This document shows, one piece after another, positions 1 to 64,000 of a stretch of DNA of 64,000 nucleotides (its first letter is position 1; every line of letters begins with the position of its first letter). The position numbers and the translations under genes are program-made. The notes beneath the pieces are model-generated. The model saw only the letters and a program-made list of their open reading frames with translations. It had not been told where the DNA came from and made no database searches. Source of the DNA: Nitrosopumilus sp. (lineage in GTDB: Archaea; Thermoproteota; Nitrososphaeria; Nitrososphaerales; Nitrosopumilaceae); NCBI GenBank assembly GCA_965205425.1, contig CBDBGZ010000009.1, positions 416,001 to 480,000 of the forward strand. The letters are read 5' to 3'.

Positions 1-114
1 GGAACTGGCTCTAGGAAACTAGGAGATATGCCTGAATCTAAAAAAACACCAGATACCAAAGGAATGACTAGAAGTACAGGTAGAGGAACTGGCTCTAGAA
101 AAAGTAGAGGATAG
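1..114 (+). CDS. C-terminal end of a basic low-complexity protein (partial)
   Basis: Frame 1 reads GTGSRKLGDMPESKKTPDTKGMTRSTGRGTGSRKSRG, stop TAG at 112-114; GTGSRK occurs twice; start lies outside the window. Confidence 0.6.
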   Translation, partial: GTGSRKLGDMPESKKTPDTKGMTRSTGRGTGSRKSRG

Positions 115-171
115 AAGAATTAATATAATTTTTCAATAAAGATTTTTCTTTAATCTTCTCAAAAAATTTTA

Positions 172-837
172 TTATATTTTGATATCAGGATTTCCTGATT
201 TTAGTTTGTCCCAATCAGCTAAAAAGTTTTCCAGACCAATTTTTGTCAAAGGATGTAACATCATTTTATCCAATACTCCAGGTGGTAACGTAACAACATC
301 GGCACCAATTTTAGCTGCATCAACTACATGTAATGGATTACGAACACTTGCAACAAGAATTTGAGTTCCAAAATCATAATTAGAAAAAATTTCTTTTATT
401 TCTTTAATTAATTGCATACCATCTTGACCAACATCATCTAATCTCCCAATAAATGGACTAACATATTTTGCACCAGATTTTGCTGCAAGTAAAGCTTGAT
501 TTGCAGAAAAGATCAATGTGACATTAACTGGAATACCGTCAGAAGAAAGTGACTTACATGCTTTGAGACCATCAGGAGTCATTGGAACTTTTACAACAAC
601 ATTTTCCCCATATTGACGAAGACGTTTACCTTCTTCCATCATTCCAGAATATTCAGTACTAACAACTTCTAAACTTACATCACCTTTGATAATTTTTGTA
701 ATTTCTTCCATTGCATCTTTAGGGTTACCTCCTTCTTTTGACATCAATGAAGGATTAGTTGTTATTCCATCTAACAATCCCATATCATTAAATTTTCTAA
801 TTGATTCAAGATTAGCAGTATCTAGAAAAATTTTCAT
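172..837 (-). CDS. tal: Transaldolase / fructose-6-phosphate aldolase (TalC/FSA family)
   Basis: MKIFLDTAN, GITTNPSL, VVVKVP and YVSPFIGRLDD motifs; in operon with transketolase subunits. Confidence 0.95.
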   Translation of the reverse strand: MKIFLDTANLESIRKFNDMGLLDGITTNPSLMSKEGGNPKDAMEEITKIIKGDVSLEVVSTEYSGMMEEGKRLRQYGENVVVKVPMTPDGLKACKSLSSDGIPVNVTLIFSANQALLAAKSGAKYVSPFIGRLDDVGQDGMQLIKEIKEIFSNYDFGTQILVASVRNPLHVVDAAKIGADVVTLPPGVLDKMMLHPLTKIGLENFLADWDKLKSGNPDIKI

Positions 838-1808
838 AACTTTTTACTCCTAATTTCTTTGACTTGTTTTGCCATATTAAAAGATGTTATTCCATGTTTT
901 TCCAAGAGTAATGGAACTTCATTATCACGAGCAGACTCTCCAAACATATCTTGGGCTCCAATCCTCTTTATTGGTACAGGATAAGATTCAGAAACAGATT
1001 CTGCTACTGCGGATCCCATCCCACCTACAATATTATGCTCTTCTGTAGTTACTATACATCCAGTTTCTCTAGCAGCTTTTTCCAAAATTTCATTGTCAAT
1101 AGGTTTAATCGAAAACATGTCTAATACCCTACAAGAAATTCCTTCTTGTTGTAAAGATTCAGCAGCTTCTAAAGCCATTCTAACAGTGATTCCACATGCA
1201 GCAATTGTGCAATCAGAACCATCTCGTAATGTAATTCCTTTTCCAATTTGAAATTCTTGAGACTCTGAATGAACAAGAGGTGTTTTGGATCTTGCCATTC
1301 TCATGTAAAATGGACCATATTCTCTTGCCATTAATTGAGTCAATTTTGAAACTGCAATAGTATCAGCAGGAATAAAAACTCGGAAATTTGGAATTACTCT
1401 CATAATTGCAATATCTTCTATAGTTTGGTGGGAACCACCATCAGGTCCTACAGATAACCCACCATGAGAAGTGACTAGTTTCACGTTAAGACCTTTTTTT
1501 CCAGGAGGTGAAGGATAAGCAATGTTATTTCGAATTTGATCAACAGCCCTACCAGGTAAAAATATGGCATAAGTACTAGCAAATGAAATTTTTCCAGATA
1601 CTGCCAATCCTGCCGAAACAGTTACAAGATTTGCTTCAGCAATTCCAACATTAAAAAATCTGTCAGGGAATTCTTTTCCAAACCCAGAAGTTTTAAGAGA
1701 ATCAGTTGTATCTGCACCTAAAACAACAACATTGTGATTATCTTTTCCAACTTGAATTAATGATTTAGAATATTCTGAACGCATGTCAGTCATTATAGGA
1801 TCATTCAA
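834..1808 (-). CDS. Transketolase C-terminal subunit
   Basis: FFNVGIAEAN, GPDGGSHQ and TEEHNIVGGMGSAV motifs. Confidence 0.95.
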   Translation of the reverse strand: MNDPIMTDMRSEYSKSLIQVGKDNHNVVVLGADTTDSLKTSGFGKEFPDRFFNVGIAEANLVTVSAGLAVSGKISFASTYAIFLPGRAVDQIRNNIAYPSPPGKKGLNVKLVTSHGGLSVGPDGGSHQTIEDIAIMRVIPNFRVFIPADTIAVSKLTQLMAREYGPFYMRMARSKTPLVHSESQEFQIGKGITLRDGSDCTIAACGITVRMALEAAESLQQEGISCRVLDMFSIKPIDNEILEKAARETGCIVTTEEHNIVGGMGSAVAESVSESYPVPIKRIGAQDMFGESARDNEVPLLLEKHGITSFNMAKQVKEIRSKKL

Positions 1809-3478
1809 AGATACCCTTCCTCCTGTGCAATTTTTTTAATTTGGTCTTGTTTTTCTCCAATAACATGCAAACCAATCCATTTGGTGACCAAGTCAGATCC
1901 ACCTAGTTCATTTGCTTTATCAAGTAAACCTCGTCTTCTAGATTTCAAAACTTCAGTTCTAAAATCCCTTATGGCAGCTCTAACATCTTGTTGTCCAATA
2001 ATTGCACCACCTCCAACAAAAGCACGTGCACCATCATCAAAGACAGAACCAATATTTTCAAGATTTACTCCCCCATCAGCCTCGATATATCCTGTAAAAT
2101 TATGTTCTTTTAGAGTAGAATTCAATCGAGACATTTTTGCATGTGTCTCTTCAATGTATTTTTGACCAGATTTTCCAGGCACTACAGACATTACAATTAG
2201 TTGATCAAGAGATTGCAAAAATTTGTAAGACCATTCAGGTAATTCAGTATCAGGATTTATTGAAAACCCAACACCAACTTGATTTTGTTTTAACAAATCA
2301 TGGATTTCACCAAAACTAGATTCATCTGTAACCTCAGCATGTACAGTGATTATATCACTACCTGCCTCGATGTAGTCTTTAACATATTTTACAGGTTCAT
2401 TAATCATCAAGTGAGTATCAAATGGAATTACAGTTAATGGTCTTAGTTCTTTAATTTTAGTATGATCAAAAGTTTTTGTCGGAACAAATTGCCCATCCAT
2501 CACATCAAGATGAATGTAATCCGCTCTACCAGTAACACATCGTTTAATTTCATTTTCTAAATTTGTCATATCGCCAGCAATAATTGAGGGGGAAATCATG
2601 AATTGTGAATTTAATTCAAGATTAATTATTGGAACAACATCATTGTCTGGTGCTTTTCCATGCCATTGTGGATTGTCTTCCATATGTTCTACAGATTTTC
2701 CTTTAATGGTTCTAGAAATAATCATCGTAGGAACTCCTTTAGTTGTATTTGCTTTTGCAATTGCTGCATCTATTTGTTCAACTCTATGTCCATCAATTTC
2801 AATTACATTCCAACCAAAAGATCTCCATTTATCACCTGTTTTCCAACGAGATGCATCCTTCCACATTTCAGATAGATCATCTCCTTCTAATTTTTCATCA
2901 AGAGGCATTATTTTTTCAGTGTATGAATCCTGTTGAATGAAATTTCTATCAAGAAATGCTGTCAGGTTATCAACTTTGTATTTTGATGCAGTCATTGCAG
3001 CCTCCCAAACTTGTCCTTCATCAGATTCTCCATCTCCAATAATGGTATAGACATGATGATCTTTAGAATCAATTTTTGCAGCTAGTGCAATTCCAACAGA
3101 ATAAGACAAGCCAGTTCCCAAAGAACCTCCACAAAATTCCACACCAGGACATTTTAGATCAGGATGTCCTTGTAATTTACTGCCAAATTTTCGCAATGTT
3201 TCGATTTCAGATTCTGGAAAATAACCTGCAACTGCCATGTTTGAAAATAATCCGGGGGCGGCATGGCCTTTAGACAGAATTAATCTATCTCGATCTTCCC
3301 ATTGCGGATTTTTAGGATCAAATTTTAGATATTTGTTGAATAAACACCCCAATATTTCAGCCATAGAAAATGAACCTCCAGGGTGACCAGAACCTGCAGT
3401 ATTGGTTCCTTTAATTACTAATTTACGAGCTCGAAGAATATTTTTCTTAATTTGATAATAGTTAAGCCCCATCTGCAT
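1805..3478 (-). CDS. Transketolase N-terminal subunit fused to ribulose-5-phosphate 3-epimerase
   Basis: GHPGGSFS, SKGHAAP and GDGESDEGQVWEA (TK-N), followed by ISPSII, IHLDVMDGQFVP, DTHLMI and EADGGVN (Rpe). Confidence 0.93.
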   Translation of the reverse strand: MQMGLNYYQIKKNILRARKLVIKGTNTAGSGHPGGSFSMAEILGCLFNKYLKFDPKNPQWEDRDRLILSKGHAAPGLFSNMAVAGYFPESEIETLRKFGSKLQGHPDLKCPGVEFCGGSLGTGLSYSVGIALAAKIDSKDHHVYTIIGDGESDEGQVWEAAMTASKYKVDNLTAFLDRNFIQQDSYTEKIMPLDEKLEGDDLSEMWKDASRWKTGDKWRSFGWNVIEIDGHRVEQIDAAIAKANTTKGVPTMIISRTIKGKSVEHMEDNPQWHGKAPDNDVVPIINLELNSQFMISPSIIAGDMTNLENEIKRCVTGRADYIHLDVMDGQFVPTKTFDHTKIKELRPLTVIPFDTHLMINEPVKYVKDYIEAGSDIITVHAEVTDESSFGEIHDLLKQNQVGVGFSINPDTELPEWSYKFLQSLDQLIVMSVVPGKSGQKYIEETHAKMSRLNSTLKEHNFTGYIEADGGVNLENIGSVFDDGARAFVGGGAIIGQQDVRAAIRDFRTEVLKSRRRGLLDKANELGGSDLVTKWIGLHVIGEKQDQIKKIAQEEGYL

Positions 3479-3579
3479 CGTTATCCTTGTAAATTGAATA
3501 AAAATCTACTTCTAAAGAAACTCTCTATTTTTAAAACTCTAAAGGCGTGTGGATCTTAAAAATATAATTCAAACAATTA

Positions 3580-4140
3580 CTAGATTAAAGATGATTCAAC
3601 TTTATCTAACATAAATTTCAAAAATTCAGATAGTGGTTTTTTTCTCCAATGCTTTGCATTCCATTCCTTTACAAGTTCACCATAGAATTTCCACTCAGAT
3701 TCATCTTTTTTAAGATGAGTTACCATCATTTTCTCAAATTCTACAAGATCCCAATCTACGGGACACATTATGTTGTTCATCTGAGTTAATTTACCATTTT
3801 TCATTGTAAATGGATATGATTTACACACTCCTGGCTTGATATCATTGACAGTACATCTAAAGACATCTTTAGTTTCTTCTAGAAATTCACACGCATCATT
3901 TTTTTGTTTCAAAGCGAGATCTATCAAACCTTCTTTTACTTTGATTCCAAGAGAATAGTCCTTTGTTCCATAAATCTCCAAAAAAGTCTCAGGTGCTATT
4001 TTCAATCCCTCTGAAAGTCGATAAACATCATGGGCATTGACAAAAATCACATATTCCTTACAACAGTCTGTATGACATGAAACACATGGGAATTCTCCAG
4101 TCTTAGTCTGACTAGAATCTGGATTAGTAATTAATGTCAT
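3580..4140 (-). CDS. YkgJ-family cysteine cluster protein
   Basis: CxxCxxxCC, CxFL and C...KPxxCxxYPF pattern. Confidence 0.85.
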   Translation of the reverse strand: MTLITNPDSSQTKTGEFPCVSCHTDCCKEYVIFVNAHDVYRLSEGLKIAPETFLEIYGTKDYSLGIKVKEGLIDLALKQKNDACEFLEETKDVFRCTVNDIKPGVCKSYPFTMKNGKLTQMNNIMCPVDWDLVEFEKMMVTHLKKDESEWKFYGELVKEWNAKHWRKKPLSEFLKFMLDKVESSLI

Positions 4141-4208
4141 AATTAATCAAAATGAATTTCAAGTATTAAGTTTGTAAGATTTTAATTTGATCGTTATGTT
4201 GTAATATT

Positions 4209-4586
4209 ATGGAAATTAAAGAAAATATTCCAATTGTGTTATTTGATAATCAATGTTATTTGTGTATGAAATTTGCAAAAATGATTAATTTTTTTGCTAG
4301 AGACAAAATTACAATGGTAGGACATTATTCAGAATTTGGAAAAAAAATCAGAGAGAGTATTTTAGATGAATCGGCATTGGATATGTTTTGGTTTATTAAT
4401 CAAAAAAGAGCTTATGGGGGAAGAGCAGCTTTATTTCCATTATTAAAATCAATTTTATCTGAAAAAACAAAAAAATCATCAATGTCTAAAATTAATGATT
4501 ATTGTGAGCAAGATTGTAAAACAGTTAAAGCAGTATTTGTAAGATCATCAAGTCTGATTACCAATAGTAAGATAATAGATCTATAG
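4209..4586 (+). CDS. DCC1-like (DUF393) thiol-disulfide oxidoreductase family protein
   Basis: N-terminal VLFDNQCYLC (DxxCxxC) motif. Confidence 0.75.
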   Translation: MEIKENIPIVLFDNQCYLCMKFAKMINFFARDKITMVGHYSEFGKKIRESILDESALDMFWFINQKRAYGGRAALFPLLKSILSEKTKKSSMSKINDYCEQDCKTVKAVFVRSSSLITNSKIIDL

Positions 4587-4623
4587 TAAATCTAAATAAT
4601 ACTTCAAAAAAGAGAATTTCATA

Positions 4624-6096
4624 GTGAAGATAAAAACTGAAAGCTCTGGAAAAAAGAAAACAAATCTTCTATGTGGATTTGTACTAGAAAATTCTAACAA
4701 AGTTCTAGGATTACCAAAATTTGATACCAAAACCACCTCAACAATTAATCAATCACTAAAAGACATGGAAGGGAAATTAGGAAAACTAAGCATAATTCCT
4801 ATGTCGGGGGAAAAACCTGTACAAAGAATCTTGCTTGCAGGTATTGGAAAGAAAGAGAATATTACAAAAGATACGATTAGATTTGTTTCAGGAAAAATTG
4901 CTCTAAAAGCAAGAGAGTTGAAACTGTCTGAATTTTCAATAATATCACCTTCAAGTTTTATCACTGAACCAATTTCTGCAGTATCTCAAATAATTGAAGG
5001 TACTAAAATGGCTCTTTACAAATTTGATAAATTCAAGGCAGAAAAAACAGAAACTTCCCCAAATCTAACCATCATTGTTTCAAAATCAAAAAAAATTTCT
5101 AAAGCCATCAAAATAGCTGAAACTGTTGCAGATGGTGCAATATTTACCAAAAGTATTGCTAATTTGCCTCCAAACGAATGTACTCCTACAACATTAGCAA
5201 ACTTTGCAAAAAATATGTCTAAGAAAAATAAAATGAAGTGTAATATCATTTCAGAACCAGAATTAAAGAAAAAAGGGTTTGGTGGAATTTCAGCAGTAGG
5301 TCAAGGAAGTAGTAATCGACCAAAATTAATTATTTTAGAACATAATCGAGGACAAAAAAATGAAAAACCAATAGTCTTAGTAGGAAAAGCAGTAACATTT
5401 GATACAGGGGGTATTTCCTTGAAACCTGGAGCTGCAATGGATGAAATGAAATTTGACAAATGTGGAGGATGTACAGTTCTAGGCATAATGAAATCTATTT
5501 CAGAATTAAAACTCCCAATCAATGTAGTAGGTATTGTTCCTTCAGTCGAAAATATGCCAGGTGGAGAATCATACAGACCAGGAGACATCATAAAATTATA
5601 CAGTGGAAAAACTGCAGAAATTCTAAATACAGATGCAGAAGGCAGATTGATTTTAGCTGATGCGTTATCGTATGGAGAAAAACACTATTCGCCCAAGGCA
5701 ATTATTGATTTTGCAACTCTTACAGGTGCATGTATTGTAGCACTAGGTACCAATGTAGCAGCAATTGTATCAAATGATGAGAAACTAACAAAGAAAATCA
5801 ACGACTCTTCAAAAAGAACAACTGAAGAAGTGTGGGAGTTACCATTGAATCAAGACTATATGGATATGATAAAATCAGATGTTGCAGATATGAAAAATGT
5901 TGGAATAGGTAGAGCAGCTGGTACAATCACAGCAGCAGCATTTTTGAAAAATGCAATTGAGAAAACCCCATGGACACATATTGACATTGCAGGAGTTGCA
6001 TGGACACAAGGAGCTACAAAAGAAAAATCATACAATCCAAAAGGAGCAACAGGTTTTGGGATAAGATTGATTGTAGATTATTTACAAAATTTGTAA
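4624..6096 (+). CDS. pepA: Leucyl aminopeptidase (M17)
   Basis: GKAVTFDTGG, MKFDKCG and NTDAEGRLILAD motifs. Confidence 0.95.
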   Translation: MKIKTESSGKKKTNLLCGFVLENSNKVLGLPKFDTKTTSTINQSLKDMEGKLGKLSIIPMSGEKPVQRILLAGIGKKENITKDTIRFVSGKIALKARELKLSEFSIISPSSFITEPISAVSQIIEGTKMALYKFDKFKAEKTETSPNLTIIVSKSKKISKAIKIAETVADGAIFTKSIANLPPNECTPTTLANFAKNMSKKNKMKCNIISEPELKKKGFGGISAVGQGSSNRPKLIILEHNRGQKNEKPIVLVGKAVTFDTGGISLKPGAAMDEMKFDKCGGCTVLGIMKSISELKLPINVVGIVPSVENMPGGESYRPGDIIKLYSGKTAEILNTDAEGRLILADALSYGEKHYSPKAIIDFATLTGACIVALGTNVAAIVSNDEKLTKKINDSSKRTTEEVWELPLNQDYMDMIKSDVADMKNVGIGRAAGTITAAAFLKNAIEKTPWTHIDIAGVAWTQGATKEKSYNPKGATGFGIRLIVDYLQNL

Positions 6097-6097
6097 A

Positions 6098-6235
6098 TTA
6101 ATATCCCCGACTATTTCTATCAGGTGTACCAACATTCGGATTTCTCCAACCATGTTTTTCCATCATATGATTTAGTAATCTAATATCATTATCACATATT
6201 TCTCCACAAACACTACAATTTGGCATTGAATTCAT
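6098..6235 (-). CDS. 45-aa C2H2 zinc-finger microprotein (below ORF-track cutoff)
   Basis: Manual translation MNSMPNCSVCGEICDNDIRLLNHMMEKHGWRNPNVGTPDRNSRGY*, pattern CxxC-x12-H-x4-H. Confidence 0.65.
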   Translation of the reverse strand: MNSMPNCSVCGEICDNDIRLLNHMMEKHGWRNPNVGTPDRNSRGY

Positions 6236-6282
6236 ATCAATCCAATTAATTGAATATTAAAAGATTGATTGTAAAATAGAAA

Positions 6283-6399
6283 ATGCCAGCACCGTTGCTT
6301 CCCAAGAGCTCTCGCATCTTAGTAACACAACAGCGACGTCAGGTTTGACTTCCAAGTTCGGAACGGGATTGGGTCGCACCCTAACGCTATGGCCGGCTT
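6283..6399 (-). rRNA. rrf: 5S rRNA
   Basis: Reverse complement GCCGGCCATAGCG...CCCAATCCCGTTCCGAACTTGGAAGTCAA...GGGAAGCAACGGTGCTGGC has 5S conserved motifs and a terminal helix; ends approximate. Confidence 0.93.
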
Positions 6400-6493
6400 G
6401 AAAATTGATGTCAAATTCTCATCTATTAACGTAACGCCAGATTTGAAACATGCTCAAAATAGGTATAAAGCAAAGAAAATACCGGTTTACAAC

Positions 6494-8281
6494 ATGACTC
6501 ATAGAGTAGCCGTTTTAGATCAAGATCTATGTCAGCCACAAAAATGTGGTTTAGAATGCATAAAATATTGCCCAGTCAATAAATCAGGAGCAGAATGTGT
6601 CACAATCAATGAGACTTCAAAAAAGGCACAGATTGATGAGGATATTTGTAATGGTTGTGGAATCTGTGTCAAAGTATGTCCATTTGATGCAATAACAATT
6701 GTCAATCTGGCAAGTGAGTTAGCTACTGATAAAATTCACCAGTATGGAATGAATTCATTTAGACTTTACAAATTACCTACCCCTAAGAAAGGTGAAGTTG
6801 TAGGATTATTGGGAAGAAATGGAATGGGCAAAAGTACAGTTATCAATATTCTATCAGGGAATCTTAAACCAAATTTAGGAAGATATGAAAATCCCCCAGA
6901 ATGGGATGAAATTTTAAAACATTACAGTGGAACAGAGTTAAAACAACATTTTGAAAAGATTGAGCAAAAACAAATTCGTGCATCAATTAAACCACAACAA
7001 GTACATCATATTGCTCAAGCATTTGAAGGAACAGGGAAAGAACTTCTTGACAAATATGATGAACGTGGGGTATCAAGAGAACTAATCAAAGAATTAGGAT
7101 TAGAAAACTCAATGGAGCAGAGTTTAAAGGAATTAAGTGGTGGGGAATTACAAAGAATCGCAGTTGCTGTTGCTGCATCAAAAGATACAGAATTTTATTT
7201 TTTCGATGAACCGTCATCATACAATGATGTTTTTCAGAGAACAGGTGTTGCACGAGTTATACAAAATTTAGCAAAGATAGGAAAAAGTGTAATGGTAGTA
7301 GAACACGATTTAACATTATTAGATTTTCTAAGTGATTATATCGAAGTATTGTATGGTGAACCTACAGCATATGGAATTGTTTCAAATATTTTATCCACTA
7401 AAGTTGGAATTAATGTTTTCCTAGATGGATATTTACCAACTGAAAATGTAAGATTTAGAGACAAGAAATTTTCAATGGATGTATCATCATCAACTACAGA
7501 TATTTTTCAAGAAGGAAGTGAAGTTGTTTCGTATCCTAAATTAGTAAAAAAATATCCTACATTTTCAGTTGAAGTTGAGCCTGGATTTGTAAGAAAAGGT
7601 GAAGTTGTAGGCATAATGGGTGCTAATGCACTAGGTAAAACTACAATGATGAAAATGATTGCAGGTGTTGAAAAACCAGATTCAGGTAGTGTAGATAAAA
7701 AAATTAAGATTGCATACAAACCACAATATCTTCAAAATGATCTGGATGTAGAAGTAATATCAATTTTAGATAAAGCAAATGAAGATCCAGTAGAAGGAAG
7801 TATGGAAGAAGAACAAATTCTTGATCCATTGAAAATTAAAAAACTCTACAACAAATCTATCAAAAATCTTTCTGGGGGAGAACTGCAAAAAGTAGCAGTT
7901 GCATCATGTCTATTACAAAAAGTTGATTTGTATGCATTGGATGAACCTTCAGCATTTTTAGATGTAGAAGATAGGATTGCAGTTGCAAAATTCTTGCAAA
8001 AATTTGTTCGCTCTTTTGGAAAATCAGCAATCATTATTGATCACGATTTACAATTAATGGATTTAGTTTCAGATTCAATGATAATATTTGAAGGTGAATC
8101 AGGTTCTGCAGGTAAAGCAACATCACCATTGCCAAAAGCTGATGCAATGAACAGATTTCTAAAATCACTAGACATGTCATTTAGAAGAGATGAAAAAAGT
8201 CTAAGACCGCGTGTAAATAAATTAGAAAGTAGATTGGACAAGGATCAAAAAATAACTGGAAATTTCTATTACAAGCATTGA
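6494..8281 (+). CDS. rli1: Ribosome recycling ATPase ABCE1/RLI1
   Basis: N-terminal Fe-S Cys clusters, two Walker A motifs (GRNGMGKS, GANALGKT) and LSGGELQ twice; start moved to ATG 6494 because the longer ORF overlaps 5S rRNA. Confidence 0.95.
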   Translation: MTHRVAVLDQDLCQPQKCGLECIKYCPVNKSGAECVTINETSKKAQIDEDICNGCGICVKVCPFDAITIVNLASELATDKIHQYGMNSFRLYKLPTPKKGEVVGLLGRNGMGKSTVINILSGNLKPNLGRYENPPEWDEILKHYSGTELKQHFEKIEQKQIRASIKPQQVHHIAQAFEGTGKELLDKYDERGVSRELIKELGLENSMEQSLKELSGGELQRIAVAVAASKDTEFYFFDEPSSYNDVFQRTGVARVIQNLAKIGKSVMVVEHDLTLLDFLSDYIEVLYGEPTAYGIVSNILSTKVGINVFLDGYLPTENVRFRDKKFSMDVSSSTTDIFQEGSEVVSYPKLVKKYPTFSVEVEPGFVRKGEVVGIMGANALGKTTMMKMIAGVEKPDSGSVDKKIKIAYKPQYLQNDLDVEVISILDKANEDPVEGSMEEEQILDPLKIKKLYNKSIKNLSGGELQKVAVASCLLQKVDLYALDEPSAFLDVEDRIAVAKFLQKFVRSFGKSAIIIDHDLQLMDLVSDSMIIFEGESGSAGKATSPLPKADAMNRFLKSLDMSFRRDEKSLRPRVNKLESRLDKDQKITGNFYYKH

Positions 8282-9114
8282 CTCGAATGTTAAAAAAAGC
8301 ACTAGAAAATGTGCTTACAGAAAAAGAAAGTGTTGAATTAATTTCTGCATTTGATCAGATAGGAGAAATTATTATTGTGAGAATTCCTGACTCTTTACTC
8401 TCAAAAAAGAAAATCATTGGAAAAGCATTGTTAGATGAAGTAAAAATTGTTAAAAGTGTATTTTATCAGGCATCAGCAGTAGAAGGTAATTTTCGTACAA
8501 GAGATCTGGAAATTCTTGCAGGAGAAGACAATACGGAAACAGAATACAAAGAATTTGGGTGTAGATTTAGAGTAGATGTCAAAAATGCATTCTTTTCACC
8601 TAGACTATCTACAGAAAGGGAAAGAATTGCGAATTTGGTTCAGGAAGGAGAAGTGATGACTAACATGTTTGCAGGAGTTGGAATGTTTTCCATAATGGCT
8701 GCCAAGAAAAAGAAATGTACAGTGTATAGTCTTGACATTAATCCTGTAGCTTCAAAATTATGTGAAACAAATATCAGTTTAAACAAACTTGCATGTAATG
8801 TAATTTCAATAAATGGGGATGCTACTGAAATAATCAACAATCAATTAGAAGATAAATCAGATAGAACACTAATGTTGTTACCGGAAAGATCTGATGAATT
8901 TTTAGATTCTGCAATTAAAACAACCAAAAATGGTGGCATAATCCATTACTATTCACATATTCATGCAGATAAAAAAACTGATGCTGGAAAACTTTCAGAG
9001 GAACACTATCTCAAAATCTCACCTGTAAAATCAGAAATTTTAGATTCAAAAATTGTTCGGGCAGTAGGTCCAAGATATTACCAAACAGTTGTAGATGTAA
9101 AAATTTCTAAATAA
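8278..9114 (+). CDS. Trm5/Tyw2-family SAM-dependent tRNA methyltransferase
   Basis: FDQIGEII, FFSPRLSTER, MFAGVG and DINP motifs. Confidence 0.85.
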   Translation: MTRMLKKALENVLTEKESVELISAFDQIGEIIIVRIPDSLLSKKKIIGKALLDEVKIVKSVFYQASAVEGNFRTRDLEILAGEDNTETEYKEFGCRFRVDVKNAFFSPRLSTERERIANLVQEGEVMTNMFAGVGMFSIMAAKKKKCTVYSLDINPVASKLCETNISLNKLACNVISINGDATEIINNQLEDKSDRTLMLLPERSDEFLDSAIKTTKNGGIIHYYSHIHADKKTDAGKLSEEHYLKISPVKSEILDSKIVRAVGPRYYQTVVDVKISK

Positions 9115-9115
9115 A

Positions 9116-9334
9116 TTAATCTTCAGACGTTATTGAAGCAGGTGAAGGTTTTGTTGTTGCCATAACATATCCAATCCATGCAATAACTCCTAAAATTCCC
9201 CCTGCAATCATCAAGACTGATAATTGTAATACAATTGGACTCCATTCAGATAACATTAACAAATATGCATAAAGGAAAAAACCACCAATGCAGAGTACAA
9301 AAATTGTGATGCCCATTCCTTTTCGCTTGTCCAT
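9116..9334 (-). CDS. Small two-TM membrane protein
   Basis: Two hydrophobic segments ending WIGYVMATTKP; fills the gap between conserved genes. Confidence 0.7.
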   Translation of the reverse strand: MDKRKGMGITIFVLCIGGFFLYAYLLMLSEWSPIVLQLSVLMIAGGILGVIAWIGYVMATTKPSPASITSED

Positions 9335-9371
9335 GGCGAAGAATTTTTTGTGAGTTATTTATTGGTTTGAA

Positions 9372-9869
9372 CTATTGTAATTCAATTGCCATAAGATATG
9401 CATCTTCGCCATCTCGATAATAGGCGTTTAGTTGTTGTCTTATTACAAATCCTTGTTTTTCATATAATCGAACAGCCTCAGTATTACTACATCTTACTTC
9501 CAAATAGAACTCATCGCACTTTCTTAATTTTACACCATTAACTGATTCTTCAACAAGTGCATTTCCAATGCCTTTTTTTCTATGTTCATCAACTACTGCA
9601 ATAGAAACAACATGACCTTTTTTGACAAAACCTAATTTTTTAAAATTTGAAAAACCAAATTCAGTTTTACACATAATATATCCGACATGTTTTCCTCCAA
9701 TTTCTGCAATAATGAATGCCTCTGGAAGTTCAGCAAGTAAACTCTCATAGAAATAGTCAGAATAATGTTCAGGTAGAGTTTTCAAATTAATTTCCATGAC
9801 AGATATTAGATCGCTTGGTTCGGCTCTTCGAATATTACAATCTCCCAATTGTCTCAGAATAACTTGCAT
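9372..9869 (-). CDS. rimI: GNAT N-acetyltransferase (RimI/Ard1-like)
   Basis: GHVVSIAV, RKKGIG, LEVRCSN and YYRDGEDA motifs; likely start MQVILRQ. Confidence 0.9.
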   Translation of the reverse strand: MQVILRQLGDCNIRRAEPSDLISVMEINLKTLPEHYSDYFYESLLAELPEAFIIAEIGGKHVGYIMCKTEFGFSNFKKLGFVKKGHVVSIAVVDEHRKKGIGNALVEESVNGVKLRKCDEFYLEVRCSNTEAVRLYEKQGFVIRQQLNAYYRDGEDAYLMAIELQ

Positions 9870-9973
9870 GATGGTGTATAGTATCATCAATATTTAATTT
9901 TAAACCAAATACCATTTAATGATGTGTTTTCCACATTTTAATTTATTAAAAAATATTATTTCATGCCTAATCA

Positions 9974-10054
9974 CTATCTTCTCTTCAAATAACTTGACAA
10001 TATTTCATCTGCCATCTCAGTAACTTCTACATCTTTCTTCATAGCCAAACTATG
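9974..10054 (-). pseudogene. 3' remnant of a small gene cut by the adjacent IS
   Basis: Open frame HSLAMKKDVEVTEMADEILSSYLKRR* runs up to the IS terminus at 10055. Confidence 0.35.
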
Positions 10055-11198
10055 TGAGACTTGGGCATAATTATTTACAAAAATAACTCTCAGTCATTTC
10101 CTAACAGCAAAGCATTCTCTTTACAGTTCTTGGATTTTCTGCTCCAATTATACAGTTGTAATATACTACAAGTTGATACACCAACACACAAACCAATACA
10201 AATGATTTCACGTTGTCAAATCCTTTCACATGTACAGTTCTAATGTTGAACGTATCTTTGAATATTTCAAATAAAGGTTCAATTGAGATTTTTCTTTGTG
10301 AGTACAACTCTTGACCTTGTACAGAATTATAAAAATCTGCAAGTTTGATTCGCTCTGGCGGTGTTGATGGATATATTTTGATAGGACAAATCAATCTCAA
10401 ATGTCTCTCATCACTAAACTGATATAATTTGGAATCATCATATGCTGGATCACATAAAATATTTTCAACCAGTCCTGCAAGTGGTTTGACTAACGTTTCA
10501 TACATTTTACCATCAGAAACATTTGCAGTTGAAACATCAGCAGACAATGGAACTATCAGTTTTCCAGTACTGCAACTCATGTGCAGTTTGTATCCAAATA
10601 TCCAACCCTTTGATTTTGAAAAACCCCATTTTGCATCAGTATCAATTCCTGGGATTGGTAGACGATTGTTCTTTATGTCTGATTTGTGCCATACTGGACC
10701 ATCTGCTTTTAGCATTGAACTATCCCCTGATGCTGAAACATTTTCCACCAATCCCTCTGAGATGAATTTGTTGCCCATGGTACTAATCATGTCACTAATG
10801 GGTAGAAATTGAAATCGTCTGTCAATAGTTCTTCTGTCTGGAATTTGAGTTAATTTGCAAACCTTGAGCAGTTTGTCATTGGAAGGTTTGATTGAAAGGA
10901 AATAATGAAATGTGTTGTTGCTTGGTATTCTCATCCACAACTTTATGATGAACAATTGCACCATCTGGATGGTTGGATACACGTATGGTCTACCCGATCT
11001 GAATACTTCCTCATACAAAGACAACATTCCCACCAAATGTAACACGCCAATAAGAAATGATTCCGATAGAATCTTGCCTAGGGATTTTCATTTGTTTTGA
11101 CATTCCAATGAACGAAACATGATAAGATCCTTAGCTTTTTCTATTTGAATAATTTGAGAATTGACTCAAAAATTAGAATTAGTTATGCCCATGTCTCA
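10055..11198 (-). mobile_element. IS4/IS5-superfamily insertion sequence (DDE transposase 10101-11045)
   Basis: 16-bp TIRs TGAGACTTGGGCATAA / TTATGCCCATGTCTCA (1 mismatch); DSS, GYKLH, DPAYDD and RKISIEPLF motifs; probable frameshift near the 5' end; no target duplication seen. Confidence 0.85.
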
Positions 11199-11288
11199 AT
11201 TAAATAGTAATTTCTCATAATTATTGTACAAACTTTGGTGTTTGTCTGTTTGTCTTGTGGTATGCCTTTGTATATCATAATAAAACAG

Positions 11289-11325
11289 GTTCTAGGTTCT
11301 GAGGTTTCCGCAACCAACCTAGAAC
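11289..11325 (+). other. Hairpin (10-bp stem, 17-nt loop) whose loop is complementary to the neighbouring tRNA
   Basis: GTTCTAGGTT-ctgaggtttccgcaacc-AACCTAGAAC. Confidence 0.7.
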
Positions 11326-11357
11326 ATTTTTATTAATTTTATAGTTTTACAAGTTCT

Positions 11358-11421
11358 GCAGAGATAGCCTAGCTTGGTTATGGCGTTTACCTCAGGAGTA
11401 AATGGTTGCGGAACTACGGAG
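11358..11421 (+). pseudogene. 5' portion of tRNA-Leu(CAG); T-arm and acceptor 3' strand deleted
   Basis: GCAGAGA TA GCC-TAGCTTGGTTAT-GGC G TTTAC-CTCAGGA-GTAAA, variable arm GGTT-GCGG-AACT, then joins IS630 sequence at GGAG. Confidence 0.75.
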
Positions 11422-11717
11422 ATTGTTCTTGGCCTACCAACTTCTTGGGTGGTCGTAGAGGCCATCTATCTCAAAACGACTCACCCATTTTCTCACCCAG
11501 CTTGTGCAGTGGTGTAATGTCTTTGCAGTGCACTGTATGTCCTTTCCATCCTTTAGAATCCTCAACACTGCAAGCATCCTTACTGCAACCTTGGAGTTTT
11601 CTTTTTTGTATGCTGCTTCAAGTGATTCTAACTTGTTCATCAAATTTTACCATACATAGTGATCAAAAAGTTTTTTGTTTTGGAATAATTTAGTTCATGA
11701 ACTTTATCTTTTCGCTA
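11418..11717 (-). mobile_element. IS630-family element A, 5' fragment
   Basis: Near-identical to 24007-24306; ends in TIR ...TTTTCGCTA followed by TA. Confidence 0.9.
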
Positions 11718-11719
11718 TA

Positions 11720-12719
11720 CCAGTATAATTGCAAGAACTGCTCTGATAGTTTCAAGACAGATGGAAATCTTCCACCATGTGGATGCTTTGATTCCTCTGC
11801 AATACGTGAGGTAGTCTCATTATTCTCAAAGAGAATGCCATACGATACCATTAGAGTAACTCTTCAAGAAAGATATGGATTGAAAATTAGTTGCACTACA
11901 GTACAATCTATTCTTCGCACTGGCAGTATTATGTTAGAACCATTGTACCATGACATTAGTAGTGAAATTGTGACTGAAAAGATTCTTGGAATGGATGAGA
12001 CAACATTTCCAATTGACGGAAAGACTGGATGGATGTGGGTTGCAAGAAGCAAAACAGAAGCTCATTACACTTTAGAGTACAGTAGAGGTGCTAAAATCCT
12101 AAAGAGATGTTGGAAGAAATTCTCAGGGATTTTAATATCTGATGGATATGCTCCATACAGAACGGTATTTTGTGATAATGTAAAACAGAGATGCACTGCA
12201 CATCTGCAGCGTGATGCAAAACATCTTGCAAGAAAATCAAATGATAAACAGGCTAAAACCATTTATGGAAAACTCTCAAAACTATTGCATCGTGCAAGAC
12301 GGTATAGCATACAAGAACATTCAGAGAAACAACGTAAAAGATATGCGTTGAATTTACTAAAACAAACAGATTCTATAATATGTCAATACATGTCAGGTGA
12401 TAAAGAAATGATTCAGTTTGGTACGAAACTAAAGACTGCAAGAAATAGTCTGGTTACATTTGTGAAATATCCCTGTATTCCATCAACTAACAATGATGCT
12501 GAGAATTCTATTCGAAAGTGCATCATGCAGAGAAATGTTCGCGGACAGATGAAAAGCAATCAGGGAATGAAGATGCTTTCTATATTTTTAACATGCTTTG
12601 AAACATGGAGGATAAGGGAATTGAATATGTTTTCTGAGATGGCAAAATACATCTAAAGTGCTTGATACATACAAATGAATATCCTATAAAATCTGTTATT
12701 TTGGTAATTCTGATATTAC
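11720..12719 (+). mobile_element. IS66-family element, 5'-truncated (transposase ends at 12656)
   Basis: MDETT, WMWV, SDGY, QRCTAHLQR and TNNDAENSIR motifs; likely right end ...ATATTAC at 12719; left part replaced by IS630 fragment. Confidence 0.85.
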
Positions 12720-12796
12720 CTTAGTACAACTTTTGATCAGTTTGTATACAAAATAATCACTAAGGTATTATAGTATGTAATTTTCTATTTCTCTAC

Positions 12797-13645
12797 ATGC
12801 CAGAAGAAATTCCAGAGAGAATGTGGCTGCCATTATTAATTTTAGAAACTACTGGTGACTTACATTCGAAAACAAAATTCCAAAAAATTGCATTTCTGAC
12901 ACAATACGAATCAAAATTTGACGTATATGATTTCATTAAACATCATTATGGCCCATATTCTGATGGTCTTGATTTAGACACAGTATGTTATCCTTCATTG
13001 ATTACTCAAACTACTTCTCAATTGTATTATGCACCAAGTAGACATTACTATTCTTATTACATTACAGAACAAGGAAAAAATATTTTATCAGAATTAAAAC
13101 AAAAAATACAACCAGAAATCCTTCAAACAATGGTTGACAAAATTAAAGAAATTAATGAAAAACCATTATGCGAATTACTTGAAGAAGTTTATGAAAAATT
13201 TGCTCTAAAGAAAGATGATTCTATACAACTTGAATTACAAGTTAAAGAAGAATTAATGAAAGTAATGCATCCAATTAATCATAGCTATACAAAATTTGGA
13301 AATAGACAAACTACTTTTGTTTTAGGTATTTTAGAAGCCATTTACAAAATTCTGTCAAAATCCCAAACAGAAGATACCGTGCAAAAAGGAGTTATTTTTA
13401 ATTTATCAAAAGAAATTATTCAACGATGCAAAGATTTAGCAAAAGATGTTATTCCTCCTACCAATTCTGATTTCTTACGTCCACAATTTTTAGAAATACA
13501 TGATCTTTATAGCTATCTTATTCAATACTGTGAAAATAGAAATATCGTTCAAGATCCTATGTCACAACCATTAGATGAAATACTAAACGAGGATGAAGCA
13601 TTACGTCTGTCTCAAGCACTGGAAGCAATAGAACTTCTATCTTAA
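12797..13645 (+). CDS. Panacea/SocA (DUF4065)/YwgA-like putative antitoxin with helical C-terminal extension
   Basis: KTKFQKIAFL...YDFIKHHYGPYSDGL matches the family's QKLxY/F...GP pattern; directly upstream of a PIN gene. Confidence 0.65.
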   Translation: MPEEIPERMWLPLLILETTGDLHSKTKFQKIAFLTQYESKFDVYDFIKHHYGPYSDGLDLDTVCYPSLITQTTSQLYYAPSRHYYSYYITEQGKNILSELKQKIQPEILQTMVDKIKEINEKPLCELLEEVYEKFALKKDDSIQLELQVKEELMKVMHPINHSYTKFGNRQTTFVLGILEAIYKILSKSQTEDTVQKGVIFNLSKEIIQRCKDLAKDVIPPTNSDFLRPQFLEIHDLYSYLIQYCENRNIVQDPMSQPLDEILNEDEALRLSQALEAIELLS

Positions 13646-14226
13646 CTGTCCTTGATACAAACGCTTGTCTTTTCTATTCGATTAATCATAGCGTAACAAA
13701 ATCAGGAAGAAAAATTCCTATAAAATTAAAGAATTCTGAACCTGTAAATCACTATCTTACACCAAAAATTTCAGAGAATTCAATTTATGTCATAGAAACT
13801 GTTAATCGAGAAACTACAGGAAAAATTTGGGATGAACTATCAAAAATTGGTTCTAGTCTTTCATTTCAAGCATCAACAATCCACAAATTGGTTCAGTTAT
13901 CTTCTTCAAATTTTAACAAATTAACTCAAAATCAAATCCATCCTGATGATCTATCTCTTCTTTCTGATGTCAAAAACATGTATGCAACAATTTGGAGTGA
14001 CACTGGAAAAAATGAAAAAAAGAAAAAATGGGCACAAATAAAAAAAACTACCATAGATAAAGGTCCTCCAAGTGGACCTGATCTAGATATTTTAGCAACA
14101 ACTGCAAAATTGGCGCAAGATGAAATTGTAGAATTACTAACGTTTGACAATGATTTTATTTTATTTGCAGATGAAATATTGAGCGAATTTGGAATTTCCA
14201 TCAAAAATGGATGGTTACTAGAATGA
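13600..14226 (+). CDS. PIN-domain (VapC-like) nuclease; start codon uncertain
   Basis: Frame of the 13888 ORF is open back to TGA 13594-96 and contains VLDTN (13648), ETVNRE, DLDILA and LTFDNDF; no ATG/GTG/TTG before VLDTN. Confidence 0.7.
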   Translation: MTSVSSTGSNRTSILTVLDTNACLFYSINHSVTKSGRKIPIKLKNSEPVNHYLTPKISENSIYVIETVNRETTGKIWDELSKIGSSLSFQASTIHKLVQLSSSNFNKLTQNQIHPDDLSLLSDVKNMYATIWSDTGKNEKKKKWAQIKKTTIDKGPPSGPDLDILATTAKLAQDEIVELLTFDNDFILFADEILSEFGISIKNGWLLE

Positions 14227-14293
14227 TCGATCAAATTTCCCTCCTAAAATAACTCTAAACTATCTGAATTCTCACTAAAGTTAAATTGAATAT

Positions 14294-14566
14294 TTATGAA
14301 TAATTTTCTACAAGATCTGAAAAATATTCTATAATATCATTCACTAATAACTCATATTCAGGATTAGAAGGACTGGATTGAACCATCATCTTGCCATTTT
14401 TGTAATATGTGATCATAATTTTACCATTTGGAGTATCAACTTCTAAAGCTTCTTGGGTGCCAGGTTGAATAGATCTGTTATTCAGTCTATGCCTTTCTTT
14501 TAGAAATCCTTTGAGATTATGAAATTCACTTTCTCTAACATTTGGACAAACATGATATGACTTCAA
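14294..14566 (-). CDS. Hypothetical protein, possible TBP-like (RNase HIII/RnlA N-terminal type) domain
   Basis: ITYYKNGKMMVQ resembles the TxYxxGKxxxQ signature. Confidence 0.45.
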   Translation of the reverse strand: MKSYHVCPNVRESEFHNLKGFLKERHRLNNRSIQPGTQEALEVDTPNGKIMITYYKNGKMMVQSSPSNPEYELLVNDIIEYFSDLVENYS

Positions 14567-14634
14567 AATAGTGATGATATATTGTCTTGATTAGTTATTA
14601 ACATTTAACGAAACTTTGTAGATCGATATAGTTG

Positions 14635-14658
14635 TGGGACAAATTTAATCCCCAAAAA
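14635..14658 (+). repeat. Boundary motif copy 1 (TGSRWC-N9-CCCCAARAA)
   Basis: TGGGAC aaatttaat CCCCAAAAA. Confidence 0.55.
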
Positions 14659-14709
14659 TGGTTCAAGCCTTTACGGATTCAGTCATAATCTTTTAAATTT
14701 AACAGAATA

Positions 14710-15789
14710 TTGTTTTATTTTGTGAAGTTTGTTATTTTTGCATTAATTCCATTAATCCTCTCAATAGGAATTGTTCCTGCTTTATCATCTGATTTTGTTC
14801 CAGAAGCTAATGCTGCAAAGTCCAAAGGGAATTCTCTGACTGAAATTGGTTCAAAAAAAGTTTGTGGGGATAGATTATGCTCAGAAATTTCTGGAACAAA
14901 AAATGTCTCTCCTTCAATGATCATAAAATCTGAAAAGAAATTGTTTGCATCTGCAATGGATTACACAATTGCAGGACCTGAAATAGATCCTGAAAAAGGA
15001 TATGCAGTAATTGAAATTGGTGATGGTCTTTACTGGCTAACTGATGGAATGTATCAATTAATGTTCTTAACAACAGGAGAAGGAGTAATCTTAGTTGATG
15101 CTCCTATGGGAATGGGAACAAAAATTCAGCAAGCCATATCTGATGTTACTTCTGAAAAAGTAACTCATTTCATTTACTCTCATATTCATAAAGATCATGT
15201 TGGCTCTGCAAGTTTACTTCCTGCTGATACAGTCTACATTTCCCATATTGATACTGCTGAACATTTGATGATGAAAAATGATCCTCAACGTCCAGTTCCA
15301 ACTGTAACTTTTCATGATGATTTTACTTTGGTGGTAGGTGATCAAATTTTGGAATTATCTTACTTGGGACCATTTCATTCAAAAGGTGATATTGTGATTT
15401 ATTCTCCTGCTCACAAAACTATCATGGCAGTTGATTTGTTTCATCCAAATGCAGCACCATTCCAATTCATGGGAATTACAAGAGATGTAGGTGAGCATAT
15501 TGCAGTTCATGACAAACTTTTAGAAATTGATTGGGATGTAATTGTATCTGGCCATGAACCAATTTTAGGAACTCCTGAACATCTAAAATTTAACAAAGAA
15601 TTCACCTTGGCAGTTTTAGATAATGCAATAATTGCAATGCAAACAACGCAGTCAAGTGCAGATTACTTTGGAGATTTGGCAAACAAATGTGCTGAATTAA
15701 CTGTTGAACAATATTCAGATCTAAAAGACATTGAAGTTTATCCTGTAGAAAACTGCATTACAATGGTTTTCTTTGCCATGATTGACTAA
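14710..15789 (+). CDS. Secreted MBL-fold metallo-hydrolase
   Basis: Signal-like N-terminus, VCGDRLCSE motif, HIHKDH, H...D and VSGHE; start may be GTG 14722. Confidence 0.85.
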   Translation: MFYFVKFVIFALIPLILSIGIVPALSSDFVPEANAAKSKGNSLTEIGSKKVCGDRLCSEISGTKNVSPSMIIKSEKKLFASAMDYTIAGPEIDPEKGYAVIEIGDGLYWLTDGMYQLMFLTTGEGVILVDAPMGMGTKIQQAISDVTSEKVTHFIYSHIHKDHVGSASLLPADTVYISHIDTAEHLMMKNDPQRPVPTVTFHDDFTLVVGDQILELSYLGPFHSKGDIVIYSPAHKTIMAVDLFHPNAAPFQFMGITRDVGEHIAVHDKLLEIDWDVIVSGHEPILGTPEHLKFNKEFTLAVLDNAIIAMQTTQSSADYFGDLANKCAELTVEQYSDLKDIEVYPVENCITMVFFAMID

Positions 15790-15791
15790 GC

Positions 15792-15815
15792 TGCGTCCAT
15801 TTTTGACCCCAAAAA
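15792..15815 (+). repeat. Boundary motif copy 2
   Basis: TGCGTC catttttga CCCCAAAAA, starting 3 nt after the stop codon. Confidence 0.6.
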
Positions 15816-15893
15816 CGATTTGAATCTATAATTATGAAATAATAGGCACGATTTGCTTTTTCATTATTAATATTTTCTATACAATTATCCGTA

Positions 15894-16935
15894 TATCTTT
15901 TCCGGAAATTATTTCACCCCTTAACTAGGAGAGCATCATTCCCATACTATCGTATGCGTGGGTATCGTGGCATACCTATGGTAAAGTTAGATGAGAATAA
16001 GATCAGGTGGATTATACAATCTAAAAATGAAAAAGTCAAGAATTTAGATATTTCAGTAATCCTCAAGATAACGCCTAGAAGAGTACAACAAGTCTACTCT
16101 CAGTACAAAAAAACCAAAAAGATTCCCACACTCAAAAGACCAGGGCGTCCAAAAAAGCCAGTCACTGTACACGAGATAGAGCTAGTCAAACAAGTTCAAG
16201 AAAAATTTCATACAAACGCACTATACCTTGAGAAAATCATATCAAAATTGTACAATACCAAGATAAACCACAATCGCATCCACAAGATTATGCTAGATGA
16301 AGGATTATCAGTTGAGCAACCACGGAAAAAGATGAGAAGAAAGTGGATCAGGTATGAACGTGAATATTCAAATTCACTGTGGCATACTGACTGGCACACA
16401 ATACATGATTCACGCTGGGCAGGAAAACAACTAATTGCATTTGAAGATGATGCCTCACGATTTATCACGGGTTTCGGAGTGTATGATGAGGCAACATCTG
16501 TGAATTCTTCTGAAGTACTATCTGATGCAATAAAGAATCACGGTAGACCAGCATCTGTACTATCTGATAATGGAAAACAGTTCACATCAAATGTCAATAC
16601 TCTTGATCATAACAAGCCAGTAGACTTTGAGCAGCAACTAATGAGACATCACGTAAAGCACTCTCGTACAAGAGTGAGACATCCACAAACAAATGGTAAG
16701 CTAGAAAAGTTCTGGGATATCTTTGAGTGTAAAATAGAATACTTTGAGTCAGTGGAGCAGTTTATGCATTGGTACAATCACATTAGAGTTCATGGCGCAC
16801 TAGACTTGGATAACATGGAGACACCATCTGATGCGTATCACTCCAAGATGATAACAAACGAAATACTCATAGACCCAAGCATTCTATGGAGGAATTACTC
16901 ATGAAAGTGACACGAAATAATTTCTGGAAAGAACA
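15894..16935 (+). mobile_element. IS481-family element copy 1 (transposase 15954-16904)
   Basis: WHTD, DDASR, SDNGKQF and PQTNGKLEKF motifs; imperfect TIRs; 15-bp TSD ATACAATTATCCGTA at 15879-15893 and 16936-16950. Confidence 0.93.
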
Positions 16936-16965
16936 ATACAATTATCCGTAGTTCTTTATATTATA

Positions 16966-17484
16966 ATGACTAGAAATCACATAATGAAAAAGATACAATT
17001 TCTAAGTGTAGTTTTTTCTCTGATATTGTTTTCTGGAATTACAGCAGGTGCTACTGCGTTTGCTGAACCAGGTAAATACAATCATACTGAAAAACTCAAT
17101 GCTTATTGTGACATGTCAGCTGAAGAACAAGCAGAATTAATTGCTAAACACAACAAATCTGAAGACAAAGTTACCAAAATGAATGAGTACTGCTCTTTGG
17201 ATGATGAAGGACGTGCAGCATTTATTGACGAACACAAAAAAGCATACAAAAATCATGACAAGAAAATGCATAAAGAAATGAAAAAACATGCAAAGAACTT
17301 ATCTTCTGAAGATAGATCTGGATTAAAATCTGATCTTAAAGCACTAAAATCCGAATTTAGAGAACTTAAAGCACAGTTATCTGAAGATGGAACTCTAAGT
17401 GCAGAAGAAAAACGTGATCTAAGAATGCAATTTATTGAAAAAGCAAGAGCAATTCAGTTGTCTTGGATAACTCCACAAAATTAG
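16966..17484 (+). CDS. Secreted helical protein with an internal repeat
   Basis: Signal peptide; repeat YCDMSAEEQAELIAKH / YCSLDDEGRAAFIDEH. Confidence 0.75.
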   Translation: MTRNHIMKKIQFLSVVFSLILFSGITAGATAFAEPGKYNHTEKLNAYCDMSAEEQAELIAKHNKSEDKVTKMNEYCSLDDEGRAAFIDEHKKAYKNHDKKMHKEMKKHAKNLSSEDRSGLKSDLKALKSEFRELKAQLSEDGTLSAEEKRDLRMQFIEKARAIQLSWITPQN

Positions 17485-17524
17485 ATTTTTTCTAATTTTT
17501 CTTTTTGTTTATTTTACATCTATC

Positions 17525-17548
17525 TGCATCTCAAATAATCCCCAAGAA
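17525..17548 (+). repeat. Boundary motif copy 3 (ISH3 insertion site)
   Basis: TGCATC tcaaataat CCCCAAGAA. Confidence 0.6.
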
Positions 17549-18868
17549 CAGTAGATGGGAAAGTAACTCAATTTAGATCAAAAACTATCAATTATTCAAT
17601 CAATCTATTCAGATAGAAAAAGCTTGATGGAAGTATGTCACTCCATCAAATATGCATTGTACTTCATTTGATACCATGACACACCAAGGCGTGATACTAT
17701 CTAAAGCATTTGAGATTATCACTAAAATAATGTACAATATCTTGTTGTTTCCATGCTCTAGTAAAAATAACTCACGGTTCCATAATGCTGATGCACACAA
17801 TTCTGTCATGTCATTGTGTTTGGGAAATTCGTATGCAGAATCAGGATTAAAGAGACTGGCAATGGAATCCCAGAATCATTCTCCAACGGGTTTCATGGTT
17901 GAGAAAAATTATATCAAAAATATCACAAAAAACAATGCAAATTCAATTACATCGTTCACTGGATAGTACCATATCAAAATTACAAGAATTGGGAGTATTG
18001 GAGCAACCAGTTACTGTGGCAATTGACAAACATCTAATCCCAAGATATGACAAATTGCCAAACCATTCTTTAATAAAATCAAAATCTAAAAACAGTACTA
18101 CTCATTTTGAGAGTTACTGCACCATGCAGTGCGTTGAAAAAAGAATCAGGGCTCAACTAGGTTGTTATCCTTTGTATGACAACATATCAAATGCCGATTT
18201 TGTGCGTAAATTACTCTCTGATGGCATCAATAATGGAATCAAGATTAAACTATTGCTAGTGGATAGGGAGTTTTTCACAGCTGGAACAATTTCAGAAATA
18301 AAACAAAAGAATTTAAAATTTCTAATGCCTGCAAAAAAGAATTCTCGAATCAAAGATGCCATTTTACAATACGTTAATGGAGATAGAAAATCAATCTCGC
18401 CATACACGATAAAATCATCATCAGGACATGTAGAATCATTTACTCTAGTTATTCTGCCAAACAAAAATGCAAGAAAAAAATCAGATATTATTGATCAGTA
18501 TGTTGTGTTTGCAACAAACGTTTCACCAAAAGAAATATCATATAACATACAAAACATTCCAACTGATTACAAGAAACGTTGGGGGATTGAAACAGGCTAT
18601 GCATGTGTGGGAAGGTTCAGACCAAAAACCACCAGTTCAAACCAATCCATAAGATTGTTGTATTTTTACTATTCATTGATTTTGTACAATGCATGGATAA
18701 TTGCTAATTTGATTATCTCAGAAGAAACCAATGTAAAAAATTACAAACCAATAATATCAATTGAAATTCTCAAATATTTCTTTGTAAAGATAATTATTCA
18801 TTACTTTAGAAATAACAAAAATAATTATTTCCTAGAATGTGTAATTTGATGTACTTTCCCATCTACTG
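17549..18868 (+). mobile_element. ISH3-family element copy 1; transposase frameshifted near 17890
   Basis: 17-bp TIR CAGTAGATGGGAAAGTA; 7-bp TSD CCAAGAA; AIDKH, VDREF and YKKRWGIETGY motifs; one extra base relative to copy 2. Confidence 0.92.
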
Positions 18869-18876
18869 CCAAGAAA

Positions 18877-18902
18877 GGTTCAAGCCTTAACAGAATTGAA
18901 CC
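18877..18902 (+). promoter_or_regulatory. Inverted-repeat operator-like site GGTTCAA-N12-TTGAACC
   Basis: Repeated at 21250-21275 and partly at 14660; followed by TAGAACRCTTTATGAA. Confidence 0.55.
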
Positions 18903-19020
18903 AAATCTTAGAACACTTTATGAACTTCCTATGAAAAATTAGAATTGTGAAGTTATTTTGATTTTTAACCTTTACGTATCATTGTCAAGGATGAGATATA
19001 TCAAATTCTTCAAAATTTAA

Positions 19021-21237
19021 TTGTTGAATGCATGGGCAATACTATTACTTGTAGTTGCATTGCTGATCCCAAGTAGCATATTTGCACAATCAGAATCAAA
19101 TGAAAAACAACAATTAATTTCAAAACTTGCCGATGATAGTGACATTTTGAATGTAATTCTAAAATTTGAATTATCACGGATTGACAAAATAAAATCATTC
19201 GATGATGTTGATTCTATATTGCATATTTTACAGGAAATTTCTTTTCTTGAAAATCTTGATGAATCAAAATATTTTCCTATACAACATGAGTGGGAAACAA
19301 CAAAACGTGATCTGAAAATACAAAGCAACATAACAGATTTGCTATCTTTTAAAGAAAAAATCCATCAAATTTACGATGCAGTATTTTTGATACAATTATC
19401 TGAAAATATCACTAAAAGAATATCTGACACAGAAAATTTACCACATTTAAAATCTATTTTGAAATCAAAATGGAATTCTGTTAAATCTGGTCTTGCAAAT
19501 GCAAAATCAACTGATGATGTACTAAAACACAAATTAGAAATTGGATACACAGAAAAAATTCTGGATTCAGGATTGAGACTGTATGATAAAACAAATTATT
19601 TAAAAGCAAATCAACTAATTGATCCAACTATTACCCATACTTGGTCTTTATTTCTAAACAGCATTAGTGAGTCTACATCAATTACTAGTGCACATTCTCA
19701 TCTCACAGAATATATAAAAAAATTCTCTGAAATTGAAAATAAACTAATTGCAAAATCTGAATCAGAATACAAAAAACACATTAAAAATTCACAAAACCTT
19801 GGATTATCTGAGCAAACAAAAGAAATCAATAAAATTCTTGACAGTTTACACATGGCCAAAAGCATAAAATCAAACAAAAATCCTTTTGATAATTCTAATG
19901 ATGAAATAATAAACCACATTCTCTACAAATCAGGAACAAAATTCTCTGAAATTGATTCTAAAATCAAGTATTATCATAGTGATGAATATCAAAAAAATCA
20001 AGATGAATTAAAGGAAAAATCACTTCAACTACAAAAAATAATTGATGACACTTATGATGAAATACCTGTATATCATGACATATTATACAAGATTGAAAAT
20101 CGTCTTTCTTACTCTAAAACACTTGATCCTATAGAACTAGAAAAAACTCAACATCTAACTAGTGCCTTGTTTTTTGAGCTAGAAAATCTATACAGAGAAT
20201 ACAAATTTGTAAAAAATTATTCCCCAATATACGAGTCTGATCAACTATCTGCAATTGATAAAAAAACCATTTATTTTGAATTACTAGATGATATTCTAAA
20301 AATATTAGATACGTATGATGATTCTCGTTTTGATCAATACCGTAAAGAATTTTATTTAATGATAGAGGATGCACAAAAATCAATTGAGATCGGCAGTTTC
20401 AAATTGGGGCATGAAAAAACATATGATGCTTTAAAATTTCTAAAAAACAATCTACTAGAGGATGATCCAAGAATAATTTTTAATGTGTCCTTTGACGATT
20501 CTCAAAATCTCTGGGACATTGATGGAGGAGTGTACAAACATTCATTTAATTCAAGAGGCAAAATGTCTTTTGTACTGTATGATGTTGATGGTAACAACAT
20601 TGGTGAGTTGGATTTTCTTAATACAAAACATGGTGAATTCAAAGTCTTATGGCACAAAGATGTATCTCCTGGGTTATACATTGCAAAGATAAGCCATGGC
20701 AATTCCCATGATTATCAGATAATAAGTATACAAAATGAACATGGAACAAAGTTTAGTCAAAAGGAAATTGAAATAATGAGTTTTGCATCGCAATATGAAA
20801 AACTAGAAAACTTTTTGCATGTATTTGGTGGTGATAATTACAAACAATATGATTCTAAATTTACATCAATAATCCAAACAATTCAGAGCAAGCTTAAAGA
20901 GGGAACAACCTCAGATGTTCAGAAAAACATAGACGAATTAAAAAAAGTCACTCAAAGGTATATCCCCATTCATTCCACTGATGCAATTATTGAGGCAGAT
21001 AATGTGCATGGCATGATTTCAATATCTGGCAAGGTTTCAAAATTAATTGATTTTCGAGAGGCACTGTTTATCTCTATATTTGATGAGAATGGAAAACGAA
21101 TTTATGAAAAAATAATTTATGATGACTCTAAGGGCAATTTTGAGTTTTTGTTGGTAAAGCCTGCTCAAAGCGGACTAGTAGTAGTACAATTAGAGTATCA
21201 TGATTTTGTTGCAACAGACATAATTTCAATTACATAG
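19021..21237 (+). CDS. Large secreted protein, helical N-terminal part and beta-rich C-terminal domains, function unknown
   Basis: 738-aa ORF with signal peptide; two similar C-terminal segments (GGVYK..LYDVDGN / SGKVSK..IFDENGK). Confidence 0.75.
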   Translation: MLNAWAILLLVVALLIPSSIFAQSESNEKQQLISKLADDSDILNVILKFELSRIDKIKSFDDVDSILHILQEISFLENLDESKYFPIQHEWETTKRDLKIQSNITDLLSFKEKIHQIYDAVFLIQLSENITKRISDTENLPHLKSILKSKWNSVKSGLANAKSTDDVLKHKLEIGYTEKILDSGLRLYDKTNYLKANQLIDPTITHTWSLFLNSISESTSITSAHSHLTEYIKKFSEIENKLIAKSESEYKKHIKNSQNLGLSEQTKEINKILDSLHMAKSIKSNKNPFDNSNDEIINHILYKSGTKFSEIDSKIKYYHSDEYQKNQDELKEKSLQLQKIIDDTYDEIPVYHDILYKIENRLSYSKTLDPIELEKTQHLTSALFFELENLYREYKFVKNYSPIYESDQLSAIDKKTIYFELLDDILKILDTYDDSRFDQYRKEFYLMIEDAQKSIEIGSFKLGHEKTYDALKFLKNNLLEDDPRIIFNVSFDDSQNLWDIDGGVYKHSFNSRGKMSFVLYDVDGNNIGELDFLNTKHGEFKVLWHKDVSPGLYIAKISHGNSHDYQIISIQNEHGTKFSQKEIEIMSFASQYEKLENFLHVFGGDNYKQYDSKFTSIIQTIQSKLKEGTTSDVQKNIDELKKVTQRYIPIHSTDAIIEADNVHGMISISGKVSKLIDFREALFISIFDENGKRIYEKIIYDDSKGNFEFLLVKPAQSGLVVVQLEYHDFVATDIISIT

Positions 21238-21249
21238 TTTTCCAAGAAA

Positions 21250-21275
21250 GGTTCCAGCCTTTTTGGGATTGAACC
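21250..21275 (+). promoter_or_regulatory. Operator-like inverted repeat upstream of the serpin
   Basis: GGTTCCA-N12-TTGAACC, then TATA-like TTTATG about 30 nt before the ATG. Confidence 0.55.
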
Positions 21276-21320
21276 TATGAGTAGAACGCTTTATGAAGAT
21301 CTTGTCTGAACAAAAAGAAA

Positions 21321-22952
21321 ATGAACAAGATTTTTCCAATTTTATTAGTAGTTTTAATTTCAGGAACTCTTCTTGCAACCACTGTACATGCAGGAGGACC
21401 ATCTCTGAAGATGCAAAAAGAATGGGGATATGATTCTGATGAATTTGGTTGCTGGTATGAAGCTAGTGTATTAGTTGAAAGACCAAATGGTGATTTTGCC
21501 TGTGTTTATCCTCAAACTGCTGAGACATTAAATCTGCGTGGATGGATTATTCTAGTATCTAATATTGTGAATCCAGATGAACCCAAAATTTCAACTCTTT
21601 ACATTGACTCTAAACTTGTCGATTGTGTTGGTGTAGCTCCACAACAATGTATGTTAGTTAGAGAAAATTCTGATGATGAATGGGGGATGTTTTATGGAAA
21701 CATTGATGGATTTGAATATCAAGAAGGAACCGAATACAAAATTAATGTAGAAATTACTGAAATTGATAATCCACCAGCTGATGCTTCTTCTTTAAAATAT
21801 ACTTTAACAAATATTCTAAAATCTTCCAAAGTATTACCTTCTGTTGACATATCTCATACTGTAAATGCAAATAATCAATTTGCACTTGATTTCTATTCTG
21901 ATGTTTCTCAAGATGATGATGATAATGTTTTCTTCTCACCTTGGAGTATTTCTACAGCAGCAGCTATAGTCTATGAAGGAGCAAGAGAAAATACTGCTGA
22001 TCAAATGCAACAAGTATTTGATTTTTCATCGGATTCTTCAACTAGACAATTAGAGTTTCAATATGCTAACTATCTTCTAAATCAAATCAATTCTGAATAT
22101 CGACTAGATGTTGCAAATGGATTGTGGATTCAAGAAGGATTTAACCCACATCCAGAATATGTCGAAATTGCTAGTACATTTTATGACAGTAAAGTCGAAA
22201 CTGTTGATTTTGAAACTAACGGTGTAGATGTAATTAATGAATGGGTGTCTGAGAAAACTCAAGAAAAAATCACAGAATTATTTCCACCAGGACCAAGACC
22301 TGACACAAAACTAGGAATCACAAATGCCATTTACTTTAATGGAACATGGGTATATCCATTTGATGTTGAAAATACTCGAGATGCTCCATTTTGGATAACT
22401 CCTGATGAAAGTATCGATGTTCCAATGATGAATCTTGGAACAAAATATTTGAATTCTACATGGACAGAAGATTTGCAAATTGTACAGCTTCCGTACAAGG
22501 GAGACAAACTATCAATGCTAATTATTTTGCCTCATGAAAAAGATGGTTTGTCATCAATTGAAGAAAATCTTTCTGCAGAAACTCTTGATACTTGGCAAAA
22601 TTCCCTTTACAGCAGCAAAACTCATGTATCTATTCCAAAATTTGAATTAGAAACTGATTATGGATTAAATCCCATTTTGAAAAACCTTGGAATGGTTGAT
22701 GCCTTTGATCCAATTGCAGCAGATTTTTCTGGAATGTCTAATTCGCAATTATTTGTAAGCGAGGCAGTTCACAAAGCATTTGTCAATGTAAATGAAAAAG
22801 GAACCGAAGCTGCAGCAGCTACTGGATTCTGGATGACTTTAGAATCTGCACCTATGCCAATAATAGCTGATCATCCATTTCTATTTGTGATTCAAGATGA
22901 CACTACTGGAAATATTCTCTTTATCGGACGAGTCACAAATCCATCAGAATAA
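21321..22952 (+). CDS. Secreted serpin with an N-terminal DUF4377-like domain
   Basis: [18 protein letters not shown], hinge [11 protein letters not shown] and [20 protein letters not shown]...IDGFEYQEG domain. Confidence 0.93.
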
Positions 22953-22954
22953 TT

Positions 22955-22978
22955 TGCGTCTATTTTGAACCCCAAAAC
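22955..22978 (+). repeat. Boundary motif copy 4
   Basis: TGCGTC tattttgaa CCCCAAAAC, starting 3 nt after the serpin stop. Confidence 0.6.
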
Positions 22979-22985
22979 AGTAGGT

Positions 22986-23002
22986 GAATCCCCGTGGGCC
23001 CA
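22986..23002 (+). other. tRNA 3'-end-like fragment (possible att relic)
   Basis: GAAT-CCCCG-TGGGCCC-A fits T-loop end, T-stem strand, acceptor strand and discriminator. Confidence 0.45.
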
Positions 23003-23041
23003 TTTTACGCCTATTTTGAATGTGAACATGAAGAAAATAGT

Positions 23042-23223
23042 CTAAAAACTATCTAATCCAATAATAAATGCAATTAGAAATCCTGCAACTGTAGCTAATG
23101 AAATATGATATCCTCCACTTTCATATGCTTCAGGCATCATAGTTTCTGCAAGCATATCTAGTATTGCTCCACCAGCAATACCTAATGTTATTGCGATTAC
23201 TTCAGGACCAAGTTGAGCTATTA
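23042..23223 (-). pseudogene. C-terminal remnant of a ZIP-family metal transporter
   Basis: GIAGGAILDMLAETMMPEAYE; the 5' part is not found on the other side of the IS. Confidence 0.7.
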
Positions 23224-24306
23224 TAGCGACGATCAAAAGTTCGCAAACATCTTTGCAGGATTTCTAAAGATATAATTTGCAACATCAAGCTTGAATTTTG
23301 TCACTCTGAAATATTTTGACACTGCCTTGTTCATTATTGTAAACATTGCATAATACTCTGAAACCAACAATGCATATTTGCTTATCTTCCAGCACTGCTC
23401 TATCATGTTCAAGTATGGTGATCCCTTTGGCAACCAGATTAGTTTGACATCTCTATTGTTTGCAAGGTATTCCTTTACCTTCTTTGATTTGTGAACTGAT
23501 GCTCTATCCAGCATGATTGCAATTTTGCCGTATTTCCAGTGTAACTCTTTTAGATATTCTACAAATGTTACAGCATTGAATTTGTCATAAACTCTAAACA
23601 GTTGATTGCCATTTTCTGTAATTGTACCATACACTGCCAGACTCTCATGTCGTCCTGTATATGGAAGAAATATTCTCTTGGCAACTGGTGACCAGTACTT
23701 TTTTCCTGTTTTTGTATCCCTTACAAAGAATGCTTCATCAGCCATTGCAATGACAAATCCTTTCTTTTTTAGGCGTGAAATTCTCTTTTTGATGCGTTGT
23801 TGCCAGCTTCTCACAGCAGATATACTTGCATGGTTGATGTGATATTTTTGTGCAGTTTTTGCAGACATGCCGTATTGGTGCATTATCTTTCTGATGTGGG
23901 TTATGTGAAATTTTACTCCAGTGGAATAAAAGATACTTTGTTGCAACATTATGGGGGTAAACAAAGTTAGCATTGCTTTTGACATGATAGCATCCATTCG
24001 AGTCTGGGAGATTGTTCTTGGCCTGCCACTTCTTGGGTGGTCGTAGAGGCCATCTATCTCAAAACGACTCGTCCATTTTCTCACCCAGCTTGTGCAGTGG
24101 TGTAATGTCTTTGCAGTGCACTGTATGTCCTTTCCATCCTTTAGAATCATCAACACTGCAAGCATCCTTACTGCAACCTTGGAGTTTTCTTTTTTGTATG
24201 CTGCTTTCAAGTGATTCTAACTTGTTCATCAAATTTTACCATACATAGTGATCAAAAAGTTTTTTGTTTTGGAATAATTTAGTTCACGAACTTTATCTTT
24301 TCGCTA
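23224..24306 (-). mobile_element. IS630-family element A copy 2 (transposase 23233-24210)
   Basis: TIRs TAGCGACGATCAAAAGTTC / TAGCGAAAAGATAAAGTTC; TA duplication; ADEA, LDRASVH and SPYLNMIE motifs; extra T near 24205 uncouples the native ATG. Confidence 0.92.
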
Positions 24307-24584
24307 TAAAAGACAGCTTTTTGAACTTATTTTGTTTTTGTATGTATTTAGCAAGTATTGTTGATTTTTCTCAAAAATGGACTCAGTTGATATGATTTGC
24401 CCTTCTTGAATTTCATAGAATATTTTTTTAGTTTATCTGGTATGGTTTTATCCATTATTTTTGACATTACGATGTAATCAAATGCAGGTTTTACCATGAG
24501 ATACAATGTTTATTATAGTAAATAAATAACGTGAAAAATACTTATCAAAAGACCATTTAATGGAAAAATATAGTATTTAACAAG

Positions 24585-25706
24585 ATGGATGATTTTTCTC
24601 AGGAAGATGTTACAAAATGTGTAAATTCAATATTCAAAGTAACAGAGTTTACAAAAACAGAATACACATTAGAATACAAAATATCAGATAAGGAATTTAA
24701 ATCAAAATTTGAAGATTTGGCGAGAAGATTAGAAGATGAGAACTATATCTGCAAAATTGAAGAAATTGAAGGTGAATTAATTGTGATGATCCAAAAGTTT
24801 ACACAGAAAAAAAGATGGTGGTTAAATTCAACTTGGACACCTAGAATCTTGTTTGCAATAGTAATTGGTTTTGTCATGTTCGATGGATATGGTAGAACTG
24901 TGGATCTTAACAATATCATGAATTTAGGTAAACCCTTGGAAATGGCGATGATTTACACTATTTCGTTAATGGGGATTTTAGGAATACATGAACTTGGTCA
25001 CATGATTGCGGTTAAAAAACACAGATTAAAAACAACATGGCCATTTTTTATTCCAGGAATACCAACAATTACAATATTTCCAACATTTGGAGCGTTTATT
25101 CAATCACGAGGATTAACAATTAATCGACAAATTTTGTTTGATATTGCAATTGCAGGTCCAATTGCAGGATTAATTATTACAATTATTGTTGCACTGTATG
25201 GAGCATATTCTGCACCGCTTCTAGAATTAGAAACAATAGAAAGACTCTATGATGAAGGAGTAGTATCAGATTTTCCATTTGGAGAGCCATTACTTTTGAA
25301 AGGAGCATTTGCATTGTTTGGTAAAGGAGATGTTGGAAATCAGGTAATAATAACTCCTGTTTTGTGGGCATCATGGATTGGATTTTTTATTACATTTTTG
25401 AATTTAATGCCAGCATGGCAATTAGACGGAGGTCACATGGCAAGAACAGTATTTGGTCCTAGATGGCACAAGTATACCACATATGCTAGTTTTATTGTTT
25501 TGGCAGTTATAGGATTTGAATTTGCTGCATTAATTTTTTATTTTTTGAGTAGACGAAATTTTAGTGCATTTCCTTTAGACGATATTTCACCATTATCAAA
25601 GAATAGAAAATTTGCATACGTTGGAATTATTCTATTAGCAATATTGTGTATACCCATACCAGAAAATATCTGCGTTCCAATATTGAGAACTATATGTATT
25701 TTTTAA
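24585..25706 (+). CDS. Site-2 protease (M50) membrane metalloprotease
   Basis: HELGH, AGPIAG and NLMPAWQLDGG motifs. Confidence 0.92.
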   Translation: MDDFSQEDVTKCVNSIFKVTEFTKTEYTLEYKISDKEFKSKFEDLARRLEDENYICKIEEIEGELIVMIQKFTQKKRWWLNSTWTPRILFAIVIGFVMFDGYGRTVDLNNIMNLGKPLEMAMIYTISLMGILGIHELGHMIAVKKHRLKTTWPFFIPGIPTITIFPTFGAFIQSRGLTINRQILFDIAIAGPIAGLIITIIVALYGAYSAPLLELETIERLYDEGVVSDFPFGEPLLLKGAFALFGKGDVGNQVIITPVLWASWIGFFITFLNLMPAWQLDGGHMARTVFGPRWHKYTTYASFIVLAVIGFEFAALIFYFLSRRNFSAFPLDDISPLSKNRKFAYVGIILLAILCIPIPENICVPILRTICIF

Positions 25707-25708
25707 GA

Positions 25709-26791
25709 TCATCTTAACAATAATCTTGCACCATCTGTAACAACTGCAACTTTTTGTCGTACTCCTTGTGTTTTAAGAATATAATCCATAGAATATTTTA
25801 TTCCCTGCATAGAAATCATATTAAGTTTCTTAGCATAAAATTCAGGTAATATTGATACTAGTCCTATCTGGAAATTTTTTTGGATTTCTGAAAGGAATAG
25901 TAAATCTTCCATACCGTTAATGTATGTAGTAGGATTTCGTAATTGTTCTAGAGTTAATCTATCTTCAATATATTGTTGAAGTGCATCAGAGCCTAATCCA
26001 CCTTTACATTCAGCAACTAAAATAGCCAGACCATCTTTTTTGATAGCATTAGAGCAATTCCAAAGTGATGAAAAAGAGTTACCCAGATTATCATTACTTG
26101 CATCTTTTCCAGTACTTATCACCATTGTTTTATGTTGACCAATATCCTTAATGGAATTAGATTCAAGAATTTTTGTTGAAGAAATAGTTTCAGAAGGATG
26201 TGCAATTGAAAAATCTATAATTCCTTCAGAATTTGCAACAATTTCAATCCCTTGAATTTCAAAATTATCTGAAAATTTCTTGGCTTCAGTTAAACTTTCA
26301 GTGTATTGCCCAGGAGTAGGAAGATTTCCTTGTCTTTTTGCATATGCTGAAAGCATAGATTCCTGACCAAATTTTTTGATTAGACGTGTAGCTATAGTTT
26401 CATATCCAAATAATCCATTAAATTCCATCTCCCCCATAAATACAAGATTTGAATTAGAAATATCTACATCATCAAATTCGTTAATTGAACTACCTTCAGG
26501 TAATCCAGATTTTACTAAATTTAGAATTTTTTTATCAGTTAATATTTTTGGAAATGGTTTTGATTTTTGTTCACATAGTGTAAACAATGAAGAGATAATT
26601 TTTAAAATAGATTTAGAATTATGTAACACTACTAATTCCATCGGTTTTGACAAATCAAGTGAGTTTAGTTTTTCGTTGATCGCTGAATCATCTAAAATTT
26701 TACCCTCGGAATCAATTTTTTGCTCCAGATTTTCAGCCTTTATATCCAAAACCACGTCAGTGATTCCATAATTTAACCAGATTTCAGGCAT
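25709..26791 (-). CDS. LarA/DUF2088-like domain protein
   Basis: MPEIWLNYG N-terminus and KKDGLAILVAECKGGLG resemble the LarA fold; catalytic residues not verified. Confidence 0.5.
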   Translation of the reverse strand: MPEIWLNYGITDVVLDIKAENLEQKIDSEGKILDDSAINEKLNSLDLSKPMELVVLHNSKSILKIISSLFTLCEQKSKPFPKILTDKKILNLVKSGLPEGSSINEFDDVDISNSNLVFMGEMEFNGLFGYETIATRLIKKFGQESMLSAYAKRQGNLPTPGQYTESLTEAKKFSDNFEIQGIEIVANSEGIIDFSIAHPSETISSTKILESNSIKDIGQHKTMVISTGKDASNDNLGNSFSSLWNCSNAIKKDGLAILVAECKGGLGSDALQQYIEDRLTLEQLRNPTTYINGMEDLLFLSEIQKNFQIGLVSILPEFYAKKLNMISMQGIKYSMDYILKTQGVRQKVAVVTDGARLLLR

Positions 26792-26841
26792 AATTAATCC
26801 TCAATACAAAACAAAATAAATCCAGTGTAGTTAACTTTTGT

Positions 26842-27447
26842 ATGGAATTTGTAAAAGAGTTTGCAACCTTTTTGCATCAAAAAGGCATCATAAAATTTGG
26901 GGACTTTACACTAGCCAGTGGAAAAAAGAGTTCGTATTATGTAGATTTAAGATTGGTTCCGAGTTATCCTCTTGAATTTAGAAAGATGATAAAATATCTT
27001 GAAAATGAAATTGGTCATGGTATTGGATTAGACAATTTTGAATCAATTGTTTCAGTTCCAACTGGGGGATTAGTAATTGCATCAGCATTAGCAATTGAAA
27101 CTGTAAAACCTCTAATCTATGTTAGAAGCAAGCCAAAAGATTATGGAACATCAAAATCAGTTGAAGGGAAAATTCATGATGGAATGAAAGTAGTTATGAT
27201 AGATGATGTTGCAACTACAGGGGGTTCAGTTGTTAATGCAATTAAATCTCTGAAGGAAGTTAACATTCCAGTAAAAGACGCATATGTCATTGTAAATAGA
27301 ATGGAAGGAGCTGACGAAGCATTATTAGAATTAGGTGTAAAAATGCATTCAATTCTAAATATCTTACAAATCACTGAAGTCTTATTTGAACAAAATCTAA
27401 TTGATGTAGATGTTTTAGAAAAAGTGAAAAAACAAATCAACAAGTAA
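26842..27447 (+). CDS. pyrE: Orotate phosphoribosyltransferase
   Basis: FTLASGKKSSYYVDLR and MIDDVATTGGS motifs. Confidence 0.95.
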   Translation: MEFVKEFATFLHQKGIIKFGDFTLASGKKSSYYVDLRLVPSYPLEFRKMIKYLENEIGHGIGLDNFESIVSVPTGGLVIASALAIETVKPLIYVRSKPKDYGTSKSVEGKIHDGMKVVMIDDVATTGGSVVNAIKSLKEVNIPVKDAYVIVNRMEGADEALLELGVKMHSILNILQITEVLFEQNLIDVDVLEKVKKQINK

Positions 27448-27654
27448 ATTTTGGCAGCTCAGTCAAATGCCTTCCAATCATCAATTCAGATATAACTCTG
27501 ATTCTTCATTGCGGCCAAATAATTTTTAATATGCTCATTTTAAAACTAATGGGCATTTTTTGCCTAATAATTTTATTTTATCTTAAAAACCTAGTTTTCA
27601 TTTTCTATTTAACAATACAATCATAAATTTTCTAAAAAAATAGATGGAGAAGAT

Positions 27655-28134
27655 CTAGGCAGAATCTAGATCATCTTGTGGCGTATTTATCACCTTGAAG
27701 ATTTTGACAGTATAGTCGCCTTCAAAAAAATGGGTGACAGCGCCTTCATCTACTGACAATACTCGAAACCTGTATTCAAAAGAATCATCGCCTTTCAGAT
27801 TTACCTGTGCAACATGAATAGGATCTTCTTCAATTGATTTGAAGAATTGGATAATTACAGGGTATCCTTGAGACGGATCATTAACTTTGCCTTTAACAGT
27901 ACCCCATGGCAATGTATTGTTTTCAGGTACACTCATTGAAGTAACTGTTTTTTCAAGACTTATCTCATCATCTAATTTCAACACAGTAGTTTGAGATTTT
28001 TCTGCAAACACGGGTACGTCCAATAAAAAAATAGACATGCTCAACATCATTCCAAAAAAACAGAACGTTGCTAAGCTTTTTGTGTTTCTTGTGTTACAAG
28101 TTTGCAAGATATCGGATGTAGAAATTTTACTCAT
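27655..28134 (-). CDS. Hypothetical exported protein
   Basis: Hydrophobic leader ending VFA, beta-rich body. Confidence 0.7.
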   Translation of the reverse strand: MSKISTSDILQTCNTRNTKSLATFCFFGMMLSMSIFLLDVPVFAEKSQTTVLKLDDEISLEKTVTSMSVPENNTLPWGTVKGKVNDPSQGYPVIIQFFKSIEEDPIHVAQVNLKGDDSFEYRFRVLSVDEGAVTHFFEGDYTVKIFKVINTPQDDLDSA

Positions 28135-28325
28135 GCTGATGAATCACATCCAAATTTTTGATGACCTCTTCTTGACTTATTTTGATGTGCAGTCAAATTG
28201 CTAGAAATTATAGTATTCTTGCAAAAAGAGTCCAACGTGTTGGCATCATTAATTTTTTCTATTGGATTCCACTGCGAAGATGAAAATCCACCTCTAGAAA
28301 AAAATCTGCTGTCCAAAGGTTTCAT
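28131..28325 (-). CDS. Small hypothetical protein (64 aa)
   Basis: ATGA overlaps at both ends; GAGGAG upstream. Confidence 0.5.
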   Translation of the reverse strand: MKPLDSRFFSRGGFSSSQWNPIEKINDANTLDSFCKNTIISSNLTAHQNKSRRGHQKFGCDSSA

Positions 28326-28432
28326 TTAATCATCTCCTCAACATGATTTTGTAGATGCAGCTGTTCAAGACGACAAACCATCATACTACATACAATCAGA
28401 TTATGATTGGGGAGAATAGATTGTACAGGCAT
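28322..28432 (-). CDS. Small hypothetical protein (36 aa)
   Basis: MPVQSILPNHNLIVCSMMVCRLEQLHLQNHVEEMIK*; GAGGAG upstream; ATGA overlap with next gene. Confidence 0.4.
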   Translation of the reverse strand: MPVQSILPNHNLIVCSMMVCRLEQLHLQNHVEEMIK

Positions 28433-28434
28433 TT

Positions 28435-28602
28435 TTAATATCTCTCCTCAAACAAAACCCAAGATAGACCCATCAAATCCTCAACAGAGAATGTAATGGT
28501 TTTTGTTTGTTGCAAGTGTTTTGACACTGCTTTTACAGGGTTGCTTGCAACCTGAGTTTCAGAAGGCGAGTGTTGCCAGTTGTGCATGATTTGCTGCTTC
28601 AT
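28435..28602 (-). CDS. Small hypothetical protein (55 aa)
   Basis: MKQQIMHNWQHSPSETQVASNPVKAVSKHLQQTKTITFSVEDLMGLSWVLFEERY*; TATA-like TTATATATAA just upstream. Confidence 0.5.
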   Translation of the reverse strand: MKQQIMHNWQHSPSETQVASNPVKAVSKHLQQTKTITFSVEDLMGLSWVLFEERY

Positions 28603-28651
28603 GTAGAAACTGAGCCTGAGTTATATATAACAAGAGATACCGTACAGCGGT

Positions 28652-29509
28652 ATGCCTTTTGAAGATGATGTGACCTATGGAAACTTACAAAATTACAAAT
28701 TATATCTTCGTCCCAACGCACATACTCACTATGGATCACCTAATGGGGAAAAATCATCATTAAGTAAACATCAACAAAATGTTCAGAATCTATTAAAAAT
28801 AATGAGTAAAAATGAATCAATGACCACGTGGGATTTAGCAAAAATATCCATACCAAATGACATCACCAAGCTGCGCGAACGTGAAAAAGTTTATCGAAGG
28901 TTGTTGATAGGTAGAAAAGATAAAGGAATACATTCAAACGGAATTTTAGATTTAGGACTTGTTGTAAAAGATGGGAAGAGTCTCAAGACAGGGATAGCTG
29001 ACAAGTATAGGCTGTCATTGTATGGTATTTTGTATTGTATTGATGTGTTAAATCTGAATGGAAATGAAATTGACAAAATTGCAGAAAAATATTCTAAAAC
29101 ATTACCAAAAGTTTTTGGGAAATGGGAATATATTAAATCAAAGATAGGAGATAAAATATATGGAATCAAATTATTGTCAAACGGATTACTTGCAGATAAT
29201 CCTCAAATCCAAGTTCATCAAGGAATTCCATTTTATGAATTAATGTCATATGTGCACATAAAATACCAAAGAAACTTTGAACATATTTCAGAAGAAAAAC
29301 TTGCAGAACAAATATCTTATTGGTTTTATATCAATTTGTTATATCAACCAATTAAAAAAAATAACATGACAGATGTTGGAATTAGTGGTTTGAATCATAT
29401 ATTTGAAGAGGATACGGAATTAAAAAAATGGTTTCAAGATTTTTTTAAGGAATCAAAAAAATACTACTATGAAAGATACAATATCTTAAAAAAGTCAGAG
29501 ATTAAATAA
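28652..29509 (+). CDS. Hypothetical protein, possible winged-helix DNA-binding protein
   Basis: MTTWDLAK...LGLVVK...YRLSLYG resembles a wHTH. Confidence 0.6.
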   Translation: MPFEDDVTYGNLQNYKLYLRPNAHTHYGSPNGEKSSLSKHQQNVQNLLKIMSKNESMTTWDLAKISIPNDITKLREREKVYRRLLIGRKDKGIHSNGILDLGLVVKDGKSLKTGIADKYRLSLYGILYCIDVLNLNGNEIDKIAEKYSKTLPKVFGKWEYIKSKIGDKIYGIKLLSNGLLADNPQIQVHQGIPFYELMSYVHIKYQRNFEHISEEKLAEQISYWFYINLLYQPIKKNNMTDVGISGLNHIFEEDTELKKWFQDFFKESKKYYYERYNILKKSEIK

Positions 29510-29514
29510 TATTA

Positions 29515-29883
29515 TTAATTTTTGGAAGTAATAATATTGTTCAATTCATTAAGATCAAAAGGTTTTGTAAGTAATCCAAATAATCCAGAAGCCTCTGCTT
29601 TTTCAAATTCTTCATTATTGATGGTATAAGAGGATGTAAAGACTATTTTTGCATCTGGATTATCTTTTTTTATTTTAAAAAATGCATCATATCCATTCAT
29701 TACAGGCATTTTCAAATCCATTAAAACAATATCTGGACTAGATTCTTTGTATTTTTTGATGGCTTCTTTCCCATTTTTAGCCGTAATTACCTCATAATTT
29801 TCATATTTTAACATGTATTCTGTTGCTTCTAAAAATTGAGTATCATCATCAACCAACAAAATTCTAGGGTTTAACGACATCAA
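29515..29883 (-). CDS. CheY-like response regulator receiver
   Basis: LLVDDD, DLKMPVMNG and KPF motifs. Confidence 0.93.
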   Translation of the reverse strand: MMSLNPRILLVDDDTQFLEATEYMLKYENYEVITAKNGKEAIKKYKESSPDIVLMDLKMPVMNGYDAFFKIKKDNPDAKIVFTSSYTINNEEFEKAEASGLFGLLTKPFDLNELNNIITSKN

Positions 29884-29923
29884 TATCTCCTAAATTGGTA
29901 AGCATTAGCCATTATTAGAATAC

Positions 29924-31570
29924 TCATTTAGGCAACCTGATTGAAAATACAACAGGATTTGTAGCCGCATTAATGGTTCCTTTGTGCTGCTCTACAATAT
30001 TTTTACAGCTAGAAAGACCAAGTCCAGTACCTTCAAGTTTCGTTGTAAATAATGTATCAAAAACATGTTTCAAATCTTTTGTAGATATGTTAGGGCCAGA
30101 ATTTTCAAATTCAATTTTGACGTTAGATGAAGTTTCAAGTAGACGGATTGTAACATGTCCTTCGTTTTTTCCAATGGACTGGATTGCATTCAAAAGGATA
30201 TTTACAAATACAATCAACATCTTCTCATGATCAAATTTTATTATTATATCAGTATCAGGAGTATTGATTTTGATATTTGATAATATGTCTAATGTATCTA
30301 CTGCTTGCTGAATAGTCTGATTAATCGAATGTGGTTTTAGGATTATCGGGGTTGTTCGTACATAATTTAACACTTCTTCAATCTGATGTGAGATACGTCG
30401 TACCGACAAATTAATACGATTTATTTCTCTTGAAATAATTTCATTTTTGTCTTTGTTTTCTTTTTCAATTATGACTCCTGCATTTTTAATTGTGCCTAGA
30501 GGATTACGTATGTCATGAGCAATATTAGAAGAGAGTTGTCCGATTACAGTGAGTTTTTCTTTTTTGAAGGTCTGTGTACGTTTTAGTAAAAACACCAATA
30601 GAACAACAATTGTAGACATTAGCAGAAAGACGGTTTGAATCTTGGTAAAAAAGATGATCTCGTCAATTTCTTGATTTATTGATTGAGTTGGAGTAACTAC
30701 TGCAAATAAAAATTCATTTTTACCATTAACAGTTATAGGAATTGCAGAATTAATTCTCTCACCGATATTATCATCCAAAGTAAAAATTACAGTAGACAAA
30801 TTACCGTCTAAAACATGTAAGATGTGTGTATTTAGAAATGTATTACGTTCAATATCTTGTTGGATTTCATCCTCAAAAAAATTCTTTCCTACATTTTCCA
30901 CATTTGGATGAATAAGCAACACATTATTTTCATCCATAACTATTAAAAATTGAGATTCTACATCGTAAATATTCCCATGTCTCTTAAAGAATTCACTTGA
31001 AGGAAATGTAACAAGTAAAAGACCTTCAGGGATGTTTGTTTGTTTATTGATTATTGGGAACGTTATTGCAATTTCAGGCTCATCAAACAGAGCGGTGTTA
31101 ATTGAGAGTATTTTTGATTTAGATTCTATTCCAATTTTTTCAGAAATAAGCAGTTCAGATAATCCTTTGACAGTAGCTCCAACAAAAGAATTATTCTTTT
31201 TACTAGCTTGTGAAAGGATTTTGAAATTCTTATCAAGGGCAAAAATTTGTGCAGTTGGTGAGATTAAATTTAAACGATCAAACGTTTGTTCTATTAAGAG
31301 ATTTGATTCCTTTGTACCAAGATCAGTTTGTAATTCATCAAATTCTGCAAGAAGAGTTAATTCAAATACAATTAATTCTAACTCAGAGTTTATGTTCTTA
31401 GAAATGGATTTTGTGATAATCTCTTGAATTTCAATTTGATTTTTAATAATAGTATTTTTAATATTTTCTTCTTCAATACTATAAATTTCAATTGTAATAA
31501 CCATCAACAAAATAATTATTGCAAACGTTATTGCATACCATGCTGATTTTTTCTTGTTTTGAGATAACAA
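29924..31570 (-). CDS. Membrane sensor histidine kinase (Cache-like extracellular domain)
   Basis: Two TM segments; AHDIRNPL, NAIQS, FTTK and GTGLGL motifs. Confidence 0.93.
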   Translation of the reverse strand: MLSQNKKKSAWYAITFAIIILLMVITIEIYSIEEENIKNTIIKNQIEIQEIITKSISKNINSELELIVFELTLLAEFDELQTDLGTKESNLLIEQTFDRLNLISPTAQIFALDKNFKILSQASKKNNSFVGATVKGLSELLISEKIGIESKSKILSINTALFDEPEIAITFPIINKQTNIPEGLLLVTFPSSEFFKRHGNIYDVESQFLIVMDENNVLLIHPNVENVGKNFFEDEIQQDIERNTFLNTHILHVLDGNLSTVIFTLDDNIGERINSAIPITVNGKNEFLFAVVTPTQSINQEIDEIIFFTKIQTVFLLMSTIVVLLVFLLKRTQTFKKEKLTVIGQLSSNIAHDIRNPLGTIKNAGVIIEKENKDKNEIISREINRINLSVRRISHQIEEVLNYVRTTPIILKPHSINQTIQQAVDTLDILSNIKINTPDTDIIIKFDHEKMLIVFVNILLNAIQSIGKNEGHVTIRLLETSSNVKIEFENSGPNISTKDLKHVFDTLFTTKLEGTGLGLSSCKNIVEQHKGTINAATNPVVFSIRLPK

Positions 31571-32231
31571 TTAGAATCAAATCATTATGTCAAGATGGGA
31601 TTCATAAAGGATTCTACTATAGAGTTCAATTTCATATTTTTAGTATTGAAAATGGGCCCGAAGGGCATCAAAGTATCTTGTACATTATCAAAGTCCCATA
31701 CATATCCTCAAAAATCATTTAATTTGAAGAGTTTGATTCAATGTAACTTTTTGGACATGATTGTGTAAGGTATCAAAATAATCTTCATGCTCAGTATGAA
31801 TTGGAATCAATGTTTCAGGATTAGATTCATCAATTACTTTTTTAATTTGATCACCTGATCCATGACCTGATACATGAATTGTGTTCCAATTACCACTTTT
31901 TGATATTAAACCAAAATGAATTAACCATCTTTTAATCCGTTCTTGATCAATCTTCATTTCATCGTTAAACGGTTCTGTGGATGAACGAATATAACTTGAT
32001 TTTTCATCTGGTTGTATATCTATAAGATTCTGTAATTGGAAATCAGAACAGTAAAAAAGATATTTTTTAGGATTTTTTTTAATATCCGTATAATCTACAA
32101 AATTAGGATAATCTAAAAATTCACGTTCCCAATTTTTATAATCTGATTGAATTTCATTCATAGAATATTTAGAATGATCCAGCAAACCCCAAGACTTCCT
32201 TGAAACAAATACTTTGATACCTGAATCTACA

Positions 32232-33273
32232 TATCTTTTCCGGAAATTATTTCACCCCTTAACTAGGAGAGCATCATTCCCATACTATCGTATGCGTGGG
32301 TATCGTGGCATACCTATGGTAAAGTTAGATGAGAATAAGATCAGGTGGATTATACAATCTAAAAATGAAAAAGTCAAGAATTTAGATATTTCAGTAATCC
32401 TCAAGATAACGCCTAGAAGAGTACAACAAGTCTACTCTCAGTACAAAAAAACCAAAAAGATTCCCACACTCAAAAGACCAGGGCGTCCAAAAAAGCCAGT
32501 CACTGTACACGAGATAGAGCTAGTCAAACAAGTTCAAGAAAAATTTCATACAAACGCACTATACCTTGAGAAAATCATATCAAAATTGTACAATACCAAG
32601 ATAAACCACAATCGCATCCACAAGATTATGCTAGATGAAGGATTATCAGTTGAGCAACCACGGAAAAAGATGAGAAGAAAGTGGATCAGGTATGAACGTG
32701 AATATTCAAATTCACTGTGGCATACTGACTGGCACACAATACATGATTCACGCTGGGCAGGAAAACAACTAATTGCATTTGAAGATGATGCCTCACGATT
32801 TATCACGGGTTTCGGAGTGTATGATGAGGCAACATCTGTGAATTCTTCTGCAGTACTATCTGATGCAATAAAGAATCACGGTAGACCAGCATCCGTACTA
32901 TCTGATAATGGAAAACAGTTCACATCAAATGTCAATACTCTTGATCATAACAAGCCAGTAGACTTTGAGCAGCAACTAATGAGACATCACGTAAAGCACT
33001 CTCGTACAAGAGTGAGACATCCACAAACAAATGGTAAGCTAGAAAAGTTCTGGGATATCTTTGAGTGTAAAATAGAATACTTTGAGTCAGTGGAGCAGTT
33101 TATGCATTGGTACAATCACATTAGAGTTCATGGCGCACTAGACTTGGATAACATGGAGACACCATCTGATGCGTATCACTCCAAGATGATAACAAACGAA
33201 ATACTCATAGACCCAAGTATTCTATGGAGGAATTACTCATGAAAGTGACACGAAATAATTTCTGGAAAGAACA
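32232..33273 (+). mobile_element. IS481-family element copy 2
   Basis: Near-identical to 15894-16935 (3 substitutions noticed); 15-bp TSD ATACCTGAATCTACA. Confidence 0.93.
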
Positions 33274-33493
33274 ATACCTGAATCTACAGGTGAAGGATAA
33301 ATATGTCTCCAATCACTTGTAGTTTGAAATAATTTTAACAGATAAGCTTGTTTTGTATCTATAACTAAATCACGTCCCATTATTTTAGATGCATTATAAA
33401 ACGAAAGCAATCTATCAAGATCTCTAGTTGGATACGTGCATACAACTAAACCTTCAGTATTTCCAATAACATCAGCAACCTTATCTTCAACAT

Positions 33494-34812
33494 CAGTAGA
33501 TGGGAAAGTACATCAAATTACACATTCTAGAAAATAATTATTTTTGTTATTTCTAAAGTAATGAATAATTATCTTTACAAAGAAATATTTGAGAATTTCA
33601 ATTGATATTATTGGTTTGTGATTTTGTACATTAGTTTCTTCTGAGATAATCAAATTAGCAATTATCCATGCATTGTACAAAATCAATGAATAGTAAAAAT
33701 ACAACAATCTTATGGATTGGTTTGAACTGGTGGTTTTTGGTCTGAACCTTCCCACACATGCATATCCTGTTTCAATTCCCCAACGTTTCTTGTAATCAGT
33801 TGGAATGTTTTGTATGTTATATGATATTTCTTTTGGTGAAACGTTTGTTGCAAACACAACATACTGATCAATAATATTTGATTTTTTTCTTGCATTTTTG
33901 TTTGGTAGAATAACTAGATTAAATGATTCTACATGTCCTGATGATGATTTTATTGTGTATGGCGAGATTGACTTTCTATCTCCATTAACGTATTGTAAAA
34001 TGGCATCTTTGATTCGAGAATTCTTTTTTGCAGGCATTAGAAATTTCAGATTCTTTTGTTTTATTTCTGAAATTGTTCCAGCTGTGAAAAACTCCCTATC
34101 CACTAGCAATAGTTTAATCTTGATTCCATTATTGATGCCATCAGAGAGTAATTTACGCACAAAACCGGCATTTGATATGTTGTCATACAAAGGATAACAA
34201 CCTAGTTGAGCCCTGATTCTTTTTTCAACGCACTGCATGGTGCAGTAACTCTCAAAATGAGTAGTACTGTTTTTTGATTTTGATTTTATTAAAGAATGGT
34301 TTGGCAATTTGTCATATCTTGGGATTAGATGTTTGTCAATTGCCACAGTAACTGGTTGCTCCAATACTCCCAATTCTTGTAATTTTGATACTGTACTATC
34401 CAGTGAACGATGTAATTGAATTTGCATTGTTTTTTGTGATATTTTTGATATGATTTTTCTCAACCATGAACCAGTTGGAGAATGATTCTGGGATTCCATT
34501 GCCAGTCTCTTTAATCCAGATTCAGAATATGAATTTCCCAAACACAATGACATGATAGAATTATGTGCGTCTGCATTGTGGAACCGTGAGTTATTTTTAC
34601 TAGAGCATGGAAACAACAAGATATTGTACATTATTTTAGTGATAATCTCAAATGCTTTAGATAGTATCACGCCTTGGTGTGTCATGGTATCAAATGAAGT
34701 ACAATGCATATTTGATGGAGTGACATACTTTCATCAAGCTTTTTCTATCTGAATAGATTGATTGAATAATTGATAGTTTTTGATCTAAATTGAGTTACTT
34801 TCCCATCTACTG
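33494..34812 (-). mobile_element. ISH3-family element copy 2 with intact transposase (33513-34709)
   Basis: TIR CAGTAGATGGGAAAGTA at both ends; 5-bp TSD AACAT. Confidence 0.93.
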
Positions 34813-35672
34813 AACATCAAATTCATTAATACTACCTTGTTTGTTAATTCTCGTTCCTTCACATAAAAGATAATCAAGATTTTCTAATCCACATTTATCA
34901 ACAAAATTTTGACTATTATTAGGATTTCTTCCATGAAATCTAATATCAGCCGTATATCCAATATCACCTTCAGAAGTATGAATCAAAAATCCAAATACTC
35001 CAGGTAATGAATGATCAATGGGTATTGATTCAACAGTTATTGAATCAAATTTTAGTTCTTTTGAAGGATTAATAATTTGAATATTCCTATCAATCTCGTC
35101 TCTATGCTCAGGATTTTTTGCTCTACTATATTCTCCTTTAGAATTTTTATACATTTTAAAATTTTCTTTGTAAGTAATGTATTCTTCATCGCCACCCATA
35201 TCTTGAAAGCCTTGCATGATTAACTTACTTGCACTAGAACAATAAATTGGAATTTCAGGTCTCAGATAATGTATATATGCACAATGATCAACATGTGCAT
35301 GAGTTAATAAAACTCCATCAACTTGAGTTTCTTCATTATAATCACCATATCCCATATGTTTTGAATAATCTTTACGATAAATTCCTTTAACATCAGGTAA
35401 TAAATCAAATTCAAACAAATCCCCAAACCCATTTAATTTTCTCGGATTCATAAATTCTGCAAAATATTGATTTACTTTGCCCATCTGCATCCCAAAATCA
35501 AGAAAAACTTTAGTATCTTTATCTTTGAGTAAAATTTTATTTCCTCCGATTTCATTTATGCCACCATAAAATGTTAGAGATACCATAGAGATATGATAAC
35601 CACCTATAATAAAAAATAGATTATAAAAATAAACAATCAATATTTCTTGTTATAAAAAAATATTTGATAATA

Positions 35673-35888
35673 CTATTCATTCTCAACAATCATATCAATC
35701 ACATCTCTTTTACTAATATGATATTTTTTTCTATATTCATCAATCATATATACATCGTCTAAAGAAGACAATTCATCCAAAACAAGTTTTTTAGAATATT
35801 CATCTTCTAAAATTTCCAACTGTTCTTTAGAAAATATTGTATTTAATTTTGTTAAATTTTCATTTTGGATGATTATTTCTAAAACCAT
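35673..35888 (-). CDS. Small acidic hypothetical protein
   Basis: 71-aa ATG ORF upstream of, and co-oriented with, the RNase J-like gene. Confidence 0.5.
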   Translation of the reverse strand: MVLEIIIQNENLTKLNTIFSKEQLEILEDEYSKKLVLDELSSLDDVYMIDEYRKKYHISKRDVIDMIVENE

Positions 35889-36016
35889 ATGAAAAATAAG
35901 AAATCTGGAGTTTTAAGTAACAGTTATTACATAATACCCTTCAGCATAATCTAAATTTCCCGCATCATACCCACAATCAAGAACAAATGTAAATAAGACA
36001 AACTTGGATTTAAATT

Positions 36017-36997
36017 ATGAAAAATCAATATATAGAAGACCTTCAAGATAATACAGAAATTAATTCAACATTTGCAGTAACATCAAAATCATCACCAGGA
36101 AATTACAAAAATAAAACTGGATTGTGGTTTTCCATTGAAATTACAGATAAAACTGGAAAGATGGATATCAAATATTGGGGAGGATTGGATGAAGAGAAAA
36201 CTGAGAAAATACATAATTCCTTTGAAGTAGGAGACATAATATCAATTACAGGTAAATGTAGATTTGATAATTATTCAAATTCTCTGACAATATCAATTGA
36301 TGAGAAAAATGGACAGACAATTCAAAAAAGTGATACGTTTGATCTAGTAGATTTTCTTCCAACTACAAACAAAGACATAGACAAAATGGTATTAAATTTA
36401 AAAAATATCATTGAAGAAATAGAAAATACAGACATGAAAATACTAATGAAATCTTTCTTTGATGATGCAATATTTTTAGAAAAATATTCAAAAACACCTG
36501 CTGCATCAATATATCATCATAACTACGTAGGAGGATTAATTGAACATGTTTTGAATATGATTGAATTAGCTAAAGTGATATCAACACAATATCCAAATGA
36601 ATTAGATTTGGATTTATTGATTGTGGGATGTATACTTCATGATATAGGAAAAATGAAAGAATTGGAGATGAAAGCATCCATCACATATAGTGTAACAGGT
36701 TCACTACTAGGACATATTACAATAGGATCACACATGGTACAAAACAAAATTGAATCAATAGAGAATTTCCCAGAAAATCTAAAAAATAAAATTCTTCATT
36801 TAATTTTAAGTCATCATGGTTCATTAGAATTTGGATCTCCAGTAGAACCAATGATTCCAGAAGCAATTGTATTAAACAGAATTGATGAATGTGATTCAAA
36901 AACAAAACGTGTATTGCAATTAAAACAAGAACATATGTCTAAAAGTAAAGATGAAATTATCCGTATTAGGAATTTTGGAAAAATGTATTTAAAATAA
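36017..36997 (+). CDS. YhaM/Cbf1-like OB-fold + HD-domain 3'-5' exonuclease
   Basis: DKTGKMDIKYW (OB fold); PAASIYHHNYVGGLIEH, LHDIGK, GSLLGHI and SHHGSLEFGSP motifs. Confidence 0.9.
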   Translation: MKNQYIEDLQDNTEINSTFAVTSKSSPGNYKNKTGLWFSIEITDKTGKMDIKYWGGLDEEKTEKIHNSFEVGDIISITGKCRFDNYSNSLTISIDEKNGQTIQKSDTFDLVDFLPTTNKDIDKMVLNLKNIIEEIENTDMKILMKSFFDDAIFLEKYSKTPAASIYHHNYVGGLIEHVLNMIELAKVISTQYPNELDLDLLIVGCILHDIGKMKELEMKASITYSVTGSLLGHITIGSHMVQNKIESIENFPENLKNKILHLILSHHGSLEFGSPVEPMIPEAIVLNRIDECDSKTKRVLQLKQEHMSKSKDEIIRIRNFGKMYLK

Positions 36998-37048
36998 AAA
37001 TTACCTGCATTACCGCCTTATCAAATTTAACAAAGTCCACAAACTACA

Positions 37049-37074
37049 ACCTTAGTGCAAATTTGCACTAAGGT
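37049..37074. repeat. Perfect 26-bp palindrome
   Basis: ACCTTAGTGCAAA|TTTGCACTAAGGT. Confidence 0.85.
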
Positions 37075-37092
37075 CAGCAACTAAACCACATA

Positions 37093-37984
37093 TAGCGAAA
37101 AGATAAAGTTCGTGAACTAAATTATTCCAAAACAAAAAACTTTTTGATCACTATGTATGGTAAAATTTGATGAACAAGTTAGAATCACTTGAAGCAGCAT
37201 ACAAAAAAGAAAACTCCAAGGTTGCAGCAAGGATGCTTGCAGTGTTGATGATTCTAAAGGATGGAAAGGACATACAGTGCACTGCAAAGACATTACACCA
37301 CTGCACAAGCTGGGTGAGAAAATGGGTGAGTCGTTTTGAGATAGATGGCCTCTACGATCTCCCAAGAAGTGTAGGCCAAGAACAATCTCCCAGACCAGAA
37401 TGGATTGTATCATGTCAAAAGCAATGCTAACTTTGTTTACTCCCATAATGTTGCAACAAAGTATCTTTTATTCCACTGGAGTAAAATTTCACATAACCCA
37501 CATCAGAAAGATAATGCACCAATACGGCAAGAGAATATTTCTTCCATATACAGGACGACATGAGAGTCTGGTAGTGTATGGTACAATTACAGAAAATGGT
37601 AATCAACTATTCAGAGTTTATAACAAATTCAATGCTGTAACATTTGTAGAATATCTAAAAGAGTTACACTGGAAATACGGCAAAATTGCAATCATTTTAG
37701 ATAGAGCATCAGTTCACAAATCAAAGAAGGTAAAGGAATACCTTGCAAACAATAGAGATGTCAAACTAATCTGGTTGCCAAAGGGATCACCATACTTGAA
37801 CATGATAGAGCAGTGCTGGAAGATAAGCAAATATGCATTGTTGGTTTCAGAGTATTATGCAATGTTTGCAATAATGAACAAGGCAGTGTCCGAATATTTC
37901 AGAGTGACAAAATTCAAGCTTGATGTTGCAAATTATATCTTTAGAAATCCTGCAAAGATGTTTGCGAACTTTTGATCGTCGCTA
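37093..37984 (+). mobile_element. IS630-family element A copy 3 (frameshifted, internal deletion of about 190 bp)
   Basis: Same TIRs and TA duplication as 23224-24306; QYG joined directly to KRIF. Confidence 0.9.
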
Positions 37985-37989
37985 TACAA

Positions 37990-38048
37990 GACGTTATGAC
38001 CATCAGTCTGGAACGCCCGAAGGGTGTTACGACTGAGGAAGGAACGTC
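37990..38048. ncRNA. Putative structured RNA/DNA hairpin with three nested stems
   Basis: GACGTT/AACGTC, TCAGTC/GACTGA and AACGCCC/GGGTGTT; GC-rich in an AT-rich context; strand uncertain. Confidence 0.5.
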
Positions 38049-38069
38049 ACAAAATCCATAATAACAATG

Positions 38070-38140
38070 TGGACCCGTTGGGAGTTGAACCCAAATCTCC
38101 TAGTTCTTACTTAGGTGCGTGACCGTCACGCTACGAGCCC
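38070..38140 (-). tRNA. Atypical tRNA-like gene (Ala-type acceptor, AAG anticodon)
   Basis: GGGCTCG TA GCGT-GACGGTC-ACGC A CCTAA-GTAAGAA-CTAGG AGAT TTGGG-TTCAACT-CCCAA CGGGTCC A; 71-nt cloverleaf. Confidence 0.75.
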
Positions 38141-38175
38141 ACAAAGTATATTAGAAAATACTAAACTAATAATGT

Positions 38176-38191
38176 TAGTTCTTACTTAGGT
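38176..38191. repeat. Exact 16-bp copy of the tRNA-like anticodon arm
   Basis: TAGTTCTTACTTAGGT at 38101-38116 and 38176-38191. Confidence 0.85.
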
Positions 38192-38284
38192 TAGGCCAGC
38201 GCGCTAATCTCTTTTTTCTATTTTCAAAATATGGTACGTGTTTAGGTCCAGACTCACACATATTTTACAGTAGATGGGAAAGTA

Positions 38285-39430
38285 TAGTTAAGGCATTAAA
38301 TATTTGAATAATTTCACAACTCGAACGTCTCCATTATCTAGTCTCTTCTGCATGTGTTTTCTCATCTCAGTTCCATTTGCAAAGAATGTATTGGCATTAC
38401 CATTTTTCTCTTCTCTCCACTGTACCTCAATTGGATTGAGTTCTGGGGTGTATGCAGGAAAATATCTTATGATTACATTTCTTTTTGATACCTTGAGAAA
38501 TTCTTTTACTCTGACACTTTTGTGGTATGATGCATTGTCTGCAAATAATAACAGTTTCTTACCAAATTGTTTCTGCAGTGATTCTAAAAAATCAAGAAAT
38601 GAGTCTGTGTTTGATTTATCATAAAATCTGCAAAAAAATACGCCGTCATCCCCCAATGCACCAAATGATTGAAATTTTTCTCGAGTGTAATTAATTGGTG
38701 TGGTAATGTTATTGCCTGCAAGATACCATCCGCGCTTTATGTTAGGTGCTATCTTGTTTGTTGACTCATCCAGACATAGTGTGGTGTATCCCAATTTGGA
38801 ATATTTTTTGATACTCCTTTTTGCGTTTTTTTAAAACGGGTTTGTTCCTCTTTTGAGGCTGATTTGTGATGTGTGGGACGTGGTTTTTTTGATGAGAATC
38901 CAATTCTGTGCAGCAATTCACGCATTCCTCTTGCAGAGTATAGGGTGTTGTATTTTTTATTCACATGTGTAATTACCATTCTTGTACTCCACATGAATTG
39001 GTTAAATCCAAACTTTTCTGGACCTGAAATTAGATCATTTCTTAATGATACTAGCTGTTTTTCATTTAGAAAACATCTAGAACCAGAATATTTCTTGCGG
39101 TGTGATGCAGATATTCCCTCTTCATCCATTCGATTTAGCCAGTAGGACAGAGTTGATGGTATGACATCCAGACTTGCACATATCACAGAATACGGAATAT
39201 TTTGTTTTCTTAGTATTGCAGCCTTTAATCTTATCTTTGCTTTTGCATTTTTTTCATTCTTGCATACTTTTCTTAAAAAATTAATGCTTGTACCTTTCAT
39301 GAATTGATTTCCAGAGGAAACCTTGGATTGTCTTGTACTCTTTGACATGGTTTCATGAATTGATTCTACGATCTAGATCTTTTGGGTTAAAATACTTGAC
39401 AGTTTATTCAGAATTTATATGCCTAAATTA
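38285..39430 (-). mobile_element. IS630-family element B (orfA 38749-39348, orfB 38288-38794, probable programmed frameshift)
   Basis: TA duplication; imperfect TIRs; LDES, ADNASYH and PAYTPELNPIE motifs; slippery TTTAAAAAAA at the overlap. Confidence 0.88.
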
Positions 39431-40571
39431 TAACTCAAGTTACACATTCTAGAAAATAATTATTTTTGTTATTTCTAAAGTAATGAATAATTATCTTTAC
39501 AAAGAAATATTTGAGAATTTCAATTGATATTATTGGTTTGTAATTTTTTACATTAGTTTCTTCTGAGATAATCAAATTAGCAATTATCCATGCATTGTAC
39601 AAAATCAATGAATAGTAAAAATACAACAATCTTATGGATTGGTTTGAACTGGTGGTTTTTGGTCTGAACCTTCCCACACATGCATAGCCTGTTTCAATTC
39701 CCCAACGTTTCTTGTAATCAGTTGGAATGTTTTGTATGTTATATGATATTTCTTTTGGTGAAACGTTTGTTGCAAACACAACATACTGATCAATAATATC
39801 TGATTTTTTTCTTGCATTTTTGTTTGGTAGAATAACTAGATTAAATGATTCTACATGTCCTGATGATGATTTTATTGTGTATGGCGAGATTGACTTTCTA
39901 TCTCCATTAACGTATTGTAAAATGGCATCTTTGATTCGAGAATTCTTTTTTGCAGGCATTAGAAATTTTAAATTCCTTTGTTTTATTTCTGAAATTGTTC
40001 CAGCTGTGAAAAACTCCCTATCCACTAGCAATAGTTTAATCTTGATTCCATTATTGATGCCATCAGAGAGTAATTTACGCACAAAATCGGCATTTGATAT
40101 GTTGTCATACAAAGGATAACAACCTAATTGAGCCCTGATTCTTTTTTCAACGCACTGCATGGTGCAGTAACTCTCAAAATGAGTAGTACTGTTTTTAGAT
40201 TTTGATTTTATTAAAGAATGGTTTGGCAATTTGTCATATCTTGGGATTAGATGTTTGTCAATTGCTACAGTAACTGGTTGCTCCAATACTCCCAATTCTT
40301 GTAATTTTGATATGGTACTATCTAGTGACTGATGTAATTGAATTTGCATTGTTTTTTGTGATATTTTTGATATGATTTTTCTCAACCATGAACCAGTTGG
40401 AGAAGCATTATCTGATTCCATTGCCAGTCTCTTTAATCCTGATTCTGCATACGAATTTCCCAAACACAATGACATGATAGAATTATGTGCATCTGCATTG
40501 TGGAACCGTGAGTTATTTTTACTAGAGCATGGAAACAACAAGATATTGTACATTATTTTAGTGATAATCTC

Positions 40572-41598
40572 GGGTGTGTCCTAAAAGTAGACAAATATAA
40601 CAATTTTATTCAATTCTGTAACATATTGATCGCATGGAATCACAACAACTATGCAAAACAAATCAAAAAGAGACTGGCAAGTATATGGCACATATCGCAA
40701 GGATGAGGAGATTCTATTCTTGGAAAAAGTAAAGAAGACAGTTTGGAGTATGGATACACCATGGGAACCAAAGACAGGCGGACGTCCTGCATTTCCAACA
40801 AAAGCAAAGATAATGTGTGCAATGCTAAAGGTAAAGTTTGGATTGGATTATCGTTCCATGGAGTCCCACTTGAGATCAAGGCCGGATCTGTTGGAAATAA
40901 TGGAGCTCAAAAAAGCACCAAGCAAGACTGTCATTAATGACAGTCTAAAAAGAATTCCAATGCCTTATTTGAAAAAGGTAAACGCAAAACTCACAGAACC
41001 AATCAAAAAAAAGACATAGCTCCTGACAGTTCAGGATTTGGTACCAAAAGATGTGAGGCTTGGTTTGACATCAAGACAAACACGCACAAATCCAAGAAAT
41101 TATATCTAAAACTGCACATCCTAATTGCAATACAGTCCATGGCAATAGTATCTTTTGACATTACTAAAGGAACTCGTGGTGATGCACCAATTCTCAAAAA
41201 ATTAATCAAAGACATTCCAAAGGGAATTGGTGATTTTTGTGCAGATCCTGCATATTTGTCACGAGACATTTGCAATATGGTAGCTACTCTGCAAAAGATA
41301 CCATACATCAAACCAAAGAAGAACACAGTTAGAAATCCCAAAGGCTCTGCATCATGGAAAAAAAATGATAACATTATTCCAGGACAATCAAGATGAATTT
41401 GACAGACATTATCACAAGAGGTCACTTGTTGAATCAGTATTTGCAGTACTCAAAAGAATCTTTGGAAATAGCTTGTCATCAAAAAACAAGTTGGTTCAAA
41501 GAAAAGAGTTGGCGTTGCGTGTAATTTGTTACAACATACGAGTTGTTAATTTGATGGGGGTTACAAAACATGTTAGAGGATAGTTTTAGGACACACCC
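40572..41598 (+). mobile_element. IS5-family element with a split transposase
   Basis: TIR GGGTGTGTCCTAAAA; 9-bp TSD GATAATCTC; APDSSGF, ADPAY and YHKRSLVESVF motifs; frame changes at two A8 runs (about 41005 and 41358). Confidence 0.88.
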
Positions 41599-41837
41599 GA
41601 TAATCTCAAATGCTTTAGATAGTATCACGCCTTGGTGTGTCATGGTATCAAATGAAGTACAATGCATATTTGATGGAGTGACATACTTCCATCAAGCTTT
41701 TTCTATCTGAATAGATTGATTGAATAATTGATAGTTTTTGATCTAAATTGAGTTACTTTCCCATCTACTGAATTATAGTCAAATCTTTCCATCAATTGAT
41801 ATAGAATATGGGACAAGATAAAGGCTCAGTTGTGGTA

Positions 41838-41911
41838 TGGGCCCGAAGGGCTTCGATCCCTTGGCTCACCGGTTATGAGCCGGTTACTCTACCAAGCTGA
41901 GTTACGGGCCC
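41838..41911 (-). tRNA. tRNA(CAT), probably Ile2
   Basis: GGGCCCG acceptor, ACCGG-CTCATAA-CCGGT anticodon arm; lacks initiator features; T-loop reads ATCGAAG. Confidence 0.88.
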
Positions 41912-41952
41912 TAAGCAAAGGAATTTTTTCTCAGGTATAAAATGTTATGAGA

Positions 41953-42585
41953 TTAACAATATTCTTCATAACAACTATCAAGTAACAAATTTTGTGCTGA
42001 AATTGATTTGTCTGCAATTTCAATCAATTTGCCAGAATCAATAGAGGATTTCTCTAGAATATTTCTCCATGATGCTGCATGTCTAATATCAGCTTCAGTA
42101 TGAAGTTCGAAGTATTCTGTAGCTTCATTACTTGTCATTCCATAAAATTCTGCCAATCCATCAAGTTTGGTTTGACTAATTTTAGGAATTTCTTTTTCAA
42201 ATGCATACATGGCACAAGCACCGCCATCAAATGTGTCCATTAATTGATTCAGGTCAGATACTGCTTTTTGGGTTTTAGTTGTTCCTGAATACGAAATTAA
42301 TTCATCCTTAGATATTCCAAGTTCGCCTGCAAAAGCAATCCATGATTTAATATGATCAGATTCTTCTTGTTGGTTTTCAACTAGTTCGCCAATTATAGTA
42401 TCTGATGCTTTTTCAATTATCGGAGTCATAAATGCAGGAACTGCTTTGACAAGTTGAAAATATTCTTTAGAATAACCTGCAAGAGATTCCTGCGTTAATT
42501 TTCCATCAGACCACATTTGGTAGAATGGGTGTTTTAGTAAACTTCTTTCTTCAATCATTTCATCAATTTTTTGTATTATGTTCAT
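41953..42585 (-). CDS. PqqC/TenA/CADD-like heme-oxygenase-fold protein
   Basis: LLKHPFYQMW, EESDH, YAFE and YFELHTEADIRH motifs. Confidence 0.85.
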   Translation of the reverse strand: MNIIQKIDEMIEERSLLKHPFYQMWSDGKLTQESLAGYSKEYFQLVKAVPAFMTPIIEKASDTIIGELVENQQEESDHIKSWIAFAGELGISKDELISYSGTTKTQKAVSDLNQLMDTFDGGACAMYAFEKEIPKISQTKLDGLAEFYGMTSNEATEYFELHTEADIRHAASWRNILEKSSIDSGKLIEIADKSISAQNLLLDSCYEEYC

Positions 42586-42665
42586 AGTTCATCTCCAATA
42601 TTGCCAATAAAAAAATCTTTGTGGGTTACAAAAGATTTTATGATGATAATGCAGAATTTTTATGG

Positions 42666-42744
42666 GTTCCAGTGGTGTAGACCGGTCAAGCATTTTGCCC
42701 TTTCAAGGCAAAGATCCCGGGTTCAAATCCCGGCTGGAGCACCA
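42666..42744 (+). tRNA. tRNA-Glu(TTC)
   Basis: GTTCCAG/CTGGAGC acceptor, TTGCC-CTTTCAA-GGCAA, GGTTCAAATCC and encoded ACCA. Confidence 0.93.
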
Positions 42745-42771
42745 AGATTTATTTACTTATGGTAAAGTTTT

Positions 42772-43638
42772 TTGAACAGGCTCATCTTGGACAGGAAAAA
42801 TATCGAGATAAATCCTCTACTTGAAACCTATGGTAAATACATTGAACGTATTGATCAAGCTTTAGAAAATGAACTAAGTATCTATTCAGAATCAGAGTTC
42901 ATTGAACCTCTAAAATATTCTCTAGAGGGAGGAAAACGAATTAGGCCTATAATTTTGAATCTAGCAGCAGAGAGTGTAGGTAAAATTGATGAAAATGTAC
43001 TTTCAGCTTCATGTGCAGTTGAATTTCTCCACATGGAATCAATAATTCATGATGATATTATTGATAATGAAACAATGAGAAGACAAAAGGAACCATTCCA
43101 CATCAAATATGGATACAATACAAGTGTACTAACTGGAGATTTTGTTTTAGGATTAATTCTTGCAATATCATCTAGACTAGATAATGCTAGAATTACAAAA
43201 GATTTGGCTACTACTGCCATGCTAATGAGTGAAGGAGAAATGATTGAAGGTAGATTAGAAACAGGTGAGGATGTAACATTTGATGATTATCTAAAAGTAA
43301 TTGAATACAAAACAGCAGTAGCATTTCAAGTTGCAGCAAGAATAGGTGCAATTATTGCAAATGGAACTGAAGAACAAATTGAAGCTTTAACTGAATATGG
43401 AAAAAATCTTGGAATCGCATATCAAATTAGAGATGATTTACTTGATTGGAAAAATGAAGACAAACTGTTTAATTTGTTAATCAAGAAAAGTTCGGATCCA
43501 AGAGATGTCTTTAACAAAATGGAAGAAATGTTAAAAGAATACTCAGAAAAAGCAAGAATAGGATTGAGAAAAATTCCAGATAGTGATGCAAAAATAAATT
43601 TAGATAATTTAATTAAATTTACTTCGTTTAAGGCATAA
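42772..43638 (+). CDS. Polyprenyl diphosphate synthase (GGPP synthase family)
   Basis: GGKRIRP, HDDIID..RR, YKTA and YQIRDDLLD motifs. Confidence 0.92.
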   Translation: MNRLILDRKNIEINPLLETYGKYIERIDQALENELSIYSESEFIEPLKYSLEGGKRIRPIILNLAAESVGKIDENVLSASCAVEFLHMESIIHDDIIDNETMRRQKEPFHIKYGYNTSVLTGDFVLGLILAISSRLDNARITKDLATTAMLMSEGEMIEGRLETGEDVTFDDYLKVIEYKTAVAFQVAARIGAIIANGTEEQIEALTEYGKNLGIAYQIRDDLLDWKNEDKLFNLLIKKSSDPRDVFNKMEEMLKEYSEKARIGLRKIPDSDAKINLDNLIKFTSFKA

Positions 43639-45112
43639 GACCTAAACTAATTACGGGAGTTGCAAACTCTACAAATTTGAGTAATGGTTCTGGATATACA
43701 CCGAATCCTACTAAGAATATAGTTGAGAAGATCATTACAGCGATAATAGATTTTGGTTCTACAACTCTCTTTTCTGTTTCTCCTTCAAAGTACATCTTTC
43801 GTGTAATCCAACCATAGTAAGCAAGTGATAAAGCACTGTTAAGAACACCAGCAATTGCAAGCCATGGTGCCCACCATAAAGCAGAACTAGCATCCAAAGC
43901 ACTTCCAAATAACATCAATTTACTCCAAAATCCTGAAAGTGGGGGAACTCCTGCGAGTGCAAATAGAGCAATAATCATACCTAAAGCAGTTATTGGCATT
44001 CTTCTTCCAAGTCCTTTTAGTTTGTCAATGTGAGTAACTCCAAGTGTTGTAACGATACCTGCAATTGCAATAAAGGCAGCACCTTTCATTACTGCATGAT
44101 TCATAATTTGATACAAAGAACCTTGTAATCCAAGAGAACTATGTGGAGATACTGCAAGTCCAATCAAAATGTATCCGGCATGAGCGATACTAGAATATGC
44201 CAACATTCTTGAAATGCTCTTTTGCATAATTGCTGCAACATTTCCTATTGTCATAGTCATTACTGCAATAATACCAAGAGCTAAAGTCCAATCAAGATTT
44301 AGAACCACCATACCAAGAACTACAATTCTAATTGTTGCAGCAAATCCTGCTTTCTTTGTTGCAGCAGCTAATAGTGCAGTGATAGGAGATGGAGCGCCTT
44401 CATATGTATCTGGTAGCCACTGATGGAATGGAATAAGTCCCATTTTAAATCCAAATCCTGCAATAAACATTCCAACTGAAAGTAATGCAAGAGGCAACAT
44501 GGAAGGATCAAGTGTAGAATATCCTTGAATTACTTCTCCAATATTTGTAGAACCAGTTAATCCATAAGAAATTGAAATTCCGTAAACTATGATTGCAGAA
44601 GATAACGCACCAAAGAGGAAATATTTTAGAGCAGCTTCGTTTGAGCTTGGATTCTTTTTCATGTAACCAACCAAAATGTATGTTGGAATACTCATGAGTT
44701 CCCATGCAACAAATAACATTATCAAATCTGTAGAATATGCAACTAGAACCATACCAATTGTTGCAAGTAAAATTAGTGAATAGTAAACTGCAGGAGAATT
44801 GTGTTTTCGCATATAGTTGAAAGAGCCAACAGTTGTGAAAACAGCAACAATCAACATTGCAATTGCGAAGAAGCCTCCAAATGCATCATCTACAATTACA
44901 TCTTCAGAAAATAGAGCAGATGAAACAACATTCTCATTGATGAATTGGTATCCAACATATCCCATAGATACAATTAATGCAGCAAATGCAATGACGGCAT
45001 AAAATGAGTTTGAGCCTTGTTCTTTTCTTACAATGCTAATAATTGGAAGAAGAATACCAACGGTACCTAAGATTGCAATTATTATCAAGGGAGTGGAAGT
45101 AATTTCGATCAT
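43628..45112 (-). CDS. nuoN: NADH-quinone oxidoreductase subunit N
   Basis: EAALKYF, FKMGLIPFHQWLPDTYEGAP and RMLAYSSIAHAGY motifs. Confidence 0.93.
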   Translation of the reverse strand: MIEITSTPLIIIAILGTVGILLPIISIVRKEQGSNSFYAVIAFAALIVSMGYVGYQFINENVVSSALFSEDVIVDDAFGGFFAIAMLIVAVFTTVGSFNYMRKHNSPAVYYSLILLATIGMVLVAYSTDLIMLFVAWELMSIPTYILVGYMKKNPSSNEAALKYFLFGALSSAIIVYGISISYGLTGSTNIGEVIQGYSTLDPSMLPLALLSVGMFIAGFGFKMGLIPFHQWLPDTYEGAPSPITALLAAATKKAGFAATIRIVVLGMVVLNLDWTLALGIIAVMTMTIGNVAAIMQKSISRMLAYSSIAHAGYILIGLAVSPHSSLGLQGSLYQIMNHAVMKGAAFIAIAGIVTTLGVTHIDKLKGLGRRMPITALGMIIALFALAGVPPLSGFWSKLMLFGSALDASSALWWAPWLAIAGVLNSALSLAYYGWITRKMYFEGETEKRVVEPKSIIAVMIFSTIFLVGFGVYPEPLLKFVEFATPVISLGLMP

Positions 45113-45124
45113 TTCATAATTCTC

Positions 45125-47203
45125 CTATATCAACAATATCAGAACTACGAATAGTAGTCCTGCTCCAAATACGAATAGATATGATTGTGAAACACCAGTT
45201 TGAGTTCCTTGAACAACTTTGGCACTCCATCCAACTGCTTTTTGGACTCCAGCATTCATACCGTAATCGATAGCTGTCTTTTCAAAGTATCGGAATACAC
45301 CTCTTGCTAACCATAATGGTGCTACAACAAAGCACCAGTAGATTATTGCATTGAGATACCATCTGTTTAAGATAACTTTGTGAATTGAATAAAATACAAT
45401 GTTTGAATTTACAAATTTGACTGGATCAACCCATCTTCCAATATAGAAGATATAACCAAGACCAATACCAGTAGCAAATGCCACTAATGATGAACCAAGT
45501 GCAACTGGATTAAGTCCTTGCAAGAATCCTGGTAATATTGATGCTTCATCTGTTGCATGTTCAGAGTGAATACCAAATGAGTGTTCAAGATAATCATTAA
45601 ACACATGATGTAGTCCTTCTTCTGCAGATAATCCAATAAGACCAATACCAATTGTAAGAACTGCAAGAATTCCATATGGAACCCACATGGATAATGATGC
45701 TTCATGAATATGATGTCCTTCTTCTTCCATCTTTTCGATATGTTTACTCTTCTTTCCAAAGAAGACCATTCCAATCATTCTGGTTGTATAAAATGCCGTG
45801 ATAACTGCAGTTAGTACAGCGATAATGTATAGTGGCATTGTCCATTCATTTCCAGATTCATAGACTGCAGCAAAGATTGCATCCTTACTCCAAAAACCTG
45901 TTGTGATAAATGGAGCACCCATCAAGCCAAGACCTGCAGCCCACATGAATGCATAAGTTTTCTTCATTTGTTTTCTCAAACCTCCCATATCTGTCATGAA
46001 TCTAGAGCCAACAATATGCAATAGAGAACCTGCTGCCATGAACAGTGATGCTTTGAACATTGCGTGAGAAATTAAATGGAAAAATCCTGCAGTATAACCA
46101 TCAACGTATTGATGAGATAATCCTGCAACACCTAATGCCATCATCATGTAACCAATTTGAGAACCAGTAGAATATGCAAGAACTTTCTTAATTTCAGGAT
46201 TAACCATACCTTGTGTTGCAAGTAATAATGCGGTAATTGCACCAACCCAAGCAATAATTTCAAAGAATTGGTCGGCCATTATTCCGGCAGCACCTAATGC
46301 AAATACAAGGGGACCAATTCTTGCAACCAAGAATACCCCTGCTTTGACCATTGTTGCTGCGTGAATCAAAGCAGATACTGCAGTAGGGCCAGTCATTGCT
46401 TCTAAGAGCCATTCGTTAAGCGGGAATTGAGCTGACTTTCCTATAGCTCCTCCAAATAGTAAAACAAATGCAGGAACTAATAGTCCCTCAGCTTGCATTG
46501 CAATCGCCCAATCAGTAGAACCCATTAATTCTTTAAATCCAAATGTACCTGCAAACAAGAATATCAAAAGCATACCTGCAATCATCATTACATCACCAAC
46601 TTTGGTCATGATGAATGCCTTCATACCGGCGTGTGTTGGTGCATAGTAATCTAACATACCAAGAACAGTTCTACCTTCTACACCAACATGATCTTTCTTT
46701 TTATCACGATACCAAAAGCTGATCAAAGCATAAGACGCAAGTCCCACACCTTCCCATCCAAAGAATACTTGTAACAAGTTATCAGATAATACGATTAATT
46801 GCATAGAACCAATAAAGAACATCATCCAAAACCAGAATCTTGTAATGTCTTTGTCACCTTTCATGTAACCAGTACTGTAAATCATAATCAAGAATGAAAT
46901 CCAGCCAACTACATTTGCCATTATAATTGAAAGAGGATCTGCTAATACACCGCCTTTAAGACCAAGTGCTTCTATCCACATAATTTGATGATGCATTTCG
47001 TGTGCTTCTAGAGCCACAGGAATCATTGTTGCTGCAGATAATGCACTCATTAAAGCAAAAGCGACTGCGACATATCCGGTTGCATGTTTTGATAATTTCC
47101 CTACGCCAGGAATAATCATTGCTGCTGCAAATGGTAAAATCCAAACTAACCATGCACTAAGAGTTCCAACTTCAAATGGTAATCCAAAAGCTTCTGTTGC
47201 CAT
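45125..47203 (-). CDS. nuoL: NADH-quinone oxidoreductase subunit L
   Basis: GKSAQFPL, AMTGPTAVSALIHAATMVKAG and HAMFKA motifs. Confidence 0.95.
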   Translation of the reverse strand: MATEAFGLPFEVGTLSAWLVWILPFAAAMIIPGVGKLSKHATGYVAVAFALMSALSAATMIPVALEAHEMHHQIMWIEALGLKGGVLADPLSIIMANVVGWISFLIMIYSTGYMKGDKDITRFWFWMMFFIGSMQLIVLSDNLLQVFFGWEGVGLASYALISFWYRDKKKDHVGVEGRTVLGMLDYYAPTHAGMKAFIMTKVGDVMMIAGMLLIFLFAGTFGFKELMGSTDWAIAMQAEGLLVPAFVLLFGGAIGKSAQFPLNEWLLEAMTGPTAVSALIHAATMVKAGVFLVARIGPLVFALGAAGIMADQFFEIIAWVGAITALLLATQGMVNPEIKKVLAYSTGSQIGYMMMALGVAGLSHQYVDGYTAGFFHLISHAMFKASLFMAAGSLLHIVGSRFMTDMGGLRKQMKKTYAFMWAAGLGLMGAPFITTGFWSKDAIFAAVYESGNEWTMPLYIIAVLTAVITAFYTTRMIGMVFFGKKSKHIEKMEEEGHHIHEASLSMWVPYGILAVLTIGIGLIGLSAEEGLHHVFNDYLEHSFGIHSEHATDEASILPGFLQGLNPVALGSSLVAFATGIGLGYIFYIGRWVDPVKFVNSNIVFYSIHKVILNRWYLNAIIYWCFVVAPLWLARGVFRYFEKTAIDYGMNAGVQKAVGWSAKVVQGTQTGVSQSYLFVFGAGLLFVVLILLI

Positions 47204-47206
47204 AAT

Positions 47207-48760
47207 CTAAACTCCCAATACCCCACTCATGTACGGAATGATTGTCTTCAAGAAAATATCTGGATAAATACCAACTACAATTGAGAATCCTGCCAATACC
47301 ATCATTGGTGCTGTCATGTACCAACTTCCTTCCTTCACTTTTTCAAGATGTTCAGGGGTTTTTCCAAAGAATACACGTTTTAGCATCCAAAGCATGTAAG
47401 ACATTGTAAGTGCAGTTGCAACAAGACCTAAACCAAATGTTACAGCCCTTAGCGTTGAACCTTCTTCAATTGCAGTCTCTAAAGCACCAAAGAAGAGAGG
47501 CCATTCACCCATGAAACCACCAGTTGGTGGAACTCCCATGATTGTTAATGCACCAATTACTGCACATACTGCAGTTATTGGCATCTTTCCTGCCAATCCA
47601 CCTAGTTTTGAAATACTTCTAGTACCTACTTTAACGATAATAATTCCTGCCATCATGAAGAGAATACCTTTTCCAATTGCGTGTGTTACATACATCATCT
47701 CTGCACCAGCAAGACCAAGTACGGAAATTGAACCAATACCAAATAGAATGTAACCCATTTGACTGATACTAGAATAAGCAAGTAATCGTTTTAGATCATC
47801 TTGCATCAATGCCATGGCACCACCATAAATCATCGTAACAAGACCCCAGATGTGTAGCCAGATTGAAAGTTCTGCAAATGTTAATGGTAAAAATTCTACA
47901 ATTAATCTGAAAACACCATAAGCTCCAATTCCGATCATTGTTGGAGATAATAGTGCACTGATTGGTGTTGGTGCTGAACCGTGGACATATGGAAGCCAAA
48001 CGTGGAACATAAAGACTGCCAATTTAACTCCGAGTCCTATTGTAATTGCAACTGCAGAATACATTGCAATATCTGCAGGAATTTCAGATTCTCGGATATC
48101 TGCAAAGTCAAAACTACCAAGTGTTAGACCAATCATCAAAAAGCCCAATAGTAAAACTACTGCACCTGCATGAGTCCAAAACAAGAACATTAAACCAATC
48201 TTTCTTCTAGGACCATCACCCCAAAGTGCTACCAAAAAGAAACCTGGAATTAACATGACTTCGAAGAAAATGTAAAACTCAATTAGATTAGTTGAAAGAA
48301 CTGTTCCAAGCATACCCATTGCAAAGACAAGGAATAGTGCAAAGTAAAGTCCGGATTTTGCATTTACATAATTTGTAAGAGAAGATGATTCGATTACAGA
48401 AGACTGACCACCACTGGATGTATTGATTTTTTGCTCTTCTTCAAATTGCTCATGGAATTTATGAATCATGTATGGTTTTGAGTAAATTGCCAAGATTGTA
48501 GATAAGACATAAATCATTATTGCAAATGGTGATGCCAATCCATCTAACAAGAAACCAAATTCGCCAAACTGTTCAGTCCATGGATAATGTTCCTCTACGG
48601 TTCCAGATAGTGCTGCATTGATTACAAGTATGGTGGTATACAATAGAATTGCAAATGTAAACCACATTGCAGGAGTTGGTCCTACTTTTCTTCCAATAAT
48701 GTAAGCTACTGGTGATAAAAGTAAGGGCAAGAAAACTGCCTGTAATAATGCATATTCCAT
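47207..48760 (-). CDS. nuoM: NADH-quinone oxidoreductase subunit M
   Basis: FYIFFE, HVWLPYVHGSAPTP and DLKRLLAYSSISQMG motifs. Confidence 0.92.
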   Translation of the reverse strand: MEYALLQAVFLPLLLSPVAYIIGRKVGPTPAMWFTFAILLYTTILVINAALSGTVEEHYPWTEQFGEFGFLLDGLASPFAIMIYVLSTILAIYSKPYMIHKFHEQFEEEQKINTSSGGQSSVIESSSLTNYVNAKSGLYFALFLVFAMGMLGTVLSTNLIEFYIFFEVMLIPGFFLVALWGDGPRRKIGLMFLFWTHAGAVVLLLGFLMIGLTLGSFDFADIRESEIPADIAMYSAVAITIGLGVKLAVFMFHVWLPYVHGSAPTPISALLSPTMIGIGAYGVFRLIVEFLPLTFAELSIWLHIWGLVTMIYGGAMALMQDDLKRLLAYSSISQMGYILFGIGSISVLGLAGAEMMYVTHAIGKGILFMMAGIIIVKVGTRSISKLGGLAGKMPITAVCAVIGALTIMGVPPTGGFMGEWPLFFGALETAIEEGSTLRAVTFGLGLVATALTMSYMLWMLKRVFFGKTPEHLEKVKEGSWYMTAPMMVLAGFSIVVGIYPDIFLKTIIPYMSGVLGV

Positions 48761-49065
48761 TATCCCTTCAAGCTCCTGAAGTCTGCAATATCGACATTTT
48801 GATACATACGGTATGCTACAATGATTAATGATAGTCCAACTGCAACCTCTGCTGCTGCAATTGCAATTGAGAATAATGCCATACTTTGACCACCACTGTG
48901 GGGTAAGAATCTACCAAAGGCAACGATGTTCAAGTTTGCTGCATTAATAATAATTTCAACTGCAAATAACATTCTGATAAAATTACGTTTAACTGCAAGA
49001 CCATAGATTCCTATGCCGAGTAAGGCAACAGATACTAAAGTAAAATCAATTAGCTCGCTGGTCAT
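48760..49065 (-). CDS. nuoK: NADH-quinone oxidoreductase subunit K
   Basis: EIIINAANL and AAAEVAVGL motifs; start MTSEL. Confidence 0.92.
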   Translation of the reverse strand: MTSELIDFTLVSVALLGIGIYGLAVKRNFIRMLFAVEIIINAANLNIVAFGRFLPHSGGQSMALFSIAIAAAEVAVGLSLIIVAYRMYQNVDIADFRSLKG

Positions 49066-49558
49066 TCTCCACATCCTCACGTTTAGCTAAAACTAGTGCT
49101 CCAGTAACAGATCCTGCCAACAATAATCCCATCAGAATTAATGCAGGCCAATAATAGGTTACAAAGTCAACACCTATGTCTTTAAAGTCAGTAGCAGATT
49201 CATCAGTAGTTATTGTTTTGATACCAGAATCTAAGAATACTGCACCTAATGACATCATAATAACAAGCATCAAACCAATGCCTGCAAATTTTCTTCTCTT
49301 GTCTTCAATTTTTTTGAAGATCAATTCTCTCTTTACCAACATTACAGTAAACAAAATCAATACAGCAATAGAACCAACATAAACTGCTATTTGGAATAAT
49401 GCAACAAATGGTGCATCAAGCAAGAAAAAGAATCCTGCAATTCCACCCAAGGTTCCCATTAAAGCAATAGAACCATAAATCAATGATCTCATTTCAAGTG
49501 CTGCAATAGCAGAACCAATTGTAATTACTGCCAAGGCAAGAAACGCAGCATCAGCCAT
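49046..49558 (-). CDS. nuoJ: NADH-quinone oxidoreductase subunit J
   Basis: APFVALFQIAVYVGSIAVL; start MADAA. Confidence 0.92.
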   Translation of the reverse strand: MADAAFLALAVITIGSAIAALEMRSLIYGSIALMGTLGGIAGFFFLLDAPFVALFQIAVYVGSIAVLILFTVMLVKRELIFKKIEDKRRKFAGIGLMLVIMMSLGAVFLDSGIKTITTDESATDFKDIGVDFVTYYWPALILMGLLLAGSVTGALVLAKREDVENDQRAN

Positions 49559-50048
49559 GAGTTGCACCTCTATCAGATATTTGGATTTCACTATCCTGTG
49601 CAACGTATGGTTTTACCTGAAGTTGTGCAGGAGTGTAAATCAAACCTTCTTTTGAAAAGGAAGATAATTCATAATCATTTGTCATGTAAAGTGCATAGAA
49701 TGGACATGCATCAACACAGAGACCACAGAAAACACATTTTCCATAATCAATTTGTGGCATGATTGACTTTTTATTTTGTTTTTGTTCTTCTGGAACTTTT
49801 ACCATTGCTATTGCTTCTGCAACACCTTCACAGGCAATAGAACATAATTGACAACCAGTACAATGATCATGAAATAACATATGACGTCCTTTTAATCCAG
49901 CAATACCAACACCGGTGGATGGATCAAATTGATATCCGTCACCTACAAACTTTAGTTTCTCTTCAGGATAACGAAGTGTAAATCGTTTAGTAGCAATATG
50001 TTTAATTCCTGAATTTAATGCGCGAATAATACCAGTTGCAGTTCCCAT
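49551..50048 (-). CDS. nuoI: NADH-quinone oxidoreductase subunit I
   Basis: TLRYPEE and two CxxCxxCxxxC motifs. Confidence 0.93.
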   Translation of the reverse strand: MGTATGIIRALNSGIKHIATKRFTLRYPEEKLKFVGDGYQFDPSTGVGIAGLKGRHMLFHDHCTGCQLCSIACEGVAEAIAMVKVPEEQKQNKKSIMPQIDYGKCVFCGLCVDACPFYALYMTNDYELSSFSKEGLIYTPAQLQVKPYVAQDSEIQISDRGATHG

Positions 50049-51349
50049 TATTGTAATCCTCCTGGTCCTAGCACTCCAGCGTAAAGCAAGCCCAGTGCAA
50101 TAAAGATGTTAACGAAAGCTAGTCCAATTAATTTGGTCCATCCAAGATTCAATAACATATCAACTCTAATTCTAGGGAAAACACCTCTTGGCAATAATAT
50201 GAAGAATATTACAGCGACAGTTTTCAATACAAACCAAAGTGTGCCATTAAGCATTTCTTGATCAAATAATGGTAATCCAAGGAACGGTCCTGCAACTATA
50301 GGACCCATTTCAATTCCTTCGGTAAGAAGTTCTGCTGGGAATGGAGGTACAACCATAGGACCATTCCAACCACCAAGGAAAATAACAACAAACAACCCTG
50401 CAAACGCATAAAGTTTGAGATAAGTTCCTAATTGAACAAGTCCATACATCATTCCAGATAATTCAGTTAACCATCCTGCTACGATTTCACTCTCTGCTTC
50501 AGGTAAATCAAATGGAATTCTTTCCAGTTCTGCAAGCATAGTAATGAAAAATACAATTGCGCCAATTGGTAAAAATACAATCCATGGGAAACTTGATTGG
50601 CTTGCTGCAATTTCAGATAAATTAAGAGAGCCAGTTAACATTACAGCGCCCAACAAAGACAAAATTAATGGAATTTCAAATGAAACCATTTGGAATAATG
50701 CTCTGATACCACCAATGAATGGGAATTTGCTGTTTGCAGACCATGCAGAAAGAATTGTGATAATTGGGAAGAAACCAATTACAGCAAAGACACCAAGTAA
50801 TCCCATTTCTACATCTGCAACAACCCAACCAGGAGCTACAGGAATAAACGCGACAAATGCCGCTGCAGTTGCAACAAACAATACTGGAGCCGCCCAGAAA
50901 ATAGGTTTGTCAGCTTTTGCTGGAATAATAATTTCTTTTGAGATTAGTTTTAGACCATCACCCATTAATTGCAAAATACCTTCAAACTTTCCACAGTAGA
51001 AAGGACCAACTCTAAGTTGTAATTTTGCAAGCATCTTTCTTTCAACAAAGATTGTAGCTGCTGCTAGTAATGCTGCAAATCCAAATCCTGGAAATGCCAT
51101 TACTCTAAAAATGTCAGTGGACATGAATGCTTTAACAACAGGAAGAATACGTGTAGGATCTGCCATCCAAGTAAATGCAAGGAACGGTGTCAGTAGTTCT
51201 CCATCGATTACTGGCATTTCAATTGCAAATAGAATCATCATAACTGCTGGAAGTCCAATCAAAACTAGAATCAGAATAATCCAAAATACATTATCAAGTA
51301 ATGATTTGATAAATTCACTTAGTTTGAATTGTGGTGCAATAACTGACAT
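50048..51349 (-). CDS. nuoH: NADH-quinone oxidoreductase subunit H
   Basis: ERKMLAKLQLRVGP and ERIPFDLPEAESE motifs. Confidence 0.95.
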   Translation of the reverse strand: MSVIAPQFKLSEFIKSLLDNVFWIILILVLIGLPAVMMILFAIEMPVIDGELLTPFLAFTWMADPTRILPVVKAFMSTDIFRVMAFPGFGFAALLAAATIFVERKMLAKLQLRVGPFYCGKFEGILQLMGDGLKLISKEIIIPAKADKPIFWAAPVLFVATAAAFVAFIPVAPGWVVADVEMGLLGVFAVIGFFPIITILSAWSANSKFPFIGGIRALFQMVSFEIPLILSLLGAVMLTGSLNLSEIAASQSSFPWIVFLPIGAIVFFITMLAELERIPFDLPEAESEIVAGWLTELSGMMYGLVQLGTYLKLYAFAGLFVVIFLGGWNGPMVVPPFPAELLTEGIEMGPIVAGPFLGLPLFDQEMLNGTLWFVLKTVAVIFFILLPRGVFPRIRVDMLLNLGWTKLIGLAFVNIFIALGLLYAGVLGPGGLQ

Positions 51350-52486
51350 TTATCGGTCTGCCTCCACTGGCCAATAGTTTAGACTCCAATAAACTGATGG
51401 CATATTACCAAGTTTTTCTCCTTTTAGGAGATTTGGTAAAGCAATCAAATTTCTAAAGGAAGGAACACTCAACTTTACTCTATAAGGCTCAACTTTACCA
51501 TCAGAAACAATATAGCAACCTAATGAACCTCTTCCTGATTCTACTCGCTTGTATACAGATTCTAATCCTTTAGTTTTTGGATTTGGTTTTAGTTTAACTC
51601 TGACAGACCCAGACTTTGGCATTTTTTGTAATGCTTGTCTAATGATGTTACAACTTTCTATCATGTCAAGCCATGGAATTCTAGATCTTGCATAAGAATC
51701 TCCTTCCTTCATTACATTGGTATGTACATCTAATTCATCATAGACATCATATGGTTCCTTTACTCTAAGATCATAATCAACACCGCTTGCACGAAGTACA
51801 GAACCTGTAGTTCCATATCTTATTGCATCCTGTCTTGATAGAACACCAGTATCCCGAGTTCTTGAGATTAGAATTGGGTTATCATAAAATACTGCGGCAT
51901 ATTCTTTGATACGTTTTTCAAAATAGTTAACTTGACGTAAACATACATCTTCAAAGTTTGGTGGTAAATCATTTCTAACTCCACCTGGAACAAAGTGTGC
52001 ATGTGTTACTCTTGCACCAGTCATTTTTTCCATTAAATCAATTAAGAGTTCACGATCACCGGCAGGCCACATGAACATAGTAGAGTGTCCCAAAAAGATT
52101 CCGTAAATTGCAAGCCAGTACATGATGTAAATACATCGATTTAGTTCGGATGCAATTACTCTAACATACTTTGCACGTTCTGGCACTTCAATTCCAAGTA
52201 GTTCTTCTGCTCCCAAAACATATGGGTATAGAACATTACATGAATCATGAATTACAGGTCTTTCTAAATGTGGAATATTTGTGATATAATTTCTATATTC
52301 AGCCATTTTTTCTTCTCCACGATGAACATATCCTGGATCAGGATCACATGCAACAATGTAATCACCATCAATTTGTACAATAATTCTCATATGTCCAGAG
52401 CCAGGATGTTGTGGTCCAACATTGAGAGTCATGATTCTCTCGTCAACTTTTTGGAGTGCTAGTCCAGGTGGTAAAGTAAATGTCAC
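51350..52486 (-). CDS. nuoD: NADH-quinone oxidoreductase subunit D
   Basis: NVGPQHPGSGH and GYVHRGEEK motifs; likely GTG start near 52486. Confidence 0.93.
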   Translation of the reverse strand: MTFTLPPGLALQKVDERIMTLNVGPQHPGSGHMRIIVQIDGDYIVACDPDPGYVHRGEEKMAEYRNYITNIPHLERPVIHDSCNVLYPYVLGAEELLGIEVPERAKYVRVIASELNRCIYIMYWLAIYGIFLGHSTMFMWPAGDRELLIDLMEKMTGARVTHAHFVPGGVRNDLPPNFEDVCLRQVNYFEKRIKEYAAVFYDNPILISRTRDTGVLSRQDAIRYGTTGSVLRASGVDYDLRVKEPYDVYDELDVHTNVMKEGDSYARSRIPWLDMIESCNIIRQALQKMPKSGSVRVKLKPNPKTKGLESVYKRVESGRGSLGCYIVSDGKVEPYRVKLSVPSFRNLIALPNLLKGEKLGNMPSVYWSLNYWPVEADR

Positions 52487-52488
52487 AT

Positions 52489-53085
52489 CTATCTTCCCTT
52501 TATTGCAAAGTCCTTTCGAAGTGGTGGTAAGTCTGCCCAATCTTCAGGCAAAAGTAATCGTCGATTATCAGGATGGCCTTCAAAGTAAACTCCAAACATT
52601 TCAAAGACTTCTCTTTCATGAAATTCCACACTGTAAAAAATATCTCTAAGAGTTGGAAGTTTTGTTGCATCATTTCCAGGTATTGGATTTGTTTCCCTCT
52701 GAGCTCTGGTAGCCAAAACAAGGACTTGTCTTGCCAATGAAGATTCAGAATAAGATCCTATGTGATAAACAACTTCAATTTCATTATCTTGAGGGTAATC
52801 TACACCTGAAACAGACTCTACATGGTCATAATTTAGTCCATCACGAATGAATTCTGCAACTTCATGAACATTTTCTCTACCAACATTAATTCTAACTCTA
52901 TCTTCTTTTACAAAGCCAACTTCAATTTTATCACCAAACTTTTCAACAATTTTATCAGAAATATTTTTTTCAAATGCAGGTAACTCTACAGGTGCTGCTT
53001 CAGGTTTCTTTGGTGCAGGTTTTGGTGGAGGTGTTTTTACTTCAGGTTTAGCATCTGCAGGAGGATTTTCAGTTTCAGTACTCAT
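52489..53085 (-). CDS. nuoC: NADH-quinone oxidoreductase subunit C
   Basis: EREVFEMFGVYFEGHP and PLRKDF motifs. Confidence 0.93.
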   Translation of the reverse strand: MSTETENPPADAKPEVKTPPPKPAPKKPEAAPVELPAFEKNISDKIVEKFGDKIEVGFVKEDRVRINVGRENVHEVAEFIRDGLNYDHVESVSGVDYPQDNEIEVVYHIGSYSESSLARQVLVLATRAQRETNPIPGNDATKLPTLRDIFYSVEFHEREVFEMFGVYFEGHPDNRRLLLPEDWADLPPLRKDFAIKGR

Positions 53086-53609
53086 TATACAAACTTCCTA
53101 GCCTTCATTCTCTTGATTTTTTCTTGCAATAACATACATCCTTGAATAAGAGTTTCAGGTCTAGGTGGACAACCTGGAACATAGACATCAACTGGAATTA
53201 CTCCATCAATTCCTGGAAGTACATTGTATGAATCAAAATACAGTCCTCCAGTAATTGCACAAGCTCCCATAGCAATTACATACTTTGGTTCTGGCATTTG
53301 ATCATAAACTAATCTGAGACGTGGAGCCATTTTTCTTGTAATAGTTCCTTGAACAACAACAAGATCACATTGTCTAAGTGAACCAAATGCTTCAATGATA
53401 CCAAATCTTTCAACATCATATCTAGGACTTGATGCTGCGCCAAATTCTACACTACAACAAGCTGTTTCAATGTGTACAGGCCAGAGTGACCAAATTCTAC
53501 CCCAATTAATGGCATAGCCCAATGGTTTATCAATTGCTTTTTCTAAAATGTCTCCTAACTTTCCTACAAAGACATTTGCATTTTCTGGTGTTACTAAATC
53601 TTTAAGCAA
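53085..53609 (-). CDS. nuoB: NADH-quinone oxidoreductase subunit B
   Basis: ACCSVE, MGACAITGG and PGCPPRPE motifs. Confidence 0.95.
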   Translation of the reverse strand: MLKDLVTPENANVFVGKLGDILEKAIDKPLGYAINWGRIWSLWPVHIETACCSVEFGAASSPRYDVERFGIIEAFGSLRQCDLVVVQGTITRKMAPRLRLVYDQMPEPKYVIAMGACAITGGLYFDSYNVLPGIDGVIPVDVYVPGCPPRPETLIQGCMLLQEKIKRMKARKFV

Positions 53610-53649
53610 TTTTATCTCCTATCCTCGTAGATATAATTTGTATAAATAA

Positions 53650-54024
53650 CTACCATATTCTTCTTCTCCCTGATTGATACAATGCAAATGCCATTGCACC
53701 AAACATTATAGCTAAAAAGCCCATCATTGGCAAAGTTGCTACTTTTGGAATTTCTAAAAGTACACTTCCCCATGCGTACAAGAAAATTGCCATTACATCA
53801 AATATTACAAACATCAGAATGTACGGATAATATTGCATCATGAAATGAGTTCTTCCTTCTCCAGTAGGGACTTGACCACATTCCATTGGCAAAAATTTTA
53901 CTGGATTACTTCTTTTTCTAGGGGAAATCATTCTTGAAATAACTAAAGCTGGAGCCATAGCTACTATGCCAAACGCAAACATCAATACAACGGTACTGTA
54001 ATTGCCCGCTAATTCCCCGACCAA
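53650..54024 (-). CDS. nuoA: NADH-quinone oxidoreductase subunit A
   Basis: PMECG and FVIFDV motifs; first gene of the operon. Confidence 0.92.
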   Translation of the reverse strand: MVGELAGNYSTVVLMFAFGIVAMAPALVISRMISPRKRSNPVKFLPMECGQVPTGEGRTHFMMQYYPYILMFVIFDVMAIFLYAWGSVLLEIPKVATLPMMGFLAIMFGAMAFALYQSGRRRIW

Positions 54025-54137
54025 TTTAGCTTTTCACTCCAATTTTTGTATAAAAAGGTATGTTTCGTTTTGGGGATCAAATTCGGAAAAAAATATTTTT
54101 GTAAAGAACTTAATAGGATAATGTCAAAAAGCCGATC

Positions 54138-54602
54138 ATGTCATTAAATGTTGGAGATATTGCTCCTAACTTTGAACTTGCAGACACCGCATTAAAAATG
54201 CGGACTTTGGATGAATTTAAAGGCGGAAAAATAGTCGTATCATTCATCGTAGCAGCAAGTTCCCCAGTATGCGAAGTAGAACTTTGTACATTTAGAGATT
54301 CTTGGAAAGAAATTTCAGATATGGGTGCCAAAGTCATAGCAATTAGTAATGATGGTCCATTTGCAAACAAAGCATTTGCTGAAAAACACAACTTTAACTT
54401 TCCATTATTAGCAGACTATACCAGTAAAACAATTAGAGATTATGATGTTTTGATGCCACATTTACTTCACATCAAAGACTACAATGCAGCAAAACGATCT
54501 GTTTTCATAATAAATGAAGATGGAAAAATCGGTTACAAATGGGTTTCAGAAGATCCATTAAAAGAACCAAACTATGAAGAAATTAAAAATTTCTTAAAAT
54601 AA
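54138..54602 (+). CDS. Peroxiredoxin (AhpC/TSA family)
   Basis: VGDIAPNFEL, SPVCEVE, FPLLAD and RSVFIIN motifs. Confidence 0.9.
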   Translation: MSLNVGDIAPNFELADTALKMRTLDEFKGGKIVVSFIVAASSPVCEVELCTFRDSWKEISDMGAKVIAISNDGPFANKAFAEKHNFNFPLLADYTSKTIRDYDVLMPHLLHIKDYNAAKRSVFIINEDGKIGYKWVSEDPLKEPNYEEIKNFLK

Positions 54603-54610
54603 AAAATTAT

Positions 54611-56021
54611 GTAACTGTCTAGAGTTTTGAAGTAAAATCTCCAAGATATTCTAAAGAATAATCATGAAAGTTTAATCCTCGTAATCTGCATGTCTCCTTT
54701 ATACTCATCAGTATCTTATGAGAATCGGCACCATGAATGGTTCTATGACCGTTTGTAATTTTACGAATTATCACATTTGGTCTGATTGCCCTCTCTGCTG
54801 TGTTATTGTGTGAATCAGTTCCAGTAATTAGGAATGTAAAAAGCATTTTTCTCTCACGTTTCAATCTTTTTACAAACCTGATACAGTTTTTCTCTGTGTA
54901 TTTTTTTGATATGATGTGATTAATTCTCCTTTCAAGATTCTTTTTTGCATGGATTCTTTCTGATTCTGATTTTATTTTTGCCACACCATGAGAGTCATAA
55001 ATTATTTTCTTGAGATTCTTGGCAAATGGTGCAAATTCTGGTCCGGGATTCTTGTGATTAATGGTATCATTAACCTCTCTGAGATAATGGATGTGACATT
55101 TCTGGTGAGTTGTTCCAACATGGTTCCATGCAGGGTACGAATCACTTGTAATGTTGCCATTATACTCCTTGAGAATTCTCTTGGGAACATCCATTGAACG
55201 TGATTTGTCAATCTCGTAAATTACAGTCCATTTACTCACAAATGCCCACAACCAGTGGTTCTGGCCATCTATCCTCCAACTTGTCTCATCACCATGTATG
55301 TTTAGATCTTCTTTTAACTCTACAATCATTGTATCATATCTGCTCCCAAATGCTTTTGATACTATTGATACTGCATGATTAATTGCAGATTCTGTAATGT
55401 GCAGTGAGAAGAGCATCTGCAAAAGATGAGATATTTTACCATACGATAATCCGATAGTTTTTAGTGATGTGATTAGCACCATGAGCCTAATTCCAAACCT
55501 TTCATTTGACAGTACAGTGTGAATGTTACCCGAGATTTGTTTTTTGCAGTTTGTGCAGTATCGTCTAACTATCGTATATTTTGTCACAACTGCTTTTGCA
55601 GGAATGATGTCTTCTACTATTCTGGTGTATGAATCAGTTGGTTCTGAGAGTGATTTGCCACATGTGTTGCACTCTTTTTGGTCAACTGTAATGGCATCAT
55701 CAATGTGTGCCCGTCTGCTTCTGCTTTTTCTAGGATGTCTTGATGTTTTCTTCTTTTTTGCAGTTTCAGTCTGGTTTGGTTTTGCTTTGATATTTCTTGC
55801 AACAAGTGTAGACACTGTTTGTTTTAGTTCTGCAATTTCTCTGTGTAGTGATTCAATATCTTTGCGTAACTGACGGTTTTCTTGCTCCAACGAGTGACAT
55901 CTGTTACGATAATATTCCAGCTCATCATATACTGACAATTGTATATTGTAATTTGTCACTGATCAGAAAAGATATAGATAAAAAATATTAAAGAAAGTAC
56001 TTCAAAACTCTAGACAGTTAC
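54611..56021 (-). mobile_element. IS66-family single-ORF element (transposase 54619-55959)
   Basis: 24-bp perfect TIR GTAACTGTCTAGAGTTTTGAAGTA; 8-bp TSD AAAATTAT; HGDETSW, QKCHIHYLRE and HNNTAERAIR motifs. Confidence 0.95.
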
Positions 56022-56025
56022 AAAA

Positions 56026-56538
56026 TTATTCTATTTCTGCAACAACATCGCCTTTAGCAACAGTTGCTGTTTCTTTAATTTTGATTGTTTTTACAACTCC
56101 ATCTTTATGTGATTTAATAGCTACTTGCATTTTCATAGATTCTAAAGTACAAACAACATCTCCTTTTTTTACAGAATCACCTTCTGCAACAGAAATAGAT
56201 ACAACTTTCCCAGGAATCTGACTCTTCAAAGCAAGTTGTGCATTTCCTGCACCACCTCCACCTGAATTCTTGTAAACAACATCATCAAAGTGTGTATGTA
56301 GGTTTAGTGTAACTGGAACATTGTCAATAACAATACTCATTTCATTTGTTGATTGCTCAAGATATTTTGCTTTGTGATATTTGTTATCTAAAATAAATTC
56401 AATTCCTTTAGAACTCATTGATACAATTTTTAAAGTGTGTTCTTTGTCATCGATTTTAATTACATAATTATTGTTTCCAAGATTTTCCACTATCTTTCCA
56501 TCAAATGTTTTTTCTAAATCTTGTATTTTATAATCCAT
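56026..56538 (-). CDS. accB: Biotin carboxyl carrier subunit of acetyl/propionyl-CoA carboxylase
   Basis: ESMKM biotinylation motif. Confidence 0.92.
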   Translation of the reverse strand: MDYKIQDLEKTFDGKIVENLGNNNYVIKIDDKEHTLKIVSMSSKGIEFILDNKYHKAKYLEQSTNEMSIVIDNVPVTLNLHTHFDDVVYKNSGGGGAGNAQLALKSQIPGKVVSISVAEGDSVKKGDVVCTLESMKMQVAIKSHKDGVVKTIKIKETATVAKGDVVAEIE

Positions 56539-56544
56539 TTTTCA

Positions 56545-58032
56545 TCAATCCAATTTGTATTTCCAATTTGAGTTATTGGCAGTACTGTTTTGTGCTCTAC
56601 TCTTGAAGTATTCAGAATGAATAATTGTAGCAGCTAATGCGGCTTCGCTTTTATCTTCTTTTTCTTTTTGAAGATCTTCAGTTAATCTATCAATCATTCC
56701 ATAACGTTTTAGAAAGTCTGTTGAAAGGTCTCCATTCTTGTATTCATCAGAAGCTAGAATTGTTTTGTATAATGGGATTGAAGTTTCAACTCCTTGAATG
56801 TAAAAGTCATTTAGTGCTGCAAGCATTCTTGTTCTTGATTCTTCAAATGTTTGACCCCAAGTAACGAGTTTTGCCATAAGTGAATCATAAAATGGAGAAA
56901 CGGTACATCCAGGATAGAGATAGGTATCACATCTTACGCTAGGTCCTGCTGGAATGGTTACATCAGGAATAGGTCCTGTTGATGGAGCAAAGTCTAAGAA
57001 AGTATCTTCTGCATTAATTCTACATTCAATTGCATAGCCATTCATTTTCAGGTCACTTTGTTTGAATGGTATTGGTTCACCATTTGCAATATCTAATTGT
57101 AATTTGACCAAGTCTAATCCAGAAACAAATTCTGTAATTGGGTGCTCTACTTGTAATCGAGCATTAATTTCAATAAAGTAAAATTCTCCGTTATCTGCCC
57201 TCAAAAATTCTGCTGTTCCTATGTTGGTATAGCCTACTGCATCAGCAGCTCTACAAACAGATTCACCTACACGTGCTCGGGTTTCTTCGTCTACAACTGG
57301 TGAAGGGGTTTGTTCGATTAATTTTTGGTTACGTCTTTGAATTGAGCATTCTCTTTCAAAGATATGAACAGTGTTACCGTGGGTATCTCTAGCAAATTGA
57401 TATTCAATGTGACGTGTTTTTTCTAAGAATTTTTCTACCAGAATTGCAGATTTTCCTACTGCTGCAATTGATTCACCAGTAACTGAATCAAAACCTTCTC
57501 GTAATTCTTGATCATTAGTAACAATTCTAATTCCACGACCTCCACCACCATAAACTGATTTTAACATTACAGGGTAGCCAATATCATTTGCAATTTTTTC
57601 TGCATCAGCTGCATCCTTTACTAAACCAGGACTTCCAGGAACTGTTGGAACGTCTGCTTTAAGCATTGCATCTTTACATTTCATTTTATCTCCACAGAGA
57701 TTCATAGATTCTGCAGTAGGACCAATAAAGGTAATTTTATTTTTCTCACATAGATTTGCAAAGTCATCATTTTCAGAAAGGAAACCATAACCTGGATGTA
57801 CTGCATCAGTTCCTGATTTTTGCATCACCTCAAGAATTTTTTCTTGATTAAGATATGATTTTGCAGGAGCTGCTTCTCCAATATGATACGCTTCTGTGGC
57901 TTGTTTAACATGCATTGAATTATAATCTTCATCAGAATAAACTGCAACAGTCTTAATTCCCAATGCCTTGCAGGTTCTAATTACACGTAAGGCAATTTCT
58001 CCTCTATTTGCGATAAGTACTTTTTCAATCAT
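56545..58032 (-). CDS. accC: Biotin carboxylase subunit
   Basis: IANRGEIA, HPGYGFLSEN, GGGGRG and RLQVEH motifs. Confidence 0.95.
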   Translation of the reverse strand: MIEKVLIANRGEIALRVIRTCKALGIKTVAVYSDEDYNSMHVKQATEAYHIGEAAPAKSYLNQEKILEVMQKSGTDAVHPGYGFLSENDDFANLCEKNKITFIGPTAESMNLCGDKMKCKDAMLKADVPTVPGSPGLVKDAADAEKIANDIGYPVMLKSVYGGGGRGIRIVTNDQELREGFDSVTGESIAAVGKSAILVEKFLEKTRHIEYQFARDTHGNTVHIFERECSIQRRNQKLIEQTPSPVVDEETRARVGESVCRAADAVGYTNIGTAEFLRADNGEFYFIEINARLQVEHPITEFVSGLDLVKLQLDIANGEPIPFKQSDLKMNGYAIECRINAEDTFLDFAPSTGPIPDVTIPAGPSVRCDTYLYPGCTVSPFYDSLMAKLVTWGQTFEESRTRMLAALNDFYIQGVETSIPLYKTILASDEYKNGDLSTDFLKRYGMIDRLTEDLQKEKEDKSEAALAATIIHSEYFKSRAQNSTANNSNWKYKLD

Positions 58033-58038
58033 TTCAAA

Positions 58039-59586
58039 TCACAGGTTGATATTTCCATGTTTTCTTGGTAATTGTTTAACTCTTTTATTTTCGAGCATTT
58101 CAAGTGCTTTAATCAACATAGGTCTTGTTTCAGCAGGATCAATTACATTATCTACAGTTCCATGTGATGCTGCAACGTATGGATTTTCGAACTTTTCTGA
58201 AAACTCATCGATTAATTGTTTCTTTAATGCTTCAGCATCATCAGCTTCTTTGAGGTCTTTTCTATACATGATTTTTACAGCAGCTTCTCCGCCCAAAACT
58301 GCACATCGTGCTGTAGGCCATGCATAATTAATGTCAGTTCTGAGATTTTTACTTCCCATAGCAATGTATGCACCACCATACGCCTTTCCAATAACTAAAG
58401 TAATTCTTGGAACAGTTGCTTCACAGTATGCATAAAGTAACTTACTACCATGTCTAATGATACCATTGTGTTCTTGGTTAGAACCTGGCATGTATCCTGG
58501 AGTATCAACTAAAGTAATAATTGGAACATTAAATGAATCACAGAATCTAATGAAACGAGCTGCTTTGTTTGATGAATCAATGTCAAGTGCACCTGCAAGT
58601 ACAATAGGTTGATTTGCAACAATTCCAACAACCTTTCCATTCATTCTTCCAAAACCAACTACAATGTTTGTAGCAAACAATTCATGAACTTCAAAGAATT
58701 CATGATTATCAACAATTGAATTAATGATTTCTTTCATATCATATGGTTGTAAAGGATTTTCAGGAATGATATTGATCAAGTTGTGATCCATTCTGTTTGG
58801 ATCATCATCAGTTTCAATTTTTGGTGGTGCTTCAGTATTATTTTGAGGCAGATATGAAATTAGTTTTTTGATATAATCCATGCATTCGTATTCATTTTGT
58901 GCAACAAAATGGGCAACACCACTTTTTGAACCATGTGTCATTGCTCCACCTAGATCATCAAATGAAATTTCTTCTCCCAATACAGTCTTGACTACATCAG
59001 GGCCGGTAACAAACATAGTTCCCACTTTTTCCACCATAATTACAAAGTCGGTCATTGCTGGAGAGTATACAGAACCACCTGCAGATGGACCAATACTTGC
59101 AGTAATTTGTGGAATAACTCCAGATGCTAATTGATTATGATAAAAGATATCAGCAAATCCATCAAGACTCATGATTCCTTCTTGAATTCTAGCTCCACCA
59201 GAATCCATTACACCAATAATTGGACATCCTGTTTGAACAGCATGATCCATAAGTTTACAGATTTTTTTAGCTCCCATCTGACTTAGTGTTCCACCAAGTA
59301 CAGTGAAGTCATATGCAAAGACAAAGACTTGTCTTCCGTTAACATTTCCATAACCTCCAACTACACCGTCTGTAAAAAATTTCTTTTTCTGCATATCATA
59401 TTCATGATAATGATGAGTGGCTAATGGATCAATTTCAGTAAAAGTGCCTTCATCTAGTAAAAGATTGATTCGCTCACGAGCAGTTAATTTACCTTTGTCA
59501 TGTTGGGCCTTGATTCGATCTTGGCCTCCACCTTGTAATGATGTATTATTCTTTTTAGAGTATCCTTCAATCTTTTCAGAATGCAC
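58039..59586 (-). CDS. pccB: Acyl-CoA carboxylase carboxyltransferase subunit
   Basis: GKLTARERI, DSGGARIQEG and KAYGGAY motifs. Confidence 0.93.
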   Translation of the reverse strand: MHSEKIEGYSKKNNTSLQGGGQDRIKAQHDKGKLTARERINLLLDEGTFTEIDPLATHHYHEYDMQKKKFFTDGVVGGYGNVNGRQVFVFAYDFTVLGGTLSQMGAKKICKLMDHAVQTGCPIIGVMDSGGARIQEGIMSLDGFADIFYHNQLASGVIPQITASIGPSAGGSVYSPAMTDFVIMVEKVGTMFVTGPDVVKTVLGEEISFDDLGGAMTHGSKSGVAHFVAQNEYECMDYIKKLISYLPQNNTEAPPKIETDDDPNRMDHNLINIIPENPLQPYDMKEIINSIVDNHEFFEVHELFATNIVVGFGRMNGKVVGIVANQPIVLAGALDIDSSNKAARFIRFCDSFNVPIITLVDTPGYMPGSNQEHNGIIRHGSKLLYAYCEATVPRITLVIGKAYGGAYIAMGSKNLRTDINYAWPTARCAVLGGEAAVKIMYRKDLKEADDAEALKKQLIDEFSEKFENPYVAASHGTVDNVIDPAETRPMLIKALEMLENKRVKQLPRKHGNINL

Positions 59587-59687
59587 GGTATTCTAGAACA
59601 GAATGGTTTCATATATTAATTTAGTTTGAGAATATCGACATGTGAGATTTTTATAAAAATTCAACGATCGTTGTTTTTTTTAGGAAT

Positions 59688-59999
59688 TCAAGTGTTAAGA
59701 ATTGGAAATTTCTTGTTTACAGATTTTTGGTAAGAAGTAAAAGTGTCCTTTTCCTCACTACATTTCTTGCAGATACATAATTGAGAGACATTTGGAATAT
59801 CACAATTATCTTGAAACTCACATTGAGAACAGCCAGCAGGACCTCCACATACAATACATTGTAATTCATTTATTTGAGCACATTTTTCATGCTTTACACC
59901 TAATCCTTTTGCCCAAAGACCAATTTCATTAACAATGATTTTTTCATTACAAACAATACAAGTGCCCGGGAATTTCATTGGGATTTTTCTCCAACTCAT
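59688..59999 (-). CDS. Cys-rich putative zinc-binding protein
   Basis: Multiple CxxC motifs; overlaps the rfcL stop. Confidence 0.75.
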   Translation of the reverse strand: MSWRKIPMKFPGTCIVCNEKIIVNEIGLWAKGLGVKHEKCAQINELQCIVCGGPAGCSQCEFQDNCDIPNVSQLCICKKCSEEKDTFTSYQKSVNKKFPILNT

Positions 60000-61165
60000 T
60001 TTATTAATTCAATCTCCTTTTCAATAATATCTCCAAAAGTTTCTTCTAATTCTAATTCAAGAGTTTTATTTTTAATACAAAATAAAACAAATGGTAAACA
60101 TATTGAAATAAAAGAACTAGAAGACAAATGTAATTTTCTTGCCATAACAGATGACAATGCCTTAATTTTTGCACCATCCCAACGAATTCTATTAAGCAAT
60201 GGCCATGATAAATTGTATTGAGTGTATCTAATGCGATCATCATTTTGATATAATTTAATTAAAATATCATTTAGATAACGAAGTAATCTCCAATTTTGAG
60301 TTTTCATGATTCTTCCAAAAAGCATGTCAGCTTCTGAAATTGTTTCTAAATATTTTGCAAGTGTAGAATTATCTAATTCACTTGTAATGATACTAGAATA
60401 AAATGCATTAATTTTTTCTCTAGGATCAATTTGCATAGAATAAAGAACAATTCTAGCTTCTTCGATTGAATTTGCTTTAAAGAAGGCATTAACCCCATCT
60501 TCAACATTGATATTTTCAAATGTTTTTTCAGTTTGAGGATTAAATCCAGTCACCAAAGACTGTGTTAGATTGATCATAGAGCGAATGTCTCCTTTTGATT
60601 TATCAATTACTTTGATTAATGCGCCAGGACTTAGCTTAGCACTTTGTTTTTGTAAAATATTTTCAAGATATACTCGCAATAATCGTGGTGGAATTTTTTT
60701 GAATTGAATTGTTTTGACTACTTTTTTGATACTTTTCATTTTATCAGAAGTATCACTATTTGCAGCAAGAACAATAGGAACTGTAGGCTCTTTTAGAATG
60801 TCTACAAGTGCTGACGCACCACCGTAATCTCCACGACCATGAATCCCATCAACTTCATCGACAAAAATCATAGGAGTGCCCATGACACTCACATTAGCTA
60901 AAACAGGCGTAAGAATTTCATTAATTCGGGATTTACTTCTAACATCACTAGCATTTAGTCCAATCATATCATATCCAAATTGTTTAGCAACAAGATATGC
61001 AATTGTAGTTTTCCCGATTCCAGGAGGGCCAACCAAAAGTAATGGCTTTGTACCTTTTTTCCATTTCACAAACCATTCTGTAATTGCCGCTCGTGCTTCT
61101 TCATTTCCCACCATGTCAGAAATTATCTGAGGTCGGTATTTTTCAGACCACATCAATGTAATCAC
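59996..61165 (-). CDS. rfcL: Replication factor C large subunit
   Basis: WSEKYRP, GPPGIGKT, LNASD, DEVD and GDIRS motifs. Confidence 0.9.
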   Translation of the reverse strand: MITLMWSEKYRPQIISDMVGNEEARAAITEWFVKWKKGTKPLLLVGPPGIGKTTIAYLVAKQFGYDMIGLNASDVRSKSRINEILTPVLANVSVMGTPMIFVDEVDGIHGRGDYGGASALVDILKEPTVPIVLAANSDTSDKMKSIKKVVKTIQFKKIPPRLLRVYLENILQKQSAKLSPGALIKVIDKSKGDIRSMINLTQSLVTGFNPQTEKTFENINVEDGVNAFFKANSIEEARIVLYSMQIDPREKINAFYSSIITSELDNSTLAKYLETISEADMLFGRIMKTQNWRLLRYLNDILIKLYQNDDRIRYTQYNLSWPLLNRIRWDGAKIKALSSVMARKLHLSSSSFISICLPFVLFCIKNKTLELELEETFGDIIEKEIELIK

Positions 61166-62277
61166 TTGGGAAGTTTAGAATGATATTCTGACCATTTATT
61201 GGTTTTTTGTAATTTATTGTACCAGTATTGATTGTAATGCTCTACAGTCAAAAATAGAAATTCCAAAAATTCTTTGTGAGAAAAATTATCAGGTAGTAAT
61301 TCAAGTGTAAGTCTTGCATCTTGCAAATACAAATTACTTTTTTCTAAAGTCACATCAAATCCTTTTTTCACATCATCTGCCAATAATGAATAATACAGTG
61401 GCCAAGAAGGTATCTTTACGAATCTATTTTTAATAGAGTCTTCAATTTCATTTCCACATCCAACACCTTCAGCAGCTCTAGCCATACCCAAGTAGAAAAT
61501 TTCTCCTAACGGCCTTTCTGCTAAAGCCATGTTTCTTCCAGCAGTCCCCATAACAGCACGATATTTTTTGTAAGATAGAGTCATTTCTTCTTCAGTGATT
61601 TCAGTAGGTTTTGATTTTAATTTTTCATCCAAGTATTGTCCAATTCTTGCATCTTCAAATCCTGCTTCAAATTCTTTTAGAACTTGTTCACCACCTTTCG
61701 AAATTTTATCTCTAGCCAATTTCAAAATATATGGATTCATTAATTTGTAATCATCTAGAAATTCTAAATCTTCATCTTTATCTACAATTCTGTCCATAGG
61801 TTCACTTAGATCAATTGCAAGAATATGTCCTTCAACCATATCTTGTTTTAGTTGTAGATCATTTCTTCCAGAATATTCTGCAGCTGCATCAAATAATCCG
61901 TTAAAAACAGGGAAAGTCATTTTGACAAAATTTGAATTCAAAATTCTATTTACTCTATCTTGCATTACCTCAAGACTGTCTAATTTTGATTTTATAGGCT
62001 CAATTTCAGATGCATTTAGTATAATTTCCGTGGAACCTACTTCATTTCCAAAAGCTTGTTGTGTAGCATTTGGATTTGTATCAGATTGTATTTCATCTAG
62101 TAAACCTTTAGCAAATCTTTCTGCAAAATTTGGAAATTGATTTTCAGTTTCGTCTTTGTATTTGTTAAATAATTTGTAACCTTTTGATTTGAACAATGCT
62201 TGTTTAATGATCTGTTTTCCAGGTTTTGTGCTCATCAAAGCTTCTTTACTAATTACAGATTGATCTTTGCCACTCAC
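61162..62277 (-). CDS. Hypothetical protein (371 aa)
   Basis: Long ORF with core-like composition, overlapping the rfcL start; no motif recognised. Confidence 0.75.
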   Translation of the reverse strand: MSGKDQSVISKEALMSTKPGKQIIKQALFKSKGYKLFNKYKDETENQFPNFAERFAKGLLDEIQSDTNPNATQQAFGNEVGSTEIILNASEIEPIKSKLDSLEVMQDRVNRILNSNFVKMTFPVFNGLFDAAAEYSGRNDLQLKQDMVEGHILAIDLSEPMDRIVDKDEDLEFLDDYKLMNPYILKLARDKISKGGEQVLKEFEAGFEDARIGQYLDEKLKSKPTEITEEEMTLSYKKYRAVMGTAGRNMALAERPLGEIFYLGMARAAEGVGCGNEIEDSIKNRFVKIPSWPLYYSLLADDVKKGFDVTLEKSNLYLQDARLTLELLPDNFSHKEFLEFLFLTVEHYNQYWYNKLQKTNKWSEYHSKLPK

Positions 62278-62360
62278 AAACGTTAAACTTCTTTATTGTT
62301 ATTTATGCTTTCAAATTTAATATTTTCTTCACTTAAATTACGATCGACTGGTTTGACAAC

Positions 62361-63161
62361 ATGGAAGTATTAGAGATTCTTCGTGAAGCTTCAAACAGGA
62401 TTTATGAAAATGTAAAAGATCTTGCTGGAACAGATGATGCTGCGGGTGATTTTGGTGTTGGTGCAGGTGGAGATATTTCAAGAAACATAGACATTATTGC
62501 TGAAAAAACTGTTTTAGATTATCTTAAGGAAATTAATTTTGAGTGTATAGTATTAGGTGAAGAATGTGGGCGAGTAGAATTATCAGATAAACCAAAAGGA
62601 TTTGTAATAATGGATGCAATTGATGGTTCTGCAAATGCAGTTAGAGGTGTTCCTTTTTTCTGTAGCTCATTAGCATTTGCAACTGAAAATAAACTAAGTT
62701 CAATTACAGATGGTGTAATTACAAATCTCTCAAATGGAGAAATGTATTGGGCATCAGAAAATAAAGGGGCATTTTTTAACAATAATCAAATTAAAGTTCA
62801 TAAAAAAGATCCAATCTACAAAATAGTTGGAATTAACACATCAGGAGCATCAATTGAACTGATGAATAAACTACATCCAATTTTTGAAAATCATAATCAC
62901 ACTAGACATTTTGGTGCAAATGCACTTGAAATGGCAATGTTTGCAAGAGGATTAATGGATATTTTTATTGATTTAAGAGATAAAATTAGAATTCAAGATA
63001 TTGCTGCAGGTTATGTAATTGTCAAAGAAGCTGGTGGTATGCTTTTAGATGCTGATTTGAATCCACTTGATGCGGATCTAAGTTATGAAACAAGGGTTTC
63101 TTTTATTGCATCTGCAAACCAGGAAATTCTTGATGAAATTATGTCACAAATCAATAAGTGA
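62361..63161 (+). CDS. Inositol monophosphatase / fructose-1,6-bisphosphatase
   Basis: GEE, DAIDGSAN and DIAAGYVIVKEAGG motifs. Confidence 0.9.
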   Translation: MEVLEILREASNRIYENVKDLAGTDDAAGDFGVGAGGDISRNIDIIAEKTVLDYLKEINFECIVLGEECGRVELSDKPKGFVIMDAIDGSANAVRGVPFFCSSLAFATENKLSSITDGVITNLSNGEMYWASENKGAFFNNNQIKVHKKDPIYKIVGINTSGASIELMNKLHPIFENHNHTRHFGANALEMAMFARGLMDIFIDLRDKIRIQDIAAGYVIVKEAGGMLLDADLNPLDADLSYETRVSFIASANQEILDEIMSQINK

Positions 63162-63293
63162 ATTTTTAGAATAAATAATTGAAAAATTACTAATAGTTTG
63201 ACATTTTATTTAACATTCTTGAGTTTTCAATAGATCTTAGAGATAGATGCTAAGAGAAATATATTTAACCAAAGTCAAGAAAAAACTTCTTGT

Positions 63294-64000
63294 ATGGTAA
63301 CTGAGATGAAAGCAAAGGTCGTCTATAGGGAGTTACTCAAAGAAGATTTAGTGATTATTAGATTAGTTCCAGAAAAAGGAATGCCAGAATACAAAACAGG
63401 TCAATTTTTGACGATTGGTCTTCCAATTCCTGCAGAGAAAAAAGTTGTTAGACGAGCATATTCTATTGCATCACATGCAGAAAATAGAGATTATTTTGAA
63501 TTTGTAATTAGATGGGTAAGAAAACCACTTCCAGGTCGTGTCACTACTGAATTATTTTATCTAAGCGTTGGAGACGAAGTTTCTCTAGGTGATCCAACTG
63601 GAGCTGCATTACAAATTAGTGATAAATTACCAAATGGACAAAAAGATAATAGACGAATAATTTGTGTAGGTGGTGGTACAGGATTAGCGCCATTTATTGC
63701 ATTTGCAAAACATTTTCACGATACTAATGATAAACGAGAAGTAGTTGTTTTACATGGTGCAAGTTATGTTGATGAATTAAGCTATAAACGATTATTGACA
63801 GATTTAGAATTAGAAAGCGAAAAGAATGGAAGAGATAGATGGAATTTCAGATATAGAGCAGCAATTAGTAGACCAAAAGAATTTTTCAATAGATCTTGGA
63901 ATGGTCATGTAGGTAGAGTTGAATCATTCTTCAAGCCTGATAAAAAATCTGGATTATCACCTGTAGAAGAAATGGTAGGTGAAGAATTAACTCCAGAAAA
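63294..64000 (+). CDS. Ferredoxin-NADP+ reductase family protein (runs off the window)
   Basis: Manual translation MVTEMKAKV...GQFLTIGL...RRAYSIAS...GGGTGLAPF. Confidence 0.85.
   Translation, partial: MVTEMKAKVVYRELLKEDLVIIRLVPEKGMPEYKTGQFLTIGLPIPAEKKVVRRAYSIASHAENRDYFEFVIRWVRKPLPGRVTTELFYLSVGDEVSLGDPTGAALQISDKLPNGQKDNRRIICVGGGTGLAPFIAFAKHFHDTNDKREVVVLHGASYVDELSYKRLLTDLELESEKNGRDRWNFRYRAAISRPKEFFNRSWNGHVGRVESFFKPDKKSGLSPVEEMVGEELTPE

Follow-up and report, generated by a model that had tools for sequence, protein, structure and literature searches.

A hairpin with a two-block loop complementary to the adjacent class II tRNA gene recurs in Nitrosopumilaceae

Introduction

In phages P1 and P7 (c4 RNA) and in P4 (CI RNA), short single-stranded segments of an RNA pair with two nearby complementary segments within the mobile element. 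T-box leaders, which are bacterial, bind a folded tRNA at its anticodon and 3' end and control the downstream mRNA. To our knowledge, few RNAs are dedicated to recognising a single tRNA through base pairing, and these bacterial leaders are the classic case.

Natural tRNAs whose build and anticodon do not match have been reported from bacteria (the allo-tRNAs, another family) and from people; our literature search returned no archaeal report of such tRNAs. The bacterial tRNAs of serine identity with UAU, Leu or Arg anticodons are described as active in translation and as situated near toxin-antitoxin genes and transposons, and roles as missense suppressors and/or regulatory RNAs have been proposed for them (Mukai et al. 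2017, PMC5389517). In archaea, CreT has been described as an RNA that is toxic by way of tRNA supply (PMC8501985). Fragments of tRNA genes at att sites are described as direct repeats, almost always of the 3' part of the tRNA, at both ends of the element (PMC6563490).

Here we analyse a hairpin and a tRNA gene in a 64,000-nucleotide stretch of Nitrosopumilus DNA (the window). The original prediction described a tRNA-Leu(CAG) preceded by a hairpin whose loop is antisense to its anticodon and variable arms, and, in comparison with the c4 and CI RNAs, took the tRNA for a two-loop antisense regulator co-opted in an archaeal mobile element.

Results

The hairpin loop is complementary to two segments of the tRNA gene. 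Positions 11289-11325, as read from the sequence, form a perfect 10-bp hairpin with a 17-nt loop (CTGAGGTTTCCGCAACC, 11299-11315) composed of two blocks (Table 1). The target of block A' takes in the last two nucleotides on the 5' side of the anticodon stem, followed by C32, U33 and the anticodon CAG (11393-11395). Block B' faces the variable arm, and its final base (11316) doubles as the first base of the 3' arm of the hairpin; a repeat search returned block B' and its target as an 11-nt inverted pair of 100% identity. The two blocks stand in permuted order relative to their targets, as had been predicted, and the two-block complementarity itself is real. Its score of 18 was reached by 0 of 200,000 shuffles of the loop (maximum 17). 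Among 200,000 random 19-mers from contig C9, six reached 18, with scores of 18-19, and these probably represent the locus itself.

Table 1. Features of the hairpin, the tRNA gene and their surroundings (positions in the window).
Feature	Position	Strand	Remarks
IS with IS4/IS5-type transposase (ORF 10101-11045, minus)	10048..11205	-	Pfam DDE_Tnp_1, E = 8.7e-17
Hairpin 5' arm GTTCTAGGTT	11289..11298	+	pairs 10/10 with 3' arm
Loop block A' CTGAGGT	11299..11305	+	antisense to tRNA nt 30-36
Loop block B' TTCCGCAACCA	11306..11316	+	antisense to tRNA nt 44-54 (variable arm 5' strand and loop)
Hairpin 3' arm AACCTAGAAC	11316..11325	+	pairs 10/10 with 5' arm
T5 run TTTTTATTAA	11327..11336	+	directly after hairpin, 22-31 nt before tRNA 5' end
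Truncated class II tRNA gene, anticodon CAG at 11393-11395	11358..11420	+	covariance search and sequence reading
Target of block A', ACCTCAG (tRNA nt 30-36)	11389..11395	+	reverse complement of CTGAGGT
Target of block B', TGGTTGCGGAA (tRNA nt 44-54)	11403..11413	+	reverse complement of TTCCGCAACCA
Deletion junction between tRNA and IS630-type fragment	11417..11421		ambiguous by 2-3 nt, GGA being common to both partners
IS630-type remnant, HTH part of transposase (ORF 11434-11643, minus)	11421..11720	-	Pfam HTH_23
IS66-family transposase fragment, 319 aa	11697..12656	+	Pfam DDE_Tnp_IS66, E = 3.1e-44

The window hairpin folds with -15.5 kcal/mol (z = -4.1; 0 of 200 shuffles equal it), and an inner helix, GGUU/AACC, is a mirror image of the tRNA's variable arm: the apex reads GGUU-UCCGC-AACC and the arm GGUU-GCGG-AA. 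The T5 run that follows the hairpin occupies the position of the TATA boxes read before the normal tRNA genes of the host genome (G000). Such a run is also an archaeal termination signal, and the one seen here may be either the TATA box of the tRNA or an oligo-T terminator for a hairpin RNA. No promoter of the hairpin was identified.

The tRNA gene is truncated. The window copy retains the acceptor 5' strand, the D arm, the anticodon arm, with a 7-nt loop closed by TTTAC/GTAAA around the anticodon CAG, and the variable arm; the T arm and the 3' acceptor strand are absent. It gave no match with ARAGORN and none at the Rfam gathering threshold. In E-value mode the Rfam tRNA model RF00005 scored 27.0 bits (E = 0.001, 11358-11434), the cut-off being 29; this match is convincing in its 5' two thirds only, and the copy does not amount to a complete cloverleaf above the curated threshold. 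The 64-nt tRNA part occurs once in the host genome, with no matching 3' half elsewhere in it. A split or permuted tRNA, or one with a non-canonical intron, was rejected on a search of the host genome for a 3' half (T loop plus TCTCTGC), which returned only two tRNA-Ser(UGA) genes.

Downstream, the tRNA runs directly into the interior of an IS630-type element. Only the last ~300 of the element's 927 bp are left, and the other ~627 bp are deleted. The other IS630-type copies that were compared continue upstream with conserved sequence missing from the window, and an intact copy is present at 23233-24210 (Pfam DDE_3 and HTH). Contigs of sequencing runs X1 and X4 confirm the DNA; a 286-nt contig of X1 covers 11176-11461 with no differences. 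An IS-linked deletion, as the original prediction stated, has broken this copy. Because the T arm and 3' end have been lost, the window module is a dead remnant, and, being truncated, it cannot itself show function.

The upstream edge of the module is marked by the IS4/IS5-type element, which lies outside it, has its terminal inverted repeat at 10056-10077 / 11176-11197 and occurs in the host genome in 15 near-full copies. A homologous IS stands on the same side of the related module in genome G322, in inverted orientation. The IS66 fragment has an 89% identical copy on contig C8. No plus-strand ORF of at least 50 aa starts within 11289-11420 except one of 95 aa (11406-11693) that extends into the IS fragment; neither a reading frame nor a ribosome-binding site was found at the hairpin or the tRNA, and the eight flanking ORFs scanned include no integrase.

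Related modules occur across the family. Using BLAST and simple patterns on 151 genomes of the genus and on samples of 251-401 genomes of the family, we found 15 relatives which, with the window copy, make 16 hairpin and tRNA modules in 11 genomes of Nitrosopumilaceae. The layout of hairpin, T-run and class II tRNA recurs across the 16. Four modules lie in one genome (G287), and the host has a second one (G000b). The hairpin is upstream on the tRNA strand, 11-41 nt away, in 14 of the 16; in 13 of these 14 the distance from hairpin end to tRNA is 29-41 nt, and in 13 a T5 run follows the hairpin. The module of G041, with a spacing of only 11 nt, fits neither a TATA nor a terminator role cleanly. 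In two of the 16 (G177 and G264) the upstream element holds same-sense copies. The hairpin stems vary among modules, with pairing always kept. ARAGORN found all 15 related tRNAs, including that of G322 despite its unpaired 3' acceptor strand.

The modules occupy unrelated, IS-rich contexts, and the window has no synteny with the modules of G287 or G041. At 6 of 12 loci a SWIM-finger DDE transposase (Pfam DDE_Tnp_IS240/rve, ~370 aa) is encoded no more than 1.5 kb from the module, towards which it always turns its C-terminal end; in G000b and G287b its stop codon abuts the 3' end of the tRNA. Apart from this transposase in six, no protein gene recurs throughout the 12 loci whose flanks extend 1.4 kb or more. 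We rejected the module as fixed cargo of a SWIM-DDE transposon, as it is present at only 1 of 30 transposase loci and no terminal repeats were found; a three-copy relative of the transposase in the host genome proved to be part of a larger repeat. The predicted mobile-element setting agrees with the IS-rich surroundings and with the transposase family at 6 of 12 loci. No recombinase is common to all modules.

Exact 17-18-mers of the tRNA 5' part returned only unrelated tRNAs or chance matches from genome, viral and metagenome contig collections, and a promoter-plus-D-arm pattern gave only five chance matches in viral contigs. A 31-nt pattern missed G322, which has a 1-nt D-loop indel. The hairpin-stem pattern, run across 401 family genomes, found the host and G322 only. 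Three loci (L217-L219) were discarded as chance pattern matches.

The complementarity is specific to each module. When the same-strand loops, 14 in all, were compared with 14 tRNAs by summed Watson-Crick blocks, every loop had its highest score with its own tRNA (cognate scores 8-21; non-cognate mean 3.8, maximum 13); by RNAduplex energy this held for 12 of the 14. Positions 48-52 of the tRNA fall within a cognate stretch of 6 nt or more in all 16 modules, and positions 28-33 do so in 7-9 of them, while non-cognate pairs would lead one to expect fewer than 1.2 modules in either case; for block A, Watson-Crick pairing extends to 6 nt in only about nine of the 16. In the second host module, the exact two-block measure ranks the host tRNA-Leu(UAG) at 13 (8+5 nt), above the module's own tRNA at 10; the longest single stretch is with its own tRNA. 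As a control, none of 37 other class-II-length tRNAs, normal Ser and Leu tRNAs among them, had an upstream hairpin loop complement of at least 8 nt; of the same-strand modules analysed alongside, 8 of 9 had one. The normal Leu and Ser genes of the host have no such upstream hairpin, and its other oversized tRNAs with odd anticodons (GAA in three, CAC, ACC) have no matched hairpin.

Covariation of loop and tRNA in homologues, a check named beforehand, was found in the form of compensatory changes across related modules. The tRNA segment TGATTTCACC with loop GGTGAAATCA in G287a corresponds to TGATTTTACC with GGTAAAATCA in G430, and CACAAG with CTTGTG in G322 corresponds to CGCAAG with CTTGCG in G371a. 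The window, G322 and G371a modules have the acceptor, D arm and hairpin stem in common and differ in the anticodon arm, the variable arm and the loop. Double changes keep the anticodon stems paired (TTTAC/GTAAA in the window, TTTGA/TCAAA in G371a); therefore, the cloverleaf and the pairing with the hairpin are both kept. On a symmetric score, the aligned blocks contain 243 Watson-Crick, 5 G.U-type and 2 A.C-type pairs, and both A.C cases fall in segments outside the two canonical blocks. These counts, which are small, lean towards RNA pairing on the tRNA strand. The hairpin finder allowed G.T and not A.C, and stem G.T pairs (G375, G287c) were excluded as evidence on the strand.

In sum, the comparison of modules provides strong evidence for what would be a specific, undescribed RNA-RNA contact; the literature search found no account of an antisense hairpin that precedes a tRNA gene. 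The contact is not the simple two-loop one originally envisaged, as the blocks are complementary not only to the loops but also to the 5' strands of both stems, anticodon and variable. A box C/D or H/ACA guide was rejected: no C or D boxes were seen by eye, and, on reasoning alone, the block order would be reversed relative to an H/ACA pocket.

The tRNAs combine a serine-type build with other anticodons. All module tRNAs have the long variable arm of class II. Read by eye, G73 is present in 14 of the 15 intact ones, and in 14 of 16 modules the host tRNA that the D arm and acceptor resemble most is tRNA-Ser. The anticodons are UAA in six modules, UAU in three, and CAA, CAG, CCU, UCU, CUU, AUC and UGU; they stand for Leu, Ile, Arg, Lys, Asp or Thr. 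Those tRNAs checked by eye (e.g., G371a, G422, G041) have 7-bp acceptor and 5-bp T stems, and several anticodon stems contain a mismatch or G.U pairs. Judged by these features, the module tRNAs appear to be of serine type and would place serine at other codons; they probably are natural miscoding tRNAs.

In the window copy, the first 27 nt match host tRNA-Ser(UGA) best, with a score of 12 versus 2-6 for the Leu tRNAs. The host Leu tRNAs carry A73, a base with a role in archaeal LeuRS recognition; the window copy is without its 3' end. The anticodon CAG is a Leu anticodon, and the Leu label comes from it alone. Of the predicted tRNA-Leu(CAG), then, the anticodon stands, but the body appears serine-like, its relatives having G73 and a Ser-type D arm. 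The host set of Leu tRNAs is complete without the window gene. A separate host tRNA-Leu(CAG), whose presence was to be checked, exists as a normal gene at G000:C7:61137-61222. That the host might lack a tRNA-Leu(UAA) was ruled out by a gene with two introns at C9:1127100-1127323, which ARAGORN, the Rfam tRNA model and a regular expression had all missed.

Discussion

Among described tRNAs, the allo-tRNAs resemble the module tRNAs in their long variable arm, serine-type identity and non-serine anticodons, and a serine-type body with a non-serine anticodon is what the module tRNAs appear to have. Conversely, allo-tRNAs are bacterial with 8/4 or 9/3 acceptor/T stems, whereas the module tRNAs are archaeal with canonical 7/5 stems, and the 12-bp acceptor branch of 8/4 or 9/3 type is absent from those checked. 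The published account of the allo-tRNAs does not include a dedicated upstream antisense hairpin, its main text containing neither the word "hairpin" nor "antisense" (PMC5389517).

The modules can also be set beside known antisense RNAs. As in c4 and CI, a structured RNA and its two complementary segments are encoded in one short region. Those RNAs, from another domain of life, block translation of a downstream gene, with a target that overlaps its translation start; here the partner is a complete tRNA without a reading frame, and the targets lie in the tRNA body. As neither partner has a reading frame or a ribosome-binding site, there is no visible target for a control of element genes after the manner of P1 c4 and P4 CI, the RNAs to which the original prediction had compared the pair. 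The hairpin is followed by the tRNA itself. T-box leaders likewise read a specific tRNA by anticodon pairing; in the modules, by contrast, the predicted pairing would reach into stems, and the gene downstream is that of the tRNA. The ColE1 RNA I/RNA II and R1 CopA/CopT pairs are similar in that the hairpin apex mirrors a stem-loop of the target, the classic set-up for loop-loop nucleation, but they arise from opposite strands of the same DNA, whereas in the modules the antisense copy stands apart as a permuted cassette of two blocks, upstream of the tRNA gene and on its strand.

With the RNA antitoxins (hok/sok of type I, ToxI of type III, CreT/CreA) the modules have in common a small cognate RNA set against a harmful neighbour, which for the module is a proposal, a patchy, multi-copy, mobile distribution, and specificity segments that diverge fast while the cognate match is kept. 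They differ from them in having no toxin ORF, CRISPR repeats or Cascade; no protein toxin gene is paired with the RNA as in types I and III, and the proposed harmful partner is a tRNA. Finally, the window resembles an att fragment in having a partial tRNA gene in DNA rich in mobile elements. It keeps the 5' part, however, and its repeats are inverted, internal (nt 30-36 and 44-54) and 90 bp away in a hairpin loop. The genome contains no second direct copy, and the eight ORFs scanned around it include no integrase.

We tentatively favor the view that the hairpin serves as an antisense RNA and traps the neighboring, probably miscoding, tRNA, a proposal to which we give somewhat less than an even chance. 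The hairpin would be transcribed on the tRNA strand, either as a small RNA ending at the T-run or as part of a leader, and its large loop would base-pair with the anticodon and variable arms of the tRNA encoded ~30 nt downstream. Pairing would begin at the anticodon loop and variable loop and then extend into the 5' strands of both stems, in competition with the cloverleaf. It would take away the variable arm, and with it charging, as well as the anticodon, and with it decoding, likely keeping the tRNA unfolded and unusable. Hypervariable pairing segments would prevent cross-talk among paralogous modules. The pair, located in IS-rich DNA, would resemble a harmful RNA with its antidote.

Several points speak against trapping. 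The T-run sits at the expected TATA site of the tRNA, and the hairpin may therefore fall outside the tRNA transcript. The blocks are in permuted order with no spacer between them in the window and G422, so that, on reasoning alone, simultaneous full pairing of both looks sterically strained. Moreover, the pairing has to melt two stems of a folded tRNA. Also adverse are the short block A match in part of the modules, the same-sense copies in G177 and G264, and the higher two-block score of the second host loop with the host tRNA-Leu(UAG). A more far-reaching form of the proposal, which we consider rather unlikely, is an all-RNA poison-and-antidote module of archaeal mobile DNA, consisting of a serine-accepting tRNA and its cognate two-block antisense hairpin; the poison, a tRNA with a Leu, Ile or Arg anticodon, would place serine at the commonest codons of the AT-rich host. 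On this reading the hypervariable pairing segments would render each module private, so that one genome (G287) can hold four.

The hairpin may instead assist the tRNA. Within the 5' leader of the pre-tRNA it could pair co-transcriptionally and then be removed, steering folding, RNase P processing or modification of an AT-rich, weakly folding tRNA. Such a role would suit the targeting of the first-transcribed 5' strands of the anticodon and variable stems, the same-strand position 11-41 nt upstream in 14 of 16 modules, and the mismatches or G.U pairs in several anticodon stems; in G041, moreover, 11 nt is too short for a promoter between hairpin and tRNA. We nevertheless regard it as improbable, given that the T5 run, a termination signal in archaea, between hairpin and tRNA in 13 of 14 modules, at the TATA position of normal tRNA genes, would put the tRNA start downstream of the hairpin, that two modules carry sense copies, and that the normal class II tRNAs examined in these genomes do without such a leader. 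Less plausible still, and distinctly unlikely, is a structure acting as DNA, in which hairpin and inverted repeats are recombination or transposition signals, whether inversion sites of a promoter-proximal segment or a folded end recognised by the neighboring SWIM-finger DDE transposase. The complementarity would then be kept since both repeats must stay identical as DNA. Although one transposase family does lie within 1.5 kb of 6 of 12 modules with its C-terminal end facing them, the upstream element is found in both orientations and the contexts are unrelated and IS-rich, such a tRNA occurs at only 1 of the 30 fetched loci of this transposase. Homology of the transposase copies ends at the ORF ends, with no terminal repeats found, and no recombinase is common to all modules. 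The repeat pairs tolerate G.U-type differences, which are mismatches as DNA, and the anticodon stems and cloverleaves are maintained, as expected of an expressed tRNA.

It is also conceivable, but very unlikely, that the roles are exchanged: the tRNA-like RNA, released by RNase P in the manner of c4 or CI, would be the regulator, and the hairpin loop its target in the 3' or 5' UTR of a neighboring transcript such as the transposase mRNA. tRNAs are natural RNase P substrates, and the order of transposase gene, hairpin and tRNA on one strand in G422, and as a fragment in G177, means that the hairpin could lie in the transposase 3' UTR. Yet six modules (window, G322, G287a, G430, G373 and G041) have no gene of the SWIM-DDE family in flanks of ~1.5 kb on each side, and in three others (G000b, G287b and G371a) the transposase gene is on the opposite strand, past the tRNA. 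No start codon or ribosome-binding site overlaps either partner, and the full cloverleaves, T loops and discriminator that are kept exceed what an antisense RNA needs. The absence of any function, the loop being either what is left of a part of the tRNA gene that was duplicated in inverted orientation and scrambled, or a match by chance, would be natural for the window copy as a dead gene in IS debris. This reading is already contradicted by the comparative data and is barely credible: none of the 200,000 shuffles attained the observed score, 16 differing modules keep the match at the same tRNA positions, and compensatory changes are seen.

Conclusions

The modules constitute a family of archaeal tRNA genes with their own matched antisense hairpin, the match being rewritten in every module. 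A short programmable pairing code of this kind, with a fixed scaffold and swappable segments, would interest those engineering tRNA on/off switching. If the poison-and-antidote interpretation were true, it would be the first toxin-antitoxin-like system whose toxin is a tRNA. If the hairpin controls the tRNAs, it would offer a handle on how cells or mobile elements restrain dangerous tRNAs and on what these tRNAs are for, be it addiction, defence or recoding.

Hairpin–tRNA Complementarity and State of the Window Copy

The hairpin upstream of the window tRNA gene with anticodon CAG (see the table) is predicted to fold stably (−15.5 kcal/mol, z = −4.1; none of 200 shuffles folded as well), and a T5 run and AT-rich spacer, 32 nt in total, lie between it and the tRNA start. 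The loop opens with a block reverse-complementary to tRNA nt 30–36 (anticodon arm; block A); the block after it, extended by the 3′ arm's first base, is reverse-complementary to nt 44–54 (variable arm; block B), exactly as the original prediction had described. The two-block score of 18 was reached by 0 of 200,000 loop shuffles, and the loop scores at most 11 with any other tRNA among the 60 sequences compared from the same genome (G000). The hairpin apex, GGUU-UCCGC-AACC, mirrors the variable arm, GGUU-GCGG-AA, which is the usual set-up for loop–loop nucleation.

The window tRNA lacks the T arm and the 3′ acceptor strand, and was called neither by ARAGORN nor by Rfam at the gathering threshold (27.0 bits with the Rfam tRNA model in E-value mode, against a cut-off of 29). 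A repeat begins directly after the tRNA part. Its nine other printed copies extend upstream with conserved sequence missing in the window, so a deletion fused the tRNA at position ~60 to the interior of the repeat element, in agreement with the IS-linked deletion proposed earlier. The junction is covered by a 286-nt contig from a public run with zero differences. The full element, 927 bp in an alignment of four copies and present in 15 near-full copies in G000, codes for an HTH + DDE_3 (IS630-type) transposase of 325 aa when intact; MITEs with IS630-type ends are also found. A split or permuted tRNA gene is excluded because the tRNA part occurs once in G000 and no separate 3′ half was found there. 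The window copy is a dead remnant of a module, and the persistence in it of a perfect 18-nt match suggests that the deletion was recent.

The window tRNA is dispensable to the host. A separate host tRNA-Leu(CAG) on contig C7 is normal, GC-rich, carries A73 and is quite unlike the window copy in sequence; further tRNA-Leu genes have UAG, GAG and CAA anticodons. The normal tRNA-Leu(UAA) gene of this genus is interrupted in the D-arm region and again after position 37, and because of these two introns it was overlooked by ARAGORN, the Rfam tRNA model and a regular expression.

Coordinates of the features discussed (window positions unless a G000 contig, C, or a fetched locus, L, is named)
Feature	Position	Strand	Details
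IS4/5-type element	10048-11205		upstream of window module; 15 near-full G000 copies
Perfect 10-bp hairpin	11289-11325	+	stem GTTCTAGGTT / AACCTAGAAC; 17-nt loop CTGAGGTTTCCGCAACC
Window tRNA gene	start 11358	+	acceptor GCAGAGA
D arm		+	GCC-TAGCTTGGTTAT-GGC
Anticodon arm	anticodon CAG at 11393-11395	+	TTTAC-CTCAGGA-GTAAA
Variable arm	from 11403	+	
IS630-type element	11421-11720		last ~300 bp only
IS630-type element	23233-24308, 37091-37387		
IS66-family transposase fragment	downstream of window tRNA		
MITEs	C9:~283050-283200, C2:~14050-14190		GTATAGCGA...TCGCTATAC
Second G000 module, intact	C9:355019-356290 (L134 1520-2790)		tRNA C9:356124-356210
G322 tRNA	L003 1543-1628		anticodon UGU
tRNA-Leu(UAA)	C9:1127100-1127323	−	two introns
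Oversized odd-anticodon tRNAs	C8:120792-120883, C9:254931-255020, C9:901280-901368, C7:71771-71866, C9:1042184-1042268		GAA (three), CAC, ACC
72-nt tRNA-Leu(AAG)	38069-38140, C4:165846-165917		Rfam 47 bits
Motifs before SWIM-DDE genes	L135 1380-1500, L136 1380-1500, L137 2610-2700		

Family of Modules and Covariation

Crude searches yielded 16 modules, a lower bound, in 11 genomes, 10 of which belong to the genus and one to a different genus. BLAST with the window stretch against 401 family genomes gave matches in G322, G287 and G041, and BLAST with a G287 tRNA against 151 genus genomes matched 14, six of them with modules; the other matches inspected were ordinary tRNA-Ser(UGA) without a hairpin. 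A promoter-plus-D-arm pattern run on the same 151 genomes added five modules, and inspection beside a transposase gene in G000 added one. G287 alone has four different modules. In the second G000 module, the hairpin is CCTTATC[ACTCCCGCAGGGC]GATAAGG and the class II tRNA, with anticodon CCU, is 87 nt long; a SWIM-DDE transposase gene on the opposite strand has its stop codon directly against the 3′ end of this tRNA. The closest relative of the window tRNA, in G322, retains the T arm, is flanked by two IS4/5-type element copies and is probably also damaged or chimeric; its 3′ acceptor strand, CCCCAGC, is unpaired with GCAGAGA.

When hairpins were chosen by structure alone and 14 loops were compared with 14 tRNAs, the loop's own tRNA was the best match in all 14 cases by summed Watson–Crick blocks and in 12 by duplex energy. 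tRNA positions 48–52 are covered in 16 of 16 modules, 44–55 in 7–16 and 28–33 in 7–9, against an expected coverage below 1.2 at the same positions for non-cognate pairs. The same examination of 37 other class-II-length tRNAs turned up none whose upstream hairpin loop contained a complement of 8 nt or more. Compensatory changes in tRNA and loop distinguish G287a (one of the G287 modules) from G430, and G322 from G371a, so that the covariation expected of homologues is present. The window, G322 and G371a have the acceptor, D arm and hairpin stem in common, whereas their anticodon arms, variable arms and loops are unrelated; by this comparison, the module scaffold is fixed and the pairing segments can be swapped. 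Anticodon stems stay paired via double changes, and therefore the cloverleaf is also under selection.

Type of tRNA

Every module tRNA has class II length. A G follows the acceptor stem in 14 of the 15 intact ones (by eye; G264 is ambiguous), the position at which host Leu tRNAs have A, and over their first 27 nt 14 of 16 resemble host tRNA-Ser most closely. The anticodons are UAA (6), UAU (3), CAA, CAG, CCU, UCU, CUU, AUC and UGU. Under archaeal identity rules, tRNAs of such build would be charged with serine, and SerRS ignores the anticodon; the module tRNAs would thus probably miscode. The nearest published parallel found is the bacterial allo-tRNAs, which combine serine identity with the anticodon UAU or with anticodons for Leu and Arg, lie near transposons and toxin–antitoxin genes and feature 8/4 or 9/3 stems, as described in PMC5389517. 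The words "hairpin" and "antisense" do not occur in the main text of that paper.

G000 also has five oversized tRNAs with odd anticodons, which have no matched upstream hairpin; in two GAA genes (C8:120792 and C9:901280) the acceptor stem is followed by G (by eye). A 72-nt tRNA called Leu(AAG) by ARAGORN, in two copies, combines class I length with a Leu anticodon, so that build and anticodon disagree.

Genomic Context

Of the 12 modules flanked by 1.4 kb or more of sequence, six have within 1.5 kb a gene of ~370 aa combining a SWIM-like zinc finger (motif by eye) with DDE (Pfam DDE_Tnp_IS240 / rve), always with its C-terminal end towards the module. This SWIM-DDE family is present in 103 of 251 family genomes. 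Because a module tRNA was found at just 1 of 30 fetched SWIM-DDE loci, and similarity between copies does not extend past the ORF, the transposase is a frequent neighbour, which may prefer the module as a target, rather than one of its constant components. Every copy of the SWIM-DDE gene has a different short motif repeated in front of it: in G000 this is ATAACCT, present six times, in G013 CTACCTATA and in G244 TATGCC/GGCATA. The 12 loci have no other protein in common, and no synteny linking the window to the G287 and G041 modules was found; these results and the patchy spread point to modules residing in mobile or rapidly lost DNA.

In G328, a 52-nt pattern match is identical at five places on contig C1 (L196, L201, L205, L207, L209) and spans the promoter region of a tRNA-Gly(CCC) gene together with the gene's first 21 nt. 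In the two printed copies (L196, L209) the preceding 110 nt are nearly identical as well, and this tRNA seems to be riding on a repeat.

Interpretation of the Modules

The hairpin lies on the tRNA strand in 14 modules, ending 11–41 nt upstream of the tRNA, and in 13 of these it is followed by a T5 run. The run can be read as a putative archaeal terminator of a hairpin RNA or as the TATA box of the tRNA; its position is that of TATA boxes in normal tRNA genes, except in G041 (11-nt spacing). That the hairpin is a helper leader acting in cis is unlikely in our judgement. In G177 the hairpin, when read on the other strand, is followed by T6, with a TATA-like box between hairpin and tRNA, a layout that would be compatible with a divergently transcribed antisense RNA. 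A recombination or transposition structure at the DNA level appears more doubtful still. The aligned blocks contain 243 Watson–Crick, 5 G.U-type and 2 A.C-type pairs under a score treating the latter two types alike, and neither A.C case falls within the two canonical blocks. The numbers are small, and they lean towards pairing of a hairpin RNA with the tRNA, both read from the tRNA strand.

Three observations weaken the picture of a specific, covarying match. Several modules have a short block A or lack it; for the loop of the second G000 module, the exact two-block measure gives 13 (8+5 nt) against host tRNA-Leu(UAG), at its 5′ end, and 10 against the module's own tRNA; and same-sense copies occur upstream in two modules, G177 and G264, the copy in G264 making up one hairpin arm. 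A relic or chance match is hardly credible. The direction of the original prediction, in which the tRNA itself serves as a regulator, we regard as improbable. No description of such a hairpin was found in the literature searched, including passages of the thaumarchaeal mobile-element survey PMC6563490 and of PMC5389517. The boldest reading, an all-RNA poison-and-antidote pair, is speculative and rather unlikely. Best supported, although we hold it tentatively, is an RNA–RNA pairing module in which the hairpin loop would base-pair with the anticodon and variable arms of the adjacent tRNA. Such pairing and the cloverleaf would be mutually exclusive, and its simplest effect would be to keep a probably miscoding tRNA inactive.

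What the first reader, a model, noticed from the sequence alone, without database searches (positions are those of the whole stretch)
38070..38250. tRNA-like gene with Ala identity, non-Ala anticodon and a duplicated anticodon arm
Seen: a full cloverleaf with G1-C72, G2-C71, G3:U70 and A73, a short D-loop, an A-C mismatch closing the anticodon stem and loop GTAAGAA (AAG). The 16-mer covering that arm recurs exactly about 35 nt upstream of the gene, and TTAGGT recurs at 38242. Known: G3:U70 is the AlaRS determinant, AlaRS ignores the anticodon, and A34 tRNAs are essentially absent from archaea. Inference: either a mistranslating or decoy tRNA, or a tRNA scaffold presenting an antisense arm to a divergent + strand transcript. 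This is the second tRNA in the window with a nearby match to its anticodon arm (see 11289-11421), suggesting a shared tRNA-scaffold guide or antisense system in these elements.
Basis: partly seen in the sequence, partly recalled or inferred. Interest (0 to 1): 0.82.

Follow-up and report, generated by a model that had tools for sequence, protein, structure and literature searches.

The report
tRNA-like gene with co-evolving anticodon-arm copy
A small alanine-type tRNA look-alike in an ammonia-oxidising archaeon belongs to a mobile family in which a second copy of its codon-reading loop, just upstream, always changes in step with it, which suggests an undescribed two-RNA control or addiction module.

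Summary
Window 38140..38070 (minus strand) is a cloverleaf tRNA-like gene (Rfam 47.1 bits) with G3:U70 and A73, anticodon AAG, an A-C mismatch closing the anticodon stem, and an exact 16-nt copy of its arm 75 nt upstream.

It is neither a one-off duplication nor a decayed gene. About 30 related loci occur in 14 of 151 genomes of the genus (Nitrosopumilus) and in one other genus, in transposase-rich and conjugation-gene islands.

- In 14 complete modules the 9-nt loop of the upstream copy (R1) matches the gene's own loop (R2) at 121 of 126 positions, across 11 distinct loops. Mismatched pairings average 5.4 of 9.
- The cloverleaf is kept by compensatory changes, and G3:U70 is invariant (15 of 15).
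- Anticodons are GAA, AAG or GAG, never Ala.

Best reading (about 0.4, untested): R1 is read from the opposite strand as a roughly 45-nt antisense RNA (seed, hairpin, T-run) that pairs with the anticodon arm. This would be an RNA-RNA regulator or toxin-antitoxin-like pair.

Main rival (about 0.3): DNA-level repeat homogenisation or recombination. No RNA data exist. The proposed link to 11289-11421 is not supported.

The parts
38070..38140 (-). tRNA-like gene (71 nt up to discriminator A73, no encoded CCA). Ala-type acceptor stem with G3:U70, short D region, anticodon AAG.
   Evidence: ARAGORN; Rfam 47.1 bits; cloverleaf covariation in the family
38099..38115 (-). R2: the anticodon arm, a 4-bp stem (CCUA/UAGG) with a 9-nt loop AGUAAGAAC (A-C mismatch at 31:39).
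   Evidence: 31:39 is unpaired in 12 of 15 family members
38176..38191 (-). R1: exact same-sense 16-nt copy of the arm, ending 35 nt before the gene. On the + strand it is the complement of the arm.
   Evidence: co-variation with R2 in 14 modules
38141..38175 (.). X: AT-rich spacer with two conserved boxes, CATTATTA at -34..-27 and TAATATA/TTTAATAAA at about -19..-9. Candidate overlapping promoters for the tRNA-like gene (minus strand) and for a + strand RNA.
   Evidence: alignments; promoter matrix scan (weak to moderate scores on both strands)
38192..38222 (-). U: A-run plus short hairpin upstream of R1, possibly a decayed copy of the D-arm region. On the + strand it reads as hairpin 38188-38210 followed by T-run 38212-38217.
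   Evidence: similarity of U to the 5' half is not significant by alignment score
38174..38219 (+). Predicted, not shown: an antisense RNA of about 45 nt, made of a seed complementary to the arm, a hairpin and a U-tract.
   Evidence: inference; no RNA data

Best explanation
The gene is an intact member of an accessory RNA module of about 150-165 nt carried on mobile islands of Nitrosopumilaceae. The module has two parts. The first is a structured tRNA-like RNA with a full alanine identity set (G1-C72, G2-C71, G3:U70, A73). It has a deviant anticodon arm (4-bp stem, 9-nt loop, A37) whose triplet is GAA, AAG or GAG, which read Phe or Leu codons. The second part, immediately upstream, is a partial duplicate (U-R1) whose arm segment is kept identical to the gene's own arm while the arm sequence itself diversifies between modules.

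I infer that R1 is transcribed from the opposite strand as an RNA of about 40-45 nt: a 5' seed complementary to the anticodon stem-loop, then a hairpin, then a U-tract. This RNA would pair with the tRNA-like RNA (about 14-17 bp) and block or regulate it. The pair would then work like an RNA-RNA antisense control or toxin-antitoxin/incompatibility module, with loop diversification giving private, orthogonal pairs.

Shown: the anatomy, the family, the co-variation, the cloverleaf selection and the island context. Inferred: both transcripts, charging by AlaRS, any decoding or toxicity, and the pairing in vivo.
For: (1) R1 tracks R2. In 14 complete modules, 121 of 126 loop positions are identical within a module, against a mean of 5.41 of 9 for mismatched pairings. 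There are 11 distinct R2 loops, and 0 of 100,000 permutations reach the observed sum. The relation holds in a second genus where the stem is entirely different (ATTG/CAAT).

(2) The rest of the duplicate has diverged. U against the 5' half scores 2.64, against 2.50 for shuffled U. The identity is therefore confined to the arm, as expected for a constrained segment.

(3) On the opposite strand the complement of R1 is followed by a hairpin and a T-run in all three diverged U types (main type, G086 type, G187 type), with different stem sequences. By my count from the sequences, a T-run of 4 or more is present in 13 of 14 modules.

(4) A BRE/TATA matrix built from 44 bona fide tRNA promoters of this genome finds a reverse-strand site at -14..-3 as one of the two best reverse-strand hits in 9 of 14 modules: 1.9 bits in 2, 3.2 bits in 4, and 6.3-7.9 bits in 3. 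The median for real promoters is 6.4. This site would place the start at or just inside the complement of R1.

(5) Cognate seed:tRNA-like duplexes average -22.4 kcal/mol against -11.7 for non-cognate pairs. Opening the arm costs 3-4.6 kcal/mol. The three pairs resident in this genome are orthogonal (-22 to -26 against -8 to -15).

(6) The tRNA-like RNA is under structural selection. 94% of cells are paired, 12 of 20 pairs show double changes, 0 of 500 shuffles match this, and G3:U70 is present in 15 of 15.

(7) There are 11 loci that keep U-R1-X but have lost the tRNA body, against 1 tRNA-like gene without U-R1-X. This is the asymmetry expected if the upstream part has a function of its own, such as an orphan antidote.

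(8) Each R sequence has no third copy in the genome, so the partner of R1 is R2.
Against: There is no expression evidence for either strand, because no RNA run was listed.

The hairpins are thermodynamically unremarkable. Z-scores run from -0.35 to -2.0, and one module (G169b) does not fold this way at all, with z +1.27. RNAalifold found no consensus pairs on the alignment.

Promoter-matrix scores are modest on both strands. In P1 itself the best reverse-strand site (-26..-15, 4.4 bits) would start transcription beyond R1.

Of the 5 loop mismatches between R1 and R2, only 3 would be G:U-tolerated in an antisense duplex.

Short direct repeats 75 nt apart could be homogenised by conversion or template switching without any RNA function. 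Collapsed (L005) and expanded (L013) forms show that the repeats do recombine or slip.

U33 is C in 3 of the 14 complete modules (G015, G169a, G169b) and position 37 is A, so normal decoding is not assured.
Confidence: 0.4

Rival explanations
1. DNA-level explanation only. The module is a partial tandem duplication (unit = promoter + 5' half + arm), or a recombination (att-like) core. Its two short repeats are kept alike by gene conversion, template switching or recombinase requirements. R1 makes no functional RNA.
For: Thaumarchaeal att sites are short (median 17 bp), and 39 of 68 integrated elements sit in tRNA genes (PMC6563490, passages read). Copy-number variants exist at the repeats: collapsed U-R-3' half in L005 and an extra unit in L013. 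In 11 of 11 main-type modules the G/A at one U position tracks the G/A in the D stem (sequences), which suggests concerted evolution beyond R. The modules lie in islands with transposases, a TraG/VirD4-like gene, ParB and DndB.
Against: The repeats are 75 bp apart with no element between them. No tyrosine recombinase lies near the module: the nearest PF00589 hits on contig C9 start at 27422 and 598523, while the module is at 454069-454225. None is in the neighbourhoods scanned, apart from a weak 22-bit hit about 6.4 kb from P2/P3. No third copy of any R exists in the genome to serve as a target. No neighbouring protein family is shared by the loci apart from transposases and a TraG-like gene shared by two loci of one genome. 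The identity is sharply confined to the arm while U has diverged to background, and it persists across genera with fully different stems. Neutral homogenisation does not easily explain this. Breakpoints of truncated copies are scattered (nt 9-28 of the gene), not at one crossover site.
Confidence: 0.3
2. Promoter-coupled self-recognition. R1 overlaps the BRE/upstream promoter of the tRNA-like gene (-50..-35) and serves as an operator. It would be recognised either by the tRNA-like RNA itself (RNA:DNA pairing with the template strand) or by a protein that also binds the arm, giving autoregulation.
For: The best forward-strand promoter-matrix hits place the BRE-like part inside R1, at -43/-42. 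The closest precedent for RNA-guided repression of an RNA toxin's promoter is CreA/CreT (PMC8501985, abstract seen).
Against: Forward scores are low (2.6-5.5 bits against a median of 6.4). No Cas-like or other conserved protein partner is found beside the modules. The reading does not explain the conserved hairpin plus T-run on the opposite strand.
Confidence: 0.1
3. Same-strand reading. U-R1 is transcribed with or ahead of the tRNA-like RNA as a same-sense mimic of the anticodon arm. It would act as a decoy or competitor for an anticodon nuclease or modification enzyme, or as a leader element.
For: Upstream genes are often co-directional with the module, so read-through is possible. The loops resemble the host tRNA-Phe loop (CUGAAGA against CUGAAAA).
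Against: In most modules R1 has lost the 3' stem strand (CTAAC instead of CTAGG), so it cannot form the arm hairpin. The conserved run next to U is an A-run on this strand, not a terminator.
Confidence: 0.1
4. Decayed tRNA-Ala pseudogene with a chance or one-off local duplication.
For: The gene lies between insertion sequences. It has a mismatch in the anticodon stem and an anticodon unusual for archaea.
Against: The family is conserved, with compensatory changes in all four helices and G3:U70 invariant. The 31:39 non-pair is itself conserved (12 of 15). The repeat co-varies in 14 modules. No homologue has an Ala anticodon.
Confidence: 0.02

Closest known systems
Natural and engineered mistranslating tRNAs: tRNA-Ala anticodon variants (Cozma et al. 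2023, PMC10543346, abstract read) and the bacterial tRNA-ProX family (PMC10404621, search listing only)
   Same: Alanine identity (G3:U70) is combined with a non-alanine anticodon. AlaRS ignores the anticodon, so such tRNAs can insert Ala at other codons. In yeast, 36 of 60 variants reduced growth.
   Different: Here the anticodon arm is structurally deviant (4-bp stem, 9-nt loop, A37, C33 in some). The genes are accessory and island-borne in an archaeon. Each carries a co-evolving upstream copy of its arm. Charging and decoding are untested.
RNA toxin / RNA antitoxin modules such as CreT/CreA (PMC8501985, abstract read); the label 'type VIII' is recalled
   Same: This is a compact two-RNA module in which one RNA would harm translation and the other would silence it through a short guide-like match. 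These modules occur in archaea and are linked to selfish or defence elements.
   Different: CreA acts through Cascade on the creT promoter, and CreT sequesters a tRNA. Here no Cas partner is present, the putative toxin is itself a tRNA look-alike, and the putative antidote would pair with the RNA. Neither toxicity nor the antidote transcript has been shown.
Antisense-RNA copy-control and incompatibility systems of plasmids (ColE1 RNA I/RNA II, R1 CopA/CopT; recalled, not searched)
   Same: Recognition is through loop sequences (kissing). Loop sequence defines specificity groups, and loops diversify between related elements.
   Different: In those systems the antisense and target RNAs are made from the same DNA, so one mutation changes both. 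Here the two sequences are separate copies 75 nt apart that must change in step.
Integrative-element attachment sites in tRNA genes (Krupovic et al. 2019, PMC6563490, passages read)
   Same: A short direct repeat (16 bp, against a thaumarchaeal median of 17 bp) covers part of a tRNA gene, within a mobile-island context.
   Different: No element lies between the repeats, no integrase is nearby, and the copy is on the 5' side. The pair is conserved and co-varying across genera rather than being a scar of one event.
   Same: An alanine-type tRNA whose 'anticodon' matches a sequence in its own upstream region instead of serving a fixed codon.
   Different: Different domain of life and different sequence. 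That note describes pairing with its own leader, whereas here the upstream copy is same-sense, so pairing needs the opposite strand. I did not examine that locus.

Membership tests
tRNA (Rfam RF00005) | Score at or above the gathering threshold, with a cloverleaf | tested here: met
   47.1 bits against 29. On 15 family members, 94% of pair cells are paired and 12 of 20 pairs have double changes.
tRNA-Ala | G3:U70 with A73, the AlaRS identity set (established knowledge; restated in the PMC10543346 abstract) | tested here: met
   G3:U70 in 15 of 15. A73 in 14 of 15 (G163 has G).
tRNA-Ala | Alanine anticodon (NGC) | tested here: not met
   AAG here. GAA, AAG or GAG in all 15 aligned members.
tRNA-Ala | Aminoacylation with alanine | not testable with these tools
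   Needs an AlaRS assay or charged-tRNA sequencing.
tRNA-Leu (ARAGORN's label) | Long variable arm of class II tRNAs (established knowledge) | tested here: not met
   The variable region is 4-5 nt. The genome's real Leu tRNAs are 86-102 nt.
Canonical elongator tRNA anticodon arm | 5-bp stem, 7-nt loop, U33 | tested here: not met
   31:39 is unpaired in 12 of 15. Position 33 is C in 3 of the 14 complete modules (G015, G169a, G169b).
tRNA-gene att site of an integrated element | Direct repeats flanking an element that encodes an integrase | tested here: not met
   The repeats are 75 nt apart. No PF00589 hit lies within about 144 kb on the contig. No third copy of R exists.
RNA-RNA toxin-antitoxin module | Two adjacent transcripts, one toxic and one neutralising | not testable with these tools
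   No RNA runs. Only in-silico features are available.
T-box-like tRNA-sensing leader | Specifier and terminator/antiterminator upstream of a regulated gene on the same transcript | tested here: inconclusive
   The + strand has the arm complement overlapping a hairpin plus T-run. There is no consistent gene behind it: orientations of neighbours are mixed. No Rfam T-box hit.

The most novel reading that the evidence does not exclude
An RNA-only addiction or incompatibility module of archaeal mobile islands. The toxin is a stable alanine-charged tRNA look-alike that reads Phe/Leu codons. It is held in check by a short-lived private antisense RNA templated by a partial duplicate of the gene. Loop sequences diversify so that each module is an orthogonal toxin/antidote pair, and orphan antidote copies persist as immunity.
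Probability: 0.22. Interest if true: 0.92.

Novelty: new variant of a known kind. Interest (0 to 1): 0.78.

Why it matters
Natural tRNAs that carry one amino-acid identity and another amino acid's anticodon are rare and mostly regarded as accidents. Here a whole family is maintained by selection in archaea, on mobile DNA. It has a built-in, co-evolving second copy of the codon-reading arm.

If the second copy encodes an antisense RNA, this would be the first dedicated RNA regulator of a tRNA-like RNA through its anticodon arm. It could also be a toxin-antitoxin pair made only of RNA, with mistranslation as the weapon. Even if the mechanism is DNA-level, a 16-nt island of concerted evolution kept across genera is an unusual and testable case.

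The module is small, about 165 nt. It can be tested by Northern blot or small-RNA sequencing, by charging assays, and by expressing the gene with and without the upstream part.

Tried and rejected
- **RNA evidence.** The look-up of sequencing runs listed no RNA holder. Read laying on four DNA contig runs showed only the paralogue's variants and one single-contig joint, 38109->38192. Neither says anything about expression.
- **Other collections.** Two patterns gave 0 loci in viral contigs. There were no blastn matches in phages or plasmids. The metagenome pattern scan gave 29 loci, none of them a module.
- **Order-wide pattern search.** In 401 genomes the only hits were 6 known module loci plus 1 chance hit that has no tRNA.
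- **Consensus folding.** RNAalifold on the 14 opposite-strand sequences gave no consensus pairs, because the U types do not align.
- **U as a copy of the 5' half.** The alignment scores are not above shuffled controls.
- **Conserved protein partner or integrase.** None was found.
- **Trans target of the loop in the genome.** None within 2 mismatches.
- **TTAGGT at 38242 as part of the system.** Rejected: it belongs to another 39-nt repeat.
- **Split or permuted tRNA, or intron (bulge-helix-bulge), readings.** Rejected on reasoning. The gene is complete and colinear, and direct repeats cannot form the required helix.
- **Literature.** Searches on Nitrosopumilus + tRNA-like, G3 U70 / non-alanine anticodon / archaea, and antisense RNA + anticodon loop + tRNA-like + toxin-antitoxin + mobile element found no description of such a module.

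Full report
**1. The observation**

The feature lies on the minus strand. ARAGORN calls a 72-nt 'tRNA-Leu(aag)' at 38069-38140. Rfam's tRNA model matches 38070-38140 end to end at 47.1 bits, against a gathering score of 29.

Read 5'->3', the RNA has these features:
- The acceptor stem is GGGCUCG/CGGGUCC, giving G1-C72, G2-C71 and G3:U70, with A73.
- The D region is short (GCGU-GACGGUC-ACGC).
- The anticodon arm is CCUAA-GUAAGAA-CUAGG, and its closing pair is an A-C mismatch.
- The variable region has 4-5 nt, and the T arm is normal.

It is not a leucine tRNA. The genome's real Leu tRNAs are 86-102 nt with long variable arms.

The 16-mer ACCTAAGTAAGAACTA occurs at 38101-38116 (in the arm) and again at 38176-38191, ending 35 nt before the gene. 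With up to two mismatches there are two matches in the window against 0.02 expected, and 0 of 100 shuffles reach two.

The TTAGGT at 38242 is real, but it sits in a 39-nt repeat (38231-38269) with two other copies in the genome. Next to it is an insertion sequence of about 1.14 kb that has about 40 copies and whose end is at about 38283. It is not part of the feature.

**2. It is one of a family, and the repeat co-varies**

The window comes from a 2.2-Mb, 33% G+C genome in 9 contigs.

The genome holds two further copies in tandem on contig C4. Their arms are CCTACCTAAGAACTAGG and CCTACGTGAAACCTAGG, and each has its own matching copy upstream.

The conserved unit has this order:
- U, an A-run followed by GAGATTAGCGCG.TGGCCTAA.
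- R1, the copy of the arm.
- X, a 34-nt AT-rich spacer with two conserved boxes.
- The tRNA-like gene, which contains R2.

Between copies, differences are concentrated in the loop, and they are the same in R1 and R2.

As a control, I checked 59 ARAGORN predictions of this genome. The longest exact match between the anticodon region and the 130 nt upstream is 8 nt or less, except in the three modules, where it is 16. Each R sequence occurs nowhere else in the genome within two mismatches.

**3. Distribution**

- A BLAST search of 151 genomes of the genus found matches in 14 (11 of the 98 high-quality genomes), often several per genome.
- A sample of 401 genomes of the family (27 genera) added only weak hits. 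One of them led to a true module in another genus, in a 4.3-Mb genome (G187) that has two copies.
- A pattern for the X/gene junction gave 23 loci in the species-representative genome collection. Seven were modules and 16 were unrelated bacterial DNA.
- The same pattern gave no module among 29 metagenome loci and nothing in viral contigs.
- A second pattern, run over 401 genomes of the order (20 families), hit six module loci and one chance site without a tRNA. The reversed-pattern control hit nothing.
- There were no phage or plasmid matches.

Carrier genomes are mostly the larger ones of the genus, 1.7-2.6 Mb.

Neighbouring genes are transposases (IS630-type DDE_3/HTH, DDE_Tnp_1, IS110), a TraG/VirD4-like ATPase (twice in G153), ParB, DndB and a restriction-modification methylase. 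No protein family is shared by all loci.

The copy in the window and its closest relative (G153, 93-94% identity) share about 140 nt of downstream flank. In the window, an IS630-type insertion (37093-37985) splits that flank. The module is therefore accessory cargo of mobile islands.

**4. Quantifying the co-variation**

I classified about 30 related loci:
- 14 are complete modules.
- One is complete but interrupted by an internal duplication (L023). I left it out of the counts, although its loops also agree 9 of 9.
- Two are degenerate (L017, L018).
- 11 keep U-R1-X but have lost the tRNA body after nt 0-28.
- One tRNA-like gene lacks U-R1-X (L004).
- One is 'collapsed': U, a single arm and the 3' half (L005).

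In the 14 complete modules, the nine loop positions (31-39) agree between R1 and R2 at 121 of 126 positions. R1 of one module against R2 of another agrees at 5.41 of 9 on average. There are 11 distinct R2 loops. None of 100,000 re-pairings reaches the observed sum.

The relation survives complete replacement of the stem. G187a has ATTGTTTGAAAATCAA in both places (16 of 16), and G187b agrees at 14 of 17. In one module (L099) the stems differ but the loop is identical.

By contrast, the segment upstream of R1 is no more similar to the gene's 5' half than shuffled sequence is: score 2.64 against 2.50 +/- 1.36. By eye, though, the G187 and G086 versions look like decayed 5' halves. In 11 of 11 main-type modules, one G/A position of U tracks the G/A of the D stem (sequences).

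The identity is thus an island confined to the arm.

**5. The tRNA-like RNA is under selection**

I aligned 15 members against the cloverleaf:
- 94% of pair cells are standard pairs, against 81% in column shuffles and 35-45% for slid partners.
- 12 of 20 pairs show changes on both sides.
- 0 of 500 shuffles reach the covariation score.
- G1-C72, G2-C71 and G3:U70 are invariant.
- A73 is present in 14 of 15.
- The 31:39 position is unpaired in 12 of 15, so a 4-bp stem with a 9-nt loop is a family trait and not damage.

Anticodon triplets are GAA, AAG or GAG, and never an alanine anticodon. Position 37 is A. Position 33 is U, or C in 3 of the 14 complete modules (G015, G169a, G169b).

In this genome's ARAGORN list, A34 otherwise appears only in two dubious predictions.

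Whether the RNA is charged or decodes cannot be told from sequence. AlaRS recognition of G3:U70, independent of the anticodon, is established knowledge (abstract of PMC10543346).

**6. What the upstream copy could be**

Read on the opposite strand, every complete module gives the same layout: the complement of the arm, then a hairpin, then a T-rich run. The hairpin stem sequences differ between the three U types (GGUUAG/CUAAUC, AGGCUA/UAGCCU, AGGCU/AGCCU). By my count, the T-run has 4 or more Ts in 13 of 14 and 5 or more in 11 of 14.

Single-sequence folding puts the hairpin next to the U-run in 6 of 8 cases. The energies are ordinary, however, with z from -0.35 to -2.0, and one module does not fold this way. 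RNAalifold found nothing on the poorly alignable set.

I built a BRE/TATA matrix from 44 bona fide tRNA promoters of the genome. Its consensus is AAAAATTTAATC, it starts near -37, and the median score is 6.4 bits. On the gene strand it finds only weak sites, 2.6-5.5 bits, with the BRE-like part inside R1. On the reverse strand it finds a site at -14..-3 as one of the two best hits in 9 of 14 modules: 1.9 bits in 2, 3.2 bits in 4, and 6.3-7.9 bits in 3. That site would start an RNA at or just inside the complement of R1. In the window's own copy the best reverse site is differently placed.

The predicted seed would form duplexes of about -22 kcal/mol with its own tRNA-like RNA, against -11.7 for non-cognate pairs. 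Opening the arm costs 3-4.6 kcal/mol. The three modules of this genome would be mutually orthogonal.

Together with the excess of U-R1-X 'orphans' (11 against 1), this makes a divergently transcribed antisense RNA the explanation that accounts for most features. No transcript has been seen, because no RNA run was available.

**7. Rivals**

*DNA-level reading.* This remains serious. Thaumarchaeal att sites are short (median 17 bp), and most integrated elements use tRNA genes (PMC6563490). The collapsed and expanded forms also show that the repeats can recombine or slip. Against it:
- No element lies between the repeats.
- No integrase lies nearby.
- No target copy exists.
- Truncation points are scattered.
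- The identity island is kept across genera.

*Promoter-operator and same-strand decoy readings.* These explain fewer features.

*Pseudogene reading.* contradict it.

**8. Comparison with known systems and novelty**

The nearest known things each share one aspect only:
- Mistranslating tRNAs with Ala identity and foreign anticodons (PMC10543346; the bacterial family in PMC10404621, listing only).
- RNA-RNA toxin-antitoxin modules such as CreTA (PMC8501985, abstract).
- Antisense loop-loop control systems of plasmids (recalled).
- tRNA att sites.

My searches found no description of a tRNA-like gene coupled to a co-evolving copy of its anticodon arm. An earlier, unchecked note of this scan (e1-3764982) reports a conceptually similar alanine-type tRNA matched to its own upstream region in CPR bacteria. 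I did not test it.

I file the finding as a new variant of known kinds (anticodon-switched Ala-type tRNA plus antisense-type partner). Its mechanism is unproven.

The proposed link to the element at 11289-11421 is not supported.

Noticed in passing
G000 contigs outside the window: C2:54916-54987(-), C9:254430-254501(+), C9:711260-711332(-), C8:191679-191753(-), C3:28093-28165(+): Further tRNA-like genes with the same GGGC...GTCCA acceptor (G3:U70, A73). Their anticodons are GTC (three copies), GAA and CGC. They lack the upstream arm copy (longest match 0-6 nt). The C2 copy has a 28-nt tandem duplication of its 5' half.
   Followed up: partly
G000 C8:120792-120883, C9:254931-255020, C9:901280-901368: Three 89-92-nt tRNA-like genes (CGTCAGG...CCTGACG) with a long variable arm and a GAA anticodon. 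This is the serine-type family noted earlier in this scan (e1-7820712). They have no upstream arm copy. Two unrelated odd tRNA families in one genome both carry the Phe anticodon.
   Followed up: partly
window 11358-11434 (+): A weak tRNA-like element: Rfam 27 bits, below the 29-bit threshold, and not called by ARAGORN. An upstream hairpin at about 11289-11326 contains only a 7-nt inverted complement (CTGAGGT) of its arm. The architecture differs from the module studied here.
   Followed up: partly
window 38283-39420 and 37093-37985: An IS630-type element (HTH plus DDE_3 ORFs) of about 1.14 kb, with about 40 copies in the genome. A second, partial copy is inserted in the conserved downstream flank of the module.
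   Followed up: yes
window 37023-37092 and 37986-38055 (minus strand): A conserved downstream flank of about 140 nt, shared at 97-99% with the G153 copies. It includes a perfect 10-bp hairpin (CCTTAGTGCA-AATT-TGCACTAAGG). This may be a further part of the mobile unit or another small RNA.
   Followed up: no
window 38109 -> 38192: One DNA contig of run X1 joins these two places, skipping 82 nt between R2 and the end of R1. This is 7 nt more than a clean R1/R2 deletion. The support is a single contig with a 26-nt side, and the joint is unexplained.
   Followed up: no
L005 (G014:C2:~18189-18274) and L013 (G161:C1:~1073575): Length variants of the module at the repeats. L005 is a collapsed form (U, one arm, 3' half, with no promoter or 5' half). 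L013 is an expanded form with two promoter + 5' half + arm units.
   Followed up: partly
window 6281-6400(-), 41838-41911(-), 42666-42744(+): Ordinary 5S rRNA, tRNA-Met(CAT) and tRNA-Glu(TTC) genes.
   Followed up: no
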